From assembly GCA_964556475.1 (NCBI GenBank), contig CAZKVU010000002.1, forward strand, positions 12,271-76,270: a stretch of 64,000 nt of DNA. Direction: 5' to 3'. The stretch is from an uncultured Gammaproteobacteria bacterium (GTDB lineage Bacteria; Patescibacteriota; Microgenomatia; UBA1406; HO2-37-13b). Both the position numbers and the translations under genes were made by a program. How positions within the stretch are numbered: position 1 is the first letter of the stretch; each line of letters begins with the position of its first letter. The notes beneath the pieces were generated by a model. The model saw only the letters and a list, made by a program, of their open reading frames with translations. It made no database searches and was not told the DNA's origin. Below, in pieces: positions 1 through 64,000 of the stretch.

Positions 1-20
1 AAGCGCTCCAAAAACTCGCA

Positions 21-135
21 GGATTCAGTACAATATAGCGGATTACCGCTGAAGTTGGAGTACCAACTATAGCGAATTATCGCTGAAGTTGTAGTACCAA
101 CTATAGCGGATTACCGCTGAATCGAGTACAATATA
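21..135. repeat. 34-bp tandem repeat, three units (34-67, 68-101, 102-135) plus a partial unit at 21-33. Each unit carries a 5-4-5 inverted repeat (AGCGG-ATTA-CCGCT).
   Basis: Direct reading. Units 1 and 2 differ at 3 positions. Two of these are the paired positions of the inverted repeat (G41/C46 becomes A75/T80). The array may continue upstream of the window edge. Confidence 0.85.
127..132 (+). promoter_or_regulatory. Putative -10 element (TACAAT) 10 nt upstream of the secA ATG
   Basis: TACAAT at 127-132 with the ATG at 143 and no SD. The 12-mer AGTACAATATAA (125-136) recurs identically at 47203-47214 upstream of yvcK. Confidence 0.4.
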
Positions 136-142
136 AACCTCT

Positions 143-3025
143 ATGTTAGGATTTGTAAAAAATCTTTTTGATTATAACCAAAAGGAACTGAACAGAATAC
201 AGAAAATTGTTGATCAGATAAATCTTCTTGAGGATGATGTTCGTGACCTTAAAGACGCTGACTTTAAAAAGGAAACAGAGAAACTTAAGAAACAGGTTCA
301 GAGCGGAGAGAAAACATTAGATGAAATCCTCCCATGGGCTTATGCTCTCGTTCGAGAAGCATCTCGCAGAGTACTTGGTCTACGACACTACGATGTTCAG
401 CTTATTGCTGGTATTGCACTTCATGAAGGGAAAGTCGCAGAGCAGAAAACTGGTGAAGGTAAAACATTGTCAGCAACTGCGCCGCTTTATCTTAATGCCC
501 TTATGGGGCGTGGAGCTCACCTAGTAACTGTTAACGACTATTTAGCCCGTCGTGATGCCGGCTGGATGGGACAAGTATATGACTTCCTTGGTCTGACAGT
601 TTCGGCAATGATTTCTGAGAAGTCATTTAGCTTTGATGCTGAATATTTTGACGAAACCGCTTCTGATTGGAGATTAATTCATCTAAAACCACTCGAAAGC
701 AGAAAGGAAGCCTACCTTGCCGATATAACCTATGGTATTAATTCAGAATTTGGATTTGATTATCTTCGCGACAACATGGCAAAAGAGCCTGAAAATGTTG
801 TACAGCGTGATTTTTACTTTAGCATTATCGATGAGGTTGATTCAGTCCTTATTGATGAAGCCCGAACTCCGCATATTATTTCTGCGGCAATAGAGCAAGA
901 TGTCTCAAAATACTACGATTATGCGAAAAATGTTGAGCGATTAGATGATACAGATTATATTCTGGATGAGAAAACACGAACTGCACATTTAAATGATAAA
1001 GGAATTGAAAAACTGGAAAAAATGCTCGGATATTCAAATATTTATGAGCAAGATTATGAGGCTTTATACCATGTAGAAGCTGCGCTTAAGGCACGAACTT
1101 TATTTAAGAAAGATAAAGACTATATCGTTCGCAACAACGAAGTCATTATTGTCGATGAATTCACTGGTCGCTTATTAGAAGGCAGAAGATTTTCAGAGGG
1201 ATTGCATCAAGCCATCGAAGCCAAAGAGCGAGTCGAAATTAAACGAGAGTCAAAAACATTAGCAACCGTCTCTTTGCAGAATTACTTCAGAATGTATGAC
1301 AAGCTGGCAGGTATGACCGGAACAGCGTCCACAGAGGCAGAAGAATTTAATAAGATATATAAACTCGAAACGCTCGTAATCCCGACACATATTCAGGTTA
1401 CTCGTAAGGATCTTGCCGATCTTATTTACAAAACAGAAAGAGGCAAGTTTACTGCATTGGTAGATGAGATTGCACAAATACACGCAGAAGGTCGACCAGT
1501 GCTTGTTGGAACAAGCGCTATTGATAAAAACGAGCTTTTGTCACGTTTGCTTAAAAAGAAAGGTGTTACTCATGAAGTCCTTAATGCAAAAAATCATGAA
1601 CGAGAGGCACATATCATTGCAAATGCTGGAAAAAAAGGTGCAATTACAATTGCAACCAACATGGCTGGCCGTGGAGTTGATATTGTGCTTGGTGGTGAAA
1701 CGCCTAATAAATTCGAACGAAATACCGAGGATGATTCTGACAAAACGCGAAAGAAAATGGAGAAGGCGTACGAAGATGCCAAAAAGGAATGGCAGAAACA
1801 GCACGATGAAGTAGTAGCACTTGGAGGTTTGTATGTTATTGGTACAGAGCGTCATGAATCGCGACGTATCGATAATCAGCTAAGAGGTAGAGCAGGTCGT
1901 CAGGGTGATCCAGGCACAACCCGCTTCTTTGTTTCTCTTGAAGATGATATGATGCGTATTTTTGGAGGTGAGCAAGTTGCAAAGATGATGGATTTCTTCA
2001 AACTCCCTGAAGATCAACCGCTTGAGCACATGATGGTTTCTAAAGCATTGGAACAGGCTCAAACAAAAGTTGAGGGTCACAATTTTGATATTCGTAAGCA
2101 TTTGGTTGAATATGACGATGTTTTGAACAAGCAACGCGATATTTTGTACAAAATGCGTCAAGCGATATTGTTTGCAACCCCTGAGGATCCGAAACATCTT
2201 GAAGAAGAAATCGAACGAGCATTTTCAGAGCAAGTCGAGAATTTACTGAATATGTATGTTTTTGTTGAAGCCGAGCCAGATTTCGATAAATTTGCAGCAG
2301 AACTCGATGTTATTTTACCTGCTAGTGCTGACAAACTTATAGAAACAATACAATCTTCTGTCACAAGTCGTGAAGATGCAGCTGAAATGGCCCTGAAGAT
2401 GTTTAAAAAGCTTTATTCCGATCGTAGAAAGGAAGTTGGTAATGAGGTATGGACACAAGTTGTTAAATTTATCTTCTTAGATATTTCAGATAAGTTATGG
2501 ACAGATCATCTAACGGCAATTGAGGATTTACGCCAAGGTATTAACTTGCGTGGATATGCGCAGCTCGATCCATTGACAGAATATAAGAATGAAGCCTTTT
2601 CAATGTTTGAAAAATTGTTGAATGACATCAGCTTTGATTTTGTCCGTCGCATTTTCCAAATAAAAGTCACTGATGAACAAGCTGTAACGGAGCAGATGAA
2701 GGTTTCAGTTGCTGAAGATGCTGTGTACTCTGCTGCTGAACAAAAAAATTCGCTCAAAGAGCCGGAACCTGTTCGGATGTTAACACAACAGGAACCACAA
2801 TACATTGAAGATGCTGAGATTGTCAGAGAACCTGAACATGAAGAGCACAAGCATCATGAACATCACCATAATCACGATCATAGCCATTCCCATGATGAAA
2901 ATGATCAGCAACAATTCGGATTCAAAGTAACAGCTCCGGGCCAAACCGTCAAAAAACCAGATAGAAACGATCCATGCTGGTGTGGGAGCGGGAAGAAGTA
3001 TAAGAAATGTCATTATCCAAACTAG
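143..3025 (+). CDS. secA: Preprotein translocase ATPase SecA
   Basis: 960-aa ORF with a Walker A-like QKTGEGKTL and a DEAD-like IIDEVDSVLIDEARTP. The C-terminal CWCGSGKKYKKCH zinc-binding tail is typical of SecA. Confidence 0.95.
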   Translation: MLGFVKNLFDYNQKELNRIQKIVDQINLLEDDVRDLKDADFKKETEKLKKQVQSGEKTLDEILPWAYALVREASRRVLGLRHYDVQLIAGIALHEGKVAEQKTGEGKTLSATAPLYLNALMGRGAHLVTVNDYLARRDAGWMGQVYDFLGLTVSAMISEKSFSFDAEYFDETASDWRLIHLKPLESRKEAYLADITYGINSEFGFDYLRDNMAKEPENVVQRDFYFSIIDEVDSVLIDEARTPHIISAAIEQDVSKYYDYAKNVERLDDTDYILDEKTRTAHLNDKGIEKLEKMLGYSNIYEQDYEALYHVEAALKARTLFKKDKDYIVRNNEVIIVDEFTGRLLEGRRFSEGLHQAIEAKERVEIKRESKTLATVSLQNYFRMYDKLAGMTGTASTEAEEFNKIYKLETLVIPTHIQVTRKDLADLIYKTERGKFTALVDEIAQIHAEGRPVLVGTSAIDKNELLSRLLKKKGVTHEVLNAKNHEREAHIIANAGKKGAITIATNMAGRGVDIVLGGETPNKFERNTEDDSDKTRKKMEKAYEDAKKEWQKQHDEVVALGGLYVIGTERHESRRIDNQLRGRAGRQGDPGTTRFFVSLEDDMMRIFGGEQVAKMMDFFKLPEDQPLEHMMVSKALEQAQTKVEGHNFDIRKHLVEYDDVLNKQRDILYKMRQAILFATPEDPKHLEEEIERAFSEQVENLLNMYVFVEAEPDFDKFAAELDVILPASADKLIETIQSSVTSREDAAEMALKMFKKLYSDRRKEVGNEVWTQVVKFIFLDISDKLWTDHLTAIEDLRQGINLRGYAQLDPLTEYKNEAFSMFEKLLNDISFDFVRRIFQIKVTDEQAVTEQMKVSVAEDAVYSAAEQKNSLKEPEPVRMLTQQEPQYIEDAEIVREPEHEEHKHHEHHHNHDHSHSHDENDQQQFGFKVTAPGQTVKKPDRNDPCWCGSGKKYKKCHYPN

Positions 3026-3072
3026 AATGAATTTCTTGAACTTCGTATAAGAAATGTCATTATCCAAACTAG
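2998..3072. repeat. Perfect 28-bp direct duplication of the secA 3' end (2998-3025 and 3045-3072)
   Basis: GTATAAGAAATGTCATTATCCAAACTAG occurs twice, 47 bp apart. The second copy overlaps the stop codon of the convergent permease gene. Confidence 0.9.
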
Positions 3073-3866
3073 CTACTTGCGCTTGTATAGTGTTTGAGTG
3101 CAAAATTCCAGAAGATATGCGAGGCGAATAAAGCGACAATTGAGAACATCATACAAAAAATTATTTCGGATACATTTAGTTTCCCGAGCAATGCAAGCGT
3201 TGGGGGTGCGACAACGAACAAAAAAGGCACAAACAGCAAATAGATAGCGACCCCAAGACCACGAAAAACTCCAGGTGGATAGCGCAATAATCCGGTGATA
3301 TATCCCAGAAGATCCTTCATATTTGTCAGAATTGGATTCCACATGAGAAATGTCATAATAGTGAACCACAAACTATACAAAAGGATGAGAGATGAAATCG
3401 ACATAAGAGCAAAGACTGCGGCGTTGAGCAAGGTTATTTTAAAATGGAAATAATTGACGAAATAAACAATCAATCCAATTGATGCAACAAGCCTAGCGAA
3501 AGCCTGGAATCGGAATTCGGCCGTGCTGAGTAAGAACTGTGAATTAATCGGCTTCAGCAATATGCTATCAAGTTCACCTTTATAAATAATCTCTGCCATT
3601 CGACTCAAACCACCATAAAAAAAGACCTCAAGAAGTGCTCGCTCTAAATTAAATACAATAGTGAGAATGATCATTTCTCCTTGTGTCCACCCATACACAT
3701 TGTGAACCTTAAATGTCAGAAGAATAATAGTGACTAAATGGAGTCCGGTAAAAATCAAACCAGAAAACATTCCTGAGTAAAAATTACCAATATATGCTAC
3801 GAGATTTGCAAAGCTAGCTTTCACTTGCGCTCTGTATACATTGCCATAATTAACCCAGGTGTTCAT
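3069..3866 (-). CDS. ABC-2 type transporter permease (polytopic membrane protein)
   Basis: 265-aa hydrophobic ORF. It overlaps the next permease by 4 bp and lies in an operon with an ABC ATPase. Confidence 0.6.
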   Translation of the reverse strand: MNTWVNYGNVYRAQVKASFANLVAYIGNFYSGMFSGLIFTGLHLVTIILLTFKVHNVYGWTQGEMIILTIVFNLERALLEVFFYGGLSRMAEIIYKGELDSILLKPINSQFLLSTAEFRFQAFARLVASIGLIVYFVNYFHFKITLLNAAVFALMSISSLILLYSLWFTIMTFLMWNPILTNMKDLLGYITGLLRYPPGVFRGLGVAIYLLFVPFLFVVAPPTLALLGKLNVSEIIFCMMFSIVALFASHIFWNFALKHYTSASS

Positions 3867-4660
3867 TGTCCAACAGCGGTAAATTTCTTAACGCCCTGAC
3901 TCCAAGCTATTTTGTAAACGATGCCTAAGCCTACAAGCCAGATTAATTGCTGACAAATAACCGTAATCATTTCATCAGGTGATAACTTACCCATTAATGC
4001 TAAGGTCGGATAATAGGTGATCCACGGAAATGGCGTAAGACCAATCAATAACTGAAACGAATGTGGGAGTAGGTTTAATGGAATGATGTATCCACCATAT
4101 ATAAGACTCAGTATAAATCCCATGTCCATGATACCATCAATTTGAGTAATCCAGAAGGCGAGTAATCCAATGATCATTTTGAAGGTAAACGAAACAGCGA
4201 GTGCACCAGTAATAATAAGCGCAATTAGGGGCACTTTTTCTACTGAAGGCGAAAAGAAAGTTACATTTTTAAAAAACGCAATAAGAATAATCGCTGCTAC
4301 GATTCCAAACGAACCCTGGAGAATTCTATATGGCATTTCCTCGAAGAACATAAGCCAATAATATGAAAAAGGGCGAACAAGTTGACCCGAGAGATACCCA
4401 AGGCGAATATCATAAAATGAAATATGCTCCTCAATATGGATTACGAGAATATTACTTGCAAGCATTAAAACAAGATAATATGTTGTGAAGTCTGATTCAT
4501 TCCATGAACCTAACGATCCACCTGTATTTTGCAGTGCTCCATGCCAAAATAGAATCAATATTACCGGGTTTATGACGGTCATTAGGAACCATACGAATGA
4601 CCGCATTCGTTGCGCCAAAACACGCTGGAGATGTATGAGCAGTATGCGAATATACCTCAT
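3863..4660 (-). CDS. ABC-2 type transporter permease, second subunit
   Basis: 265-aa multi-TM ORF with 4-bp overlaps to both neighbours. Confidence 0.6.
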   Translation of the reverse strand: MRYIRILLIHLQRVLAQRMRSFVWFLMTVINPVILILFWHGALQNTGGSLGSWNESDFTTYYLVLMLASNILVIHIEEHISFYDIRLGYLSGQLVRPFSYYWLMFFEEMPYRILQGSFGIVAAIILIAFFKNVTFFSPSVEKVPLIALIITGALAVSFTFKMIIGLLAFWITQIDGIMDMGFILSLIYGGYIIPLNLLPHSFQLLIGLTPFPWITYYPTLALMGKLSPDEMITVICQQLIWLVGLGIVYKIAWSQGVKKFTAVGQ

Positions 4661-5640
4661 GACGACTTCATACTTTTAAAGAATGTTCGGACAACATCTT
4701 CAATATTTGGCTCTTCTATGTTTAAGTCATCCACGGGGAATTCTTGAAGTAATTTTGAGGCAATAATTTTTGCAGAGTCTTTAGGAACTGCGAGTACTAC
4801 TTTTTGTGGCTTATATTTTTTTACCTCACCAAGTTTTAACAATTGACTTTTCTCAACTTCCTTTGTGAAAACCACTGAAAGAAGTTTATTTTTTGTGTAT
4901 CGGGAGATGAGTTGCGAAAAGCTTCCATCGTAAATAATAGTTCCATGATCTATAACAATAACTCTTTTACATAAATCCCGAACATCAGCCATATAGTGAC
5001 TGGTTAGAATAATCGTTGCATTAAAGTTTTTATTATAATCGCGTACAAAATTTCTCACGTTATGCTGAACAACAACATCAAGACCTATTGTTGGCTCATC
5101 AAGGAATAAGATTTTTGGGGAATGAAGGAGTTGCCCAATGAGTTCACATTTCATTCGCTGTCCTAATGATAACTGTCTGACTTGAATATTCAGTACATCT
5201 TTAACATCAAGCATTTCAACAAGATTATCAAGCGTTCTTTTGAATAGTGCATCTGGAATTCTATATATCTCTTTGTTCAATAAATATGATTCATATGGAG
5301 GCAAATCCCACCACAACTGGTTTTTTTGACCCATAACAAGCGAGATTTTTCTGAGAAAATCATGATCTCGCTTTGAAGGAGTGTACCCAAGCACTTCAAT
5401 CTCGCCAGATGATGGATGAATAAGGCCAGATAAACATTTGAGCGTGGTTGTTTTGCCGGCACCATTTGGCCCAATAAAACCTATAAGTTCTCCCTCTTCT
5501 ATATCAAAAGAGATGTCGTGAACGGCTGTTTTGTTATAGTACTTTCGATGAACAACTGACTTAAGTGAGCCGATAAAGCCTGGCTGCTTTTCATAGACAC
5601 GAAAATGCTTAGTTAGATTGTGCACATGAATTGTGGACAT
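4657..5640 (-). CDS. ABC transporter ATP-binding protein
   Basis: Walker A GPNGAGKTT, signature LSLGQRMK and Walker B ILFLDEPT. A TAGAAT -10-like hexamer (rc of 5647-5652) sits 6 nt upstream of the ATG. Confidence 0.9.
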   Translation of the reverse strand: MSTIHVHNLTKHFRVYEKQPGFIGSLKSVVHRKYYNKTAVHDISFDIEEGELIGFIGPNGAGKTTTLKCLSGLIHPSSGEIEVLGYTPSKRDHDFLRKISLVMGQKNQLWWDLPPYESYLLNKEIYRIPDALFKRTLDNLVEMLDVKDVLNIQVRQLSLGQRMKCELIGQLLHSPKILFLDEPTIGLDVVVQHNVRNFVRDYNKNFNATIILTSHYMADVRDLCKRVIVIDHGTIIYDGSFSQLISRYTKNKLLSVVFTKEVEKSQLLKLGEVKKYKPQKVVLAVPKDSAKIIASKLLQEFPVDDLNIEEPNIEDVVRTFFKSMKSS

Positions 5641-5659
5641 GAATGTATTCTAGCAGAAT

Positions 5660-6901
5660 TTATTTCTCTAAAGCCTCTATTTCGAGAAGTCTATTATATT
5701 TAGATAGCCTATCAGATCGGGACATTGAGCCTGTTTTTATGAATTCAGCTCCACATGCATAGGCGAGATCTGCAATAAACGAGTCCTCAGTCTCACCGGA
5801 TCTATGCGATATTACGACTTTCCAACCTGCCTCCTGTGTTTTTTTAATGGCCTGCACTGTTTCTAATAATGACCCGATCTGGTTCACTTTTATCAAAACC
5901 GAATTTGATGCCAGTTTTTCTATACCTTGCTGGATTCGATGAATATTAGTGACATATAAATCATCACCAACAACCATGTGATGCGGTGTTACTTTTGCAG
6001 TAAATTCAGTAAATGCTGCCCAGTCGTCTTCATGAAAAGGATCCTCAAAAGACATAATGTTGTATCGCTCAATAAGACCCATATAGAAATTCATGAGTTC
6101 CTGTGGAGACCAATGCGCATTTTCCTTTTTCAGATCATATGAACCGTTTGTATAAAATTCAGAAGCAGCGACATCTGTAGCAAGATCAACAGCTTCGCGA
6201 GAATGTCCAGCATCACTGATCGCTTTTTCAAGATAGGAAAAGGCGTCGCTGTTTGAAGGGAGTACTGGAGCAAAACCACCTTCATCTCCAACAGAAATTG
6301 TAAACCCATCATTTTTTAGAATTGATTTCAAAGAATGAAAAATCTCAGAAGCTATACGAACACTCTCAGAAGGAATATTGTTTTTTGGTGAAATCATACA
6401 TTCCTGGAAGTCGAGCACCCAGTTGGCATGTGCTCCACCGTTTATCACGTTAACAAGCAGTCGTGGAAAATTGACATTTTTTTGAGAAAAGTATGAATCA
6501 TGAATAGCTTTCCATAGAGGAACATTTTGATAACAAGAAAGCGCTCGTGCTGCCGCTAAAGATACTGCAAGAACTGCATTTGCGCCGAGGTGTGATTTAT
6601 TTTCCGTACCATCAAGTTCCAGTAATTTATTATCAATAGCCTCAAGATTTTCAATGTCGTAGCCTTTCAATCCACTCTGTATCGTATCTCTTATATGACC
6701 AATTGCCATCAATACACCCTGACCATGATATTTGGCATTATCACCATCGCGGAGCTCAAGTGCCTCATGTGAGCCGGTTGATGCGCCAGATGGAACACTT
6801 GCGCCTCCTATCATGCCGTTTTCGAGCTTTACATACGCTTTAACAGTGGGATTCCCTCGTGAGTCTAGTACTTGCAGTGCATAAATGTCTGTTATTTTCA
6901 T
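5660..6901 (-). CDS. eno: Enolase (phosphopyruvate hydratase)
   Basis: N-terminus MKITDIYALQVLDSRGNPTV, the SHRSGETED motif, and 413 aa. Confidence 0.95.
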   Translation of the reverse strand: MKITDIYALQVLDSRGNPTVKAYVKLENGMIGGASVPSGASTGSHEALELRDGDNAKYHGQGVLMAIGHIRDTIQSGLKGYDIENLEAIDNKLLELDGTENKSHLGANAVLAVSLAAARALSCYQNVPLWKAIHDSYFSQKNVNFPRLLVNVINGGAHANWVLDFQECMISPKNNIPSESVRIASEIFHSLKSILKNDGFTISVGDEGGFAPVLPSNSDAFSYLEKAISDAGHSREAVDLATDVAASEFYTNGSYDLKKENAHWSPQELMNFYMGLIERYNIMSFEDPFHEDDWAAFTEFTAKVTPHHMVVGDDLYVTNIHRIQQGIEKLASNSVLIKVNQIGSLLETVQAIKKTQEAGWKVVISHRSGETEDSFIADLAYACGAEFIKTGSMSRSDRLSKYNRLLEIEALEK

Positions 6902-6907
6902 GATGAT

Positions 6908-7843
6908 TTAAAATAATCCTAACTGGTTTTTGTCCTTTTCTGGTTTATTTTTTTCAGGCTCCTTTTTCTGCTGAAAAGGATCAGCAAACAATCGCTGTTT
7001 AATACTTCTAAATTGATACTCATCGAAAAACTCCTTTAATTTTTCATTATAAGAGTTAAAACGAAAGTTTTCTAGGTCAATTTCAATATTAATGTCATGT
7101 TTAAGGAGGGCAAGCTTTTTGGACATGAGTGCATCATCTTTTCCATCAATCAGTTTCTTTTTGACTGATTCGTTTTCAACATCATCAATATGCGCATAGA
7201 GCTCCTCGACAGTTCCAAACTGATTTATTAGGTTCGCGGCAGTTTTTTGACCAATACCAGCAACACCCTTATAGTTATCAGATGGATCACCGGCAAGTGC
7301 CTTAAAATCTGCAATATATTGTGGTTCGATATTAAAACGTTTTTGTACGGCTTTATCGTCGTATACAAGTGGTTTAGCTCCACCATTTTGAGGGCTGATA
7401 ACAAGAGTGTGATGTTTTGTATCAACAAGCTGCAGGATATCTTTATCGCCGGTAAAAATCAGCTTTACAATATTGTTCTCTTTGAGCTCGGTAGCAATCG
7501 TTGCAATGAGATCATCCGCCTCAAAGCCATCGAGTTCAACATAGTGGATGCCAGCTGCCAGTAAATATTCACGAACCATGGGAAATTGCTTAATTAAGTC
7601 CTCTTCAACTTTTGGTCTATGCGATCTATATTCGGGGAATAACTCATCTCTAAATGTCTTGGCGGCTGTGTCAAAGCATATAATTACATGTGTTGCTTTA
7701 AATTCAGAAATAGCGGTATGGAGCATCGTTACAAAGCCATAGAGTGCATTAGTTGGTACTCCATCTTTCGTTTTAAACGCAGGAAGCGCATGGTAGGCTC
7801 GATGGATAATTGCATTTCCATCAACAATCAGGAGTGTATCCAT
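6908..7843 (-). CDS. Stand-alone 5'-3' exonuclease (FEN / Pol I N-terminal domain-like)
   Basis: LLIVDGNAIIHRAYHALP and an H3TH-like GIGQKTAANLI. At 311 aa there is no polymerase domain. Confidence 0.85.
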   Translation of the reverse strand: MDTLLIVDGNAIIHRAYHALPAFKTKDGVPTNALYGFVTMLHTAISEFKATHVIICFDTAAKTFRDELFPEYRSHRPKVEEDLIKQFPMVREYLLAAGIHYVELDGFEADDLIATIATELKENNIVKLIFTGDKDILQLVDTKHHTLVISPQNGGAKPLVYDDKAVQKRFNIEPQYIADFKALAGDPSDNYKGVAGIGQKTAANLINQFGTVEELYAHIDDVENESVKKKLIDGKDDALMSKKLALLKHDINIEIDLENFRFNSYNEKLKEFFDEYQFRSIKQRLFADPFQQKKEPEKNKPEKDKNQLGLF

Positions 7844-7855
7844 AGCAGAAGTATA

Positions 7856-9712
7856 CTAATTTTCAGTCTTTTTTTTGCCAACGATTTTCTCGAACTCATC
7901 ACCATCAATACTTTCTTTCTTCAGAAGCTCATCGGCAACATTATCAAGTGCTTTGCGATTTTTCTTAATGAGGGCAATAGCCTGAACATAGCATTCGTCA
8001 ATAATTCTTTTCACCTCGTTGTCTATTTTGCTCATTGTTGCTTCTGAAACAGGATTTTGTCCATAGTATGATTTACCCCATTCTGTAATATCTTGTGTCG
8101 GGCCAAAATTGATAGGGCCAAGGCTGCTCATTCCGTAATCAACAACCATACCTCGAGCAATTTGTGTTGCCTGATCAAAGTCATTAGAAGCGCCAGTCGT
8201 AACATCTCCAAAAACTACCTCCTCAGCAGCGCGTCCACCAAGCATAGAGGTTATCATATGCAAGAGTCTGGATTTAGTGTGATGTAAGCGATCCTGACTT
8301 GGTGGGATAAGCGTATGACCAAGCGACATACCACGTGAAACAATTGAAATGCGGTGTACTGGATCTGTGTCGCCTTGGAAATGAGTGACAATAGCATGAC
8401 CACCTTCGTGATAAGCAGTAATCTTTTTATCAAGATCGCTCTGTAGACGTTTCTTTTCAGGGCCAAGTTTAACTTTTGTAGCGGCCTCTTCGAGATCGTC
8501 CATTGAAATGCTATCCTTATCATGGCGGGCTGCTAAAATAGCAGCTTCATTAAGCATGTTTTCAATATCTGCTCCAGAGAAACCTACAGTACGGCGTGCG
8601 AGCTTTTCGAATGAGACTTCCTTTGCCATTGGCTTTCCTTGAGCATGAATTTTAAGAATTGCCTGTCTCCCTTCAAGATCTGGATAATCAACGATAACTC
8701 GTCGATCAAATCTTCCAGGTCTTAACAGAGCGGGGTCAAGCAAATCACCACGGTTTGTTGCAGCAATAACGATAACTTTATCGTTTGGCGCAAATCCATC
8801 CATCTCAACCAAAATTTGGTTAAGTGTTTGTTCTCGTTCATCATGAGCTGGCATTGCTCCAACAGATCGGGTTCTACCAATTGCGTCAACCTCATCAATA
8901 AAGATAATTGCTGGCGCACTCTTCTTAGCTGTTGCAAATAAGTCACGAACACGCGCTGCTCCAATTCCAACAAGCATTTCCATAAATTCTGATCCTGCAA
9001 TAGAAAAGAATGGAACATTACTTTCTCCAGCCACTGCTTTTGCCAAGAGTGTTTTACCAGTACCGGCTGGGCCAACAAGAATAACACCCTTCGGTGGTCG
9101 AGCACCTAATCTACTGTATTTTTTAGGATTTTTTAGGAAATCAACAATTTCCTCAAGTTCTTTTTTTGCTTCATCGACACCGGCAACATCTTTGAATGTT
9201 GTGCTAGACATTTTTTTCGTGTATCTCTTTGATTTAGCTTGACCGAATGAGAAAACAGAGTCTTGAGCGCCACGTGCTTGTCTAAAGATGAAAATAAAGA
9301 ATCCAATAATGAGAATTGTCGGTAGGATGCTATTAAGGAAGACAATAAACAGGGAGGTGTCGTCATTACTTTTAACATCGATAACTATTTTATCGGGATT
9401 TACCCCTGATTCTTGAAGAATTTTACGAAGACTATCTTCTGACTCCTTTTTTGCCTGAACTCGCGTGTCATTTTTATAGACAGCCGTTATGGTATTACCG
9501 GTTCGTTCAATTTTTTCAACCTTACCTGCCTTTATATCTTTAATAACCGAGCTGATTGATTTTTGATTTCCCGACATGAATTCTTCAGAGCCGGCAATAA
9601 TGGTCAAAATGAAGAAAATAACAAAAATAGCAATAAAAATCATTTTTATATCAATCTTGATCATTTTCATGCCATTTTCGACTGGTTTTTTTTGATTCGC
9701 CATAGAGATCAT
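7856..9712 (-). CDS. ftsH: ATP-dependent zinc metalloprotease FtsH
   Basis: TM N-terminus, AAA Walker A GPAGTGKT, Walker B IIFIDEVD and zinc motif HEGGH. The true start may be the second ATG (9703), because a TACAAT (rc of 9715-9720) lies only 2 nt from the first ATG. Confidence 0.93.
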
Positions 9713-9760
9713 ATATTGTAGCAGAAATTTACGCTTTGTGAAGCCTACGAAGACATTTAT

Positions 9761-9769
9761 TGATATAAT
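9761..9769 (+). promoter_or_regulatory. Extended -10 promoter element TGATATAAT, 9 nt upstream of the tsaC-tsaE ATG
   Basis: TG at 9761-9762, TATAAT at 9764-9769, ATG at 9779, and no SD between them. Confidence 0.55.
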
Positions 9770-9778
9770 AGAGTCACC

Positions 9779-10840
9779 ATGAAGACTGTTGGAATAGGCG
9801 ATCCGAACATTTACGAAACAGTAATAATGACTCTAAAAAAGGGGGGGCTTGTTGTGGTTCCATCAGATACAGTGTATGGTTTGTCTGTTGATGCAACAAA
9901 TCCAAAAGCGGTGAAGAAATTAATAACTTTTAAGTCCCGTGTTCCTGGCAAAGCGATTTCCGTATTCATCGGGTCTTTACAAAGGGCTAAAGATTATGTA
10001 GAAGTAAGCAGTCACCAACAACAATTACTTGAATCTATATTACCAGGTGCATATACAATTGTTTTGCCGTCAAAGCATAAAGTTGCAAAGGAGATTGAAG
10101 CTGAAAATGGAACTCTTGGAATCCGAATTCCTGATTTTGAGTTTAATAACAAACTTGTCGGGTTGTATGATAAGCCTGTTACAGCAACATCTGCGAATCA
10201 GGCCGGCAGATCACCGCATTCATCGGTTCGATCGCTTCTTAATGCTACCCCGGCACACAAAAAGAAACTCATTGATCTTATTGTTGATGGAGGTACATTA
10301 CCAAGAAGGAAACCGTCGACAGTCATTGATTTTACAACGGAAAATTTTGATGTTTTACGAGTAGGAGATGTTGGTCTCCCCTTAACAGGTGGAAAGAAAT
10401 TCAACTCGCATTCAGAAGATGAAACGCGAAAAATTGCTCAATCACTCTTGAAAAACAATTTTTCATACCTAGCAACTAAACCACTTGTGTTTATGCTGTA
10501 TGGAGACTTGGGCGCAGGTAAGACTGTATTTGTTAAAGGTCTTGGCGATGCTCTTGGAATAACAAATATTATCTCACCGACATTTGTTATTACATACGAT
10601 TATGACGCAAAAATTCCAGAAACTGATGTTCTGCATCATTTTGATTTATACCGCATTCAAGAGGCAGAAGAATTTAGCCATCTTGGCCTTGAAGAAATAC
10701 TGAAACCACGACGAGTAATTGCTATTGAATGGAGTGAAAAAAGCAAGGAAATATTGCCTGAGCTTCAAAAAAAAGCACATGTTATTCATGTTTCAATTGA
10801 ACACGTACATTCCTCAGAAAGAAAATTAACTATTTATTAA
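9779..10840 (+). CDS. Fusion protein: TsaC/Sua5 (YrdC domain, L-threonylcarbamoyladenylate synthase) N-terminal half plus TsaE (YjeE P-loop) C-terminal half
   Basis: N-terminal half has VVVPSDTVYGLSVDATNPKAV and TATSANQAGRSP (YrdC-like). The C-terminal half, from about aa 207, has MLYGDLGAGKTVFVKGL...SPTFVI...HFDLYRI (TsaE-like). It lies directly upstream of tsaD. Confidence 0.75.
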   Translation: MKTVGIGDPNIYETVIMTLKKGGLVVVPSDTVYGLSVDATNPKAVKKLITFKSRVPGKAISVFIGSLQRAKDYVEVSSHQQQLLESILPGAYTIVLPSKHKVAKEIEAENGTLGIRIPDFEFNNKLVGLYDKPVTATSANQAGRSPHSSVRSLLNATPAHKKKLIDLIVDGGTLPRRKPSTVIDFTTENFDVLRVGDVGLPLTGGKKFNSHSEDETRKIAQSLLKNNFSYLATKPLVFMLYGDLGAGKTVFVKGLGDALGITNIISPTFVITYDYDAKIPETDVLHHFDLYRIQEAEEFSHLGLEEILKPRRVIAIEWSEKSKEILPELQKKAHVIHVSIEHVHSSERKLTIY

Positions 10841-10856
10841 CTTAATCAAAACGCTC

Positions 10857-11885
10857 ATGATACTAGCCATAGATACTTCATGCGATGAAACCTCGGTTGC
10901 AGTCACCGATGGAAGAAAAACACTCTCAAATGAGATGTATTCTCAGGTGCTTGAGCATAAAAAGTGGGGTGGAGTTTTGCCGCTACTTGCTAAACGAGCG
11001 CATGAGGAACGAATTGATGAGGTTTTGGAAAGGGCACTCAAGAAGGCACGAGTGACGATGGATGAAATAGATGCAATCGCTGTTACATTCGGACCGGGAT
11101 TAGCAATTGCTTTAGGGGTGGGGATTGATAAAGCAAAAGATTTGTCGAGCAAGTACATGAAAAAATTAATAGCAGTGAATCATATGGAAGGTCATATATA
11201 TTCCTGCTTTGTTCAAAATAGTAAAGGCAAGCCGAGTTTTCCTATTGAATTTCCATATCTCGCTGTTTTGATTTCAGGCAGTCATACTGAGCTTGTTATT
11301 TTCAAAGACCATTTAATATATGAAGTGATTGGTGAGACGCTCGATGACGCTGCTGGTGAAGCGCTCGATAAAGGTGCCCGAATGATTATGAATGAGCATT
11401 TTTATCCTGGAGGGCCTGTAATAGAAAAACTTGCGCTTGGTGGGAGCAAAGATGCGTTTCGCTTCCCACGTCCTATGAAGAATTCCAAGGATCTCAATTT
11501 CTCATATTCAGGATTGAAAACGTCGTTGCTGTATCTTTTACGAGATATGAGCGATGAAGAACGTGTTAAACGAATGCCTGATTTAGCAGCCTCATTCCAG
11601 GAAGCAGTATTTCAGAGTATTTTCATAAAGTTAGAGAAAGCGATGGATCAGTATGGGCTAAATCGGGTTATTGTTGGCGGGGGTGTATCAGCAAACGATT
11701 ATTTAAGAAAGACGATGAGAGAGTTAGTTGCTCAAAGAGGTGGAACTGTTCTCTTTCCACCTGAAAAAAAATTAAATGGAGATAACGCTGCTATGATTGG
11801 TGTAGCAGCTCACTTCAGAATGGAACAGGGTTTTTTTGTAGAAAATGAAGAAGATTTGAAAAGAGAGGCTCGAGCACACTTGTAA
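10857..11885 (+). CDS. tsaD: tRNA N6-adenosine threonylcarbamoyltransferase TsaD
   Basis: ILAIDTSCDETSVAV, the HMEGH metal motif, and 342 aa. Confidence 0.9.
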   Translation: MILAIDTSCDETSVAVTDGRKTLSNEMYSQVLEHKKWGGVLPLLAKRAHEERIDEVLERALKKARVTMDEIDAIAVTFGPGLAIALGVGIDKAKDLSSKYMKKLIAVNHMEGHIYSCFVQNSKGKPSFPIEFPYLAVLISGSHTELVIFKDHLIYEVIGETLDDAAGEALDKGARMIMNEHFYPGGPVIEKLALGGSKDAFRFPRPMKNSKDLNFSYSGLKTSLLYLLRDMSDEERVKRMPDLAASFQEAVFQSIFIKLEKAMDQYGLNRVIVGGGVSANDYLRKTMRELVAQRGGTVLFPPEKKLNGDNAAMIGVAAHFRMEQGFFVENEEDLKREARAHL

Positions 11886-11893
11886 GCCTTTAA

Positions 11894-12082
11894 CTAATTT
11901 TGCGAGGGCTCAGGTGGAGGTGGAGCTTCGGGCATTTTAATTCTATAATCAACGTCTCCTATAGGATTACCATCCTTATCGAGTACTTCTCCAGGACCTT
12001 TTCCTTTTTCCCACACGTTTCCATCTGGGTCAATTTTTATTTCATCTGGTTTTGGAGGTTGTTCTGGTGATGAGCCTACCAT
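11894..12082 (-). CDS. Small Pro/Gly/Asp-rich hypothetical protein (62 aa)
   Basis: ORF only. Supported by an extended -10 TGATAAAAT (rc of 12089-12097) 6 nt upstream of its ATG. Confidence 0.35.
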   Translation of the reverse strand: MVGSSPEQPPKPDEIKIDPDGNVWEKGKGPGEVLDKDGNPIGDVDYRIKMPEAPPPPEPSQN

Positions 12083-12109
12083 AACGTGATTTTATCAACA
12101 ACATGCGAT

Positions 12110-12364
12110 CTATTCAACATGTAAAATAATTTCATTCGTGCTACTTCGAGGACACGAAGGATCATTCGGCCCGACACATCCAATATCTTGGCCTTGCATT
12201 TCATCGATCATTATTTGTAATGCAACATTGCAGACGCCACCACAGCTAACAGTTGTTAATGATAGAGCTCCTATCTCAACAAATCTTCTTACATGTGTTG
12301 GTAGTTTGTCAGATGCAATGAACTGAACACAACTGAAAGATAATCCTGATTCTGTATATGCCAT
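12110..12364 (-). CDS. Small cysteine-containing protein, possibly a BFD-like [2Fe-2S]-binding domain
   Basis: 84 aa. The segments SC..(28)..SCGGVC..IMIDEMQ resemble the Bfd pattern CxC...CxxC...VMEDEL. The first CxC is degenerate and two further Cys lie in the C-terminal tail. Confidence 0.35.
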   Translation of the reverse strand: MAYTESGLSFSCVQFIASDKLPTHVRRFVEIGALSLTTVSCGGVCNVALQIMIDEMQGQDIGCVGPNDPSCPRSSTNEIILHVE

Positions 12365-12388
12365 TATGTTTTTAAAATATATAAGAAG

Positions 12389-12461
12389 TGGCGGGGGAGA
12401 GAATCGAACTCTCGACCTGTCGCTTATGAGACGACCGCTCTAACCACTGAGCTACCCAGCC
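12389..12461 (-). tRNA. tRNA-Met (anticodon CAU; elongator-type or possibly a lysidine-modified Ile2 type)
   Basis: Hand-folded cloverleaf: acceptor GGCUGGG/CCCCGCC (U4-C69 mismatch), D arm GCUC/GAGC, anticodon stem GUCGU/GCGAC, loop CUCAUAA, T arm GAGAG-UUCGAUU-CUCUC. CCA is not encoded. Confidence 0.85.
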
Positions 12462-12677
12462 TGTACTTCAATTTTACGCGGTAGCTGACACGTCAACTGA
12501 CTGAGCTACCCAGCCTGTACTTCAATTTTACGCGGTAGCTGACACGTCAACTGACTGAGCTACCCAGCCTGTACTTCAATTTCACGCGGTAGCTGACACG
12601 TCAACTGACTGAGCTACCCAGCCTGTACTTCAATTTCACGCGGTAGCTGACACGTCAACTGACTGAGCTACCCAGCC
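12462..12677. repeat. 54-bp tandem repeat x4. Each unit ends with a copy of the first 16 nt of tRNA-Met (minus strand GGCUGGGUAGCUCAGU).
   Basis: Exact 54-bp period: the CCCAGCC motif ends at 12461, 12515, 12569, 12623 and 12677. One variable position: TAAAAT in the two units nearest the tRNA, TGAAAT in the two distal units. Confidence 0.95.
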
Positions 12678-12709
12678 ATTGGATCTCAGGTCGAAATCCT
12701 GCAGCCGTG

Positions 12710-12783
12710 TCGGGGTGGCGGGACTCGAACCCACGACCTCACGGTCCCAAACCGCGCACTCTAGCCATCTGAGCTACACCCCG
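12710..12783 (-). tRNA. tRNA-Pro (anticodon UGG)
   Basis: Hand-folded: acceptor CGGGGUG/CACCCCG, D arm GCUC/GAGU, anticodon stem CGCGG/CCGUG, loop UUUGGGA, T arm GUGGG-UUCGAGU-CCCGC. CCA is not encoded. Confidence 0.9.
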
Positions 12784-12801
12784 TGATTAAATCACCCGAT
12801 T

Positions 12802-12810
12802 ATTTTATCA
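12802..12810 (-). promoter_or_regulatory. Extended -10 (TGATAAAAT) 18 nt upstream of the mature tRNA-Pro 5' end
   Basis: Reverse complement of 12802-12810 reads TGATAAAAT. Confidence 0.45.
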
Positions 12811-12838
12811 TATTGGGAGTTATAGTATTGCAGTAATG

Positions 12839-12844
12839 TATAAT
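12839..12844 (+). promoter_or_regulatory. -10 element TATAAT, 7 nt upstream of the sugar transferase ATG
   Basis: TATAAT at 12839-12844, ATG at 12852, no SD. Confidence 0.45.
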
Positions 12845-12851
12845 TACATGT

Positions 12852-13502
12852 ATGAAGGGCGATTTCTATTTGAAGTATGTCAAACGAGGACTCGATATTG
12901 TGGGTTCAACAATTTTGCTCATTTTGTTTTCCCCAATTTGCCTCATTTCTACTATTTTTATTAAACTTGATTCAGAAGGTCCAATATTTGCAGATGTACC
13001 TGAACGCGTGGGAAAAAATGGCGGGAAATTTACCATGTACAAATTCCGATCAATGGTGGAGAACGCGCACCAATTACTTCGAACTGATAAAAATTTGAAA
13101 GGCCTTTATGAAGAATATAAAAATGGCAGTTACAAATTGAAAAGAGATCCCCGCATTACTCGCATTGGTGGCTTTTTAAGAAAGCACTCGATTGATGAAG
13201 TACCTCAATTTATTAATGTGCTTAAAGGAGATATGAGCATTGTTGGGCCGCGTGCATACTATCCTGACGAACTTATAGAACAGCAAAATAAATATCCGGA
13301 GACAAAAGATCTTGTGAAAGTTGTATTATCAGTTAAGCCGGGCATAACAGGCTTATGGCAAGTATCGGGTCGCTCAGATGTCAACTTTGACAAAAGAGTT
13401 GCAATTGATGCTCAATATGTGGAGAATATATCACTATGGACAGATTTAATGATAATTCTGAAAACACCATGGACAATGATAACGGGCAAAGGGGCGGTTT
13501 AG
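12852..13502 (+). CDS. Priming sugar-phosphate transferase (bacterial sugar transferase family, WbaP/EpsL-like C-terminal domain)
   Basis: One N-terminal TM, then KFRSM, DEVPQFINVLKGDMSIVGPR and GITGLWQVSGRS motifs. Confidence 0.85.
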   Translation: MKGDFYLKYVKRGLDIVGSTILLILFSPICLISTIFIKLDSEGPIFADVPERVGKNGGKFTMYKFRSMVENAHQLLRTDKNLKGLYEEYKNGSYKLKRDPRITRIGGFLRKHSIDEVPQFINVLKGDMSIVGPRAYYPDELIEQQNKYPETKDLVKVVLSVKPGITGLWQVSGRSDVNFDKRVAIDAQYVENISLWTDLMIILKTPWTMITGKGAV

Positions 13503-15511
13503 GAGGCATTAATCCTATTGTCGATAAGCTCCAGACTGACGGTTCGTCATCTGATAGTGTTGGATCGAATGATACAGATATGTTAGGTCTACTTAAAGAT
13601 AAAAAAAGACATAGGCGTAAAAAAATACACATACCACGCAAGAAATTCCTCGTTGGGCTTCTGGTAGTATTTTTACTGCTTGGATTATTTGGTTACTTCG
13701 GTGTATACCTCCCGTATACAAGAATCAGAGCACAAGGCCAAAAAGTATTACAGGCGGGGAGGGAAGCAAAGGAAGCATTTAAGCAAAATGACATAGATCT
13801 CGTTGAAAAGAAATTTAATAATGTCGAGACGCAATTCGAAGCCTTCAAGAAGGAAGCAAAATCAGTGTACTGGATGAGGTTTATTCCAATTGCCGGATGG
13901 TATGTTTCTGATTTTAAGAATGGTGTCGAGGGAGGAGATCACCTTATTAGCGCAGCGCAAAAGTCTATTGTTGCTATTAAGCCACATGCCGATCTCATTG
14001 GTTTTAAAAAGGGTGAAGATTCCTCTTTCTCAAGCAAATCAGCAGAAGAACGACTACAAACTGCTGTTCTGACTTTGGATAAAATTACTGAAGATGTCGA
14101 TGATATTGCAAAAGATGTTGATGCAGCACGAGACAGCATTGATAAAATTAATGTAAACCATTATCCAGGTAAGATTGGCAATAAAGATGTTAAAGCAAAA
14201 GTAAAACTTTATAAAGATCAATTCGATGGGATAGCAGCACTTTTTGTCGATGCAAAACCATTTATTAAATCTCTCCCAGACATATTAGGCGCACATGAGG
14301 AAAAAACATATCTTGTTCTCTTTATGAATGACAAGGAATTAAGAGCGACAGGTGGGTTCTTAACAGCATTTGCTGTGTTTAAAGTAGACCAAGGTAAATT
14401 CAAGGTTGAACGATCAGAAGATATATATACGCTTGATAATTCAATCAAAAATCACCCAGTAGCACCCAGACCTATTGCTTTATATCATAAAGGTGTTTCA
14501 AAGTTTCAGATTCGCGACAGCAATTTATCCCCTGATTTCGTTGAATCAAATAAGCTCTTTGACGAGCTATATCAGGATAGCAGTGAAAAGGTTGACTATG
14601 ATGGCGTAATTGCAGTTGATACACATGTATTAGTCGATGCGCTTGAAATCCTTGGAGACACACAGGTGAGGGGACTTAATTTTTCATCAAGAACTGACAA
14701 GCGCTGTGACTGCCCCCAGGTAATCTATACTTTGTTGGATGAAATTGATCGACCTGTTGCCTATCTAAAGGCCGACAGAAAGGGAATCCTTGGAGATTTA
14801 CTCTTGTCTCTTATGCAAAAGGCGCTTGGCGTTTCTCCTTCGCAGTATTGGGGCAGACTTTCGCAAATGTATATGACAGATTCACAGGACAAGCATATTC
14901 TGATGCAGATGAAGGATAAAGAGATTCAGAAATCGCTCGAGGCTTTGAACTTCGCAGGTAGAATTAAACAAACACCGGAAGGGAAGGATTATCTACATAT
15001 TAATGATGTGAATTTCGCAGGGGCAAAATCAAATTTATACGTTCAACACGCAGTAACGTCAAATACCGTAATAGCTTCAGATGGAACCGTGACCCGCGAG
15101 CTCACAATTCAATATAAGAATCCAAAATCACACTCGAATTGTAATCTGGAGGATGGAGGAGGATTAGGACGGGGGGGTCTGTGCATTAATGCAACGCTTA
15201 GAAACTGGCTTCGTATTTATGTTCCAGAAGGAAGTAAGCTTACTGACTTTAAAGGCTCTGAAAAGAAGGTTCAAACATACGACGAGCTTGGCAAAACTGT
15301 GTATGAGGGTTTTATGACAGTCAAGCCTGAAGGGATAGCAACGGTTAAGGTTTCGTACACATTGCCATTTAAGGTTAAGAATGCAGACGATTATGCACTA
15401 TTAATTCAAAAACAGCCCGGCACTGTTGGTCATGAATATACCGTACAACTCAATGGAAAAGAGCTCAGTAAACTGCCTCTTATAAAAGATCAAGAATTCA
15501 AACTGCAATAA
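13436..15511 (+). CDS. Membrane-anchored extracytoplasmic protein, DUF4012-like
   Basis: Single TM (FLVGLLVVFLLLGLFGYFGVYL) and an ELRATGGF motif that I associate with DUF4012. Such proteins commonly sit beside priming sugar transferases. The start is uncertain because the ORF overlaps the upstream gene by 67 bp. Confidence 0.5.
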   Translation: MDRFNDNSENTMDNDNGQRGGLGGINPIVDKLQTDGSSSDSVGSNDTDMLGLLKDKKRHRRKKIHIPRKKFLVGLLVVFLLLGLFGYFGVYLPYTRIRAQGQKVLQAGREAKEAFKQNDIDLVEKKFNNVETQFEAFKKEAKSVYWMRFIPIAGWYVSDFKNGVEGGDHLISAAQKSIVAIKPHADLIGFKKGEDSSFSSKSAEERLQTAVLTLDKITEDVDDIAKDVDAARDSIDKINVNHYPGKIGNKDVKAKVKLYKDQFDGIAALFVDAKPFIKSLPDILGAHEEKTYLVLFMNDKELRATGGFLTAFAVFKVDQGKFKVERSEDIYTLDNSIKNHPVAPRPIALYHKGVSKFQIRDSNLSPDFVESNKLFDELYQDSSEKVDYDGVIAVDTHVLVDALEILGDTQVRGLNFSSRTDKRCDCPQVIYTLLDEIDRPVAYLKADRKGILGDLLLSLMQKALGVSPSQYWGRLSQMYMTDSQDKHILMQMKDKEIQKSLEALNFAGRIKQTPEGKDYLHINDVNFAGAKSNLYVQHAVTSNTVIASDGTVTRELTIQYKNPKSHSNCNLEDGGGLGRGGLCINATLRNWLRIYVPEGSKLTDFKGSEKKVQTYDELGKTVYEGFMTVKPEGIATVKVSYTLPFKVKNADDYALLIQKQPGTVGHEYTVQLNGKELSKLPLIKDQEFKLQ

Positions 15512-15537
15512 CTGTTGCCATCAAGTAAACTAGGCTT

Positions 15538-16065
15538 GTGACACGAGTGCAAAAGGACGAAGGTCTTATTATCAAAAAAAAGAAACTGCTGAATGGACAA
15601 GTCATGGTGACGATATTCTCCCTTGGATCAGGAAAGCTTGTCTTATCGGCATTTGGCATTAAGAAATTAACAAGTAAGCGCTTATCACATTTCGAGATTG
15701 GGAATTACATCTCATTTAACTATACAAGAAAAGGGGATTACTTAACTTTGGGTGAGACTGAGCTTCAATACGGGCATTCAGATATTAAACGAGACGAGGA
15801 TAAATTGGCAGTATTATATAAGGTCCTGTTTGTATTGAATAAGATTTTGCCTGAGGAGGAGCCGGAAAACAGCATTCTAAGCATAACCCTGCAATTCCTC
15901 CGCGAGATGAATAAAGACAACAAAACCAGAACGAAGTTACTTGATTACTTCTCACAAGTGCTTGTACTCGGAGGTTTTATAGATGAGGAAACACGAAATC
16001 TTGCTACATTTGATCCAATTCACCAGCTAGAGAATATAGTTGGACAGAAAATAGAGTTGAACTAG
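15538..16065 (+). CDS. recO: RecO-like recombination mediator, short form without zinc-finger cysteines
   Basis: GTG start. The N-terminal OB-like segment EGLIIKKKKLLNGQVMVTIFSLGSGKLVLSAFGIKK resembles RecO. It is 175 aa with no Cys. Confidence 0.45.
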   Translation: MTRVQKDEGLIIKKKKLLNGQVMVTIFSLGSGKLVLSAFGIKKLTSKRLSHFEIGNYISFNYTRKGDYLTLGETELQYGHSDIKRDEDKLAVLYKVLFVLNKILPEEEPENSILSITLQFLREMNKDNKTRTKLLDYFSQVLVLGGFIDEETRNLATFDPIHQLENIVGQKIELN

Positions 16066-16068
16066 GAA

Positions 16069-17154
16069 TTATGTTAAATCCTCATGCTCTGTTCCATCAA
16101 GTGATTCAACAAGTGTTTTAATTTTTCCAACTGATGCTTTTTTAGTGACAAGCATAACATCATCGGTATTTACAACGAGTACATCTTCCATATCGATAAC
16201 AACCACCATTTTGTTTTCCTGATAGTTGTAAACAAGCGAGTCAGTACTATCCTGTAACATAACCCTACCATGCGTTACATTATCGGTGCTATTTTTTTGA
16301 AGAGCCTCCTTAAGCGCCTCCCATGCCCCTATATCACTCCAGCCAATATCCTCGACAATTACCCTCGCATATTGTGGATCCATTGGTTCTGAAATAGCAT
16401 GATCAATATGAATCTTCGGGATTTCAGCATAAAGTCGGGCAAATGTTACATCAAAGTCACTTTTATCAAGATGACTTAGAATCTCCTCGATTACTGAATA
16501 AACATCTGGTGCAAATTTTTTAAACATTTCATAGATAAACTGAGGGGTTGATGCAAAGCTTCCAAGATTCCAGCAAAAATGGTCGTCAGAGAAATATTTC
16601 TCAGCAAGTTGTTTATCCGGCCGGTATCGAAATCCTGCAAATTGTTTGAAATCAATGCCATCGATAGTGTCAGTCGAATCTTTTGTTTCTATCCAACCTA
16701 GATTTTCAGAAGCAAATCGTGGCTTATGGCCAAAGTAAATAATTTTTTGCATGTCCTTCCTTAAATATGCCTCAGAGGACTTTAAAATCTGCTTAAACCT
16801 CGCTTTTTCTCGAATAAGATGATCACTCCACAATACAACGACCGGCTCATCAGGAAACTGTTTTGCTAAGTACCCCATCATAAATGCAACAGCAGGTCCG
16901 ACATCTCGTCGTGAAGGTTCACCAATAATATTTTCAGCAGGAATTTCAGGTAGTTGCTTTCTTACGATGTCGGTATATTCCTTACCGGTTGCAATGTAAA
17001 TATCCGCGTATGTGAATTCAGGAAGCAGGCAATCAATTGTAAGTTGTAAAGTAGATTTGTCGTCAATGACTTTTTCAAACTGCTTTGGAGATTTTTTTCG
17101 GGATAATGGCCACAGTCGCGTCCCTACACCTCCTGCAAAAATCACTGCTTTCAT
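16069..17154 (-). CDS. Sugar-1-phosphate nucleotidyltransferase (mannose-1-phosphate guanylyltransferase-like)
   Basis: MKAVIFAGGVGTRLWPLSRKKSPKQF N-terminus. Confidence 0.75.
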   Translation of the reverse strand: MKAVIFAGGVGTRLWPLSRKKSPKQFEKVIDDKSTLQLTIDCLLPEFTYADIYIATGKEYTDIVRKQLPEIPAENIIGEPSRRDVGPAVAFMMGYLAKQFPDEPVVVLWSDHLIREKARFKQILKSSEAYLRKDMQKIIYFGHKPRFASENLGWIETKDSTDTIDGIDFKQFAGFRYRPDKQLAEKYFSDDHFCWNLGSFASTPQFIYEMFKKFAPDVYSVIEEILSHLDKSDFDVTFARLYAEIPKIHIDHAISEPMDPQYARVIVEDIGWSDIGAWEALKEALQKNSTDNVTHGRVMLQDSTDSLVYNYQENKMVVVIDMEDVLVVNTDDVMLVTKKASVGKIKTLVESLDGTEHEDLT

Positions 17155-18254
17155 AGATAATGTTTTATCTGGTTGTAAAAATGATCGATACTAAATTTTT
17201 TGACCTCTGTCTCGCCGTGTTTGGCTGTTAATTCCTGTAAAGTGTATGATACCGACTTAAATATTTCAAGAGCTGCTTTGATTGATGTGGGTGACTGTTC
17301 ATTGAAAAAGAGCCCTGTTAGATCGGGTTTAATTGTGTCACGTGCACCGCCCTTACCGTATGCGATAACAGGGCAGCCGAATAGCTGCGCTTCAAGTGCC
17401 GTATATCCGAAATCTTCCTCCTGAGGCATAATAAGCGCCTGAGCTTCAGAATAAAGTTTGGCAAGATTTTCATCGCTTACATCATGTATAAATTCAATAT
17501 TGTGTCGCGAAATACCTTTCAGCTTATTTTTCTGACTTCCGTCCCCGATAATTTTCAAAGTACCCCCGATCTCATTAAATGTTTGTATTACCAGATCAAT
17601 ACGTTTATACGGTTCTAATCGGGAAACAATGAGAAAGTATGGTTCGCGCTTTCCAGATGAAGACTGAGATGTTGAAAGATTATTTTTGATTTTCTTCCAG
17701 TATTCGTAATCAAATGGAGGGTGAATAACATCAGCATCTCGGTTATAGTACGATTTTATCTTATGCTTAACTGAAGATGATAATGTTAGCAGCACGTCGG
17801 GCCTTTGTGCTGCTATATAGTCCCATTTTTTTAGATGATTCAGATATGGTTTTCCTATTTTCCCCATGAGAGTGCTGGTATAGAGCTTTGAATCGTCTCC
17901 CCAAAGCATTCGAGATGGACTTAATATGTATGAAATATGTTTTGTTTCAGGGCGTGTTATCACTCCTTTTGCAAAAGAACTACTAATCGAAAGAACTACA
18001 TCATAGTGAGAAAAATCAAAGCTTTCGAATGCAAATGGATAAAGCGGGATTGATCGAATGCGATTTTTACGAATAAATGGTGGAAGTTTTTGAATAAATG
18101 ATGTTTTTGGGTGTAGTCTATGGTGCCATCTCAGTGTTTCATCGACATAGGATGTGAACCAATCAACCTCAGGGAATAATGTGTTCACCATTAATAATAA
18201 GCGTTCAGCCCCACCCCATTTATCCATCCAATCATAGACACATGCTATTTTCAT
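17151..18254 (-). CDS. Glycosyltransferase, GT4 family (GT-B fold)
   Basis: C-terminal EDFGYTALEAQLFGCPVIA (EX7E-type) motif and 4-bp overlaps with both neighbours. Confidence 0.8.
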   Translation of the reverse strand: MKIACVYDWMDKWGGAERLLLMVNTLFPEVDWFTSYVDETLRWHHRLHPKTSFIQKLPPFIRKNRIRSIPLYPFAFESFDFSHYDVVLSISSSFAKGVITRPETKHISYILSPSRMLWGDDSKLYTSTLMGKIGKPYLNHLKKWDYIAAQRPDVLLTLSSSVKHKIKSYYNRDADVIHPPFDYEYWKKIKNNLSTSQSSSGKREPYFLIVSRLEPYKRIDLVIQTFNEIGGTLKIIGDGSQKNKLKGISRHNIEFIHDVSDENLAKLYSEAQALIMPQEEDFGYTALEAQLFGCPVIAYGKGGARDTIKPDLTGLFFNEQSPTSIKAALEIFKSVSYTLQELTAKHGETEVKKFSIDHFYNQIKHYL

Positions 18255-19363
18255 AAGGATGCCTGATATATTCGTAATGTTTGTGTTGTCATCTTTCTGA
18301 ATGTAAATGTATGTGAAATATGGTTTATCGGTAAAAAGTAGTTTTGCATAGCTTTATTATCAAGCTGGGCGATAAATGAATTAATTGTATCTGCAATATC
18401 ATGCGCATTGTTTGGGTTAAATGGCGCGTAATGTTCGCCAAGAATTTCTTTAAAAATAGGAATCTCTGAGGCGATTATTGGGCATGAGAAGTATGATGCC
18501 TCAATGAGTGGAAGCCCAAAACCTTCATCAAGTGATGGATGAATAAGAGCAGCAGCATGTTTATAGAAATAACTGAAATCAGCCAAAGACGGGTTATGAT
18601 AGAAAATAACTCGACTTAGTTCTAGTTGTGATAGGTTTTCCCTTAATCGCTGTGCAAAATAATCTTTCGGCCCAACAAGGACAAGTGAATAGTTTTTATC
18701 GACCAGCTTAAAAGCCTCAATAAGCTTTTCTACATTTTTATGAGGGTAGAAGTTACCAACGTAGATAAAAAAAGGGTGTGGAATTTTATCCCTAAGATCT
18801 TGATTTTCCTGCACATTGAGCAGTTCTTCATTAAATCCTTCATATGTCACCTGGATTTTGGATTTTATGGACGGTCCAAAATATTTGACTATCGAATTTT
18901 TGACCGTTTCTGATGGTGTAATGATTGTGCGTGAATTTTGAATTCCTGATTTTAATGCAAGTTTATAGCCGAATTGCTTCATATTGTAAAGAAAAGGATT
19001 AAGTGTTGATGCGCGACCGGTTGAATGAGTAAGTGGAATTAAGTCATGAATCGTGATAACAAAATTTCTTTTATAGAGGATCGGATAGCTGAAATAGGTG
19101 AAATGCATAAGGTCGAGGTTATCCTTGGTGAGCTGGTTCAAAAATTTATACTGCTCGTCAAATGAATGCCAGTGATAATCGGCAATCCTCTTAACAAAGA
19201 GCTTATTTTGAAATTGAATTTTTTTAGCATCTTCCCTTCTCAAGTACACATAAACCTGGAACTGGAAAATCATATTCTCAAGATTCTTGAGCAGATTGCG
19301 AGTGTAGACGCCAACGCCAGTTTGGTTAATGAGGCGGGCATCAATTCCGATTCTCGTCATCAT
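18251..19363 (-). CDS. Glycosyltransferase, GT4 family
   Basis: EGFGLPLIEASYFSCPIIAS motif. Confidence 0.8.
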   Translation of the reverse strand: MMTRIGIDARLINQTGVGVYTRNLLKNLENMIFQFQVYVYLRREDAKKIQFQNKLFVKRIADYHWHSFDEQYKFLNQLTKDNLDLMHFTYFSYPILYKRNFVITIHDLIPLTHSTGRASTLNPFLYNMKQFGYKLALKSGIQNSRTIITPSETVKNSIVKYFGPSIKSKIQVTYEGFNEELLNVQENQDLRDKIPHPFFIYVGNFYPHKNVEKLIEAFKLVDKNYSLVLVGPKDYFAQRLRENLSQLELSRVIFYHNPSLADFSYFYKHAAALIHPSLDEGFGLPLIEASYFSCPIIASEIPIFKEILGEHYAPFNPNNAHDIADTINSFIAQLDNKAMQNYFLPINHISHTFTFRKMTTQTLRIYQASL

Positions 19364-20241
19364 AATTTTGATTTGAGATCAATACCCGCATAGACGAGTG
19401 AATTGATAAAAGATGGATGGTGAGGGGCATAATGAGTTCGATAAAAAATTTTCATTGCTTCATAAAAATGTTTCTTTGTAAGTGAGCGCTGTTCAGTATT
19501 GTTGTTTTTTTTAAGTCCGCTTTGACTTTTATGATGGATCACTGTGAACAGTGGGTAATATATGATTTTGTACCCTTTCTGCTTGATGCGGTAGGATAAA
19601 TCAACGTCTTCCCCGTACATGAAGTATGTTTCATCAAATCCGTTGATTTCATCAAGAATTTTTTTGCGAGTGAGATAAAATGCAGCAGCTGGTGAATCGA
19701 TTTCGTGAATAGTATTAAGGTTAAGATGTGTAAGGTGATAGCCTCCAAAGACTCTTGAGAGCAGAGGAATACGGGAAAACAGTACCTCAAGTTTTGTGAA
19801 ATAACATATTGATCGCCAGATTGTGGGAAATCCTCGGTGCGAGGCAGGATCAATATTACCCGATGGCATTTCAACACGAACCGTTAATGCGCCAACATCC
19901 AAGTTATTCCTCATGAAGTTGACGAGTTCATCGAAATTGACATTATCTGCAAAAGCGTCAGAATTCAGGAGAAGTATATATTCTCCTTGTGCCGTTCGAA
20001 TCCCAATATTGTTTGCTGCACCAAAGCCAATGTTTTTTTGGTTTTGGATAATACGGATAGTGTTCTTCCCGTCAGATAATTGGCAGAGCATGTCAAAAGA
20101 ACCATCGGATGAGTTGTTATCAACCACAATTATTTCATAGGTGATTGATGGGCTTTTCTGAAGGGCTGTTTCAACTGCAGTGAGCGATTTTTGAGTGAGC
20201 TCCTTGGTGTTGAATGAAATAATAATAATGGACAGCGTCAT
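19360..20241 (-). CDS. Glycosyltransferase, GT2 family
   Basis: IIIISFNTKELT...VVDNNSSDGS N-terminal GT-A signature. Confidence 0.8.
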   Translation of the reverse strand: MTLSIIIISFNTKELTQKSLTAVETALQKSPSITYEIIVVDNNSSDGSFDMLCQLSDGKNTIRIIQNQKNIGFGAANNIGIRTAQGEYILLLNSDAFADNVNFDELVNFMRNNLDVGALTVRVEMPSGNIDPASHRGFPTIWRSICYFTKLEVLFSRIPLLSRVFGGYHLTHLNLNTIHEIDSPAAAFYLTRKKILDEINGFDETYFMYGEDVDLSYRIKQKGYKIIYYPLFTVIHHKSQSGLKKNNNTEQRSLTKKHFYEAMKIFYRTHYAPHHPSFINSLVYAGIDLKSKL

Positions 20242-20249
20242 ATTGTTTG

Positions 20250-20258
20250 ATTATATCA
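20250..20258 (-). promoter_or_regulatory. Extended -10 (TGATATAAT) 8 nt upstream of the GT2 ATG; head of the 20241-to-16069 operon
   Basis: Reverse complement of 20250-20258 reads TGATATAAT. No SD. Confidence 0.5.
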
Positions 20259-20522
20259 GGATATGGAAATATACAAAGTGTGACCTCGTAATGTTGAAAT
20301 GAAAATGATGAGCTGATAGCTTCCGGTTGCCTTGTGGGCAAGCTGCCGCGATGGCAGTGGATGCTTGTCAGTCTTCACGTTCATCTGTGACCAACGTTAC
20401 GAGAGGTGGATATGTGTGTTGCGAGTCGTCACTTGACTCAAGGAAGGAGGGGTGAGGGGTGCGAGAGGTTGGGTTGGGTAGGGAATGGTCACCGAATGCG
20501 CACGGTCAGGCGAAGACGGGCG

Positions 20523-21161
20523 TTAGCCCATTTCGCAGTCGCCCTTCGTGTAGAGACGCGGCTGGATCGGCGAACCGTCCGGGTTGACAGTGGCGTAGGG
20601 AACGGCCCGGCAAAGGGTTACACCCCCGCTGGAATTGACCACACCGCTGAGGTCTAGGGTTGGCTCGCTGAGCCAGCCCTCGAGCAGGTTGCCCGGGTCG
20701 TTGAGCTGGATCGTGCCGCCCTCGGTGGGAAGGTAGTAGTGGCTGTTCGTGACGTTGACGGGACCGAGGTAGTTGAACGGGTACTGCACCACCGGAAATG
20801 GCGGAGGGCCGTTGCCCGGGATGTTGGGGTTGACATAGATGCCGGGTGGGGGGTTGGACCCCTCGAACGGCACCTCCGGGAGGGGCATGGGCTCGTAGTG
20901 GTCCGGGTTGAACCACGTGGGAATGGGCTGCGGGTTGAGGTGTGGGCTGAACGGCCCGGCTCCTGGCTGGAAGAGTCCCCTTGGCTGCACGGGGGCAGCC
21001 GGGACCTCGACCGGAGGCGGTGCGATCGGCGTTGCCGGCTGTGCCGGTGGCGGGGTCGCGGTGACCACCACGATCTGCGGCGGTCCGGCGCAGCCGAACA
21101 GCGTCGCTGCGAGCGCCCCCATCAGCAGTAGGAACATCACTCGAACTGTCAGTCGTCGCAT
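20523..21161 (-). CDS. Proline-rich lipoprotein of unknown function, encoded in high-GC DNA
   Basis: Signal peptide plus lipobox (MRRLTVRVMFLLLMGALAATLFGC). Third codon positions are almost all G/C in this frame. GAGGAG (rc of 21168-21173) lies 6 nt upstream of the ATG. Confidence 0.7.
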   Translation of the reverse strand: MRRLTVRVMFLLLMGALAATLFGCAGPPQIVVVTATPPPAQPATPIAPPPVEVPAAPVQPRGLFQPGAGPFSPHLNPQPIPTWFNPDHYEPMPLPEVPFEGSNPPPGIYVNPNIPGNGPPPFPVVQYPFNYLGPVNVTNSHYYLPTEGGTIQLNDPGNLLEGWLSEPTLDLSGVVNSSGGVTLCRAVPYATVNPDGSPIQPRLYTKGDCEMG

Positions 21162-21216
21162 GGGATTCTCCTCAGGATCAGTGGGTTGGCGTTGTTCTTG
21201 CGCTACTTCAACTTCG

Positions 21217-21261
21217 TTCTTTCCTCTTCTTTCTCTCTTCTCTCTTTCTCCTTTCTTTTCT
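21217..21261. repeat. 45-nt uninterrupted polypyrimidine (plus strand) tract containing a 22-nt perfect mirror repeat (21228-21249)
   Basis: Direct reading. The mirror centre falls between 21238 and 21239. Confidence 0.85.
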
Positions 21262-21279
21262 GCGTTGATACACGCATAT

Positions 21280-21325
21280 AAGCTGAAAGCCTCTAATAAT
21301 AATAAATAATGAAGGTTTTCAGCTT
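21280..21325 (+). other. 13-bp stem-loop (one G-U pair on the plus-strand RNA) with a 20-nt A/T loop
   Basis: AAGCTGAAAGCCT (21280-21292) pairs with AGGTTTTCAGCTT (21313-21325). No flanking U-run on either strand. Confidence 0.6.
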
Positions 21326-21402
21326 AAAAGCATGTACCAACTAGAACATACACATATCCGAATTATCAATGTGCTCAAAAAGCGATATAATTATACTCGA
21401 AT

Positions 21403-22701
21403 ATGGTCAAAAAGTCAATACTATGGGTCATAATTTTGAGCTTAATTTCGCTTTCAGTTGTTTTTTTTAAGTTCAATCAAATTCCTCAGCATCTCGATTT
21501 TGATGAGGTTGAATTTGCCCGACTAGCTCTCTCATTATTCAAAACACCGGTAACTATCTATTCTCCGTACGCTACGGGACACGCAACACCATATTTTTAC
21601 CTCATATTGAGCTCGTTTTTGTTATTTGATGTCACATCCTTCGCTTTAAGACTACCTGCTGCCATCTTCGGTGCATTATGTCCAATTGTTCTCTATTACA
21701 TCGGCTTTGAGCTTAAAAAGCCCCTTTTCCAGTATAAAGAGAGCTCTAACATTCATATTAATTCGCTTATTTCTCCTCAATTTTTCGCATTTATACTAGG
21801 ATTACTTCTTATTACCCAAAGTTGGTATTTTAATTTTGCCCGATTTGCATTCGAGGCAACATTTATGCTTTTTCTTGAGCTTATTTCAGTGTATTTTCTT
21901 GTACGTTTTATCAATAAACCCACTATTCAGGATGTTCTGGGCTTAGCGCTTTTTGCTGCTCTCGCATACAATTCATATATTCCTGGTCGACTGTTTTTTG
22001 TTTTGCCGTTACTTTTCATCATTCTACAGGCAAGACGTACTGGATTATGGAATCATCTGCTTATTTTTATCATAACTTTTGTTGTTTTTACTGCCCCACT
22101 TAACTTGCATCTCATGAGTCATGGGGACTCCCGAGTTTCATCACAGTCTTATCTGAACAATGCCGAATTAAGCATTACTGAGAAGGCGCAATTTTTTGCT
22201 TCAAATGTAGTTTCATCTCAAACAATGCTTTTCTATCCGGGGAAAGGGGATAACCACGGCACGCATAATTATCCATATAAAAACGCGCTCAACCCGATTA
22301 TGTATATACTTTTTTTTGGAGGACTTATTATCGCTTTATTAAAATTCAGAACCAATACAATCATCCAGCTTTTTTTTGCATATTATCTTATCTCAATAAT
22401 ACCTACATTACTAACGTATCCCTGGGAAAATCCAAATATGCTTCGTATGTATTCAGCGCTTGTTCCTATTGTATTTTTTAGCAGCTTGAGTATTTTGTGG
22501 GTAATGAATTATACAAATCAAAAAATAGATAAAAAATATGCCATTATCCTCGCTTTTATTATAATTAGCTTGTCTGCAGCATACGAATTTCGATCGTATT
22601 ATATGTTTCATGTGCAGGTATTTAATCAGGCCTTCGAAATGATCAACATATTTATTGATATGGATCCAGATCGCCTTAAGATTTTTTACCTGAACCAGTG
22701 A
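21403..22701 (+). CDS. Polytopic membrane glycosyltransferase, GT-C type (ArnT/PMT-like)
   Basis: 432 aa with many TM segments and the N-terminal loop motif LDFDEVEFARLALSL. TATAAT at 21386-21391 lies 11 nt upstream. Confidence 0.55.
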   Translation: MVKKSILWVIILSLISLSVVFFKFNQIPQHLDFDEVEFARLALSLFKTPVTIYSPYATGHATPYFYLILSSFLLFDVTSFALRLPAAIFGALCPIVLYYIGFELKKPLFQYKESSNIHINSLISPQFFAFILGLLLITQSWYFNFARFAFEATFMLFLELISVYFLVRFINKPTIQDVLGLALFAALAYNSYIPGRLFFVLPLLFIILQARRTGLWNHLLIFIITFVVFTAPLNLHLMSHGDSRVSSQSYLNNAELSITEKAQFFASNVVSSQTMLFYPGKGDNHGTHNYPYKNALNPIMYILFFGGLIIALLKFRTNTIIQLFFAYYLISIIPTLLTYPWENPNMLRMYSALVPIVFFSSLSILWVMNYTNQKIDKKYAIILAFIIISLSAAYEFRSYYMFHVQVFNQAFEMINIFIDMDPDRLKIFYLNQ

Positions 22702-23279
22702 GCGCGGCCAATTTTGTATGAATATTCAGTAAGATCCCTTTTTTTTATTTCTTTAGCGGGCACACCGCCAACAACAGATCCTGGAGCGACATTTTTAGTG
22801 ACAACTGCACCCGCAGCAACAATGGCGCCTTTCCCAATTGTAACACCAGGCATAATAATAGCTCGCGGGCCAATAAATACATAATCCTCAATCACAACAG
22901 GCTCAGTATGATGTGCGAAGTGAGGGTGATTTATATCGTGTTCTGCATTGTAAATCATTACTTCAGAGGCAAGAGCAACATGATTACCGATAACAAGTTT
23001 GTCACGACCATCTAAAACTGAACGCTCTCCAATGACAGTATCACTTCCAATTGTGATATTCGCTGGATTATAAAATCGAGCATGCATATGTATGGAAGTT
23101 CCTGCTCCAATTTTCAGCCCTCCGAGGCGATACATAAATCTACGAACATGATGAAAGGGAACGCCTCCGCTTACGTGTAGTATAAAAACAGCTGACTCCG
23201 AAATTATTGCCCTACACCTGTTGATAGATTTACCCACGATTTCTTTTAAAGTGAGTTGTTTTCCAGTTTTATCTTTCAT
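22686..23279 (-). CDS. Hexapeptide-repeat (left-handed beta-helix) acetyltransferase
   Basis: Repeated [LIV]-G-x4 hexapeptides, e.g. IGPRAIIMPGVTIGKGAIVAAGAVVTKNV. Confidence 0.8.
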   Translation of the reverse strand: MKDKTGKQLTLKEIVGKSINRCRAIISESAVFILHVSGGVPFHHVRRFMYRLGGLKIGAGTSIHMHARFYNPANITIGSDTVIGERSVLDGRDKLVIGNHVALASEVMIYNAEHDINHPHFAHHTEPVVIEDYVFIGPRAIIMPGVTIGKGAIVAAGAVVTKNVAPGSVVGGVPAKEIKKRDLTEYSYKIGRAHWFR

Positions 23280-23285
23280 GATATA

Positions 23286-24362
23286 TTATGTACTTTTGAG
23301 CGCATTTAACGTTTCACGTGCGCATTTTTCCCAGCTGAATTGTTTGACTCGTTCAAAGCCTTTCTGTTTCATGCGATCAGCTCGAGCGGGATCTTTCAGT
23401 ATCTTAATTATAGAATCCCTTAGTTTCATTGTATCATGTGGGTCAAAATACTCACAGGCATCGCCGCCGATTTCTTCAAGACTGGAGCCTTGTGCAGCGA
23501 GCACAGGTGCTCCATAGTGCATTGCCTCAAGTATGGTAATGCCAAATCCTTCGTACAATGAAGGAAGAACGAAAAGTGAGGCATCTGCATAGAGCTGGGC
23601 AAGTTTGCTATCATCAACATAGTCAGTAAATTCAACAGAATCTCCAATATTATGTTTCTGAACGAGTAGAAATAAGTCCTCATACATCCAGCCTTTTTTG
23701 CCAGCAATAACGAGTTTCATATGAGGCATCTGCTTTACGATATCTGCAAAGCTGTTAATAAGCGTTTTTATGTTTTTGCGAGGCTGGAGCGTTCCAACGT
23801 AGAGGATGTAGTTTTTGAGACTGCTATGCATTTTTTTTGCTTCTGTAGCGTTATAGCCATTATAAATGGTGACGATTTTGCCTGGTGTAACATGATATTT
23901 CTTCATAATATCGTTTCTTGTAAAGTTAGAAACGGCGATTATTTTCTTAGATTGATGCAAGGCATGTGCAGTCCAATTTTGAAGTTTATATAAATCTTTG
24001 CTCAAAAATTCATGCGGGTAATACAAATATGACACATCATGAATTGTCACGACTATCGGGATCGATGTAAAAAGAGGAGTATAGTGAGCTGGTGAAAAGA
24101 ATATATCAGGCTTATTTCTGATCTTTAGTAAATGCATCGGAAGAAAAATATCCCGCCACAGCATTTTTCCAGGTACATGTGTATAGGTGAAGTATTTATT
24201 CTCGCGAGGCATATGTTTGAGAGGTTTGTTTCGAAGGATAACTGAAAATTTTAAGTCCTCCGCTGCCCACGTCGAAAAATAGGTGAGCAGTTGATGTGTG
24301 TACATTGATACACCTACCCTCTCTTGAACATTTGCTTCGTTGCCATCAATCGCAATATGCAT
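23286..24362 (-). CDS. Glycosyltransferase, GT4 family
   Basis: YEGFGITILEAMHYGAPVLA motif. Confidence 0.8.
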   Translation of the reverse strand: MHIAIDGNEANVQERVGVSMYTHQLLTYFSTWAAEDLKFSVILRNKPLKHMPRENKYFTYTHVPGKMLWRDIFLPMHLLKIRNKPDIFFSPAHYTPLFTSIPIVVTIHDVSYLYYPHEFLSKDLYKLQNWTAHALHQSKKIIAVSNFTRNDIMKKYHVTPGKIVTIYNGYNATEAKKMHSSLKNYILYVGTLQPRKNIKTLINSFADIVKQMPHMKLVIAGKKGWMYEDLFLLVQKHNIGDSVEFTDYVDDSKLAQLYADASLFVLPSLYEGFGITILEAMHYGAPVLAAQGSSLEEIGGDACEYFDPHDTMKLRDSIIKILKDPARADRMKQKGFERVKQFSWEKCARETLNALKST

Positions 24363-24382
24363 ACTAACTATAGTATAGATGA

Positions 24383-25519
24383 TTAAGCTGAAAGAACAGA
24401 AAGTAAGTTATGTACAAACGATTTTTTTGAAAAATGAGCGGCACGGGATAAACCTTTTTGTATTAATTCCTGACGCAGTTGAGGATTATTATGTACTATT
24501 TTGATAGCGTTTGATATAGAATCAATATTTTTAGGATCAAATAGGAAAGCACCATCACCTGCAATTTCCTGTAAAGAGGAAATATTTGACGTTGCAACAG
24601 GACAGCCGAGAGCCATGGCTTCGATAATTGGGTACCCAAACCCTTCGTAAAGCGAGGGATATATAAAAAATTCTGCACCCGCATATAAGCTATACAAGTC
24701 CTCATCACTTACAAAACCAAGAAAGGATATGTTTTCATGTGCTTCTTGATCATGTTCCATATTACCCCAACCAGACGGCCCAACAATGACCAGTTGAGCA
24801 TCGTTAATAGTACTTTGTTCGAAGGCCTTAATAAGCTGTGGGATATTTTTTCGTGGTTCGAGTTTACCAACGGAAAGAATATACGGTTTTTTTATGTTAA
24901 ATTTCTTGTGGACAGCTGCAATATCACTCTCAGACGGCTTTGCAACCTCGACATACGGGTAAACAACTGAAATTTTTTCGGCAGGAATATTAAGGTATTC
25001 CTGAATGTCAGCTTTCGTCTGGTGTGAGTCAACAATAATATGATCGCATTCCCTCTGTACCCAATTCATTCGTTTTTTTTGTGTAGAAACAATGTTAGCC
25101 GAAATACCGCCATTTTTCATAGAAAGTGATGTCTTTTCAGTAAGTAGGTCAGGCCATTTGTATGCGATCATGTCGTGCACAATAGTGACTTTTTTTGCGT
25201 GTTTTGTTGGTGGTTGGGTCCAATCTGACGATATAAACACGTCGACATTTCCCATAAATACTTCAATCGGTAATTGATGGAGGTCATTCCATAAAAAACT
25301 AAGGAGGACTGGCGGTATAACAATTTCTTTAACTTTATGATTATTTGTTACGATAATATCTTCCAAGTATCTATCAAGTTGTTGTCGAAGTGAACTATAC
25401 AAAAAAGTATATGTATTTCTTTGATCGAGCTCAACAAGAGCCTGGACTAATTTTTCCGTATATCGTCCAACTCCTGAGCCTTTATATGCAGACTGAGAAA
25501 TATCAATTCCAATATTCAT
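24383..25519 (-). CDS. Glycosyltransferase, GT4 family
   Basis: YEGFGYPIIEAMALGCPVAT motif. Confidence 0.8.
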   Translation of the reverse strand: MNIGIDISQSAYKGSGVGRYTEKLVQALVELDQRNTYTFLYSSLRQQLDRYLEDIIVTNNHKVKEIVIPPVLLSFLWNDLHQLPIEVFMGNVDVFISSDWTQPPTKHAKKVTIVHDMIAYKWPDLLTEKTSLSMKNGGISANIVSTQKKRMNWVQRECDHIIVDSHQTKADIQEYLNIPAEKISVVYPYVEVAKPSESDIAAVHKKFNIKKPYILSVGKLEPRKNIPQLIKAFEQSTINDAQLVIVGPSGWGNMEHDQEAHENISFLGFVSDEDLYSLYAGAEFFIYPSLYEGFGYPIIEAMALGCPVATSNISSLQEIAGDGAFLFDPKNIDSISNAIKIVHNNPQLRQELIQKGLSRAAHFSKKSFVHNLLSVLSA

Positions 25520-26717
25520 GGTGTGTAATCATTTCTTTATACACTTTTTCGAGATTTTTCGAAACAGCTGCCCAGCTGTATGTTGTATCGATAAGCATGC
25601 GCGCATTTGATCGTATGGAATTAAAGATTTTCGTATTACTGAGCAGTTTGGTTGCTTCAATAGCGTAATCTTCAGGGTTTTTTGCAATAATCACGTGCTT
25701 GCCATTTTGTGCGTTCAGTCCTCTAACGCCTGTTGGTGAAGATATAACCGGAAGGCCGGCTGCCATAGCACCAAGAACTTTAAGCCGTGTGCCCCCTGGT
25801 CCTTCAATAGGAGCCAGGAAGATTGATGATTCTTTGTAAACCTGAATAACCTGCGAGATGTCCGAAGCAGCAATATCAACGATTTTAATGCCTTTAGAAT
25901 GCACTTTGCCTAATTTTTCCTGTGCACGTTGCCCAGCAATAATACATCGAGCTTCGGGTATTTGCTTGTGTATTAGTGGGAAAATGGTGTCTATGAGGAT
26001 TTCAGCAGCTTCAATATTTTGTAACCATGAAAAGTTTCCCTGATAGAGGAATACTGGCTGTGCATGGATTTGCTTATTCTTGTATACACTCAATAGATCT
26101 TCACCAGCTGCATTTGGAATGATAACTGTCCGAATTTTAGGCTGAAGCTCTTTCATTTTTGCTTCATCATCTTTGGAAACAGCTCCTACAACAGTCGCTC
26201 GCCGCCAAAATTCTTTTTCCCAATATTGAAGCTTCAGGATATCAAAATAGAAAAATGGACGAAGGATAGGGGATATTTTACTGACAAAATGCTGATACAC
26301 TTTATATTCAATCGTTTGTTCTACCAGCAGAATTGGGACAGAGGTAGAAGGTATGTGAGGCATAATATAAAACGTTTCAGCATGAATCAGGTCAAATTTT
26401 TCGCGTGATAATAGCTGCGAGATAATTCGTTTTGACTCGGGTGATGAATTCCTTTCAACAACAAATGGGAATAAACCAAATACACTTCTAAAAATATTTG
26501 AGAATGTCCACGGAGATTCGGACCGTTTGCACACATGAATTTCTTTGCAGAAAGGTGCAAGTTTTTGTATGTACGCCTTTTCTGAGTCATTTTTTATCAA
26601 AGAAACAAGAAAAATATCATGTTGCTGACTCAGATTTTTAATGAGATTATATGAGCGTACTTGGCCACCTGAAGACGGAGGGTACGGAAGATATGGCGTC
26701 AACATTAATATCTTCAT
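25503..26717 (-). CDS. Glycosyltransferase, GT4-like (GT-B fold)
   Basis: N-terminal MKILMLTPYLPYPPSSGGQVR and C-terminal GTRLKVLGAMAAGLPVIS. Confidence 0.7.
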   Translation of the reverse strand: MKILMLTPYLPYPPSSGGQVRSYNLIKNLSQQHDIFLVSLIKNDSEKAYIQKLAPFCKEIHVCKRSESPWTFSNIFRSVFGLFPFVVERNSSPESKRIISQLLSREKFDLIHAETFYIMPHIPSTSVPILLVEQTIEYKVYQHFVSKISPILRPFFYFDILKLQYWEKEFWRRATVVGAVSKDDEAKMKELQPKIRTVIIPNAAGEDLLSVYKNKQIHAQPVFLYQGNFSWLQNIEAAEILIDTIFPLIHKQIPEARCIIAGQRAQEKLGKVHSKGIKIVDIAASDISQVIQVYKESSIFLAPIEGPGGTRLKVLGAMAAGLPVISSPTGVRGLNAQNGKHVIIAKNPEDYAIEATKLLSNTKIFNSIRSNARMLIDTTYSWAAVSKNLEKVYKEMITHHEYWN

Positions 26718-26720
26718 GAC

Positions 26721-28160
26721 CTACAGTTTGAATATAAATACGTTGTCACCCTGAAAAATAAGTTTAAATTCTTTTTTTACTTCTTCAGCAACTTCAGTTT
26801 TAGCTGTGACAAAATATTCAGCTCCATGTTCGCTTTTCAGTTTTGCAAGAGGTTCTGTAGTTGCAGGAAAACCTTTGCGGTCAGATAAGTATAAAAGCGT
26901 TGTGTCACCATCGCGATCAGTAACAAGTAGTGAACCTGGAGGGGTGATTGTTTGAATAATGTTACCTATCTGAACAAGGTCTTCACTGACATGATAATAA
27001 TCTTTTACTTTTTCATATGACATACCAACAGAGAATGCAAGAAGCGCACAGATAACAACAAAATTAAGTGGTCTACCTAAGAAAAGATCGCCACCCTTGA
27101 AAAAGAAACTTACTCCAATGCCAATAAAAATGGCAATTGCCGGCAATATCATGGTCTGATAATAGTCATGCTGTACGTTACCTCCCTGGAAAGTGAAGAG
27201 ATAGATGAGCGAAGCAAGTCCGATCATATGAAGCAAGTATTTCTTTGGATTATTAAGAGCGCCAACAATTAAGAATGCTGCTGCATATCCACCTGAGATA
27301 AGTAGCAATATGCGTTCATAGAAAATCCATCTGAAAAATGCAGGTCTGAAAAAGATCACTTTAGCACCCTCAAATGTGTTAACTGTTGTAAATAGCCATG
27401 TGAATCCAGGTATGCCTTCAGGATGAGCGCTTATGTAATTTCTCCATAGAAAAAGTGGAATTATTGTTACGCCAAAAAATAAAATGGGCAGCAATGACAC
27501 AAAAATGCGCCGCTTGTATGTTGTTAAGAAAATATAGCCGAGTGGTAGAAAATAAAAACCCGCTGTTGGCTTAACAAGAATAGATAATGAAGCACATAAA
27601 CCTGCAAGTACAATAAGCATTCTTTTTTTTGAAGTAGATTTTGAATGTTGCCACAGATACAAAAAGAAAATGCTCATCATAACCAAACCGAGTGCAGTCA
27701 TCTCTGGAAGAATGACGCGAGAATAATAGACAAAGAACGGAAATACTGCAAAAACAAGAGCCGAAGTAAATGCTGCTATTCTGTTTTCTTCTTTGACAAC
27801 AAGATAGTAAATAATGGAAATAACTATAAGAGAAAATGCTATCGTAACAAGCCGGCCATATATCTCTAAGCTAAAATATGGTAATGCCTGGCGCAGCGAT
27901 GCAAAGAGAGCATTATAGAGAGGAAATTCTACAAGTCGGTATCCTTCGGGATTGTACTGACCAGACGGGATACTTGATAAATCGTCAAATTTGGGGTTAA
28001 AAAGATCAATTCCGGTGCGTGTATAATTTCGAGCAACAGCTGCCGTATCAACCTGCCTCCATGAATGCCAATCTGCTACCGGAGAATCTACTTTATACAA
28101 TCGTAATGCTAGTGCAATAAGCAGAATTATTCCAAGTATAAGAAAGTCTTTTTTTTTCAT
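26721..28160 (-). CDS. Polytopic membrane glycosyltransferase, GT-C type (ArnT/PMT-like)
   Basis: 479 aa, multi-TM, with DWHSWRQVDTAAVARNY in the first loop. Confidence 0.55.
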   Translation of the reverse strand: MKKKDFLILGIILLIALALRLYKVDSPVADWHSWRQVDTAAVARNYTRTGIDLFNPKFDDLSSIPSGQYNPEGYRLVEFPLYNALFASLRQALPYFSLEIYGRLVTIAFSLIVISIIYYLVVKEENRIAAFTSALVFAVFPFFVYYSRVILPEMTALGLVMMSIFFLYLWQHSKSTSKKRMLIVLAGLCASLSILVKPTAGFYFLPLGYIFLTTYKRRIFVSLLPILFFGVTIIPLFLWRNYISAHPEGIPGFTWLFTTVNTFEGAKVIFFRPAFFRWIFYERILLLISGGYAAAFLIVGALNNPKKYLLHMIGLASLIYLFTFQGGNVQHDYYQTMILPAIAIFIGIGVSFFFKGGDLFLGRPLNFVVICALLAFSVGMSYEKVKDYYHVSEDLVQIGNIIQTITPPGSLLVTDRDGDTTLLYLSDRKGFPATTEPLAKLKSEHGAEYFVTAKTEVAEEVKKEFKLIFQGDNVFIFKL

Positions 28161-28187
28161 AATTCATCTTCGAAATACAAACATCAC

Positions 28188-29882
28188 TTACAGTTTGTCA
28201 AGTTCGTCCTTATCAAGACGGGACATAGCAACAAACACACCCGCTGTTGTCCAGAAAATATACGCAACTTTTGAGGCTTCGAAAATATCAATAAGCAGAG
28301 CATTGATCAGAAGTCCAAAAAGCCCAAAAACAAATCCTGCTGCAAGCATTCGTTTGCTGTCACCAAGTTTCTTTCGCAGTACAAATAAATCTTTTACGAT
28401 GAGGAATAAAATATACATAAATAAGCCTGCGCCAAGTGCACCAGTTTCTCCAATCCATCTGAAGTAATCACCGTCAGAAGCTTCTGTAATCGAGGAAGGC
28501 CCTGTACCAAGGAGTGGATTCCGCATAAACGCACGGATGGCACGCGGCCAGCTCGCCTGAAATCGTGTTGTTAAAGAAACATCGGCAGCGGCAACAGTAA
28601 CCGTTTCATACGAAGATGGTGTAGCTTCTAGATTTCCGCTCATCGTAGCTTCATTTGATAATTGGATCTTTAATTTGGTTGATTCAGTACTGTCATTTGA
28701 TTCTTTTAATTTTACAAATGATGTTCCAGCAGGCAATTCATCGCTTTTAATTTTTTGAACCACCGCTTGCTCACCGGTTTTTTCATTAAGAACGACCTGT
28801 TTTACCTGTATGGTGCTGAACCATCGTTGAATCAAATCTTTATCAACATATGATAATCCGAGCGTTAGAACAACTACCAGTATCATGTATGGAATTTTCC
28901 GTACATAAAGCATATATGCAGAAATAGAAGCAAGAAATGCAATGGAGGCTGTTCGTGATGCTGTAAATACTAGAATGAGAATAGCTACTATGTTGATGAC
29001 AAATTGCACGAGCTTTTGAGATATATCAAACAAAAGGAAATAGAGAAGGATCGAGATAGCCATGGTCATAACGATAATCTGATTAAATGGCGCCTGGCTG
29101 GCAGACAGAGCCGTTTCAATGAACCCTGCCGCATACACGCTGCGGGTAAATAAGTATGCAGACATGAGGATCGGTAGCAATGCAGCTGTGAAAACAAGCC
29201 ATCGCTCTTTATCTGGAATAGTGAGTTTCTTTTTTTGCTTCAAATAAAAGAATAGACCCCAGAGTATCGGCATAATGAAAACAAGATAACCGCTCAAATC
29301 ATAGTGCCCTGCAAAAGTAGAGCTTAAACGTGCTTCTGGTGTGAGAAAAAGAATTCTACCTTTTGCGAATTCAGGGTTCATTGTTGAAACTGCTGGGAAG
29401 TCAAAGAAGCGCTGTCCTATTCCGTACACGATGATAAGGAAGTTAGATGCCATAAGAGAGTACAGTAATAATGAGAAATCCTTGGCTTTCTTAATAGATG
29501 AGAACGCAATAAAGAACAGAATCATATACTGAACACGTCGAGCTGCATTCAGTAGCCCTAGAAAATGGTAATCTACAGTTTTTGTTATGAAAATGCCTGA
29601 AAGCAATGCCGCAAATACTATCCCCCAAAATGCAAGAATAGGTTTCCAATACGGCAGGTCCTTTAGGCTAACTTTTTTTCTGATTACCTGGAGGATGTAT
29701 ACGGCAACGATAAGTGCAACAAAGAAATCATCAAATCTGACAGAAATATATGTGTAGGTTATTGATTGAAAAGGAAATTTAGGAAAGAGTGGGATAAAAA
29801 AAACAAAAAAAACCAGTAGAATCTTGAGAATGTTGTTGTCAATCCATTTGAGCCACTTCATATGCTTTAGTGTATGTGTCAA
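28188..29882 (-). CDS. O-antigen ligase / polymerase-like (Wzy_C-type) membrane protein
   Basis: 564 aa and multi-TM, with a large loop and an SRTASIAF segment reminiscent of the Wzy_C family. Confidence 0.5.
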   Translation of the reverse strand: MTHTLKHMKWLKWIDNNILKILLVFFVFFIPLFPKFPFQSITYTYISVRFDDFFVALIVAVYILQVIRKKVSLKDLPYWKPILAFWGIVFAALLSGIFITKTVDYHFLGLLNAARRVQYMILFFIAFSSIKKAKDFSLLLYSLMASNFLIIVYGIGQRFFDFPAVSTMNPEFAKGRILFLTPEARLSSTFAGHYDLSGYLVFIMPILWGLFFYLKQKKKLTIPDKERWLVFTAALLPILMSAYLFTRSVYAAGFIETALSASQAPFNQIIVMTMAISILLYFLLFDISQKLVQFVINIVAILILVFTASRTASIAFLASISAYMLYVRKIPYMILVVVLTLGLSYVDKDLIQRWFSTIQVKQVVLNEKTGEQAVVQKIKSDELPAGTSFVKLKESNDSTESTKLKIQLSNEATMSGNLEATPSSYETVTVAAADVSLTTRFQASWPRAIRAFMRNPLLGTGPSSITEASDGDYFRWIGETGALGAGLFMYILFLIVKDLFVLRKKLGDSKRMLAAGFVFGLFGLLINALLIDIFEASKVAYIFWTTAGVFVAMSRLDKDELDKL

Positions 29883-30750
29883 TTAAATAGTTGCTACCAA
29901 TTACCTTTCCGATAACTAATGATACTATAGCCTTTAATTTTAGCATATAACGCAGCATCTGAAGATGCAAGCGCGGATAGTGTTTTTTATAGAAATAAAT
30001 ATAACCTTCATAAACACGAAGAATAGGCTGCTGGCGCGATGAACTCGAGCTGCCTTCGTGGTGAATAAATTTTGCCTGTGGGTAGTAACCAGTTGTGCAG
30101 TTTTTTGTATAGCCCCGATATTGTAAGTCCAACTCTTCCCAGTACATAAAAATGTTTTCATCAAATCCGTGAAGTTTATTAAAAACTGCTGCCGAAGTTA
30201 TAAGACATGCTCCTGATACCCAGTCGACTTGTTTAGGTGACGATGGGGCAAAGCGGCTGAATCCCCAGTAATCGGATTTCAGGAAAAGTGCAGCTGCTGA
30301 AACCCCGAGTGAATAAAATTTCCCTGCAGATTTCTGTATAGAGCCATCGGGATTTAGAAGACGTGCACCAGCAAATTTATAGTCGGATTGAATGAACCAG
30401 CTTAGAAGCTGCGGAATGGCGTCTTCAATAACTTCGATATCTGAGTTTAAAAACAGGAAATATTCGCCTGATGCTTTTTTAGTAGCCTTATTATTTCCCT
30501 TTGAAAAGCCCAAATTTTCTGCGGACTCAATAAGCGTATAGCGCATGTTCTTTGATTGTGGTTTATACGATCGTAGCATCTCTACGCTCCCATCTGTGGA
30601 ATTATTATCAAGTACGCATATCTGATAGGTGTGTTTATCATCCGCTTGGACTGATACATCTACCGACTGTAAACATTTTTTTGTCAGTTCTCGGGTGTTG
30701 TATGACAATATGATGATTGAAAGATCTGTCATAGCCTCATTATACGTCAT
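29839..30750 (-). CDS. Glycosyltransferase, GT2 family
   Basis: LSIIILSYNTRELT...VLDNNSTDGS signature. Confidence 0.8.
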   Translation of the reverse strand: MTYNEAMTDLSIIILSYNTRELTKKCLQSVDVSVQADDKHTYQICVLDNNSTDGSVEMLRSYKPQSKNMRYTLIESAENLGFSKGNNKATKKASGEYFLFLNSDIEVIEDAIPQLLSWFIQSDYKFAGARLLNPDGSIQKSAGKFYSLGVSAAALFLKSDYWGFSRFAPSSPKQVDWVSGACLITSAAVFNKLHGFDENIFMYWEELDLQYRGYTKNCTTGYYPQAKFIHHEGSSSSSRQQPILRVYEGYIYFYKKHYPRLHLQMLRYMLKLKAIVSLVIGKVIGSNYLIDTYTKAYEVAQMD

Positions 30751-30758
30751 ATCAGTGT

Positions 30759-30780
30759 TTTATACATTCTTTGATATAAT
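30759..30780. promoter_or_regulatory. Back-to-back divergent -10 elements in a 36-bp intergenic region
   Basis: The rc of 30759-30764 reads TATAAA, 8 nt from the minus-strand ATG (30750). TGATATAAT at 30772-30780 lies 6 nt from the glyQS ATG (30787). Confidence 0.5.
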
Positions 30781-30786
30781 TTCTCT

Positions 30787-32145
30787 ATGTCACACGCTAC
30801 AGTAGACAAACTATCTTCAATGATGAAGCAGCGGGGATTTGTATATCCATCCTCAGAGATTTATGGTGGATGGGAAGCAACGTATGATTTTGGACCGCTC
30901 GGTGCTGAAATGCTTCGAAATATCCGCAATTTATGGTGGATAAATTTTGTTCATAAACAACATAACATCGTTGGTCTCGACAGCGCTATTATTTCCCATC
31001 CGAAAGTTTGGGAGGCGAGTGGTCACGTTGAGTCGTTTGCAGACGTTATGGTTGAAGATACCGTGACAAATAAAAGATACAGAGCGGATCATCTTATCGA
31101 GGAGCAACTTGAGATGTCGGTTGATGGTATGGAGCCGAATGAAATTGATGAAGTAATCGAAAAGAATAATATCTTGAGTCCTGATGGCAATCCACTTTCA
31201 AAAGCAAAACGGTTTAATAATCTTGTCGAAGTAAATATAGGAACCATTGATAATGCAAAATCGCTAGCTTACCTTCGCGGGGAAACCTGTCAGCCTGTTT
31301 TCTACAACTTTAAGTTGGTAAAAGATTCGTCCCGTCAAAAAATACCCTTCGGGATAGCTCAAATTGGTAAGGCATTTAGAAATGAAATTAAAGTCGGTCC
31401 ATATATTTTTAGAACTCGTGAGTTTGAACAGATGGAGCTTGAGATGTTTGTTGCTCCTGATCAAGGAGATCAGGCGTATGCACATTTTAAGGAGATGACA
31501 TTAGACTGGCTCCTGTCACTTGGAATTGACTCAGGAAAATTGAGGTTCCGTGATCAGGATTTTAAAGAAAGAGCTCATTATAATAAAGTTGCTACTGACT
31601 TAGAGTATGAATTCCCATTTGGCTGGAAGGAGTTTCAGGGTATTCATAACAGAGGAAATTGGGATTTAACCCGTCATGGTAAATTTTCAGGAACTGATTT
31701 CACCTATACAGATCCAGTTACATCAGAACAATACATCCCTCATGTTGTCGAGTATTCGATTGGTCTTAACAGGCTTATGCTTGTCTTGATGTTTGATGCA
31801 TATTGTGAAGAAGATAATCGTGTTGTATTAAAACTTCATCCAAAAGTAGCCCCATATAAAGCAGCAGTTTTCCCATTAGTAAGAAATAAAGAGGAAATAA
31901 CAGGTAAAGCAAAGGAAATATTCAATACACTGCTTGATGCGGGCATTCACGTTGCTTGGGATGACCGAGGGAATATTGGTAAACGATACTTATCGCAGGA
32001 TGAAATAGGAACCCCTTATTGTATAACTATTGATTATGATACACTTGAAGATAATTCGGTTACTGTCCGCGATCGAGATACAATGAATCAGGTGCGGATG
32101 AATGCCAGCGAATTAACAAACTATATTATCGATTCACTCAAATAA
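30787..32145 (+). CDS. glyQS: Glycine--tRNA ligase (single-chain class II GlyQS type)
   Basis: N-terminus KQRGFVYPSSEIYGG...YDFGPLG, FRNEI and FRTREFEQME motifs, and 452 aa. Confidence 0.9.
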   Translation: MSHATVDKLSSMMKQRGFVYPSSEIYGGWEATYDFGPLGAEMLRNIRNLWWINFVHKQHNIVGLDSAIISHPKVWEASGHVESFADVMVEDTVTNKRYRADHLIEEQLEMSVDGMEPNEIDEVIEKNNILSPDGNPLSKAKRFNNLVEVNIGTIDNAKSLAYLRGETCQPVFYNFKLVKDSSRQKIPFGIAQIGKAFRNEIKVGPYIFRTREFEQMELEMFVAPDQGDQAYAHFKEMTLDWLLSLGIDSGKLRFRDQDFKERAHYNKVATDLEYEFPFGWKEFQGIHNRGNWDLTRHGKFSGTDFTYTDPVTSEQYIPHVVEYSIGLNRLMLVLMFDAYCEEDNRVVLKLHPKVAPYKAAVFPLVRNKEEITGKAKEIFNTLLDAGIHVAWDDRGNIGKRYLSQDEIGTPYCITIDYDTLEDNSVTVRDRDTMNQVRMNASELTNYIIDSLK

Positions 32146-32151
32146 CCTATT

Positions 32152-32631
32152 ATGAATTTAAAAAACATGAAGAATAAAAATCTTATTGTTGTTGGGGGCA
32201 TTTTATTGATTCTTGTTATTGGAGGTTTTTTACTGACACGATCAAGCGGCGGCAGTAAGCAGAGTAGCAAATTAGATTCATTACCAGACGTCGAAGTTAT
32301 TCCTACAGTTGGTCCTGAAGTTAAGGTAAACCTCAAGGCTGATAAGCTAAAGCATGAGGTTACAATGTCGATAGCAGGAGTACCAGATGGTACCAACTCA
32401 ATCGAATATGAATTTTCATATGATAAGGTTGTTGATGGCGAATCTATTCCAGATGGTGCCATTGGAACGATTGAATTTGATGGTGAAGATCCTGTATCAC
32501 GGGACATAACACTTGGTACATGTTCTGCAAAAGTGTGTAAGTATCATGAAGGAGTAAAAATGATTAAAGTAGTATTAAAATTCCAAGGGGATTATGGTTC
32601 AAAACTCTTCCAGGATGAATTTGGTATCTAA
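32152..32631 (+). CDS. Membrane-anchored hypothetical protein
   Basis: N-terminal TM (LIVVGGILLILVIGGFLL) followed by a beta-rich soluble domain. No recognised motif. Confidence 0.5.
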   Translation: MNLKNMKNKNLIVVGGILLILVIGGFLLTRSSGGSKQSSKLDSLPDVEVIPTVGPEVKVNLKADKLKHEVTMSIAGVPDGTNSIEYEFSYDKVVDGESIPDGAIGTIEFDGEDPVSRDITLGTCSAKVCKYHEGVKMIKVVLKFQGDYGSKLFQDEFGI

Positions 32632-32667
32632 CTGACAATCCACACAAAATTGAGCTAGTTTGATCTA

Positions 32668-32696
32668 TTGACAGGTATTTTGCAACATGTTACTAT
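32668..32696 (+). promoter_or_regulatory. Sigma70-type promoter: TTGACA, 17-nt spacer, TACTAT
   Basis: TTGACA at 32668-32673 and TACTAT at 32691-32696. It lies upstream of the secreted-protein gene. Confidence 0.6.
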
Positions 32697-32711
32697 CTTC
32701 TCAATTGGGTC

Positions 32712-33458
32712 TTGAGGTTTATGAAAAAAACATTTATTCCGCTTTTTATTTTTGGTTTATTCAGTTTATTCTTATTGAGAAATTCATTTGTTGAAGGTGC
32801 GGATAATGTGTGTTTTTGTCACAATATTAATAATAATCCTAATACAATTTGCACAGATGACCAGGGACAAATTAATGGACACATGGGCCACGTTGATTCT
32901 GGAATGGATTCACTTGGTGCCTGTGTAGCAGATTTATCCCCAACTCCAACAATTAATCCATCTATAACACCGACCGTTACACCAACAGCCGCAATTGAAC
33001 CATCTATAACACCAACACTTACGCCAACGCCAACAGAAGAACCACAGGTTACACCATCTGCTACCCCGACACCAACAATCGTTGCTCCATCTGTCACCCC
33101 AACACCAACCCTAACAGTGCCATCACCAACAACTAAGCCTGTATCTGGTTGTACAGTGCCACAATTTGTAACCTCATTCCTCGGGACATCAGGCATTAAC
33201 ATAATCAATGTCAACGTTCTATGCGCCAAACAAAAATCTACTTCAGTCAATAACACTGGAGGGAATGTTACCAGCGGAAATATCGGTGGGGGAACAATTG
33301 GTACCGGTGTAGCTAGCAACACAACAACTCAAAGCATTAGCGGAAATTCAAACTCTACAACTGCTACAAGCACCGGAGGAGGTGCGACAAATAACGTGAG
33401 TATTATTAATAGCGCGCTGAACAGCATCTTCAATATCTTCTCTCAAAGCAATCATTAG
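32712..33458 (+). CDS. Secreted protein: Cys/His-rich N-terminal module, Pro-Thr linker, Asn/Gly/Thr/Ser-rich C-terminus
   Basis: Signal peptide (KKTFIPLFIFGLFSLFLL). The track starts at TTG 32712, but ATG 32721 preceded by GAGG (32714-32717) is the likelier start. Confidence 0.6.
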   Translation: MRFMKKTFIPLFIFGLFSLFLLRNSFVEGADNVCFCHNINNNPNTICTDDQGQINGHMGHVDSGMDSLGACVADLSPTPTINPSITPTVTPTAAIEPSITPTLTPTPTEEPQVTPSATPTPTIVAPSVTPTPTLTVPSPTTKPVSGCTVPQFVTSFLGTSGINIINVNVLCAKQKSTSVNNTGGNVTSGNIGGGTIGTGVASNTTTQSISGNSNSTTATSTGGGATNNVSIINSALNSIFNIFSQSNH

Positions 33459-33543
33459 CCTTCCATCATCCCCATCAATAATTAGTGGCTTTACTTTCTT
33501 TGTTTATTAGCACATATAGTGGTTTACCACTTAACATAACACC

Positions 33544-33597
33544 TTGACTGACGTGACAATTGTGGTGTATTATGGTTATAAATGGTGTTTTATGGTG
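33544..33597 (+). promoter_or_regulatory. mraZ promoter (TTGACT, 18-nt spacer, TATTAT) overlapped by four phased TGGT[GT] boxes (putative MraZ operator)
   Basis: TTGACT at 33544-33549 and TATTAT at 33568-33573. TGGTG/TGGTT/TGGTG/TGGTG begin at 33563, 33573, 33583 and 33593, exactly 10 bp apart. An inverted pair GTGGT-TT-ACCAC lies at 33519-33530. Confidence 0.5.
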
Positions 33598-33980
33598 AAT
33601 ACACCGTTATGGTGACCGAGGGTGGAAGAATAGCAATTCCGAAAAAGATTCGAGAGAATTTAACCGGAAATATGCTTATTTTGACAAAAGGTTTTGATGT
33701 TTGTTTAGCAGGTTACGACAATCAGGATTGGCAAAAGAGAACACAAGATCTGATGGGCGTATCACTTCTAGACAAAGAACACATTGACAAACGGCGAGTG
33801 CTTTTTTCAGGGGCACATGAGATCGAATTCGACGAGCAGGGCAGATGTGTCGTGCCAAAGGCTTTAATTGAATTTATGGGTTCGGGGTCGAAAAAAGTTA
33901 AGATTGTTGGTGTCGGTGACCATTTTGAAATTTGGAACGAAGAGAAATGGAATAGCTACCTCAATAATGTTGACATGTAA
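33582..33980 (+). CDS. mraZ: Transcriptional regulator MraZ
   Basis: MVFYGEY start and two SpoVT/AbrB-like halves (GGRIAIPKKIR; QGRCVVPKAL). First gene of the dcw cluster. Confidence 0.9.
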   Translation: MVFYGEYTVMVTEGGRIAIPKKIRENLTGNMLILTKGFDVCLAGYDNQDWQKRTQDLMGVSLLDKEHIDKRRVLFSGAHEIEFDEQGRCVVPKALIEFMGSGSKKVKIVGVGDHFEIWNEEKWNSYLNNVDM

Positions 33981-33982
33981 TT

Positions 33983-34810
33983 ATGCACACACCTGTATTG
34001 CTTGAAGAAAGTATCAAAGCTCTGAATGTCCGAAAGGATGGTCGCTATATCGACGCGACATATGGTCTTGGCGGACACAGTCGTGCCATAGCTCAGGCTG
34101 GAGGCTTGGTGCTTGGTATAGATTGGGATCAGGGAAACGTTGCAAATAGCACTGAAAGAGGCACGCCAGCCAATGTTATATTAGTTCACGGAAATTATGC
34201 GAACATTAAAAAAATTGCACAAGAAAATAACTGGGTACCTTGTCAAGGTATTATTTTTGATCTGGGACTATCGATGGACCAAATCAGATCATCGCAGAGA
34301 GGTTTTTCATACGAAGCAAGAAGTGAGCCACTTGATATGAGAATAGATATTTCACTTAAAACAACAGCATCTGACATTATTAACAGTTCGTCAGAGCAGG
34401 AACTTTATGACATATTTGCAAAAAATGCTGAAGAAATCAATTCTCGGTCAATTGCTCATGCTATTTACATCGCCCGTCGCCTGAATGCAATAGTGACAGT
34501 CGGAGGGTTGATTGATGCCATCAACAGCGCGACGAAGGACAGAAAAGCTGTAGCGCGAATTTTCCAGGCATTACGAGTCGAAGTTAATGATGAATTCAAC
34601 AATATTAGACAGGGACTATTAGAAGGATACGAAATACTGGATAGAGATGGAAGGATTGTTATTATCACCTTCCATCAAAGTGAAGATAGAATCGTCAAAC
34701 AGTATGCACGTGAGCACGGAATGAAAATGTTAACAGCAAAGCCGATAAAGAGCAGCTCGCATGCATCGTTTGAACGCTCAGCACATTTACGAATTATTCA
34801 AAAAAATTAA
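33983..34810 (+). CDS. rsmH: 16S rRNA (cytosine1402-N4)-methyltransferase RsmH
   Basis: HTPVLLEESI...YIDATYGLGGHS, plus its position after mraZ. Confidence 0.9.
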   Translation: MHTPVLLEESIKALNVRKDGRYIDATYGLGGHSRAIAQAGGLVLGIDWDQGNVANSTERGTPANVILVHGNYANIKKIAQENNWVPCQGIIFDLGLSMDQIRSSQRGFSYEARSEPLDMRIDISLKTTASDIINSSSEQELYDIFAKNAEEINSRSIAHAIYIARRLNAIVTVGGLIDAINSATKDRKAVARIFQALRVEVNDEFNNIRQGLLEGYEILDRDGRIVIITFHQSEDRIVKQYAREHGMKMLTAKPIKSSSHASFERSAHLRIIQKN

Positions 34811-34814
34811 AACA

Positions 34815-35153
34815 ATGAGATTAAGAAGAACATCGCCTCAACGCGAAACACTTAAACCACAAAAGAGCACCAGTTATTATGTCAAAATCGGATACTTATT
34901 CATTCTAGGAATGCTCTTAACTGGTAATATTTTTATGTTTGCCTCGTCTGTGAAAATTAGCGACCAAATAACAAATATCGAATCGCACATTGAAGATGTT
35001 CGAAAGGAGAATGCCGATCTGCAGCAAAGGGTTCTTGGTGAAAATTCAATGCAAACACTTGAATACATAGCACGAAAAAATGGGTTTACTGAAGAAGCAC
35101 AGCCTTACTACCTCGGTGAAACCGATTACGCTATGGCTAATACGACCCGTTAA
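34815..35153 (+). CDS. ftsL: FtsL-like cell division protein (single TM plus coiled coil)
   Basis: Position between rsmH and ftsI, with a TM (YLFILGMLLTGNIFMF) and then a heptad-like segment. The start is moved to ATG 34815 (track ORF 34761 overlaps rsmH). Confidence 0.55.
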   Translation: MRLRRTSPQRETLKPQKSTSYYVKIGYLFILGMLLTGNIFMFASSVKISDQITNIESHIEDVRKENADLQQRVLGENSMQTLEYIARKNGFTEEAQPYYLGETDYAMANTTR

Positions 35154-35171
35154 GTATGCTACACTCATAAT

Positions 35172-36833
35172 ATGACTCGCTTGAGGTCAATTTTAGTGAT
35201 ATATTTTATTCTGATTTTTGCCATTATTTGTAAGCTTTTCTATATTCAGATTTTTTCCGGAGATGCATACTCGCCAAATAATTACCTGCAAACTGAGAGA
35301 ATTACGCCTGACCGTGGTCAAATTTTTGATCGTCATGGAGAGCCGTTTGTTATAAATGAGACACGATATCTGTTATATGCAGAACCTCAAAACATCGAAA
35401 GTAAGGGAGATACAATTTATAAGATTGACAGAGTACTTAATATTGGCGAAGCTACACTAGAGGCAAAACTTGATACAAAAAAATTATGGGTGCGTGTCCA
35501 AGACAACATTTCAGAAAAACAGAAAAAACAGATTGACGCACTTAATCTTGCCGGAATTGGTTTTGATGAGCATGCGGAACGTTTTTACCCCGAGGCCTCT
35601 CTGGCAGCCCATTTGCTTGGTTTTGTTGGTAAAGATGTTGATGGTGATTCAGTTGGGTATTTTGGAATCGAGGGGTATTACAACAAAGATCTCGAAGGTC
35701 TCCCAGGTATTTTTAAAACTGAAAGAGATGTATTGGGGAGGCCTATTTTTATTGGTACCCAAGATAGATTAAAGGGCGAAAATGGACGAAAACTCGTATT
35801 AACAATTGACAAGAGATCTCAAAGTCTTGTTAAACGTAAACTGCTTGAGGGGATAGAAAAATATCAAGCACAAAGTGGATGTATTATTGTTGCAAAACCT
35901 CAAACAATGGAGATTCTTGCTTTATCATGTGTGCCTGATTTTGCATCCAAGGAGTATTTCAATTATTCAGAAAGTTATTTTAAGAATCCTGTGATATCCA
36001 ACACATTTGAGCCCGGTTCAATTTTTAAACCGCTTATTGTTGCAGCTGCGCTTCAGGAGAATAAAGTTAAGCCGGATGACATTATTAACGAATCTGGTCC
36101 GATTCCATTTGGAGGTCATTATATCCGCACATGGAATGACGAATATCATGGAAAAATAACAGTAACAAAGGTACTGCAAAATTCGTCGAATGTCGGCATG
36201 GTTAAAATAGGTGAAAAACTCGATAATAAAAAATTGCTTGAGTATATTCAGAATTTTGGCTTCGGTGAAAAAACAGGCATTGATTTACAAGGAGAAGCCC
36301 GAGCACCAGTAAAAGCATTCAAGCAGTGGTACCCAATAGATTTTGCTGCCGCAACATTCGGGCAAGGTATTGCTGTAACCCCAATACAAATGATTACTGG
36401 ATTTGCCTCTGTTATTAACGGGGGCAAACTTATGAAACCTTATGTGGTTAAGGAAATGGTAACCGAAACTGGGAAAACAGAAAAAATTCAGCCAAAAGTT
36501 ATCAGACAGGTTATTAGTGAGAAAAATTCGAAAAAAATGAAAACAATGCTCGAGGCTGTTGTAAAAGGTGGAGAGGCACATTGGAAGGTCCCTGAGGGAT
36601 ATCGATTTGGTGGAAAAACAGGCACTGCACAGATTGCATTTTCAGGATCGTATGATCCATCAAAAACAAATGCATCATTTATTGGATTCGCCCCAGTCGA
36701 AGATCCACAGTTTATAATGTTAGTAATGCTTCATGAACCAGCTGCCTCACCGTGGGCCTCAGAAACAGCAGCGCCATTGTTCTTTGACGTGGCTAAGGAT
36801 TTACTCGTTCAGTATAATATTGCACCAAGATAA
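35172..36833 (+). CDS. ftsI: Penicillin-binding protein, class B transpeptidase (FtsI/PBP2-type)
   Basis: N-terminal TM with SxxK (SIFKP), SSN and KTGT motifs. Confidence 0.9.
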   Translation: MTRLRSILVIYFILIFAIICKLFYIQIFSGDAYSPNNYLQTERITPDRGQIFDRHGEPFVINETRYLLYAEPQNIESKGDTIYKIDRVLNIGEATLEAKLDTKKLWVRVQDNISEKQKKQIDALNLAGIGFDEHAERFYPEASLAAHLLGFVGKDVDGDSVGYFGIEGYYNKDLEGLPGIFKTERDVLGRPIFIGTQDRLKGENGRKLVLTIDKRSQSLVKRKLLEGIEKYQAQSGCIIVAKPQTMEILALSCVPDFASKEYFNYSESYFKNPVISNTFEPGSIFKPLIVAAALQENKVKPDDIINESGPIPFGGHYIRTWNDEYHGKITVTKVLQNSSNVGMVKIGEKLDNKKLLEYIQNFGFGEKTGIDLQGEARAPVKAFKQWYPIDFAAATFGQGIAVTPIQMITGFASVINGGKLMKPYVVKEMVTETGKTEKIQPKVIRQVISEKNSKKMKTMLEAVVKGGEAHWKVPEGYRFGGKTGTAQIAFSGSYDPSKTNASFIGFAPVEDPQFIMLVMLHEPAASPWASETAAPLFFDVAKDLLVQYNIAPR

Positions 36834-36845
36834 TCAAAACATACC

Positions 36846-38027
36846 ATGTGGCAATCACTTAAAAATATATACCATCTCAGCGGCGCAATTATAGCGAGCA
36901 TTATATATGGCTTTCCTAGTAAAGATCTTAAAGTCATTGGCGTAACAGGAACTGATGGTAAGACAACAACGAGTCATATGATTTATCATATCCTCAAAGA
37001 ATCGGGTCGAAAAGTTTCGCTTACTTCCTCAGTTTATGCTGATATTGCGGGTGATATTTCTGATACCGGACTTCATGTTACAACTCAAAGCCATTGGGAT
37101 ATTCAGAAAAATCTTCGTAAGGCAGCTCAGCATGGAGATGAATTTTTTGTACTTGAAACAACATCTCATGGTATTGATCAACACCGAAATTGGGGAATCA
37201 AGTATGTGGCAAGTGCGTTGACAAATGTAACGCATGAACACCTTGATTATCACAAAACGTATGAACGCTACCTGTCCACCAAAGTGAAGCTACTTCTGGC
37301 ATCAAAAGTTTCAGCCGTTAATATGGATGACAGCTCATACTCCCTTGTTAAAGCTATACTTGACAAGCATCAACATTCATTTAAGACGTATTCTCTGACA
37401 AAAACCTCAGCCGACTTAAATTGGGATCAAGCCCATATTTCATCACATCTCGATCAAGATTTTAATAAACAGAATATGCTGGCTGCCTATTTGGTCTGTA
37501 GGGAAATTGGAATACCAGAAGAAGATATTCGATCATCATTAGAAACATTTACGTTGCCAAAGGGAAGGTTTGAGCTTGTATACGATGGTGATTTTAAAGT
37601 CATGATTGATTTTGCGCATACGCCACATTCTATTCGCACGTTACTCCAGACTCTTAAAAAAAATACTCAAGGTAGAATTATTCATGTTTTTGGATCTGCT
37701 GGCCTAAGGGACTATAAGAAGCGACCTGATATGGGGCGGGCTAGCGCTGAATACGCTGATATTGTCATTCTAACAGAGGAGGATTACAGGACCGAAGATA
37801 TAGAAAAAATTAATAATGCAGTTGAGCTTGGCTTCAAAGAGCAGGGTTTTTCAGCTTATACTATGATTTCGGACCGTCAGGAGGCCATAAAACATGCAAT
37901 TGAGCTCGCTGGCAAACATGATGTGGTTGTGCTAACCGGTAAGAGCCATGAAAAGAGCATTGCTCGAGGTAAAAAGGAGTATCCATGGGATGAGTTTGAA
38001 GCTGTAAGGAAAGTTTTACCCAAATAG
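36846..38027 (+). CDS. murE: Mur ligase, MurE-like, lacking the N-terminal UDP-binding domain
   Basis: The P-loop GVTGTDGKTTT already appears at aa 32. LETTSHGIDQHR, TNVTHEHLDYH and DFAHTP motifs are present. EEDYRTED replaces the DNPR-type motif. Confidence 0.6.
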   Translation: MWQSLKNIYHLSGAIIASIIYGFPSKDLKVIGVTGTDGKTTTSHMIYHILKESGRKVSLTSSVYADIAGDISDTGLHVTTQSHWDIQKNLRKAAQHGDEFFVLETTSHGIDQHRNWGIKYVASALTNVTHEHLDYHKTYERYLSTKVKLLLASKVSAVNMDDSSYSLVKAILDKHQHSFKTYSLTKTSADLNWDQAHISSHLDQDFNKQNMLAAYLVCREIGIPEEDIRSSLETFTLPKGRFELVYDGDFKVMIDFAHTPHSIRTLLQTLKKNTQGRIIHVFGSAGLRDYKKRPDMGRASAEYADIVILTEEDYRTEDIEKINNAVELGFKEQGFSAYTMISDRQEAIKHAIELAGKHDVVVLTGKSHEKSIARGKKEYPWDEFEAVRKVLPK

Positions 38028-38040
38028 ATCATCATTCATT

Positions 38041-38793
38041 ATGGTGCTTAAAATTGTTTCGATTAATGTTAACCACGGCGGTGAACAAATATATGAGCTT
38101 GAACAATTTATTCGTGAGGAAAATCCAGATATTATCTTCATTCAAGAGGCATATAATTCGCTGAATGAAGCAAAAGAAAAGCGACTTCAAACTGTTCGAT
38201 TATTTAGTGAATGGATAGGAACTGACTATAATGCCTTTCAAGCGGCATATCATGATGGAGATGTTGCAGTTGACCGAGGAAGCGCAATTATTTCCCGTTT
38301 TCCAGTAATTGAATCGGGTGGTATCGTTTTCAACAGTCCATATACAACTATCTACAATGAGGTCAGTCTTGGAGATTGGAGTAACCAGCCGCGTGTATTG
38401 CAAACTGCAACTGTCGAAATTAATAAAAACAGACTCCATTTGATAAATATCCATGGAGTATGGGATTTTCATGGCAAAGACAGTGAGCGCAGACATGCCC
38501 AGAGTAGACGTATTCTTGAATTGGCTGCCGATAAGTCACCACTTATTATTGCTGGTGATTTTAATATGAATCCGGATACACAAGCGATTCGCTTTCTGGA
38601 AGAATCATATAAATCGGTATTCGGAAATGAGCTGAAAACTACATTTAATATGAAAAAGAAAAGCAATCCTGATTTCGGAAGCGCGGTTGTAGATTTAATG
38701 TTTGTAACGAAAGATATAACAATCATGAGTAAGAAGTGCCCTGAAGTTGACATTTCAGACCATTTACCGCTTATCGTGGAAATTAAAATATGA
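38041..38793 (+). CDS. Endonuclease/exonuclease/phosphatase (EEP) family protein, paralog A
   Basis: IIFIQE near the N-terminus, GDFN, and the C-terminal DISDHLPL. Its stop overlaps the pgeF start (ATGA). Confidence 0.65.
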   Translation: MVLKIVSINVNHGGEQIYELEQFIREENPDIIFIQEAYNSLNEAKEKRLQTVRLFSEWIGTDYNAFQAAYHDGDVAVDRGSAIISRFPVIESGGIVFNSPYTTIYNEVSLGDWSNQPRVLQTATVEINKNRLHLINIHGVWDFHGKDSERRHAQSRRILELAADKSPLIIAGDFNMNPDTQAIRFLEESYKSVFGNELKTTFNMKKKSNPDFGSAVVDLMFVTKDITIMSKKCPEVDISDHLPLIVEIKI

Positions 38794-39458
38794 TTATTCT
38801 GAACAAAGATAATTATTTTACTTCTAATACTTTCTCAAAAGAAGTCTTGAATGGATTTGGGACTATTAACTCCATTGAGCTTAGCCGTGTCACCTCGCTA
38901 CAGGGGTATAACCGAAAACACATGTCACAGATTCATAGTGGAGACATACATGAAGTACGCGATGAGGCCGAAAGTATGCAAGAATGTGATGGCCTGTTTA
39001 CTAATAAAAAAAACATAGCTCTCCTTATTAAAACCGCAGACTGTCTGCCTGTTTTGTTTTATGACCCTGAAAAAAAATACATTGGAGCAGCTCATGCCGG
39101 TTGGAAAGGAACTGTTGCTAGAATTTGTGAGAACATGATACGCATATTTCATTCACATGGGAGTTTGTTGCAGAATATTAAAGTAGCTATTGGGCCGGGA
39201 ATCGGCGCTTGTTCTTATGACATTTTCGGTGAAAGAATGAAAATTATTCAATCTGCATTTCCACAGTGGCCAGAAGCATATCAAAACAATAAGTTAAATT
39301 TACTCTTGCTTAATTACCGACAGATGATTTCACAAGGAATAAGCCCAAACAATATTGATTATTTTCCGTTTTGCACAGCATGTGATTCTCAACGATTTTA
39401 TTCGTATAATAGAGATAGAACCTCCGACAGAATGTATAGTTATATAGCGCTAAAATGA
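38790..39458 (+). CDS. pgeF: Peptidoglycan editing factor PgeF / YfiH (DUF152, laccase-domain) family
   Basis: QIHSGDIHEV, CDGLFT, KTADCLPVLF and AAHAGWKGT motifs. Confidence 0.75.
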   Translation: MIILNKDNYFTSNTFSKEVLNGFGTINSIELSRVTSLQGYNRKHMSQIHSGDIHEVRDEAESMQECDGLFTNKKNIALLIKTADCLPVLFYDPEKKYIGAAHAGWKGTVARICENMIRIFHSHGSLLQNIKVAIGPGIGACSYDIFGERMKIIQSAFPQWPEAYQNNKLNLLLLNYRQMISQGISPNNIDYFPFCTACDSQRFYSYNRDRTSDRMYSYIALK

Positions 39459-40864
39459 GCTCACATCAAAACATATATCTTGTAGGAATAAAGGGTGTCG
39501 GTATGACGTCACTTGCTCTCTATCTTAAATCGCGAGGTAAGAATGTATGGGGCTCTGATGTTGAGGAGGTATTTCCTACAGATTCAGTACTGCATGAACA
39601 TAATATTAAGATTCTCAATGGATTTTCTGAGGACCACATAACTGATGATATTGATCTTCTAATTACAACAGGAGCTCATGGTGGATTGAATAACAAGGAG
39701 GTTATTCAGGCACGTGACAAAGGTATTCATGTTATGACTCAGGCTGAAGAAGTCGGCCATATTATGCAGTCATATAAAACATCGATCTCTGTTTGCGGAA
39801 GTCATGGGAAAACAACAACGAGTTCAATGCTGGCATTTGTATTGAATAAGCTTGGATTATTTTCAAGTCATATTATTGGTGCTCCAGACTTTTCAGGTCT
39901 ACCAGGAGGATTATTCAAAGGTGAAGAGTACCTTGTTGCTGAATCAGATGAATATGTGAATTCACCTGGCATTGATAATACACCTCGATTTCTCTTTCAG
40001 CACCCAACACATATTATTTGTACAAATATCGAGCACGATCATCCCGATGTGTACCCTGACCTTGAGAGTGTTGAAAAGGCTTTTTCAGATTTTTTCATAC
40101 AATGCGATAAAGATGGTGGAACTGTCATATTCAATGCTGATGCTGAAAATGTTGTGCGATTATGTTCATCGCTTACATCTGCAATTTCAGTTGGATATGA
40201 CGAAAATGCAACTTACCGAATCTCTGACGTTGAGCAACAGGAACGAGAAACAGTTTTTACCCTTATGAAAGGGAATGAGGATATCGGAACCTACACTGTT
40301 TCAGTTCCTGGTAAGCACAATGTATTTAACTCAGCCTGTGTTGTTGCTCTTTGTCATCTATTAGAGTTTGATATGGAGAAAGTTCAGATGACATTAAGAC
40401 GTTTTGAAGGGGCTAGAAGACGTTTTGAAATAAAATATCGGAAGGGAAATACATATCTAATTGATGACTATGCACATCATCCAACAGAGCTTCATGCTTT
40501 GATTGAGGCTGCTCGATCGCGATTTCCTGATAGAAAAATTATTTTACTTTTTCAGCCGCATACATATTCACGAACTAAGGAACTGTTCTCAGAGTTTATT
40601 GAAGCATTATCACATGCTGATATATCGTATGTTTTTGATATTTTTGCTTCAGCACGAGAGGCGACAGATAATTCTGTGAGTTCTCAGCGGCTTTGTGATG
40701 AAGCACATTCAAAAGGCTACGATCATATTCGATATGTTCCACAAGGTGAAATTGAATCCATACTCCAGAATTCAATCAAGGAGAACAATATTGTAATTAC
40801 TGCTGGAGCCGGAGATATTTATCAGCATCACCCTGCTATAATAGGAATAATTTCACAGCTGTGA
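39455..40864 (+). CDS. murC: UDP-N-acetylmuramate--L-alanine ligase
   Basis: IYLVGIKGVGMTSLA Rossmann N-terminus, GSHGKTTTSSM P-loop, and DDYAHHPTE. Confidence 0.9.
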   Translation: MSSHQNIYLVGIKGVGMTSLALYLKSRGKNVWGSDVEEVFPTDSVLHEHNIKILNGFSEDHITDDIDLLITTGAHGGLNNKEVIQARDKGIHVMTQAEEVGHIMQSYKTSISVCGSHGKTTTSSMLAFVLNKLGLFSSHIIGAPDFSGLPGGLFKGEEYLVAESDEYVNSPGIDNTPRFLFQHPTHIICTNIEHDHPDVYPDLESVEKAFSDFFIQCDKDGGTVIFNADAENVVRLCSSLTSAISVGYDENATYRISDVEQQERETVFTLMKGNEDIGTYTVSVPGKHNVFNSACVVALCHLLEFDMEKVQMTLRRFEGARRRFEIKYRKGNTYLIDDYAHHPTELHALIEAARSRFPDRKIILLFQPHTYSRTKELFSEFIEALSHADISYVFDIFASAREATDNSVSSQRLCDEAHSKGYDHIRYVPQGEIESILQNSIKENNIVITAGAGDIYQHHPAIIGIISQL

Positions 40865-40873
40865 AACGACACT

Positions 40874-41794
40874 ATGAACACTCTTGATGAATTGGAAATG
40901 AAACTTGGCGCTGGACGAGTAAGGCACAATGTTACGTTAGCACCATATACGACTTTTAAAATTGGTGGTCCGGCTGAGTATTATTTTCAGGCTCTGACTG
41001 AAGAAGATATTATTAAGGCAGCTAAAACAGCTCATGAACTTCATTTACCGCTTCATATGCTCGGAGGTGTATCAAATGTGGTAATAGGAGATAAAGGACT
41101 ATCTGGACTATCAGTGAGAAATATATATAGCCAGAAAAAGATTATTGAGGAAACGAAAGATGAGGTATGGCTGCAAGTAAGTTCAGGCTATAACATGACC
41201 CGCTTGGCGCATGAGACAGCTGAAGAAGGACTTGAAGGATTTGAATATCATGCAGGATTACCAGGTACTCTTGGCGGTGCATTATTTATGAATTCAAAGT
41301 GGACTGCTCATCCGCCAATTCATTACACTGGAGATGATCTGATTAAGGCTTCCCTGGTAAATCATACTGGCGAGGTTCGAGAAGAACCACACGAATATTT
41401 TCAATTTGCATATGACTATAGCATTCTTCAACAAACAAAAGAAATTGTTTTGTGGGCCTTGTTTAAATTAAAAAAGAAGGATCCAAAGATACTCGTAAGT
41501 AGAACAAAGGAAGCTCTTGAATACCGAAAGAAAACGCAACCATTTGCTGTTGCAACATCAGGATGTTTTTTTCAGAACATTGATGGACAGTCAGCTGGGA
41601 AGCTTATCGACGAATTAGGATTAAAGGGTTTACAGGTGGGCGGTGCACGGGTATCTGAAATTCATGCAAACTTTATCATTAATGATGGATCCGCAAAAGC
41701 TGAAGATGTCAAAATGCTTGTCCAGGAAATTAAGAGAATTGTTAAAGAAAAAAGAGGTATTGATTTAAAAGAAGAAGTTATTATTCTAAATTAA
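40874..41794 (+). CDS. murB: UDP-N-acetylenolpyruvoylglucosamine reductase
   Basis: TTFKIGGPAEYY FAD-binding N-terminus, SGCFFQN, and GGARVSEIHANFIIN. Confidence 0.9.
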   Translation: MNTLDELEMKLGAGRVRHNVTLAPYTTFKIGGPAEYYFQALTEEDIIKAAKTAHELHLPLHMLGGVSNVVIGDKGLSGLSVRNIYSQKKIIEETKDEVWLQVSSGYNMTRLAHETAEEGLEGFEYHAGLPGTLGGALFMNSKWTAHPPIHYTGDDLIKASLVNHTGEVREEPHEYFQFAYDYSILQQTKEIVLWALFKLKKKDPKILVSRTKEALEYRKKTQPFAVATSGCFFQNIDGQSAGKLIDELGLKGLQVGGARVSEIHANFIINDGSAKAEDVKMLVQEIKRIVKEKRGIDLKEEVIILN

Positions 41795-41801
41795 CAAATC
41801 G

Positions 41802-43376
41802 TTATTGATTCACCTTGAATAAGGTTATTTCCTTTCCAGAGTAAAGTACCTCAGTTTTCTGTTTGATTTTTTTAGAGTAGCCTGAGATGGAGCTGTCGAT
41901 TGTTAAATAATCTATACCATTTGTAAATTCCTTCGGATATTGAGCCTTGGTATCACAAATACTGGTTATTTTTCTAAACTCAATAACATGAGGTGAAAAA
42001 AAGAAATGACCATAAGGTGGCTTCTGTGATGTAAGAGCGGAAATGGCATACTCGAAATCACCGCTCATTAAGGATTCATTACAATCTTTAAGATATAAAA
42101 AAGTACCGCTTGGCTCTTTTTTTAGCAATTCAATTATATGTGCTTGATCTTGTGTAAGTATTGATGGAGCGCGATGTTCGATAAGGAGAGATTCAGTGAT
42201 TTTATTAACTGCAATCATATTATCGAGAAGACCAATGGCGAGGCAGAAGTACAAGAATATATTAATTGCCTGTTTCCATTTTAAATCTGCTTGACTGAGA
42301 AACACAGAAGCGACAATGACGAGGAACATAAATGGATATGCACGAGACCAATGCGCAGGCTGAGGAATTTTATTAGTAACAATAAAACTAAAACTCATAG
42401 CAACACAAAAAATGGCCACCGAAGCAAACATAAAGACCTTTTGTCGATCATACTTATGGTGAGTTTTGTAGGAGGTAGCCAATCCAATGATCAAGAGCGC
42501 CACAGGAAACGACAGAGCTATGAGATATGTAAGCGGCTGAACTACAAAGTTAGCATCGAGATAAATTTTATTCAAGAAAGCAGCATCAAGAGAGTGCTGC
42601 GGTAGGAAAACCGCATAGAGGTAGCTTGATCCAGCCGTTAGCATAATAATGCTGATAATTTCAGAAATATATAACTGCAGATTTTTTTTCTTCTCAAAAA
42701 TTATTGGATATGCTATCCATGCAGCAATAGCGACACCAAATGTAATTGAGGTGAAAGGGTGAAGCAATGCTAAAATTGAAGCAATAACAAGCAAAATTTT
42801 CCTTTTTTTATTCACGAGCGCATACAATCCCATAAAGAAGATTGCATGGTACATTATCTCTACCGAAGTGATCTGATTGAGCAAATTATTAAGTCCCCAC
42901 CAAGCAGTGTTAATCGCCTGGTTTCCATATGTAATATTAAAATATATTGCTATAAAACTCATTCCTCCACCAAACAGCATGAGTGCAATTTCCTGCCACT
43001 TCAATTTAAGATTTTCGGCGATACGAAGTAAAAAGTACGTCGACAGGTAGAGCCAAAATGAGCTCATTGCTATATCAAATGTAAAAAGATTTTTGCTAAA
43101 TAATGGATAAAATGGCATAAGAAAAAGAGCATTTAGACTAAAAAGTGAGGGCTGCTGGTCAAAGGTTCCAAAAGGGTTATGGAAAAGGATGCCATTTCCA
43201 GCTCTAAAAAGTTCTTGAACAAAAGAATAATGATAAAAGCCATCGTATGAAATAAGACCCCCATCAACAAATCCATGAGACTCGAAGGAGTTATGAAGGA
43301 AAAAGCGGACTGCTAAGTAGACGAACACAGAAGTTATTGCCCAAAGATGTATCGAATAACGTTTCATTGGCTTCAT
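41802..43376 (-). CDS. Polytopic membrane protein with a C-terminal soluble domain, unknown function
   Basis: 524 aa with more than 10 predicted TM helices by eye. It is the only reverse-strand gene inside the dcw/PG super-cluster. Confidence 0.5.
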   Translation of the reverse strand: MKPMKRYSIHLWAITSVFVYLAVRFFLHNSFESHGFVDGGLISYDGFYHYSFVQELFRAGNGILFHNPFGTFDQQPSLFSLNALFLMPFYPLFSKNLFTFDIAMSSFWLYLSTYFLLRIAENLKLKWQEIALMLFGGGMSFIAIYFNITYGNQAINTAWWGLNNLLNQITSVEIMYHAIFFMGLYALVNKKRKILLVIASILALLHPFTSITFGVAIAAWIAYPIIFEKKKNLQLYISEIISIIMLTAGSSYLYAVFLPQHSLDAAFLNKIYLDANFVVQPLTYLIALSFPVALLIIGLATSYKTHHKYDRQKVFMFASVAIFCVAMSFSFIVTNKIPQPAHWSRAYPFMFLVIVASVFLSQADLKWKQAINIFLYFCLAIGLLDNMIAVNKITESLLIEHRAPSILTQDQAHIIELLKKEPSGTFLYLKDCNESLMSGDFEYAISALTSQKPPYGHFFFSPHVIEFRKITSICDTKAQYPKEFTNGIDYLTIDSSISGYSKKIKQKTEVLYSGKEITLFKVNQ

Positions 43377-43426
43377 TGTAGCATACCCTATGAGCTGTCT
43401 TAATAGCTTTTTTAACTATATCAAAG

Positions 43427-43432
43427 TATAAT
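43427..43432 (+). promoter_or_regulatory. -10 element TATAAT, 6 nt upstream of the murA GTG start
   Basis: TATAAT at 43427-43432 and GTG at 43439. Confidence 0.4.
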
Positions 43433-43438
43433 AGAGAT

Positions 43439-44779
43439 GTGGAAGACGCGTTCATTATTAATGGTGGAAAGCCTCTTAAAGGCGACATTTTTCTTTCAGG
43501 AGCAAAGAATGTAGCGCTTAAGGTGCTTATTGCTGCTTTGCTCTATAATAAGCCAATTACCTTTCACAATATCCCTCGCTTAAAGGATATTGACGAACTT
43601 ATACATTTGATCAATGAGCTTGGTGGCTATGCGGCTTTTACTGGTGAAAAGGATGTTGTTATTGACGCTCGAAACCTTTCGAAAGATACTGTTGATTTGT
43701 TACATGGTTCAAAAATTCGGGTGTCATTCATGTTATTTGCACCACTTCTTCACAAGTTCGGCAAGGCAACTATCCCGAATCCAGGAGGATGCCGCCTTGG
43801 TGCCCGACCGATTGATCGCCATATTAAACTTTTACAGGCGTTTGGTGTGCAAGTCGACTACGATTCCTCAACAGGTTATTATAATGCCTCTCTTAATGGT
43901 CATGCCTTTAAAGGTGCAGAATATGAATTCGATAAGCCTTCTCATACAGGAACAGAACTCTCGTTGCTCATTGCCTCAGTTGCTGAGGGAGAATCAACAA
44001 TTAAAAATGCTGCACAAGAGCCAGAGGTAGATGATTTAATTCGATTACTCAATATGTCTGGTGCACATATTCAGAGGCAAGGAAGCGATATTGTTATTCA
44101 ACCAACAGCTCAATTAGATATTCCAGAAGGTGAATTTACCATAATGTGTGACAGATTAAACGCTGCAGCATTTGGTGTTTTCGCTATTGCAACAAAAGGA
44201 GATATAATTGTACATGGTCTTGATGCTCAGTTTGTTACTGATTTTACTGATAAGCTACAGGAAGCAGGTGGCGGCTTCGAGGCCGGTGATAAAACGCTAA
44301 GGTTTTATTACAAAGGTGAACTAAAATCGACTGACATTGTGACGACGCCACACCCTGGTTTTAATACTGATACCCAGGGTCCCTGGGCTATTCTTATGAC
44401 ACAGGCTCATGGAGTATCAACCATTCATGAAACAGTCTTTGAAAATCGATTTGGCTATGTTCAAGAGCTTCAAAAACTAGGAGCGCACATTGAATTTTTT
44501 CAGCCAGAAGTATCAAGTCCTCATGATTTGTATCAGTTTAATATTACAAGTGATGATGAGTTGCATGCACTTAATCAGGCAATACGGATTACCGGGCCAA
44601 CACATTTACATAATGGTGTTTTAAGAGCGAGCGACATTCGGGCTGGTGCGAGTCTCGTTATTGCAGCGTGCGTTGCAGAGGGCGAGTCGGTTATTTTAGG
44701 TGCATCGATTATAGACAGAGGATACGATTCACTAGAAAAAGATTTGCAATCAATTGGTGCAGATATTCGCAGAGTTTAA
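43439..44779 (+). CDS. murA: UDP-N-acetylglucosamine 1-carboxyvinyltransferase
   Basis: GGKPLKGDIFLSGAKNVALKVLIAALL and the catalytic-loop PNPGGCRLGARPIDRH. Confidence 0.92.
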   Translation: MEDAFIINGGKPLKGDIFLSGAKNVALKVLIAALLYNKPITFHNIPRLKDIDELIHLINELGGYAAFTGEKDVVIDARNLSKDTVDLLHGSKIRVSFMLFAPLLHKFGKATIPNPGGCRLGARPIDRHIKLLQAFGVQVDYDSSTGYYNASLNGHAFKGAEYEFDKPSHTGTELSLLIASVAEGESTIKNAAQEPEVDDLIRLLNMSGAHIQRQGSDIVIQPTAQLDIPEGEFTIMCDRLNAAAFGVFAIATKGDIIVHGLDAQFVTDFTDKLQEAGGGFEAGDKTLRFYYKGELKSTDIVTTPHPGFNTDTQGPWAILMTQAHGVSTIHETVFENRFGYVQELQKLGAHIEFFQPEVSSPHDLYQFNITSDDELHALNQAIRITGPTHLHNGVLRASDIRAGASLVIAACVAEGESVILGASIIDRGYDSLEKDLQSIGADIRRV

Positions 44780-44824
44780 ATAATGGAGTAGCATTGAAAT
44801 TGTTTCACTACTAGAATTAAAAAT

Positions 44825-46033
44825 ATGAAACTTAAAAATATACTTATTCTCGCTGGAGGATCGAGCTCACGCTTTTGGCCTTTATCTCACAAAAATCTAT
44901 TCTCCTTTAGGGGTGAGGCACTTATTGAGTATCAAATTAAGTTCTATTTATCGTATGCAGAATCCATATTCATCGTGTCACATCCAGATACATTCGATCA
45001 GATCAGCGAAATTGCGCAAAAATATCACGTAAAAGTACTCATGCAGCATAACTCAGGGCAGGGAGCAGCAATACTCAGTGCCAATGAACATATATCCGGA
45101 GAAACACTCATTGTTAACGCAAATGATATTTTCAATCAATCTCTTGTTGAATCCCTATTAGAAGAAATTGCTGCGAGACAGGATCATATTGATGGTATAT
45201 TCACTGCAAAAAAGGTTGAGACCTATTTCCCAGGTGGATATCTTGTTCTCGATGGGTCAACGGTTAAAGGAGTCACTGAAAAACCTGGACCTGATAAGAT
45301 GCCATCTCCTTATTGGAAATTCGTCGTAGATTATTTCTCTAATATTAATGACTTTATGAATGTTCTTAGTAGCAAACAAGCTTCTGACGATGACCAGTAT
45401 GAACAAGCAATAACGGAGTACATCAATCAAGGAAAGCATATAACAATGTTGGAATATGATAAAGATTCAGCAACAGTTAAGTACCCTTGGAATATCTTGG
45501 ATGCAATGGAATTTTTCCTAAGACACACAACTTCATATGTTTCTGAAAATGCACATGTTGCACCAACCGCGATAATTCAGGGAAATGTGTATATAGATGA
45601 TGGAGCAAAAATCCATGAGTATTCAAAAATTGTAGGGCCTGCTTATATTGGAAAAAATGTGACAGTTGGCAATTATGCTCTTATAACGTCGAGCATGGTT
45701 GAGCAGGATAGTATGATTGGCGGTTATACAGAAATAACTCGATCATATATAGGCCCGTTAACCTGGTCGCATAGAGCATATATCGGCGACTCAATTGTAG
45801 AGGGCCCTGCTAACTTCGCAGCAGGTTCTGTAACTGCAAATCTACGATTTGATAAAAAAAATATTCATTCGCCAGTAAAAGGAGAGCGTACAGATTCTCA
45901 GCGAACTAAACTTGGCGTGATTGCGGGTAGGAATGTTGAGATTGGTACAAATGCAACAACAATGCCAGGAGTCAAATTAGCACCTGATACAAAGGTAATG
46001 CCTGGTTCGGTTGTATTTAAGGATAATGAATAA
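44825..46033 (+). CDS. Sugar-phosphate nucleotidyltransferase fused to a hexapeptide-repeat domain (GlmU-like architecture)
   Basis: ILAGGSSSRFWPL N-terminus and C-terminal LbH repeats (IGKNVTVGNYALI...). Specificity is not determinable from the sequence alone. Confidence 0.55.
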   Translation: MKLKNILILAGGSSSRFWPLSHKNLFSFRGEALIEYQIKFYLSYAESIFIVSHPDTFDQISEIAQKYHVKVLMQHNSGQGAAILSANEHISGETLIVNANDIFNQSLVESLLEEIAARQDHIDGIFTAKKVETYFPGGYLVLDGSTVKGVTEKPGPDKMPSPYWKFVVDYFSNINDFMNVLSSKQASDDDQYEQAITEYINQGKHITMLEYDKDSATVKYPWNILDAMEFFLRHTTSYVSENAHVAPTAIIQGNVYIDDGAKIHEYSKIVGPAYIGKNVTVGNYALITSSMVEQDSMIGGYTEITRSYIGPLTWSHRAYIGDSIVEGPANFAAGSVTANLRFDKKNIHSPVKGERTDSQRTKLGVIAGRNVEIGTNATTMPGVKLAPDTKVMPGSVVFKDNE

Positions 46034-47165
46034 AGCACTTATTATTCGAGTCATTCTTGTCTTTGTCGTTATTGCATTAACTCGAAATCTCATACAAGAG
46101 AACTTAAATGGCTTTCCTTACGGAGGTGCTATTCAAGCGAAATATGGTAATCCATACCCCATATCGGTCATGGCTAATTTTGACGGAGTACATTATGTTA
46201 AGATTGCCTCAGAAGGCTACAAGCAATTTAATCAGGCTTTTTTTCCGTTGTACCCATTGCTGATTAAATTCCTGGCAGCTCCTCTCAATAACAACCATGT
46301 GGTAGCCGGCATATTAATTTCAACTGTATCCTTTATTGCTGGTTGCACACTTTTGTTAAAATTACTAACTGATCTTTATGGTCAAAGCAAGGCAGTCTCT
46401 TCGCTCTTGCTGTTGTTAGTATTCCCGACATCCTTTTTCTTTCAAATTATTTATACAGAAGGACTGTTCTTGTTTGTTTGTGCGGCTGTTTTATATGCAT
46501 TGCATAAAAAAAGGTATACATGGGTATTCTTCTTAGCAGCACTCTCCTCTTTAATCAGAATTCAGGGCATATTTCTTGTTTTTCCAATATTTTTCAGCTT
46601 TTATGATCTTAAAAAACCATTTTTCTCAAGTATTTTCACTATTTTCAGAAAGCATTTCGCTCTGCTTATCGCCCCATTCATAGGGCTATCATGCTACATG
46701 ATCTATCTGTATATTTATTTTCATGATCCGATTTACTTTTTTACAGCACAGCCATCATTTGGAGCCCAACGATCAACATCATTGATTCTTTTACCACAGG
46801 TTTATTATAGATACCTGAAAATATTTATTACTGCATCGCATAATTTTCAGTATTTTGTAGCTGTTTTGGAATTTATTTTCTTTAATATAAGCTTCATTGC
46901 CTCGTTAATATTCGGCTATTTTGCATATAAGCACAAGAATGCATTTGAATTCGGAGTCTCACTATTCTCACTTGCCTATATAATTCTTCCTACTTTGACA
47001 GGTACCTTCTCATCATTACCACGCTATTCCTTACTTGCTTTAGCGCAATATATTATTTTTGCAAAGATAAAAAACAAGTTTTATCGTGGAGCTATAATTT
47101 GTATTTCAATCCTGGCACAAATGGTGTTTCTTTCACTATTCTCACGAGGTTATTTTATTAGTTAG
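46026..47165 (+). CDS. Polytopic membrane protein, PIG-V-like mannosyltransferase family (tentative)
   Basis: ANFDGVHYVKIASEGY...AFFPLYPLLI resembles the motif I recall for PIG-V/GT-C-like enzymes. The start is moved to ATG 46026 (track TTG 46011). Confidence 0.45.
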   Translation: MNKALIIRVILVFVVIALTRNLIQENLNGFPYGGAIQAKYGNPYPISVMANFDGVHYVKIASEGYKQFNQAFFPLYPLLIKFLAAPLNNNHVVAGILISTVSFIAGCTLLLKLLTDLYGQSKAVSSLLLLLVFPTSFFFQIIYTEGLFLFVCAAVLYALHKKRYTWVFFLAALSSLIRIQGIFLVFPIFFSFYDLKKPFFSSIFTIFRKHFALLIAPFIGLSCYMIYLYIYFHDPIYFFTAQPSFGAQRSTSLILLPQVYYRYLKIFITASHNFQYFVAVLEFIFFNISFIASLIFGYFAYKHKNAFEFGVSLFSLAYIILPTLTGTFSSLPRYSLLALAQYIIFAKIKNKFYRGAIICISILAQMVFLSLFSRGYFIS

Positions 47166-47204
47166 CAGCTACGCATCAGCCTCACTCATTATACGTATTT
47201 GTAG

Positions 47205-47210
47205 TACAAT
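47205..47210 (+). promoter_or_regulatory. -10 element TACAAT, 7 nt upstream of the yvcK ATG
   Basis: It sits within AGTACAATATAA (47203-47214), identical to the 12-mer upstream of secA. Confidence 0.45.
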
Positions 47211-47217
47211 ATAAGTC

Positions 47218-48189
47218 ATGCAGAACGTTGTTGTTATAGGCGGTGGAACAGGAACATTTGTTGTTCTGTCAGGCTTAAAAGATTATCCAATGCACATTTC
47301 TGCCGTTGTCACGATAATGGACAGCGGTGGAAGTACCGGTAGACTTCGTGATCAGTACGGAGTAGTACCCCCGGGAGATTTAAGACAATGCCTGGTGGCT
47401 CTTTCTGATGCTCCAAAACTCTGGAGAAGACTATTCTTATACCGTTTCGAAAAGGGTGACTTCAAGGGTCATAATTTTGGAAACATACTTTTAACAGCCC
47501 TCGAACAAATAGCGCCAAATTATCAGGAGGTTATTGATACCGCCGAATATATTTTGCAGACAAAAGGAGATGTAATACCGGTTACCTTTGATAAGGTTCA
47601 TTTGTGTGCCCAATATGAAGATGGGGAAATTCTTGAAACAGAAGAACTTATTGATACTGCATTTCATAAAAAGAGTAGAATTAAAAAGGTTTACCTAAAG
47701 CCAAAAGCACATGCAAACAATAATGCTATTAAGGCAATAAAACAGGCTGATTACATTATTCTTGGCCCAGGGGATGTGTTTACCAGCATCATCCCAAATC
47801 TGGTTGTCAATGGTATAAAAGATGAAATAGCTCATTCTAAAGCAAAAATTATATATATTGTGAACCTTATGACTAAACAAGGACAAACAACGAATTTTAC
47901 TGCAACCGATCATATTGAGGTTATGGAATCTTATCTTGGCAGAAATATTGACATTGTGTTGATAAATAATTCACAAATATCCAAAGACGCTCGAGGATAC
48001 TATGAAGAATTTGGTGAAAAAATCGTCCAGGATGACCTTCAGAATTTAAAAGGTAAAACTATCGTTAGGGCGGATCTTATTGCAAAAGGACCTTTTAAAA
48101 AATCTATCGCAGACAAAGTGAACCGCAGTCTACAAAGACACGACTCGCAAAAGCTTGCGCTGACCTTATCAGATATTATAAACTCATAA
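47218..48189 (+). CDS. yvcK: YvcK/CofD-family protein (gluconeogenesis factor / UDP-sugar binding)
   Basis: VVVIGGGTGTFVVLSGLK and IMDSGGSTGRLRD motifs. Confidence 0.8.
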   Translation: MQNVVVIGGGTGTFVVLSGLKDYPMHISAVVTIMDSGGSTGRLRDQYGVVPPGDLRQCLVALSDAPKLWRRLFLYRFEKGDFKGHNFGNILLTALEQIAPNYQEVIDTAEYILQTKGDVIPVTFDKVHLCAQYEDGEILETEELIDTAFHKKSRIKKVYLKPKAHANNNAIKAIKQADYIILGPGDVFTSIIPNLVVNGIKDEIAHSKAKIIYIVNLMTKQGQTTNFTATDHIEVMESYLGRNIDIVLINNSQISKDARGYYEEFGEKIVQDDLQNLKGKTIVRADLIAKGPFKKSIADKVNRSLQRHDSQKLALTLSDIINS

Positions 48190-48191
48190 CA

Positions 48192-48566
48192 ATGGACGTT
48201 AGAAGTGAACACGCAACACATAATCCTTTTAAGCATGCAGGAGATGGTCTACTCTGGGCTATACGAACACAAAAAAATTATCGGGTCCATCTTGCCTTGT
48301 CAATCGTAGCTGTTATCCTGGGCTTAGTTTTAAAGCTGCAAGCGGATGAGTGGGCAATAGTATTTTTGCTTATTACAATAGGACTTACCGTTGAGGCTAT
48401 TAATACAGCAATTGAGAGCACAAATAATGCAATATCACATGAGTGGAGTAAAGAAATTAAAATTGCTAAAGATGTATCGGCAGCTGCAATGCTCACATAT
48501 GCACTTGGAGCAACAACTGTAGCAAGTTTGATTTATGTACCTAAATTATTACTTTTTTTCTCGTGA
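48192..48566 (+). CDS. dgkA: Diacylglycerol/undecaprenol kinase (DgkA family)
   Basis: 124 aa with 3 TM and the EAINTAIE motif typical of prokaryotic DAGK. Confidence 0.75.
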   Translation: MDVRSEHATHNPFKHAGDGLLWAIRTQKNYRVHLALSIVAVILGLVLKLQADEWAIVFLLITIGLTVEAINTAIESTNNAISHEWSKEIKIAKDVSAAAMLTYALGATTVASLIYVPKLLLFFS

Positions 48567-48574
48567 CATAAAAT

Positions 48575-49612
48575 ATGTCAAATTACCTCGTCATCTTTTT
48601 TCTTTCCTTTATCCTAAATTTTAGTTTATTTATTCCATTCATCAATCTGTTGTATCGATTGAAATTTCAACGAGTATCGCAAGAAACCAGGGATGCCTTT
48701 AACAAGCGCACGCCAATTTTTGACAAGTTTCATAAGCATAAGGTCGGAACTCCTGTGGGAGGTGGCATACTTATCATACTTACAACACTATTTGGATTTA
48801 CGCTATCAACAGTTATTTTTACGCTTATCGACCAAAGAATTATTTCGAATTATCCATCGATTACCTCAGAAATTAAGATACTATTGTTTACTTTTGTTTC
48901 ATTTTCTTTACTTGGATTATATGATGATCTTAAGAAAATTTTTATCTGGCAAGATGAGACTTTTTTTGGACTTCGTTTAAGGCATAAACTTATCGTTGAG
49001 ATTATATTAGCGGTCATTGTCTCTTACTGGATGTTTGCCGAATTAGATATTTCAATTATATATATTCCGTATTTTGGTGTTTTTAAACTTTCGTGGCTCT
49101 TTATCCCATTTGCAACATTTGTCATAGTCGCCTTTTCAAATGCTGTAAATATTACCGATGGACTGGATGGATTATCAAGCGGTGTACTGCTCGTTGCCCT
49201 TTTTGCTTTTTGGGCCATATCTGTATCAATTCTTGATACGCCACTGCTCATATTCATCGCCGTTTGGACAGGTGGCTTAATAGCCTTTTTATATTTTAAT
49301 GTTCACCCTGCTCGTCTTTTCCTTGGCGATACAGGGGCGCTTGCATTTGGTGCTACATTTGCTGTTATTGGTTTGTTATTAGGTAAAGTTTTTGCTTTGA
49401 CGATCATAGGTGGATTGTTTGTCATTGAAATTGGATCATCATTTTTACAACTTATTTCCAAAAAATACCGTGGAAAAAAATTGTTCCCTGCGGCTCCTTT
49501 ACACTTACTTCTTCAGTACCGAGGGTGGGAGGAACCTAAGATTGTAATGAGGGCATGGGTTGTCTCCATATTGTTTGCAGTATTCGGTTTGATGATTGCA
49601 TTTTTGAAATAA
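48575..49612 (+). CDS. mraY: Phospho-N-acetylmuramoyl-pentapeptide transferase
   Basis: NAVNITDGLDGL and GDTGALAFG motifs, with 10 TM-like segments. Confidence 0.92.
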   Translation: MSNYLVIFFLSFILNFSLFIPFINLLYRLKFQRVSQETRDAFNKRTPIFDKFHKHKVGTPVGGGILIILTTLFGFTLSTVIFTLIDQRIISNYPSITSEIKILLFTFVSFSLLGLYDDLKKIFIWQDETFFGLRLRHKLIVEIILAVIVSYWMFAELDISIIYIPYFGVFKLSWLFIPFATFVIVAFSNAVNITDGLDGLSSGVLLVALFAFWAISVSILDTPLLIFIAVWTGGLIAFLYFNVHPARLFLGDTGALAFGATFAVIGLLLGKVFALTIIGGLFVIEIGSSFLQLISKKYRGKKLFPAAPLHLLLQYRGWEEPKIVMRAWVVSILFAVFGLMIAFLK

Positions 49613-49634
49613 CGCATTCGGAATATATCGTATT

Positions 49635-50975
49635 ATGGATAATAAGACGTTCATTTTTGACAGCATTGAAATAAGTGAAGGCGACAGTCAGATAAAGCTT
49701 CATTACGCATATGAGGAAAATCATCAGCAGACTGTTAATTTTACAGAAACGCTATCTTTGCCTTCGGATATTGACATTTCGCAGTTGCCGCAATCACTTC
49801 TGGAAGGGCTTCATATCATATGCGGAGTAAGCTATTACAAACTGTACTGCCCAAAGAATATTGAAATAAGGAATTTTAAATTGACTCGGGATCAAGCAAG
49901 TTTTTGGAATACTGTATATACAAAGGGCCTCGGTGAATTTTTTTTCAAAAACAATTTGGATTACAGAGATCATATCAATTTTCCGTACGACGAAAATGTC
50001 ACAGCACATAATGCTTCACACTCACCCATGGAGGAAAAGGCACTTGTCACTATCGGCGGGGGTAAAGATTCCATCGTGAGCCTTGAATTGGTAAAAAAAA
50101 CTAATATTGATTTCGATCTTTTTGTCATGAATAAACACAGCATTATGCAGGATGTCGCAGATGTTGCACAAAAAAAACTTTTTACAGTACAACGGACTAT
50201 TGATTCAAAACTTCTGGAATATAATTCATTGCCAAATACATACAATGGTCATGTGCCAATTTCGGCAATCTATGCCTTTGTATCGCTTCTTTACGCATAC
50301 GCTGGAAAGTATTCATATGCTATTTTTGCTAATGAACGCAGCAGTAATTATGGAAACGCAGAATATTTAGGTGAAACTGTCAGTCATCAATGGAGTAAAT
50401 CACGAGAATTTGAAGATATGTTCCGTGATTACACAAAAAAATACATCTGTACAACAATTGAGTATTTTTCACTCGTTCGACCATTATATGAAATTGGCAT
50501 TGCAAAAATATTTGTAAAGTATCCTCAGTATTTTTCCGTGTTTTCGAGCAGTAATCACAATTTCAAAATGAATAATCAAAATTCCCAGAAATGGGACGCC
50601 CAATCAGCAAAAACGGCTTTCACATACTGCTTATTAACTGCAATGCTTCCTAAGAGTGTAATGATCGAAATATTCGGTCAGGATTTATATAGCATTCCGG
50701 AACTAAAGGGAATCTTCAGGGAGCTGCTCGGACTTGAAAAGATCAAACCTTTTGACTGTGTGGGAACACCAGATGAAGTGAAAGTGGCTATGTATCAAGC
50801 CTTCCAAAAAGGAGAGTATAGAGGAAGCTTTATGATGGACATGTTCGAAGCGGATGTTCTACCAACTCTCAGTTTAACTATTGAGGATTTAATAAAAGAG
50901 GTGTTTTCTTTCGGAAACGCAGATAATATTCCTGTAAGGTTTTTGAAAGTTCTCACAGATACTTATGAAGGTTAG
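49635..50975 (+). CDS. Uncharacterised 446-aa protein with a PP-loop-like GGGKDS motif; overlaps the murD start by 11 bp
   Basis: LVTIGGGKDSIVSLE resembles the SGGxDS ATP-pyrophosphatase loop. It has no TM and lies between mraY and murD. Confidence 0.6.
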   Translation: MDNKTFIFDSIEISEGDSQIKLHYAYEENHQQTVNFTETLSLPSDIDISQLPQSLLEGLHIICGVSYYKLYCPKNIEIRNFKLTRDQASFWNTVYTKGLGEFFFKNNLDYRDHINFPYDENVTAHNASHSPMEEKALVTIGGGKDSIVSLELVKKTNIDFDLFVMNKHSIMQDVADVAQKKLFTVQRTIDSKLLEYNSLPNTYNGHVPISAIYAFVSLLYAYAGKYSYAIFANERSSNYGNAEYLGETVSHQWSKSREFEDMFRDYTKKYICTTIEYFSLVRPLYEIGIAKIFVKYPQYFSVFSSSNHNFKMNNQNSQKWDAQSAKTAFTYCLLTAMLPKSVMIEIFGQDLYSIPELKGIFRELLGLEKIKPFDCVGTPDEVKVAMYQAFQKGEYRGSFMMDMFEADVLPTLSLTIEDLIKEVFSFGNADNIPVRFLKVLTDTYEG

Positions 50976-52194
50976 GGAATTAGCCCAGCATAAAAAGATT
51001 TTAATCGTTGGCTACGGTATTGAAGGAGAAGCCACGCGTCGATTTCTTGATGTGTTTCATCCAGAAGCATATGTGACTATTGTTGATCAAAAAGATGGAA
51101 GTGATTATCTAAAGGCGCAAGGAGAATATGATCTGGCGATTAAGTCTCCAAGTGTTCGTAAGGAACAGCTCACTATACCATATACAACAGCAACAAACCT
51201 TTTTTTTGCGAATTGTACAAGCTTCACTATTGGAATTACAGGTACTAAAGGTAAGAGTACGACAGCTACACTACTGCATCAGTTATTAATAAAGCATAAC
51301 AAAAAGGCATTTTTAGCAGGAAACATTGGTAAACCAATGCTTGATTTACTTACGAATAAAGAAATTGAGGATGGCGATTATGTTGTTCTCGAACTATCAA
51401 GTTATCAGCTAGATGATATTCAGTATTCACCAAATATCTCTATTATTCTAAACATCGACGAGGCACATTTGAACTATCATGATACTTTTGAAAATTATAA
51501 AAAAGCAAAACTCAACATTGTCTCGCATGCCTCACCAGCAGATTTCTATATATATAATGACGCAAGTGCAGGATTAGCTGATGTACAAACAAAGGCACGC
51601 AAATTCCCATTCACACATTCATCTTTAAAGCACAACGCTATTCATCAAGATACCATCAGCTCTTTAGTAACATGCTCGCATATTCTCGGGTACTCAGAGA
51701 ATGATATCGAGGAAGTCTTGAGTAATTTTACGAACCTGCCTCACCGACTTCAAAATATTGGAGAGCACAACGGGATTACTTTTATAGATGACTCTGCGTC
51801 AACAACTCCATCCGCCACAGTATTTGCGCTGCAGTCATTTAAAAATATAGAAACACTTATTTGTGGTGGTATACGAAGAAATCAGTCGCTCGAGGAAATC
51901 TACGAAGCAGTGACTAAAGCTGGTGTTAGATATGTTGCTGTCTTTCCAGATGTTGCTCAGGATTTAATTGAGTTGTTTAATAACAAGGGTAACCGTACGG
52001 AAATACAGGAAGTTCAAACTATGAAAGATGCAGTTTCATTCGCATTTAAACATACTCAATCCGGAAATATCTGTTTGCTTTCGCCCGGCTTTGCAAGCTA
52101 CAATATGTATTCTGGATTCCCTGCAAGGGGAGATGATTTCCAGAAATGTGTGAAAGAATACTCAATAAATCATGCGGAGACACCTCAAACGTAA
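50965..52194 (+). CDS. murD: UDP-N-acetylmuramoylalanine--glutamate ligase (MurD family)
   Basis: KILIVGYGIEGEA Rossmann N-terminus, GITGTKGKSTT P-loop, and DDSASTTP. Confidence 0.88.
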   Translation: MKVRELAQHKKILIVGYGIEGEATRRFLDVFHPEAYVTIVDQKDGSDYLKAQGEYDLAIKSPSVRKEQLTIPYTTATNLFFANCTSFTIGITGTKGKSTTATLLHQLLIKHNKKAFLAGNIGKPMLDLLTNKEIEDGDYVVLELSSYQLDDIQYSPNISIILNIDEAHLNYHDTFENYKKAKLNIVSHASPADFYIYNDASAGLADVQTKARKFPFTHSSLKHNAIHQDTISSLVTCSHILGYSENDIEEVLSNFTNLPHRLQNIGEHNGITFIDDSASTTPSATVFALQSFKNIETLICGGIRRNQSLEEIYEAVTKAGVRYVAVFPDVAQDLIELFNNKGNRTEIQEVQTMKDAVSFAFKHTQSGNICLLSPGFASYNMYSGFPARGDDFQKCVKEYSINHAETPQT

Positions 52195-53290
52195 AACAAC
52201 TAAAGTTGTCCAAACAGGAAGGAGCCTGACCTCACTTCTTATTGCCTTTCCAATTATTTTGACAGTTATTGGGTTATTTTTTATTTTTGAATCATCTTCC
52301 GTTACTGCCTTTCGTGAACTCGGCGACAGTTTTTATTTTATGAAACGCCAAATATATAACCTAGTACCGGCTTTGGCAGCGTGTGCATTTTTTGCACTGC
52401 TGTTTGATTATAAAAAACTCTACTATGTGGCCTTTCCTCTACTTGTAGCAACGATGATAACGCTTATTATTGTATTGATTCCTGGTATAGGATCGACTGC
52501 ACTTGGGGCACAGCGCTGGATAAATATTCTCGGTTTCAATTTTCAGCCAACCGAATTAACTAAATTTACCGTCATTTTATATCTTTGCTCGTGGTTTCTT
52601 TATAAAGAGAAAGGCCGTTTCTCTTCCTTTCTCATCCTCATAGGCACCATTATTGGTCTAATTATGGTCCAGCCGGATCTTGGTACAGCAATTATTATTT
52701 TTTCATTGTGCATTGCCATTTATTACTTTGCGGGAGAAAATATTATGAAATTAATTGGGCTCTTGCCATTTGCTTTGGCCGGAGTATTCTTTTTTATATT
52801 CACTTCCCCATATCGACTGCAAAGAGTTAGAGCCTTTATTGATCCAAATGTTGATCCAGAAGGGGTCAGTTATCACATACGTCAAATTCTGATTTCCTTG
52901 TCATCGGGTGGTATTGTTGGAAGGGGCTTTTCCAGCTCAAGGCAAAAATATCAATTTCTCCCAGAAGCACATACTGATTCAATTTTTGCAATTATTGGTG
53001 AAGAAGTTGGTTTTATCGGTTCAATATTAGTAATCGCTGTATATGTTGTTTTTTTGTATGTTTTGTATCGAGCAGTTCAACGAACACAGGATAGATTCGG
53101 AAAGTTGCTGATTGGATCAGTTTTTGTCTTGGTTGGATTACAGGTTATTATTAATTTGGGCGGCATGGTAAATCTTATTCCATTAACCGGTATTCCGTTG
53201 CCCTTTATTTCATATGGAGGATCAAGTCTGCTTGTATTTTATTCACTTATGGGGATCGTCATTGGTGTAGCGCGTCGAAATAAGATATAA
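52172..53290 (+). CDS. ftsW: SEDS-family peptidoglycan glycosyltransferase FtsW
   Basis: QPTELTKF, PEAHTDSIFA and GIPLPFISYGGSS motifs, plus its dcw position. Confidence 0.88.
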   Translation: MRRHLKRKTTKVVQTGRSLTSLLIAFPIILTVIGLFFIFESSSVTAFRELGDSFYFMKRQIYNLVPALAACAFFALLFDYKKLYYVAFPLLVATMITLIIVLIPGIGSTALGAQRWINILGFNFQPTELTKFTVILYLCSWFLYKEKGRFSSFLILIGTIIGLIMVQPDLGTAIIIFSLCIAIYYFAGENIMKLIGLLPFALAGVFFFIFTSPYRLQRVRAFIDPNVDPEGVSYHIRQILISLSSGGIVGRGFSSSRQKYQFLPEAHTDSIFAIIGEEVGFIGSILVIAVYVVFLYVLYRAVQRTQDRFGKLLIGSVFVLVGLQVIINLGGMVNLIPLTGIPLPFISYGGSSLLVFYSLMGIVIGVARRNKI

Positions 53291-53297
53291 TCAATAT

Positions 53298-54374
53298 ATG
53301 AACGTTCTAGTAACTGGCGGGCACATCACACCTGCGCTTGCTGTGATAGATGAGCTTCAATTGAGAAATCAAAACATATACTTCGTCGGACGTAGATTCG
53401 CAAATGAGCGCGAAAAAGAAGACACATTTGAATATAAAGAAATCACCGCGCGAGGCATTCCTTTTTTTAATTTGTCAACAGGGAGACTTCAGAAGTCATT
53501 CACGCCTGCATATTTTAAGCAAATAGGATTATTTTTCGCCGCAATATTTAGGAGTTTTCACATTATTCAACACGTTAAACCTGATGTAATTATTTCGTTT
53601 GGTGGATATATTGCGCTTCCAATTTGTCTTGTTGCAGCAATGATGAACATAAAAATTATTACGCACGAACAGACAATCGAGCCAGGAAGCACAAATAGGA
53701 TAATTGCTTTTTTTGCGGCTAAAGTATGCTTATCATTTCCAGAGTCGGATAAATATTTCAAGGTTAAAGGTGTTTTGACTGGCAACCCACTTCGAAAAAA
53801 TCTTTTTGAACCGTCAACTCATCCTGTTATTCCATCTACAAACAGGCCAATTATATTTATTAGTGGCGGTTCGTTAGGTTCGCACTCAATCAACCTTATT
53901 ATCGAGCAAAATCTCGCGAAGCTTGTACAAAAGTTTACGATCATACACCAGACAGGGAATATTCAGGAGTTTGGTGATTCTGAAAGGCTGTCGAAACTTC
54001 AGAATCCTCATTACCATGTCTTTCAGCATCTGTCTACTGAGGAAATTTCGTGGATTTACCATAACGCATCATTGGTTATTTCCAGGTCGGGTGCAAATAC
54101 AATTCATGAATTAATTGCACTTCACAAGCCTGCAGTACTTATTCCGCTGCCATGGTCGGCCCGTAACGAGCAAAAAAAACACGCTCAACTATTGAAAGAT
54201 CATCATGTTGCTGAAATTTTCGAGCAAGATGCGGACCCGGAACATTTTTATGAGTTAATTGAGAAGGTTTATAACGAGAGAGAAGAATACATTAATAATT
54301 TCCGAACATTACAGTCATATTTCCACGACGACGCTGCTCAACGAATTGTTGACATTGCACTCTCGCATAGTTAA
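53298..54374 (+). CDS. murG: Undecaprenyldiphospho-muramoylpentapeptide beta-N-acetylglucosaminyltransferase
   Basis: VTGGHITPALAV N-terminus, the RSGANTIHEL motif, and its dcw position. Confidence 0.88.
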   Translation: MNVLVTGGHITPALAVIDELQLRNQNIYFVGRRFANEREKEDTFEYKEITARGIPFFNLSTGRLQKSFTPAYFKQIGLFFAAIFRSFHIIQHVKPDVIISFGGYIALPICLVAAMMNIKIITHEQTIEPGSTNRIIAFFAAKVCLSFPESDKYFKVKGVLTGNPLRKNLFEPSTHPVIPSTNRPIIFISGGSLGSHSINLIIEQNLAKLVQKFTIIHQTGNIQEFGDSERLSKLQNPHYHVFQHLSTEEISWIYHNASLVISRSGANTIHELIALHKPAVLIPLPWSARNEQKKHAQLLKDHHVAEIFEQDADPEHFYELIEKVYNEREEYINNFRTLQSYFHDDAAQRIVDIALSHS

Positions 54375-54377
54375 TGT

Positions 54378-55064
54378 ATGAAAAAAGCAGCTATCGGATT
54401 TGGCTCCTTTGCACTAACCACGTGCATACTTTTAGGTTTTTATATGCTTTTTACAGTTCGAAGGATCGAAGTTTCTGGAAACAATACTTTGAAAGGTGTC
54501 CAAACATATTCACATGCATTCCTTCCACTACTCAATGAACACGAAGCGGAAAAAAATTTGTATGTTCAGAATCCGCAGATAAGCTGGGTACGAGTTATGA
54601 AAAAATATCCTGGTTCAATAATGGTTATGACGAAGGAAAGTAATCCTGTCGCGGAAATATTGACCGATAAGGGTTCAATTATATTTAATGAGGCAGGAAG
54701 GATTGTCCAAATCAATATCTCTAACGACTCTATTCATTCAGAATTACCTGTCATTTCATATTATCAGAAACTTAACATTCATGAATATGCCGTTGGTGAT
54801 CTAATAGGAAAAGAGGATCTCGAATATACTTTTCGTTTCTTGGGGCGATTAAAAGCAATGAAGGTAACCATAGAAAAGATTGATATTACAAGTCCGAATA
54901 TGATAGTATTAGTAAACGCTCAAGAGCGCTATCTTATTACTGTTGAAAAGGATATTGATGTTCAGTATCAAGAGTTTAAGCTTGTCTACGAAAGATTGTT
55001 GCAAAAGGGAGAAAAATATTCTCAAATAGATGTAAGATTTGAGAAACCAATCATAACATATTAA
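54378..55064 (+). CDS. ftsQ: FtsQ/DivIB-like cell division protein
   Basis: One N-terminal TM, a POTRA-like segment (VRRIEVSGNNTL), and its position before ftsA. Confidence 0.6.
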   Translation: MKKAAIGFGSFALTTCILLGFYMLFTVRRIEVSGNNTLKGVQTYSHAFLPLLNEHEAEKNLYVQNPQISWVRVMKKYPGSIMVMTKESNPVAEILTDKGSIIFNEAGRIVQINISNDSIHSELPVISYYQKLNIHEYAVGDLIGKEDLEYTFRFLGRLKAMKVTIEKIDITSPNMIVLVNAQERYLITVEKDIDVQYQEFKLVYERLLQKGEKYSQIDVRFEKPIITY

Positions 55065-55065
55065 T

Positions 55066-56340
55066 ATGGCAGAAAATGTAATAACCGGCATTGATATAGG
55101 ATCATCCAAAATCGCGACCATTATTGCAAAAATATCAGAAGAAGACTCGACTCCACGAGTTATGGGTTTTGCTACAGTTCCATCACGCGGTGTACGCAGA
55201 GGTCAGATTGTTGACATTAATCAAGTAACAAATGTGGTTGAAGAATGTGTGGAAAAGGCAGAGCGCATGGCTGGTACAAAAATTGAATCCGCACTTGTTT
55301 CTGTTGGCGGTCCTCACATTGAATCCCTCAATTCACAAGGTGTCGTTGCGGTATCTCAGCCTGAAGTTGACATTAATGATAGTGATGTCGCTCGTGTTGT
55401 TGATGCAGCTAAGGCAATCTCTCTTTCGTCAACGAGAGAAATTATTGAAGTTACACCACGTGAATACATCGTTGATGGTCAATCTGGCATTAAAAATCCA
55501 ATTGGAATGTCGGGTGTTCGTTTGGAAGTTAATACGCACATTATTACAGCTGGCAGTACCAATCTAAAAAATATAGACAGATGCCTTAATGACTTAGGAA
55601 TCCGAACAGAAGCATATATATTCTCTGGACTTGCATCGTCACTCGCTGTTGTATCAGATACAGAAATGGAATTGGGCGTTGTGAGTGTTGATATTGGTGG
55701 TGGAAAAATAGATATATGTATATATGTTGAAGGAGCACTGAGCTATTCAACCTCAATATCGGTTGGCGCACGACATATTACCAACGATATAGCTGTAGGT
55801 TTACGCGTATCATTGGAGTCAGCCGAACGAATCAAAATGATGCTCAGTCAGCAAACACCAGGCGAACATCATAAAAATGACCCAAAGAGTGATGTTATTT
55901 CTGTTCGCAGCTTGCATTTGCCAGAAGGAATAGATTCAATTTCACGAAAAACAATTGTTGATGGGATAATGCGCCCTAGAATTCAGGAAATATTTGAGCG
56001 TGTTTATGATGAAATTGAAAAAAGTGATTATGGCACTCAGGTTCCATCTGGTCTTGTTCTCTCAGGAGGTGGAGCGCTTACTGTGGATATTGTTGATGCG
56101 GCCAAGCGTGTTGTTGGATTGCCAGCTCGGGTAGGAGTTCCTCAACACATCTCCGGTTTAACTGATGAGGTGACATACCCTGAATTCGCAGCTGTCTGTG
56201 GCCTTATTCTTTATGGGAAAGATATGACACACGATGTGGCCCATATGCAACTAAAGGATTTTGACAAGATATTCAAAAATGTTTCAATGAAAGTTCCATT
56301 CAAGAAAGTAAAAGACCTTGTGAAATCGTTTATACCGTAG
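55066..56340 (+). CDS. ftsA: Cell division protein FtsA
   Basis: Actin-fold motifs (GIDIGSSKI, VDIGGGKID, LSGGGA). Confidence 0.9.
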   Translation: MAENVITGIDIGSSKIATIIAKISEEDSTPRVMGFATVPSRGVRRGQIVDINQVTNVVEECVEKAERMAGTKIESALVSVGGPHIESLNSQGVVAVSQPEVDINDSDVARVVDAAKAISLSSTREIIEVTPREYIVDGQSGIKNPIGMSGVRLEVNTHIITAGSTNLKNIDRCLNDLGIRTEAYIFSGLASSLAVVSDTEMELGVVSVDIGGGKIDICIYVEGALSYSTSISVGARHITNDIAVGLRVSLESAERIKMMLSQQTPGEHHKNDPKSDVISVRSLHLPEGIDSISRKTIVDGIMRPRIQEIFERVYDEIEKSDYGTQVPSGLVLSGGGALTVDIVDAAKRVVGLPARVGVPQHISGLTDEVTYPEFAAVCGLILYGKDMTHDVAHMQLKDFDKIFKNVSMKVPFKKVKDLVKSFIP

Positions 56341-56358
56341 TATAGTGTAGCCTAAATT

Positions 56359-57489
56359 ATGCTCATTAAACCAAATGCAGGTCAACCTGCGAATATCAAA
56401 GTCGTCGGAGTAGGTGGGGGTGGTGGCAATGCGATAAATACGATGATATTGGAGGAGGACATTAATGGGGTAGAGTTCATCGCAATGAACACCGATGCAC
56501 AGGCACTTCTTAATCACAAAGCAGACGTTAAAATTCAAATTGGTGAAAATATTACAAAGGGTTTAGGCTCGGGTGGAAGCCCGGATATTGGACGTCAAGC
56601 CGCTGAAGAATCTCGTGAAAAAATAAAACAGCAATTAGATGGAGCAGATATGGTTTTTATTGCTGCTGGTGAAGGAGGAGGCACAGGGACAGGAGCGTCA
56701 CCAGTAGTTGCAGAAATCAGCAAGGAACTCGGAGCGTTAACTGTTGCAGTTGTTACGCGACCATTTATCTTTGAGGGATCTCGGCGGAAAGTCGCAGCTG
56801 ATGATGGTGTAGAAAGCCTTCGAAATAATGTTGATACACTCATTGTCATTCCAAATCAGAAAGTTCTTGAAATTATCGATTCAAAAGTGAGCGTTGTTGA
56901 TGCTTTCAGAAAAGTGGATTCTGTTCTTCATCAAGGGGTAAAAGGCATTGCCGAACTTATAACAACTCCAGGGCTTATTAATGTTGATTTCGCCGATGTT
57001 AAATCAATTATGCAAGATGCGGGAACTGCGCTGATGGGAATCGGAAGCGCATCGGGCGAGAATAGAACTATTGCTGCTGTTAAACATGCCATCTCATCCC
57101 CATTACTGGAATCATCTATTTCCGGAGCTCGCGGTGTTCTTTTTAATGTAATCGGAGGAAAGGATCTATCGATGTCGGAAGTTGATGAGGCTGCTTCCAT
57201 TATTGCAAAAACGGTCGATCCAGATGCCGATATCATTTTTGGCGCAGTTATTGACGAGAAAATGGTTGATGAAGTTCGTGTCACAGTCATTGCAACGCGA
57301 ATTGATGAAGCTCGATTTAGAGTTGCTCGCATGCACCATGACCCTCTTCCAATGCCGAAAAAAGAAGAAGAATCTCTTGAAAAACAGCCATCTCCGAAAG
57401 AAAATCCATTGAGAAGGGAAGTTGATGACGAATTACTTGGAGATAATGATGAATTTGACGTTCCAACATTCCTTCGTCGTAAGAGATGA
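56359..57489 (+). CDS. ftsZ: Cell division GTPase FtsZ
   Basis: GVGGGGGNAIN and the tubulin signature GGGTGTGASP. The C-terminal DVPTFLRR peptide is present. Confidence 0.97.
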   Translation: MLIKPNAGQPANIKVVGVGGGGGNAINTMILEEDINGVEFIAMNTDAQALLNHKADVKIQIGENITKGLGSGGSPDIGRQAAEESREKIKQQLDGADMVFIAAGEGGGTGTGASPVVAEISKELGALTVAVVTRPFIFEGSRRKVAADDGVESLRNNVDTLIVIPNQKVLEIIDSKVSVVDAFRKVDSVLHQGVKGIAELITTPGLINVDFADVKSIMQDAGTALMGIGSASGENRTIAAVKHAISSPLLESSISGARGVLFNVIGGKDLSMSEVDEAASIIAKTVDPDADIIFGAVIDEKMVDEVRVTVIATRIDEARFRVARMHHDPLPMPKKEEESLEKQPSPKENPLRREVDDELLGDNDEFDVPTFLRRKR

Positions 57490-57731
57490 CTATTCCATCA
57501 AATTGGGAAATAAACTCACGCGGACGCCTTGAAAGAACTTTTGTTTTTGATAATTTTGATCAAGCACTCACCTTTCTCAATTTATGTGGTGAATTAGCTC
57601 AAAAATCAAACCATCACCCTGATTTATTTTTACACGATTGGAAAAAGCTAACCATTACACTCTACACTCACTCAGAAAATGACGTAACTGAAAGGGATGT
57701 TGAAATGGCACAGAAAATTAATTCACTTTAA
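57486..57731 (+). CDS. Pterin-4-alpha-carbinolamine dehydratase (PCD/DCoH) family protein
   Basis: 81 aa with W..........L.R.F.F.NF and NHHPD motifs. Its ATG overlaps the ftsZ stop (ATGA). Confidence 0.65.
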   Translation: MTIPSNWEINSRGRLERTFVFDNFDQALTFLNLCGELAQKSNHHPDLFLHDWKKLTITLYTHSENDVTERDVEMAQKINSL

Positions 57732-57734
57732 GAT

Positions 57735-58517
57735 ATGAAACTCAAAATTTTACAATTGAATATTTGGTTTGGTGGAAAGAATAGAGAGGAGCTGCTTCAG
57801 TTCATAGATCAACATGATTTTGATGTTATGATTTTTCAGGAAGTATATAAGCCTAATCCTGAATTTTCTGACCCACGATATCATTTGCTAACGACTTTAC
57901 AAAATTCGTATGGATTTAAATACATCGACTTTGCTCCGAATTTTTTTATGGAGAGTTCCATTGAGGACGATGTTGTTAACACCGACTGGGGAACTGCAAT
58001 TCTTTCAAAATATCCAATAGTGAAAAGCACTAATACCTTTTATCTTGGAAAATATGATGTAATTGATGCGAAGCATTTAGGTAATGACTATAGTAAACTT
58101 CCCCGATCTATTCAACACGCAACAATCGATCTTGAAGAAACTACACTCAATGCCATCACAACGCATGGTATTTGGGGTTTTGATGATAAAGATAATCCAG
58201 CTCGACTTGATATGAGCAAAGCAATAATTGATGCAACTGCGAACTTCAAAAACGTTGTCTTCAGTGGTGACTTAAATGTTGATCAGAATACTCTTACAAT
58301 TTCTGAAATTGAAAAGTACCTGCACAATCCTTTCAAAAACAAACTAACATCGACATTTAATATGAAACATAAAAAATCAGCTCATGGAACATTCGCTTCG
58401 TCGGTTGTGGATTTTATGTTTGTTTCCCCCGGTGTGAACGTCATTACTGCAGAAACTTCTGAAGATGCTGACATCTCCGATCATATAGGTCTAATCTGTG
58501 ATATTACAGTTCAATAA
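57735..58517 (+). CDS. Endonuclease/exonuclease/phosphatase (EEP) family protein, paralog B
   Basis: VMIFQE, GDLN and DISDHIGL motifs. Clearly alignable by eye to the 38041-38793 product (TSTFNMKHKK vs TTFNMKKKS; VVDFMFVS vs VVDLMFVT). Confidence 0.65.
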   Translation: MKLKILQLNIWFGGKNREELLQFIDQHDFDVMIFQEVYKPNPEFSDPRYHLLTTLQNSYGFKYIDFAPNFFMESSIEDDVVNTDWGTAILSKYPIVKSTNTFYLGKYDVIDAKHLGNDYSKLPRSIQHATIDLEETTLNAITTHGIWGFDDKDNPARLDMSKAIIDATANFKNVVFSGDLNVDQNTLTISEIEKYLHNPFKNKLTSTFNMKHKKSAHGTFASSVVDFMFVSPGVNVITAETSEDADISDHIGLICDITVQ

Positions 58518-58543
58518 GTCTGTTTTTTTATAACCGAAAAGGT

Positions 58544-58549
58544 TATAAT
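58544..58549 (+). promoter_or_regulatory. -10 element TATAAT, 8 nt upstream of the ileS ATG, embedded in the 3' arm of an 8-bp hairpin (58528-58548)
   Basis: TTATAACC-GAAAA-GGTTATAA. TATAAT at 58544-58549 and ATG at 58558. Confidence 0.45.
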
Positions 58550-58557
58550 TCCATTCT

Positions 58558-61392
58558 ATGATCGATCCTATTAACGAGCAGCCAAATTTTCCTGAATTGG
58601 AAAATTCACTTGTTGAACACTGGAAAAAAAATAAGATTTTTGAAAAATCTATTGAATCTCGTCCTGCAGACAGAAAATGGACTTTTCTTGATGGCCCTCC
58701 ATTTATTACAGGCATGCCTCATTATGGCACATTGCTTTCAAGCCTCCCCAAGGATGTATTCCCTCGCTTCTGGACAATGAAAGGCTACCGAGTGCGTCGT
58801 GTATGGGGCTGGGATTGTCATGGATTGCCAGCGGAGAATAAAGTTGAAAATAAATTGGGTTTAAAACGAAAAAAGGACATTGAGGAAGTTGTTGGCATAA
58901 AGAAGTTTATCGATGAATGCAAATTGTATGTAAGCGAAGTATCAGAGGAATGGGAGTGGTACATCGATCATATTGCCCGTTGGGTCGACTTTAAAAACGC
59001 CTATAAAACAATGGATTCAGATTATATGGAATCTGTTATGTGGGTTTTTAAGCAGATGTATGACAAAAAGTATATTTATAAAGGGCTGCGCGTTTCTTTA
59101 TATTGTCCACATTGTTCAACACCAATCTCAAATTTTGAGGTTGCAATGGACAATGATAATTATAAAGATGTTACAGACTCCGGAACTATATATAAGTTTA
59201 GGACGAAAAATGACTCAAATACTTACTTGCTTGCATGGTCAACAACTCCATGGACAAAGATCACAACTTCTGCTCTTGCTGTTAATCCTGATTTGACATA
59301 TGTTTATACACAAGTTGGAGCCGAAACCTACATTCTGGCAGAATCCACTTTAGAAATATTAAAAGCTGATCACAAGATAACCAAGAAAATTAAGGGTTCA
59401 GATTTATCTGGTTTAGAATTTGAACCACATTTTAACTATTACTCAATTGATCAAGGGAAAAAAGCCTTCATCGTTGTTGCCGATCAATTTGTCACCGCTG
59501 ATGAGGGGACTGGTATTGTTACACTTGCCCCATATGGTGAGGATGATTTACGCGTTATGAAGGCACAAAATATTCACATTGAAATGCATTTGGATGATGA
59601 AGGACATATGTTCCAAGCCGTTCCGAACTACGGAGGCATGTACTATCTTAAAGCAAATAAACTCATCAATGACGATCTTTCTAAAAAAGGCCTTATTTAT
59701 AGAGATGAACCACATACCCACTCTATGCCGCATTGCTGGAGATGCGGTACGCTTTTATATTATGCTCCGCAGGATGCATGGTATGTTGACATCCAATCCC
59801 TCAAACCGCAGTTATACAAAAATAATGAGAATATTAATTGGTATCCAAATCATTTTAAATATGGTCGATTCCTGAAAAGTATGGAAGCCGCACCAGACTG
59901 GTGTATTTCACGAAGCCGATATTGGGGTTCTCCTGTACCTGTTTGGGAATGTGATGATTGTGGTGAGATTTTTGTTCCAGGATCAATTCAAGAACTTGAG
60001 AAAGCATCTGGTTCAAAAGTAACAGAACTTCACAGACCTGAAATTGATGATGTTGTCGTCAAGTGTGCGAAGTGCGGCAAGGATTCACATAGAGTTCCAG
60101 AGGTACTTGACAGTTGGATTGAAGCAGGTTCAGCATCCTTTGCAGAACGTCATTTTCCATTCAATTCTGAGATAAAACTCGAAGATTTTTTCCCACCTGA
60201 TTTCATTGTTGAATATACAGGTCAAATTAGAGCTTGGTTCTATGTTCTTCATGTAATTGGGACTGCTTTATTTGACTCACATGCATTTAAGAATGTTGCA
60301 GTAACCGGTGTTATTTTAGGAACGGATGGTCGGAAGATGAGTAAAAATTTCGGCAATTATCCTGATCCACGAATGATGCTTGAAAAATATGGAGGAGATG
60401 CGCTGCGATTATACCTTATGGGTAGCTCGGTTATGCGAGGCGAGGACGTTATCATTTCCGAGGAAGATTATCGTAATCAAATTAAAGCATACACTATTCC
60501 ATTATGGAATATCTTTAAATTTTTCTCTATTTATGCCCAGCTGGATAATTATGAAATTAAAGATACAGTAGAGCCATCAGATAATAATATTCTGGATAAA
60601 TGGCTGCTTAATGAATTGCGAAGAGTTCGTAACGATATTACATCACATCTTGAGAATTACGATACCGTTTCAGCGATTAAAACACTGATAAAATTTGTTG
60701 ACGATATGTCGAAATGGTATATCAGACGCAGTCGAGATAGGATAGGGCAGGCTGCACACGATGCTCAGGATAAGCAGGAATTTTATAACACAACATTATA
60801 TGTCCTTCGTGAGTTTGCGAAAATTTCAGCTCCCATTACTCCTTTTATTTCTGAGATTATTTTTACCCATTTGACCAAAAAAGAATCTGTTCATCTCGAG
60901 GACTGGCCAAATGAACAAACGATTTCGCCTGAGGTTCTTGAGAATACAGAGGCCATTCGAAAACTCATCGAAGTTGGTCATAGAATAAGAAAGGAAAAAC
61001 AACTCAAAGTACGACAACCCCTTGCAGCAATAACATTTAAGATAGGAGAAATGTATGCAATTCAAAAGGATGATGACTATGAACAGTATATGGATGTCAT
61101 CAAAGACGAACTCAATGTCAAAAATATTAATTTTGCAAAAGGCGAAGGCATAGATGCTGAATACGATACAAAACTTACCGCTGAGTTAATCGCAGAGGGA
61201 GAAGCGCGTGAATTGATTCGAAATATTCAGCAGCAGCGGCGTCAACAAAATCTCCATCAGAATGAATTGGTAGATGTTGTTGTAGAGAATATCCCTGAAC
61301 AATTTGCTGATTATATCAAAGAGAAGGTCATGGCCCGTTCAATTACGAAGGGCCCGTCACTGAGTATTACTAAGATCTCTGCTCGTGAATAA
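58558..61392 (+). CDS. ileS: Isoleucine--tRNA ligase (eukaryote-like type 2 architecture)
   Basis: PPFITGMPHYGT (HIGH-region variant), WDCHGLP, KMSKN, Cys clusters, and 944 aa. Confidence 0.88.
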   Translation: MIDPINEQPNFPELENSLVEHWKKNKIFEKSIESRPADRKWTFLDGPPFITGMPHYGTLLSSLPKDVFPRFWTMKGYRVRRVWGWDCHGLPAENKVENKLGLKRKKDIEEVVGIKKFIDECKLYVSEVSEEWEWYIDHIARWVDFKNAYKTMDSDYMESVMWVFKQMYDKKYIYKGLRVSLYCPHCSTPISNFEVAMDNDNYKDVTDSGTIYKFRTKNDSNTYLLAWSTTPWTKITTSALAVNPDLTYVYTQVGAETYILAESTLEILKADHKITKKIKGSDLSGLEFEPHFNYYSIDQGKKAFIVVADQFVTADEGTGIVTLAPYGEDDLRVMKAQNIHIEMHLDDEGHMFQAVPNYGGMYYLKANKLINDDLSKKGLIYRDEPHTHSMPHCWRCGTLLYYAPQDAWYVDIQSLKPQLYKNNENINWYPNHFKYGRFLKSMEAAPDWCISRSRYWGSPVPVWECDDCGEIFVPGSIQELEKASGSKVTELHRPEIDDVVVKCAKCGKDSHRVPEVLDSWIEAGSASFAERHFPFNSEIKLEDFFPPDFIVEYTGQIRAWFYVLHVIGTALFDSHAFKNVAVTGVILGTDGRKMSKNFGNYPDPRMMLEKYGGDALRLYLMGSSVMRGEDVIISEEDYRNQIKAYTIPLWNIFKFFSIYAQLDNYEIKDTVEPSDNNILDKWLLNELRRVRNDITSHLENYDTVSAIKTLIKFVDDMSKWYIRRSRDRIGQAAHDAQDKQEFYNTTLYVLREFAKISAPITPFISEIIFTHLTKKESVHLEDWPNEQTISPEVLENTEAIRKLIEVGHRIRKEKQLKVRQPLAAITFKIGEMYAIQKDDDYEQYMDVIKDELNVKNINFAKGEGIDAEYDTKLTAELIAEGEARELIRNIQQQRRQQNLHQNELVDVVVENIPEQFADYIKEKVMARSITKGPSLSITKISARE

Positions 61393-62422
61393 AAAAAAGA
61401 TAGATATTTGGATGCTTGTTGCTATGTTTGGTCTCTGTTTATTCGGAGCATTCAACATGTATGGCATACGTCCCGATTTATTATCACATTTTCTGGCATA
61501 CATGCTAGTCGGTTGGATTGCCTTCTTCAGCGTTAGATTTGTTAACATTGAGCTGTTAAAGCATAATAGCAAAACAATTTTTCTCGTTTTTATCTCACTT
61601 TTTATTATTAACTTCCTGTTTTCACGAGGAATTCGCGGAAGCAGACGCTGGATTGACTTATACATTTTTCAATTTCAGACATCGGAATTTTTTAAACCGT
61701 TCTTTCTTATAATTGTTGCTCATTTATTAAGTTTTGAGAAAAAGTTTCAGAGCAACCGATTACTAATACTCATTCCAACAGTCGCAATACCAGTTATAGC
61801 TATTTTTATTCAGCCGGATCTCGATACTGCCATATTATATTTTTCTGTATTTGTTATTTTGCTTTATTTTGCCGGTACATCTACACGGCTCGTTGCGTAT
61901 GGATTATCGGTTATCTCACTTTTAGTTCCATTTGTGTGGATGCTGCTTAAAGATTATCAAAAAAATCGTATTTTTGGATTTCTTGATCCCGATCTTGATC
62001 CACAAGGAATAACGTACAATCTAACGCAGTCTATTATTGCTGCAGGATCAGGAGGTATATTTGGAAAAGGCCTGGGTTTTGGCACTCAAGCTCGATATAG
62101 ATTTCTACCGGAATTCCAAACTGATTTTGCCTTTTCATCACTTGTAGAACAGTTCGGTTTTATCGGTGGCATGATTATCATTGTGCTTTATGCGATGCTC
62201 ATTTTCAGACTGATTAAAAGATTGTTTGAGAAAAAGGAATCACCATTCCGATATCTATTTTTAATCGGAACTATCACCTTTCTTTCAGCATCATTTTTTA
62301 TGAATATAGGTATGAATTTGGGGCTCATGCCTATTACAGGTATTGCACTTCCATTTATATCATACGGAGGTTCATCGATTGTTTCGACTTTATTGTTGTT
62401 GGGATTTGCTTTATCGATATAG
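61385..62422 (+). CDS. rodA: SEDS-family protein (RodA/FtsW paralog)
   Basis: GTG start overlapping the ileS stop. PEFQTDFAF and GIALPFISYGGSS motifs. Confidence 0.8.
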   Translation: MNKKKIDIWMLVAMFGLCLFGAFNMYGIRPDLLSHFLAYMLVGWIAFFSVRFVNIELLKHNSKTIFLVFISLFIINFLFSRGIRGSRRWIDLYIFQFQTSEFFKPFFLIIVAHLLSFEKKFQSNRLLILIPTVAIPVIAIFIQPDLDTAILYFSVFVILLYFAGTSTRLVAYGLSVISLLVPFVWMLLKDYQKNRIFGFLDPDLDPQGITYNLTQSIIAAGSGGIFGKGLGFGTQARYRFLPEFQTDFAFSSLVEQFGFIGGMIIIVLYAMLIFRLIKRLFEKKESPFRYLFLIGTITFLSASFFMNIGMNLGLMPITGIALPFISYGGSSIVSTLLLLGFALSI

Positions 62423-62428
62423 TTCATA

Positions 62429-62434
62429 TATAAT
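62429..62434 (+). promoter_or_regulatory. -10 element TATAAT, 8 nt upstream of the rplU ATG
   Basis: TATAAT at 62429-62434 and ATG at 62443. The spacer ATTTCTCT resembles that of glyQS (TTCTCT). Confidence 0.45.
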
Positions 62435-62442
62435 ATTTCTCT

Positions 62443-62751
62443 ATGAAATTTGCAATTATTCGAACTGGTGGAAAGCAGTATTTTGTCAAAAAAGATGACG
62501 AGATAGTTATTGATCAACTAAAACACGACAAAGACGCTGAAGTGGAATTTGAAACACTTGCCAGAGGTGATTTGGAAAAGAATACGATTGAGTTAGGAGC
62601 ACCAGCTTTAAAAGGAGGAGTTAAGGGTACTGTTATGGATAATGGCAAAGGTGATAAAATAAGAGTTGCACGATTCAAAGCAAAAGTTCGATATAGAAAA
62701 GTAAGAGGATTCAGACCATCCTTGTCACAAGTTAAAATAACATCAATTTAA
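62443..62751 (+). CDS. rplU: 50S ribosomal protein L21
   Basis: MKFAIIRTGGKQY N-terminus and 102 aa. Confidence 0.93.
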   Translation: MKFAIIRTGGKQYFVKKDDEIVIDQLKHDKDAEVEFETLARGDLEKNTIELGAPALKGGVKGTVMDNGKGDKIRVARFKAKVRYRKVRGFRPSLSQVKITSI

Positions 62752-62754
62752 ACC

Positions 62755-63000
62755 ATGGCACATACAAAGTCGCAGAAGGCGGCAAAAGGAAATAGAGATT
62801 CTATCTCAAAGAGACTTGGTATTAAACTTTACGGAGGTCAAGCCGCCGATGGTGGGAATATTATTGTACGCCAAAGAGGAATGACTTTTAAACCTGGTGT
62901 TGGTACATATATGGGCAAGGATTATACGATTCATGCAGAAGCAAAAGGTACTGTCAAATTCATAACACGAAAAGGACGCAAACACGTAACGGTTGTATGA
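62755..63000 (+). CDS. rpmA: 50S ribosomal protein L27
   Basis: MAHTKSQKAAKGNRDS...GNIIVRQRG. Confidence 0.95.
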   Translation: MAHTKSQKAAKGNRDSISKRLGIKLYGGQAADGGNIIVRQRGMTFKPGVGTYMGKDYTIHAEAKGTVKFITRKGRKHVTVV

Positions 63001-63560
63001 AGCCAGATGTAGAAAATATCTACCAAAATATCCGCACAGAAAGTGACCCTATTGAGAAAAGCAAACTCCTCACGATTCTTCATTCTGACAAAGAGATAAC
63101 GATTACCAGTATTGCTCAAGAGCTCGGCTATACCATTGCTCATGTGAGCAATTTACTGCGTTTGTCACGATTGCCTGATCTGATTCTTGATGGTTACTAT
63201 TCCGGACTTGTTCAATACACACATCTGTTATTACTATCTCGTTTAAAGAGCCAAAAAGACATGATAGAAGCGTATGAATTAACATTGCAGCAGTCTTTTA
63301 CAACCGCCATGTTAGAGGATTATATTAGAGAAAAATTACACAATATCGAAACTTTCCCTGATAAAGTTGACAGTCAAACTAAAGATGCAATACGGAATTT
63401 TTTTTCAACCCTTGATCCAAGTGCTAAAATCAAATTGGTTCAGACACGACTGCGTACGAAAATTACTATCACATACGAGGGTAATACTAAGAAGACGACA
63501 TCTATTCTCGAAAAATTATGCTCGCAGCTGAACAATGCTACTGAACGAAAGGATTCTTAA
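62997..63560 (+). CDS. ParB-like helix-turn-helix protein lacking the N-terminal ParB/Srx (CTP-binding) domain
   Basis: ITITSIAQELGYTIAHVSNLLRLSRLPDLILDG matches the ParB HTH pattern. Only about 30 aa precede it. Its ATG overlaps the rpmA stop (ATGA). Confidence 0.5.
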   Translation: MKPDVENIYQNIRTESDPIEKSKLLTILHSDKEITITSIAQELGYTIAHVSNLLRLSRLPDLILDGYYSGLVQYTHLLLLSRLKSQKDMIEAYELTLQQSFTTAMLEDYIREKLHNIETFPDKVDSQTKDAIRNFFSTLDPSAKIKLVQTRLRTKITITYEGNTKKTTSILEKLCSQLNNATERKDS

Positions 63561-64000
63561 TGAGTCCAAGTTTATCAGCAGGGAAATATCTAAAGAAGAC
63601 ACGCCCGACAACATGTTTTTCTGAAACCGGTCCAAACGATCGGGAATCAGATGAGCGTGGACGATTATCACCCATCACAAAAATATAATCAGCTGGCACA
63701 GTTACTTCCTGACCTTCTGTGAGAAATCCACCATCAAACGTACTCGTTGTGACATGATCAAGATATGGCTCATTCAGTTCCTTGTCATTTAGATATACTT
63801 TTCCTCCCTCAACACGCACTGTATCACCGGGTAATCCAATAATTCTTTTTATAAAATCAATATCAGAGTTTTGCGGTGAATCAAACACAACAACGTCGCC
63901 TCTTCTAAAGGTGCCAATTCTGTATGCGAGTTTATTAGTTAAAATGTATTGTCCATTTCTAAATGTTGTGTCCATTGATGCGCCACGGACTTGATGAGGC
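63538..64000 (-). CDS. lepB: Signal peptidase I, partial (5' end beyond the window)
   Basis: GDNRPRSSDSRSFGPV box. The reading frame stays open upstream of the track Met and encodes VRGASMDTTF, which is the catalytic Ser box. Confidence 0.85.
   Translation of the reverse strand, partial: PHQVRGASMDTTFRNGQYILTNKLAYRIGTFRRGDVVVFDSPQNSDIDFIKRIIGLPGDTVRVEGGKVYLNDKELNEPYLDHVTTSTFDGGFLTEGQEVTVPADYIFVMGDNRPRSSDSRSFGPVSEKHVVGRVFFRYFPADKLGLIKNPFVQ

Follow-up and report, generated by a model that had tools for sequence, protein, structure and literature searches.

A MurL-like gene coupled to murD as a probable racemase-independent source of D-glutamate in a patescibacterial genome

Introduction

The closest described counterpart of the locus analysed here is the MurD2/MurL pathway (Feng et al. 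2017, as reviewed in PMC8788868 and PMC5808125). In these two reviews, the Xanthomonas enzyme is described as using one ATP and forming AMP, with adenylation of the Glu alpha-carboxylate proposed, and as a protein that "lacks known conserved domains"; the hosts listed there are confined to certain Gamma- and Alphaproteobacteria and to rare actinomycetes, with low-similarity matches in a fungus, cyanobacteria and an amoeba (PMC8788868, PMC5808125). For the partner ligase, residues E197 and R358 of Xanthomonas oryzae MurD2 (corresponding to D182 and K348 of Escherichia coli MurD) control stereospecificity, and the E197D/R358K exchange turns it into an enzyme for D-Glu (PMC8788868).

In the route through MurI and canonical MurD, free glutamate is racemised reversibly and without a cofactor, whereas the inversion proposed for the window (the whole stretch of 64,000 nucleotides of DNA that was analysed) would take place after ligation, would use ATP and would run one way. 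QueC, an enzyme whose fold turned out to be relevant here, converts an adenylated carboxylate first into the amide and from there into a nitrile, and it binds Zn via a Cys4 motif.

The MurL/MurD2 system as such is known, and databases already hold family models and some correct names. Among the papers open to our search, none linked MurL or murI to CPR/Patescibacteria. In this work, we analysed a gene at positions 49635-50975 of the window, which very probably encodes MurL, an ATP-using enzyme that epimerises L-Glu to D-Glu on the cell wall precursor. We consider it likely that this MurL and the adjacent MurL-linked MurD together make a racemase-independent route to the D-Glu of peptidoglycan.

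The murL-murD locus

The window comes from an assembly of 928 kb in 34 contigs that is 89.7% complete. It contains ftsI, murE, pgeF, murC, murB, murA, mraY, murD, ftsW, murG, ftsQ and ftsA within 64 kb, and a murF-like gene lies outside it, elsewhere in the same genome. The initial annotation had described a 446-aa ORF between mraY and murD, the last 11 nt of which overlap the murD start, and had set it against a canonical order in which murD follows mraY without an insert. The position of the ORF was confirmed by the ORF list and by the Pfam and NCBIfam matches of its neighbours, the overlap was confirmed in the sequence, and E. coli, in which murD comes directly after mraY, agrees with the canonical order. 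The mraY stop and the start of the murL-like ORF are separated by 22 nt, and the murD ATG sits within ...ACTTATGAAGGTTAG... at the murL end. The murD product scored above the TIGR01087 cut-off of 212 bits and carries both the Mur_ligase_M and the Mur_ligase_C domain. The coordinates of all features are collected in Table 1.

Two other features of the block were also seen. The murE product of the window has just 393 aa and its TIGR01085 match begins at model position 72, which suggests that the greater part of the normal N-terminal domain is missing. A 524-aa ORF (41802-43376, minus strand), which had no match in the NCBIfam scan, lies between murB and murA in the otherwise plus-strand mur/fts block.

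Table 1 Features of the murL-murD locus and of the proteins it encodes (positions of the window; residues where a feature is given on the protein)
Feature	Position	Strand	Detail or basis
murE	36846..38027	+	TIGR01085, 348.7 bits, above cut-off
murC, maker of the UDP-MurNAc-L-Ala used by MurD	39455..40864	+	TIGR01082, 389.5 bits
mraY, upstream neighbour	48575..49612	+	PF00953 (Glycos_transf_4), E 8e-32
murL-like ORF	49635..50975	+	446 aa, ATG start, TAG at 50973-50975
N-terminal beta/alpha domain of the murL-like protein (predicted)	residues ~1-125		AF2 model
QueC-like PP-loop core of the murL-like protein (predicted)	residues ~130-330		AF2 model, Foldseek
C-terminal helical domain of the murL-like protein (predicted)	residues ~335-446		AF2 model
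PP-loop GGGKDS, residues 141-146	50055..50072	+	predicted ATP alpha-phosphate/pyrophosphate-binding loop
Former Cys4 site: S306, H308, D321, S324, T327	50544..50615	+	alignment of 221 homologues
KPFDCVGTPDE motif with invariant Cys375	50745..50777	+	C375 in 221/221 homologues
Overlap of 11 nt, murL stop/murD start (translational coupling)	50965..50975	+	ORF list, sequence
murD, 409 aa, MurL-linked (MurD2-like) clade	50965..52194	+	TIGR01087, 273.5 bits
MurD Ala167 at the E. coli D182 position	51463-51465	+	residue alignment
MurD Arg305 at the E. coli K348 position	51877-51879	+	residue alignment

The ORF belongs to the MurL family

The initial annotation had named a MurL-type epimerase as one candidate, and a profile search agreed with this. 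The ORF matched NCBIfam model NF041275 (MurL_Xanthmoales, UDP-N-acetyl-alpha-D-muramoyl-L-alanyl-L-glutamate epimerase) over its full length at E 1e-92, with residues 4-441 aligned to positions 8-444 of the 447-position model. Its score of 311 bits falls below the equivalog cut-off of 700 bits, and this cut-off was reached by none of the 61 genomes of the order (the genome of the window included) and by none of the 301 genomes of our phylum sample. Because the model is named for and tuned on Xanthomonadales, the lower score limits the claim of an exact equivalog but not the claim of family membership.

The Pfam scan of the ORF gave no match, because the Pfam copy that was used lacks PF26298 and PF26299. 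The idea of an orphan protein was rejected on the same ground. A search of a collection of 5.8 billion proteins found 4700 relatives at E<1e-5, and precomputed PF26298 and PF26299 annotations were present on every relative among the matches listed. Named relatives came from Roizmanbacteria, Levybacteria and Microgenomates, and JGI gives some of them the MurL enzyme name. An exhaustive search of 50%-identity representatives found 2371 clusters at E<=1e-3, of which 1065 reached E<=1e-30, and at least 587 species-level genomes had a relative.

The window protein thus resembles the NCBIfam model of Xanthomonas MurL along its whole length (446 aa against 447 model positions), its gene lies upstream of and adjoins a gene for a MurD-family ligase, and its genome is likewise without murI and D-amino-acid aminotransferase. 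It differs in score (311 against 700 bits) and in its host, which is a Patescibacteria member of about 0.9 Mb (Microgenomates-type) and not a proteobacterium or an actinomycete.

A PP-loop core with a QueC-like fold

The ORF contains LVTIGGGKDSIVSL, in which the initial annotation had seen a likeness to the PP-loop of ATP pyrophosphatases. The loop (G141-S146) is at least 95% conserved among 221 homologues. When the family profile was compared with the PDB, it matched the SGGKDS PP-loop of TtuA at E 0.004, over that loop only, and the PDB sequence search returned no MurL structure. An AlphaFold2 model built from 41 homologues reached a pLDDT of 93.5 and a pTM of 0.92. In the Foldseek comparison of this model with the PDB, QueC came out on top (3bl5, E 6.6e-4, probability 1.0, target-normalised TM-score 0.61; also 2pg3), followed by the QueC-like Cap9 and then by the PP-loop enzymes MnmA, TtuA and NcsA. 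The same comparison matched no structure to the N-terminal domain (residues ~1-125) or to the helical C-terminal domain. Since the fold and the TtuA loop alignment agree, the guess of a PP-loop was right, and the conservation of the loop points the same way. Judged by the model, a carboxylate-adenylating type of ATP pyrophosphatase forms the core at residues ~130-330. Such a predicted fold is compatible with AMP formation and fits the ATP-to-AMP stoichiometry reported for Xanthomonas MurL.

QueC and MurL have in common the fold core, which is the best structural match, and the carboxylate-adenylating PP-loop chemistry. The differences are that no QueC sequence model was among the NCBIfam matches, that MurL is extended by an N-terminal domain of about 125 residues and a C-terminal one of about 110, that the first PP-loop residue is Gly in MurL and Ser in QueC, and that the genomic context of the window is cell wall synthesis and not queuosine.

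In the motif around Cys375, K371, P372, V376, G377 and E381 show a conservation of at least 95% across the 221 homologues. As an invariant residue, Cys375 is a candidate for the general acid/base that exchanges the C-alpha proton. All positions with at least 95% conservation are kept in the window copy except for N250S, and the nearest relatives have N250S too. The invariant residues retained are the PP-loop, H206, E234, H251, Q252, K255, E260, R282, N307, K326, K371, C375 and E381.

The window copy has lost the Cys4 site of the family

The window copy differs from most members of the MurL family in one site. It reads SSSNHNF...WDAQSAKT where most homologues read SSCNxNF...WCGxCPKC. In the 221 sampled homologues, all four Cys were present in 193, none in 27 and three in a single partial case. 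The window MurL is one of 20 rows that form a wholly Cys-free clade (SH-like support 99) spanning several genera; S306 and H308 are present in 20/20 of its members, and position 321 is acidic, mostly Asp. This clade nests in a 30-row clade of its own GTDB family, the remaining members of which retain the cysteines. At least three further lineages are independently without the cluster, again with all four Cys gone together.

An hhalign comparison of MurL with E. coli QueC gave a probability of 7% and a weak local alignment, which placed the CxxCxxC on C197/C200/C203 of QueC, residues that we take to be Zn ligands. The Cys4 site of the family is probably a Zn site as well, and the C...CxxCxxC cluster that QueC and most MurLs share is missing from the window copy. 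Because the loss is all-or-none and the other invariant residues are kept, the site is most likely structural and dispensable for catalysis, and the window copy would be functional. If the Cys4 site were catalytic, however, the window copy would be impaired or altered.

The absence of all four cysteines that 193 of the 221 homologues keep could also be read as a sign that the gene is a decaying, non-functional remnant of murL, left after the loss of its metal site. We regard this as highly improbable, because the reading frame is intact and gives a confident model, the other conserved residues and the murD overlap are retained, and the replacement residues are themselves conserved across the 20-member clade of several genera. 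The losses are also all-or-none and recur in independent lineages, as would be expected for a dispensable structural metal site.

murL and murD form a conserved unit

A strong MurL match was found in 34 of 60 relatives of the same order. In 29 of these 34, murL either is immediately followed by murD on the same strand or forms a fusion with it, and in two murD lies further downstream, at 175 nt (G048) and 1633 nt (G008). Of the other three, G002 and G017 have a contig that ends before murD, and for G024 no gap length was obtained. The murL/murD junctions, as inferred from the predicted frames, are overlaps of 4 nt at 16 loci, of 11 nt at three loci and in the window, and of 14 nt at two loci; four loci have a gap of 2-6 nt, and three have a single frame of 834-888 aa. 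Fusions of MurL and MurD are accordingly present in 3/60 relatives, and among the best 150 cluster representatives, about 21 have a length of 795-894 aa, as such fusions do.

The initial annotation had tied its proposal to synteny with murD in other genomes, and this was found well beyond the order. The locus sample consisted of the best 80 named genomes from the genome search, which were all Patescibacteria and included Roizman-, Levy-, Woese-, Moran-, Peri-, Peregrini-, Gracili-, Uhr-, Falkow-, Staskawicz- and Taylorbacteria. A murD homologue was directly downstream of murL on the same strand at 72 of the 74 assessable loci. Adjacency of mraY and murL was also considered as a conserved feature and was rejected, as it occurred at 5 of 73 assessable loci. 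The murL-murD pair is a conserved unit, and its place after mraY is a local arrangement.

In G008 (L014:1800-3375, C2), the 1633-nt gap between murL and murD contains genes for a P-loop NTPase (202 aa) and a kinase-like protein (325 aa), and these two inserted genes interrupt a coupling that is tight elsewhere.

The MurD partner

The MurDs adjacent to murL had 36-48% identity to the window MurD, while the MurDs of MurL-less genomes of the same order had 26-33%, no higher than E. coli MurD. In the MurD tree, 31 MurL-linked rows fell on one side of a branch with a support of 89 (30 rows and a support of 97 without G037), and the MurL-less MurDs of the order formed a separate clade with a support of 100. 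At the K348 position, Arg was found in 34/34 MurL-linked MurDs and Lys in 23/23 MurL-less order relatives covering the position, which means that in all 57 of these MurDs from one order, the choice between Arg and Lys goes with the presence or absence of MurL linkage. At the D182 position, the linked MurDs have Glu in 21 cases, Asp in 12 and Ala in the window, so the Glu of the MurD2 E197 position is absent from the window MurD.

The window MurD and MurD2 are alike in belonging to the MurD family, in the coupling of the gene to murL and in the Arg at the R358 position, and they differ at E197, P433 and F435, where MurD2 has Glu, Pro and Phe and the window MurD has Ala, Ala and Tyr. Arg at the K348 position is likewise seen in streptococcal MurD, which is specific for D-Glu and in which the D182 residue is non-acidic, so the determinant residues of the window MurD are compatible with MurD2 but are no proof of it. 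From its clade, its context and the missing racemase, we infer that the window MurD would be specific for L-Glu.

The Cys-free lineage, which is new, and the Ala of MurD at the D182 position are the only features that set the window copy apart. The two together might mean that the chemistry has shifted in the Cys-free clade, and that MurL amidates the adenylated Glu, or acts on another stem residue, instead of epimerising; we think this unlikely.

The murL and murD trees disagree in one place. The window MurD groups with genus g4 (G003, G014, G022, G019) with a support of 96, and the window MurL groups with G005 and P0003 in the Cys-free clade, which excludes the Cys4-bearing MurLs of G003, G014 and G022 (window 49635-52194 compared with L011, L018, L024 and L021). 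This discordance suggests recombination within the murL-murD pair, or tree error. In G024 there is a second murD beside the linked one (G024:C23:14945-16261, L043), which scores 413 bits, clusters with the E. coli sequence and is located on a contig of 18.6 kb, and this copy could come from contamination or transfer.

D-Glu supply and the distribution of racemases

Peptidoglycan is expected to be made by this organism because mur/fts genes are present in the window and the genome, and MurE requires a substrate that contains D-Glu. The initial annotation had noted that no glutamate racemase was present in the window. The genome-wide check for murI or a D-amino-acid aminotransferase was also blank: glutamate racemase (TIGR00067), Asp_Glu_race (PF01177) and Aminotran_4 (PF01063) had no match in the 89.7%-complete genome (34 contigs). 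The two outcomes that would have spoken against the proposal were therefore both absent, since the ORF is similar to MurL and to PP-loop folds with no murI found, and its homologues are syntenic with murD.

We then compared the distribution of MurL and racemase across genomes. In the same order, a PF01177 match was found in 5/35 MurL-positive and 16/26 MurL-negative genomes. In the phylum sample of 301 evenly drawn Patescibacteria genomes, the numbers were 9/46 and 117/255. MurL was present in 46 genomes of the phylum sample (15%) and neither enzyme in 138, and in the order of the window MurL reached 57%. Racemases are clearly depleted in MurL-positive genomes, though not to the point of exclusion, and genomes that are related do not count as independent observations. 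Within the order, relatives use either a MurI or a MurL cassette; as a strict rule for the two enzymes, mutual exclusion was rejected, because both occur in 5/35 MurL-positive genomes of the order and 9/46 of the phylum.

On the other side, assembly gaps or host salvage could account for part of the racemase absence, because the genome is 89.7% complete and has no recognisable alanine racemase (no match to Ala_racemase_N, PF01168). This bears on a possible use of the same PP-loop chemistry for amidation, in which a MurL-family enzyme would adenylate the alpha-carboxylate of the stem Glu for ammonia or another nucleophile, giving isoglutamine or similar, and D-Glu would come from the host or the environment. 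The nearest solved folds are indeed QueC enzymes, the lack of an alanine racemase hints at D-amino-acid salvage and favours amidation slightly, and the loss of Cys4 with the Ala of MurD at D182 could mark a functional shift. But the full-length match is to MurL and no QueC model matched, the other family-invariant residues are kept, and the MurDs linked to MurL, with their MurD2-type Arg, stand in a clade of their own. Racemase depletion in MurL-positive genomes also fits an alternative source of D-Glu and not an amidase, and under amidation the organism would have no D-Glu source of its own. We consider it very unlikely.

It is also quite unlikely that MurL is a true epimerase which only proofreads, repairing L-Glu mis-ligated by an ordinary D-Glu or dual MurD. 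The ambiguity of the determinants would allow this, as the Arg is common to streptococcal D-Glu MurD and the Ala stands in place of the MurD2 Glu, and so would the genomes in which MurL and a racemase occur together. It is opposed by the lack of a D-Glu-forming enzyme in the 89.7%-complete genome, by the Lys/Arg split that matches MurL linkage in 57/57 MurDs of the order, by the separate clade of linked MurDs and by the gene fusions, which argue for an obligatory two-step pair.

Some further observations concern the same enzymes. The sole D-Ala-D-Ala-ligase-like match in the genome is a 675-aa protein with two ATP-grasp domains (L153:645-2672, corresponding to G000:C6:18144-20171). Distant MurL-like paralogues (E 1e-6 to 1e-12, frames of 464-514 aa) are present in relatives, at G012:C1:40305-40994, G045:C12:7508-8464 and G059:C1:99115-100044 and also in G029, G035 and G055, and in three paralogue-bearing genomes both a true MurL and a match to Asp/Glu racemase are missing. 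In the MurL-less genome G056 (C3:513118-515048, L068), a racemase-family gene is directly downstream of a canonical murD, and this murD-murI cassette mirrors the murL-murD cassette.

Discussion

The full-length NF041275 match, the fold, the synteny with murD and the absence of racemase together support the MurL-type epimerase. In the pathway that we propose, UDP-MurNAc-L-Ala would be made by MurC and L-Glu would be added by the MurL-linked MurD. The PP-loop of MurL would then adenylate the alpha-carboxylate of the terminal L-Glu with release of PPi, as suggested by the fold and by AMP formation in Xanthomonas. The activated C-alpha proton would be exchanged, with Cys375, His206 and His251 as candidate bases, and MurE would extend the resulting product. 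The overlapping stop and start codons would keep the murL and murD products in fixed proportion. MurL and MurD probably act as a complex, because relatives fuse both genes.

In this way, a "hypothetical protein" annotation is replaced by that of a very probable supplier of D-Glu, which would explain how a wall can be built in a genome without glutamate racemase. The predicted QueC-like PP-loop core supports the adenylation mechanism proposed for the family, and the recurrent all-or-none loss of Cys4 suggests that this site is outside the catalytic machinery. The Cys-free clade would be at least a natural metal-free form of the enzyme. The known system is extended here, and the spread in Patescibacteria, the fold and the Cys4 data may be useful for work on the mechanism or the inhibitors of MurL.
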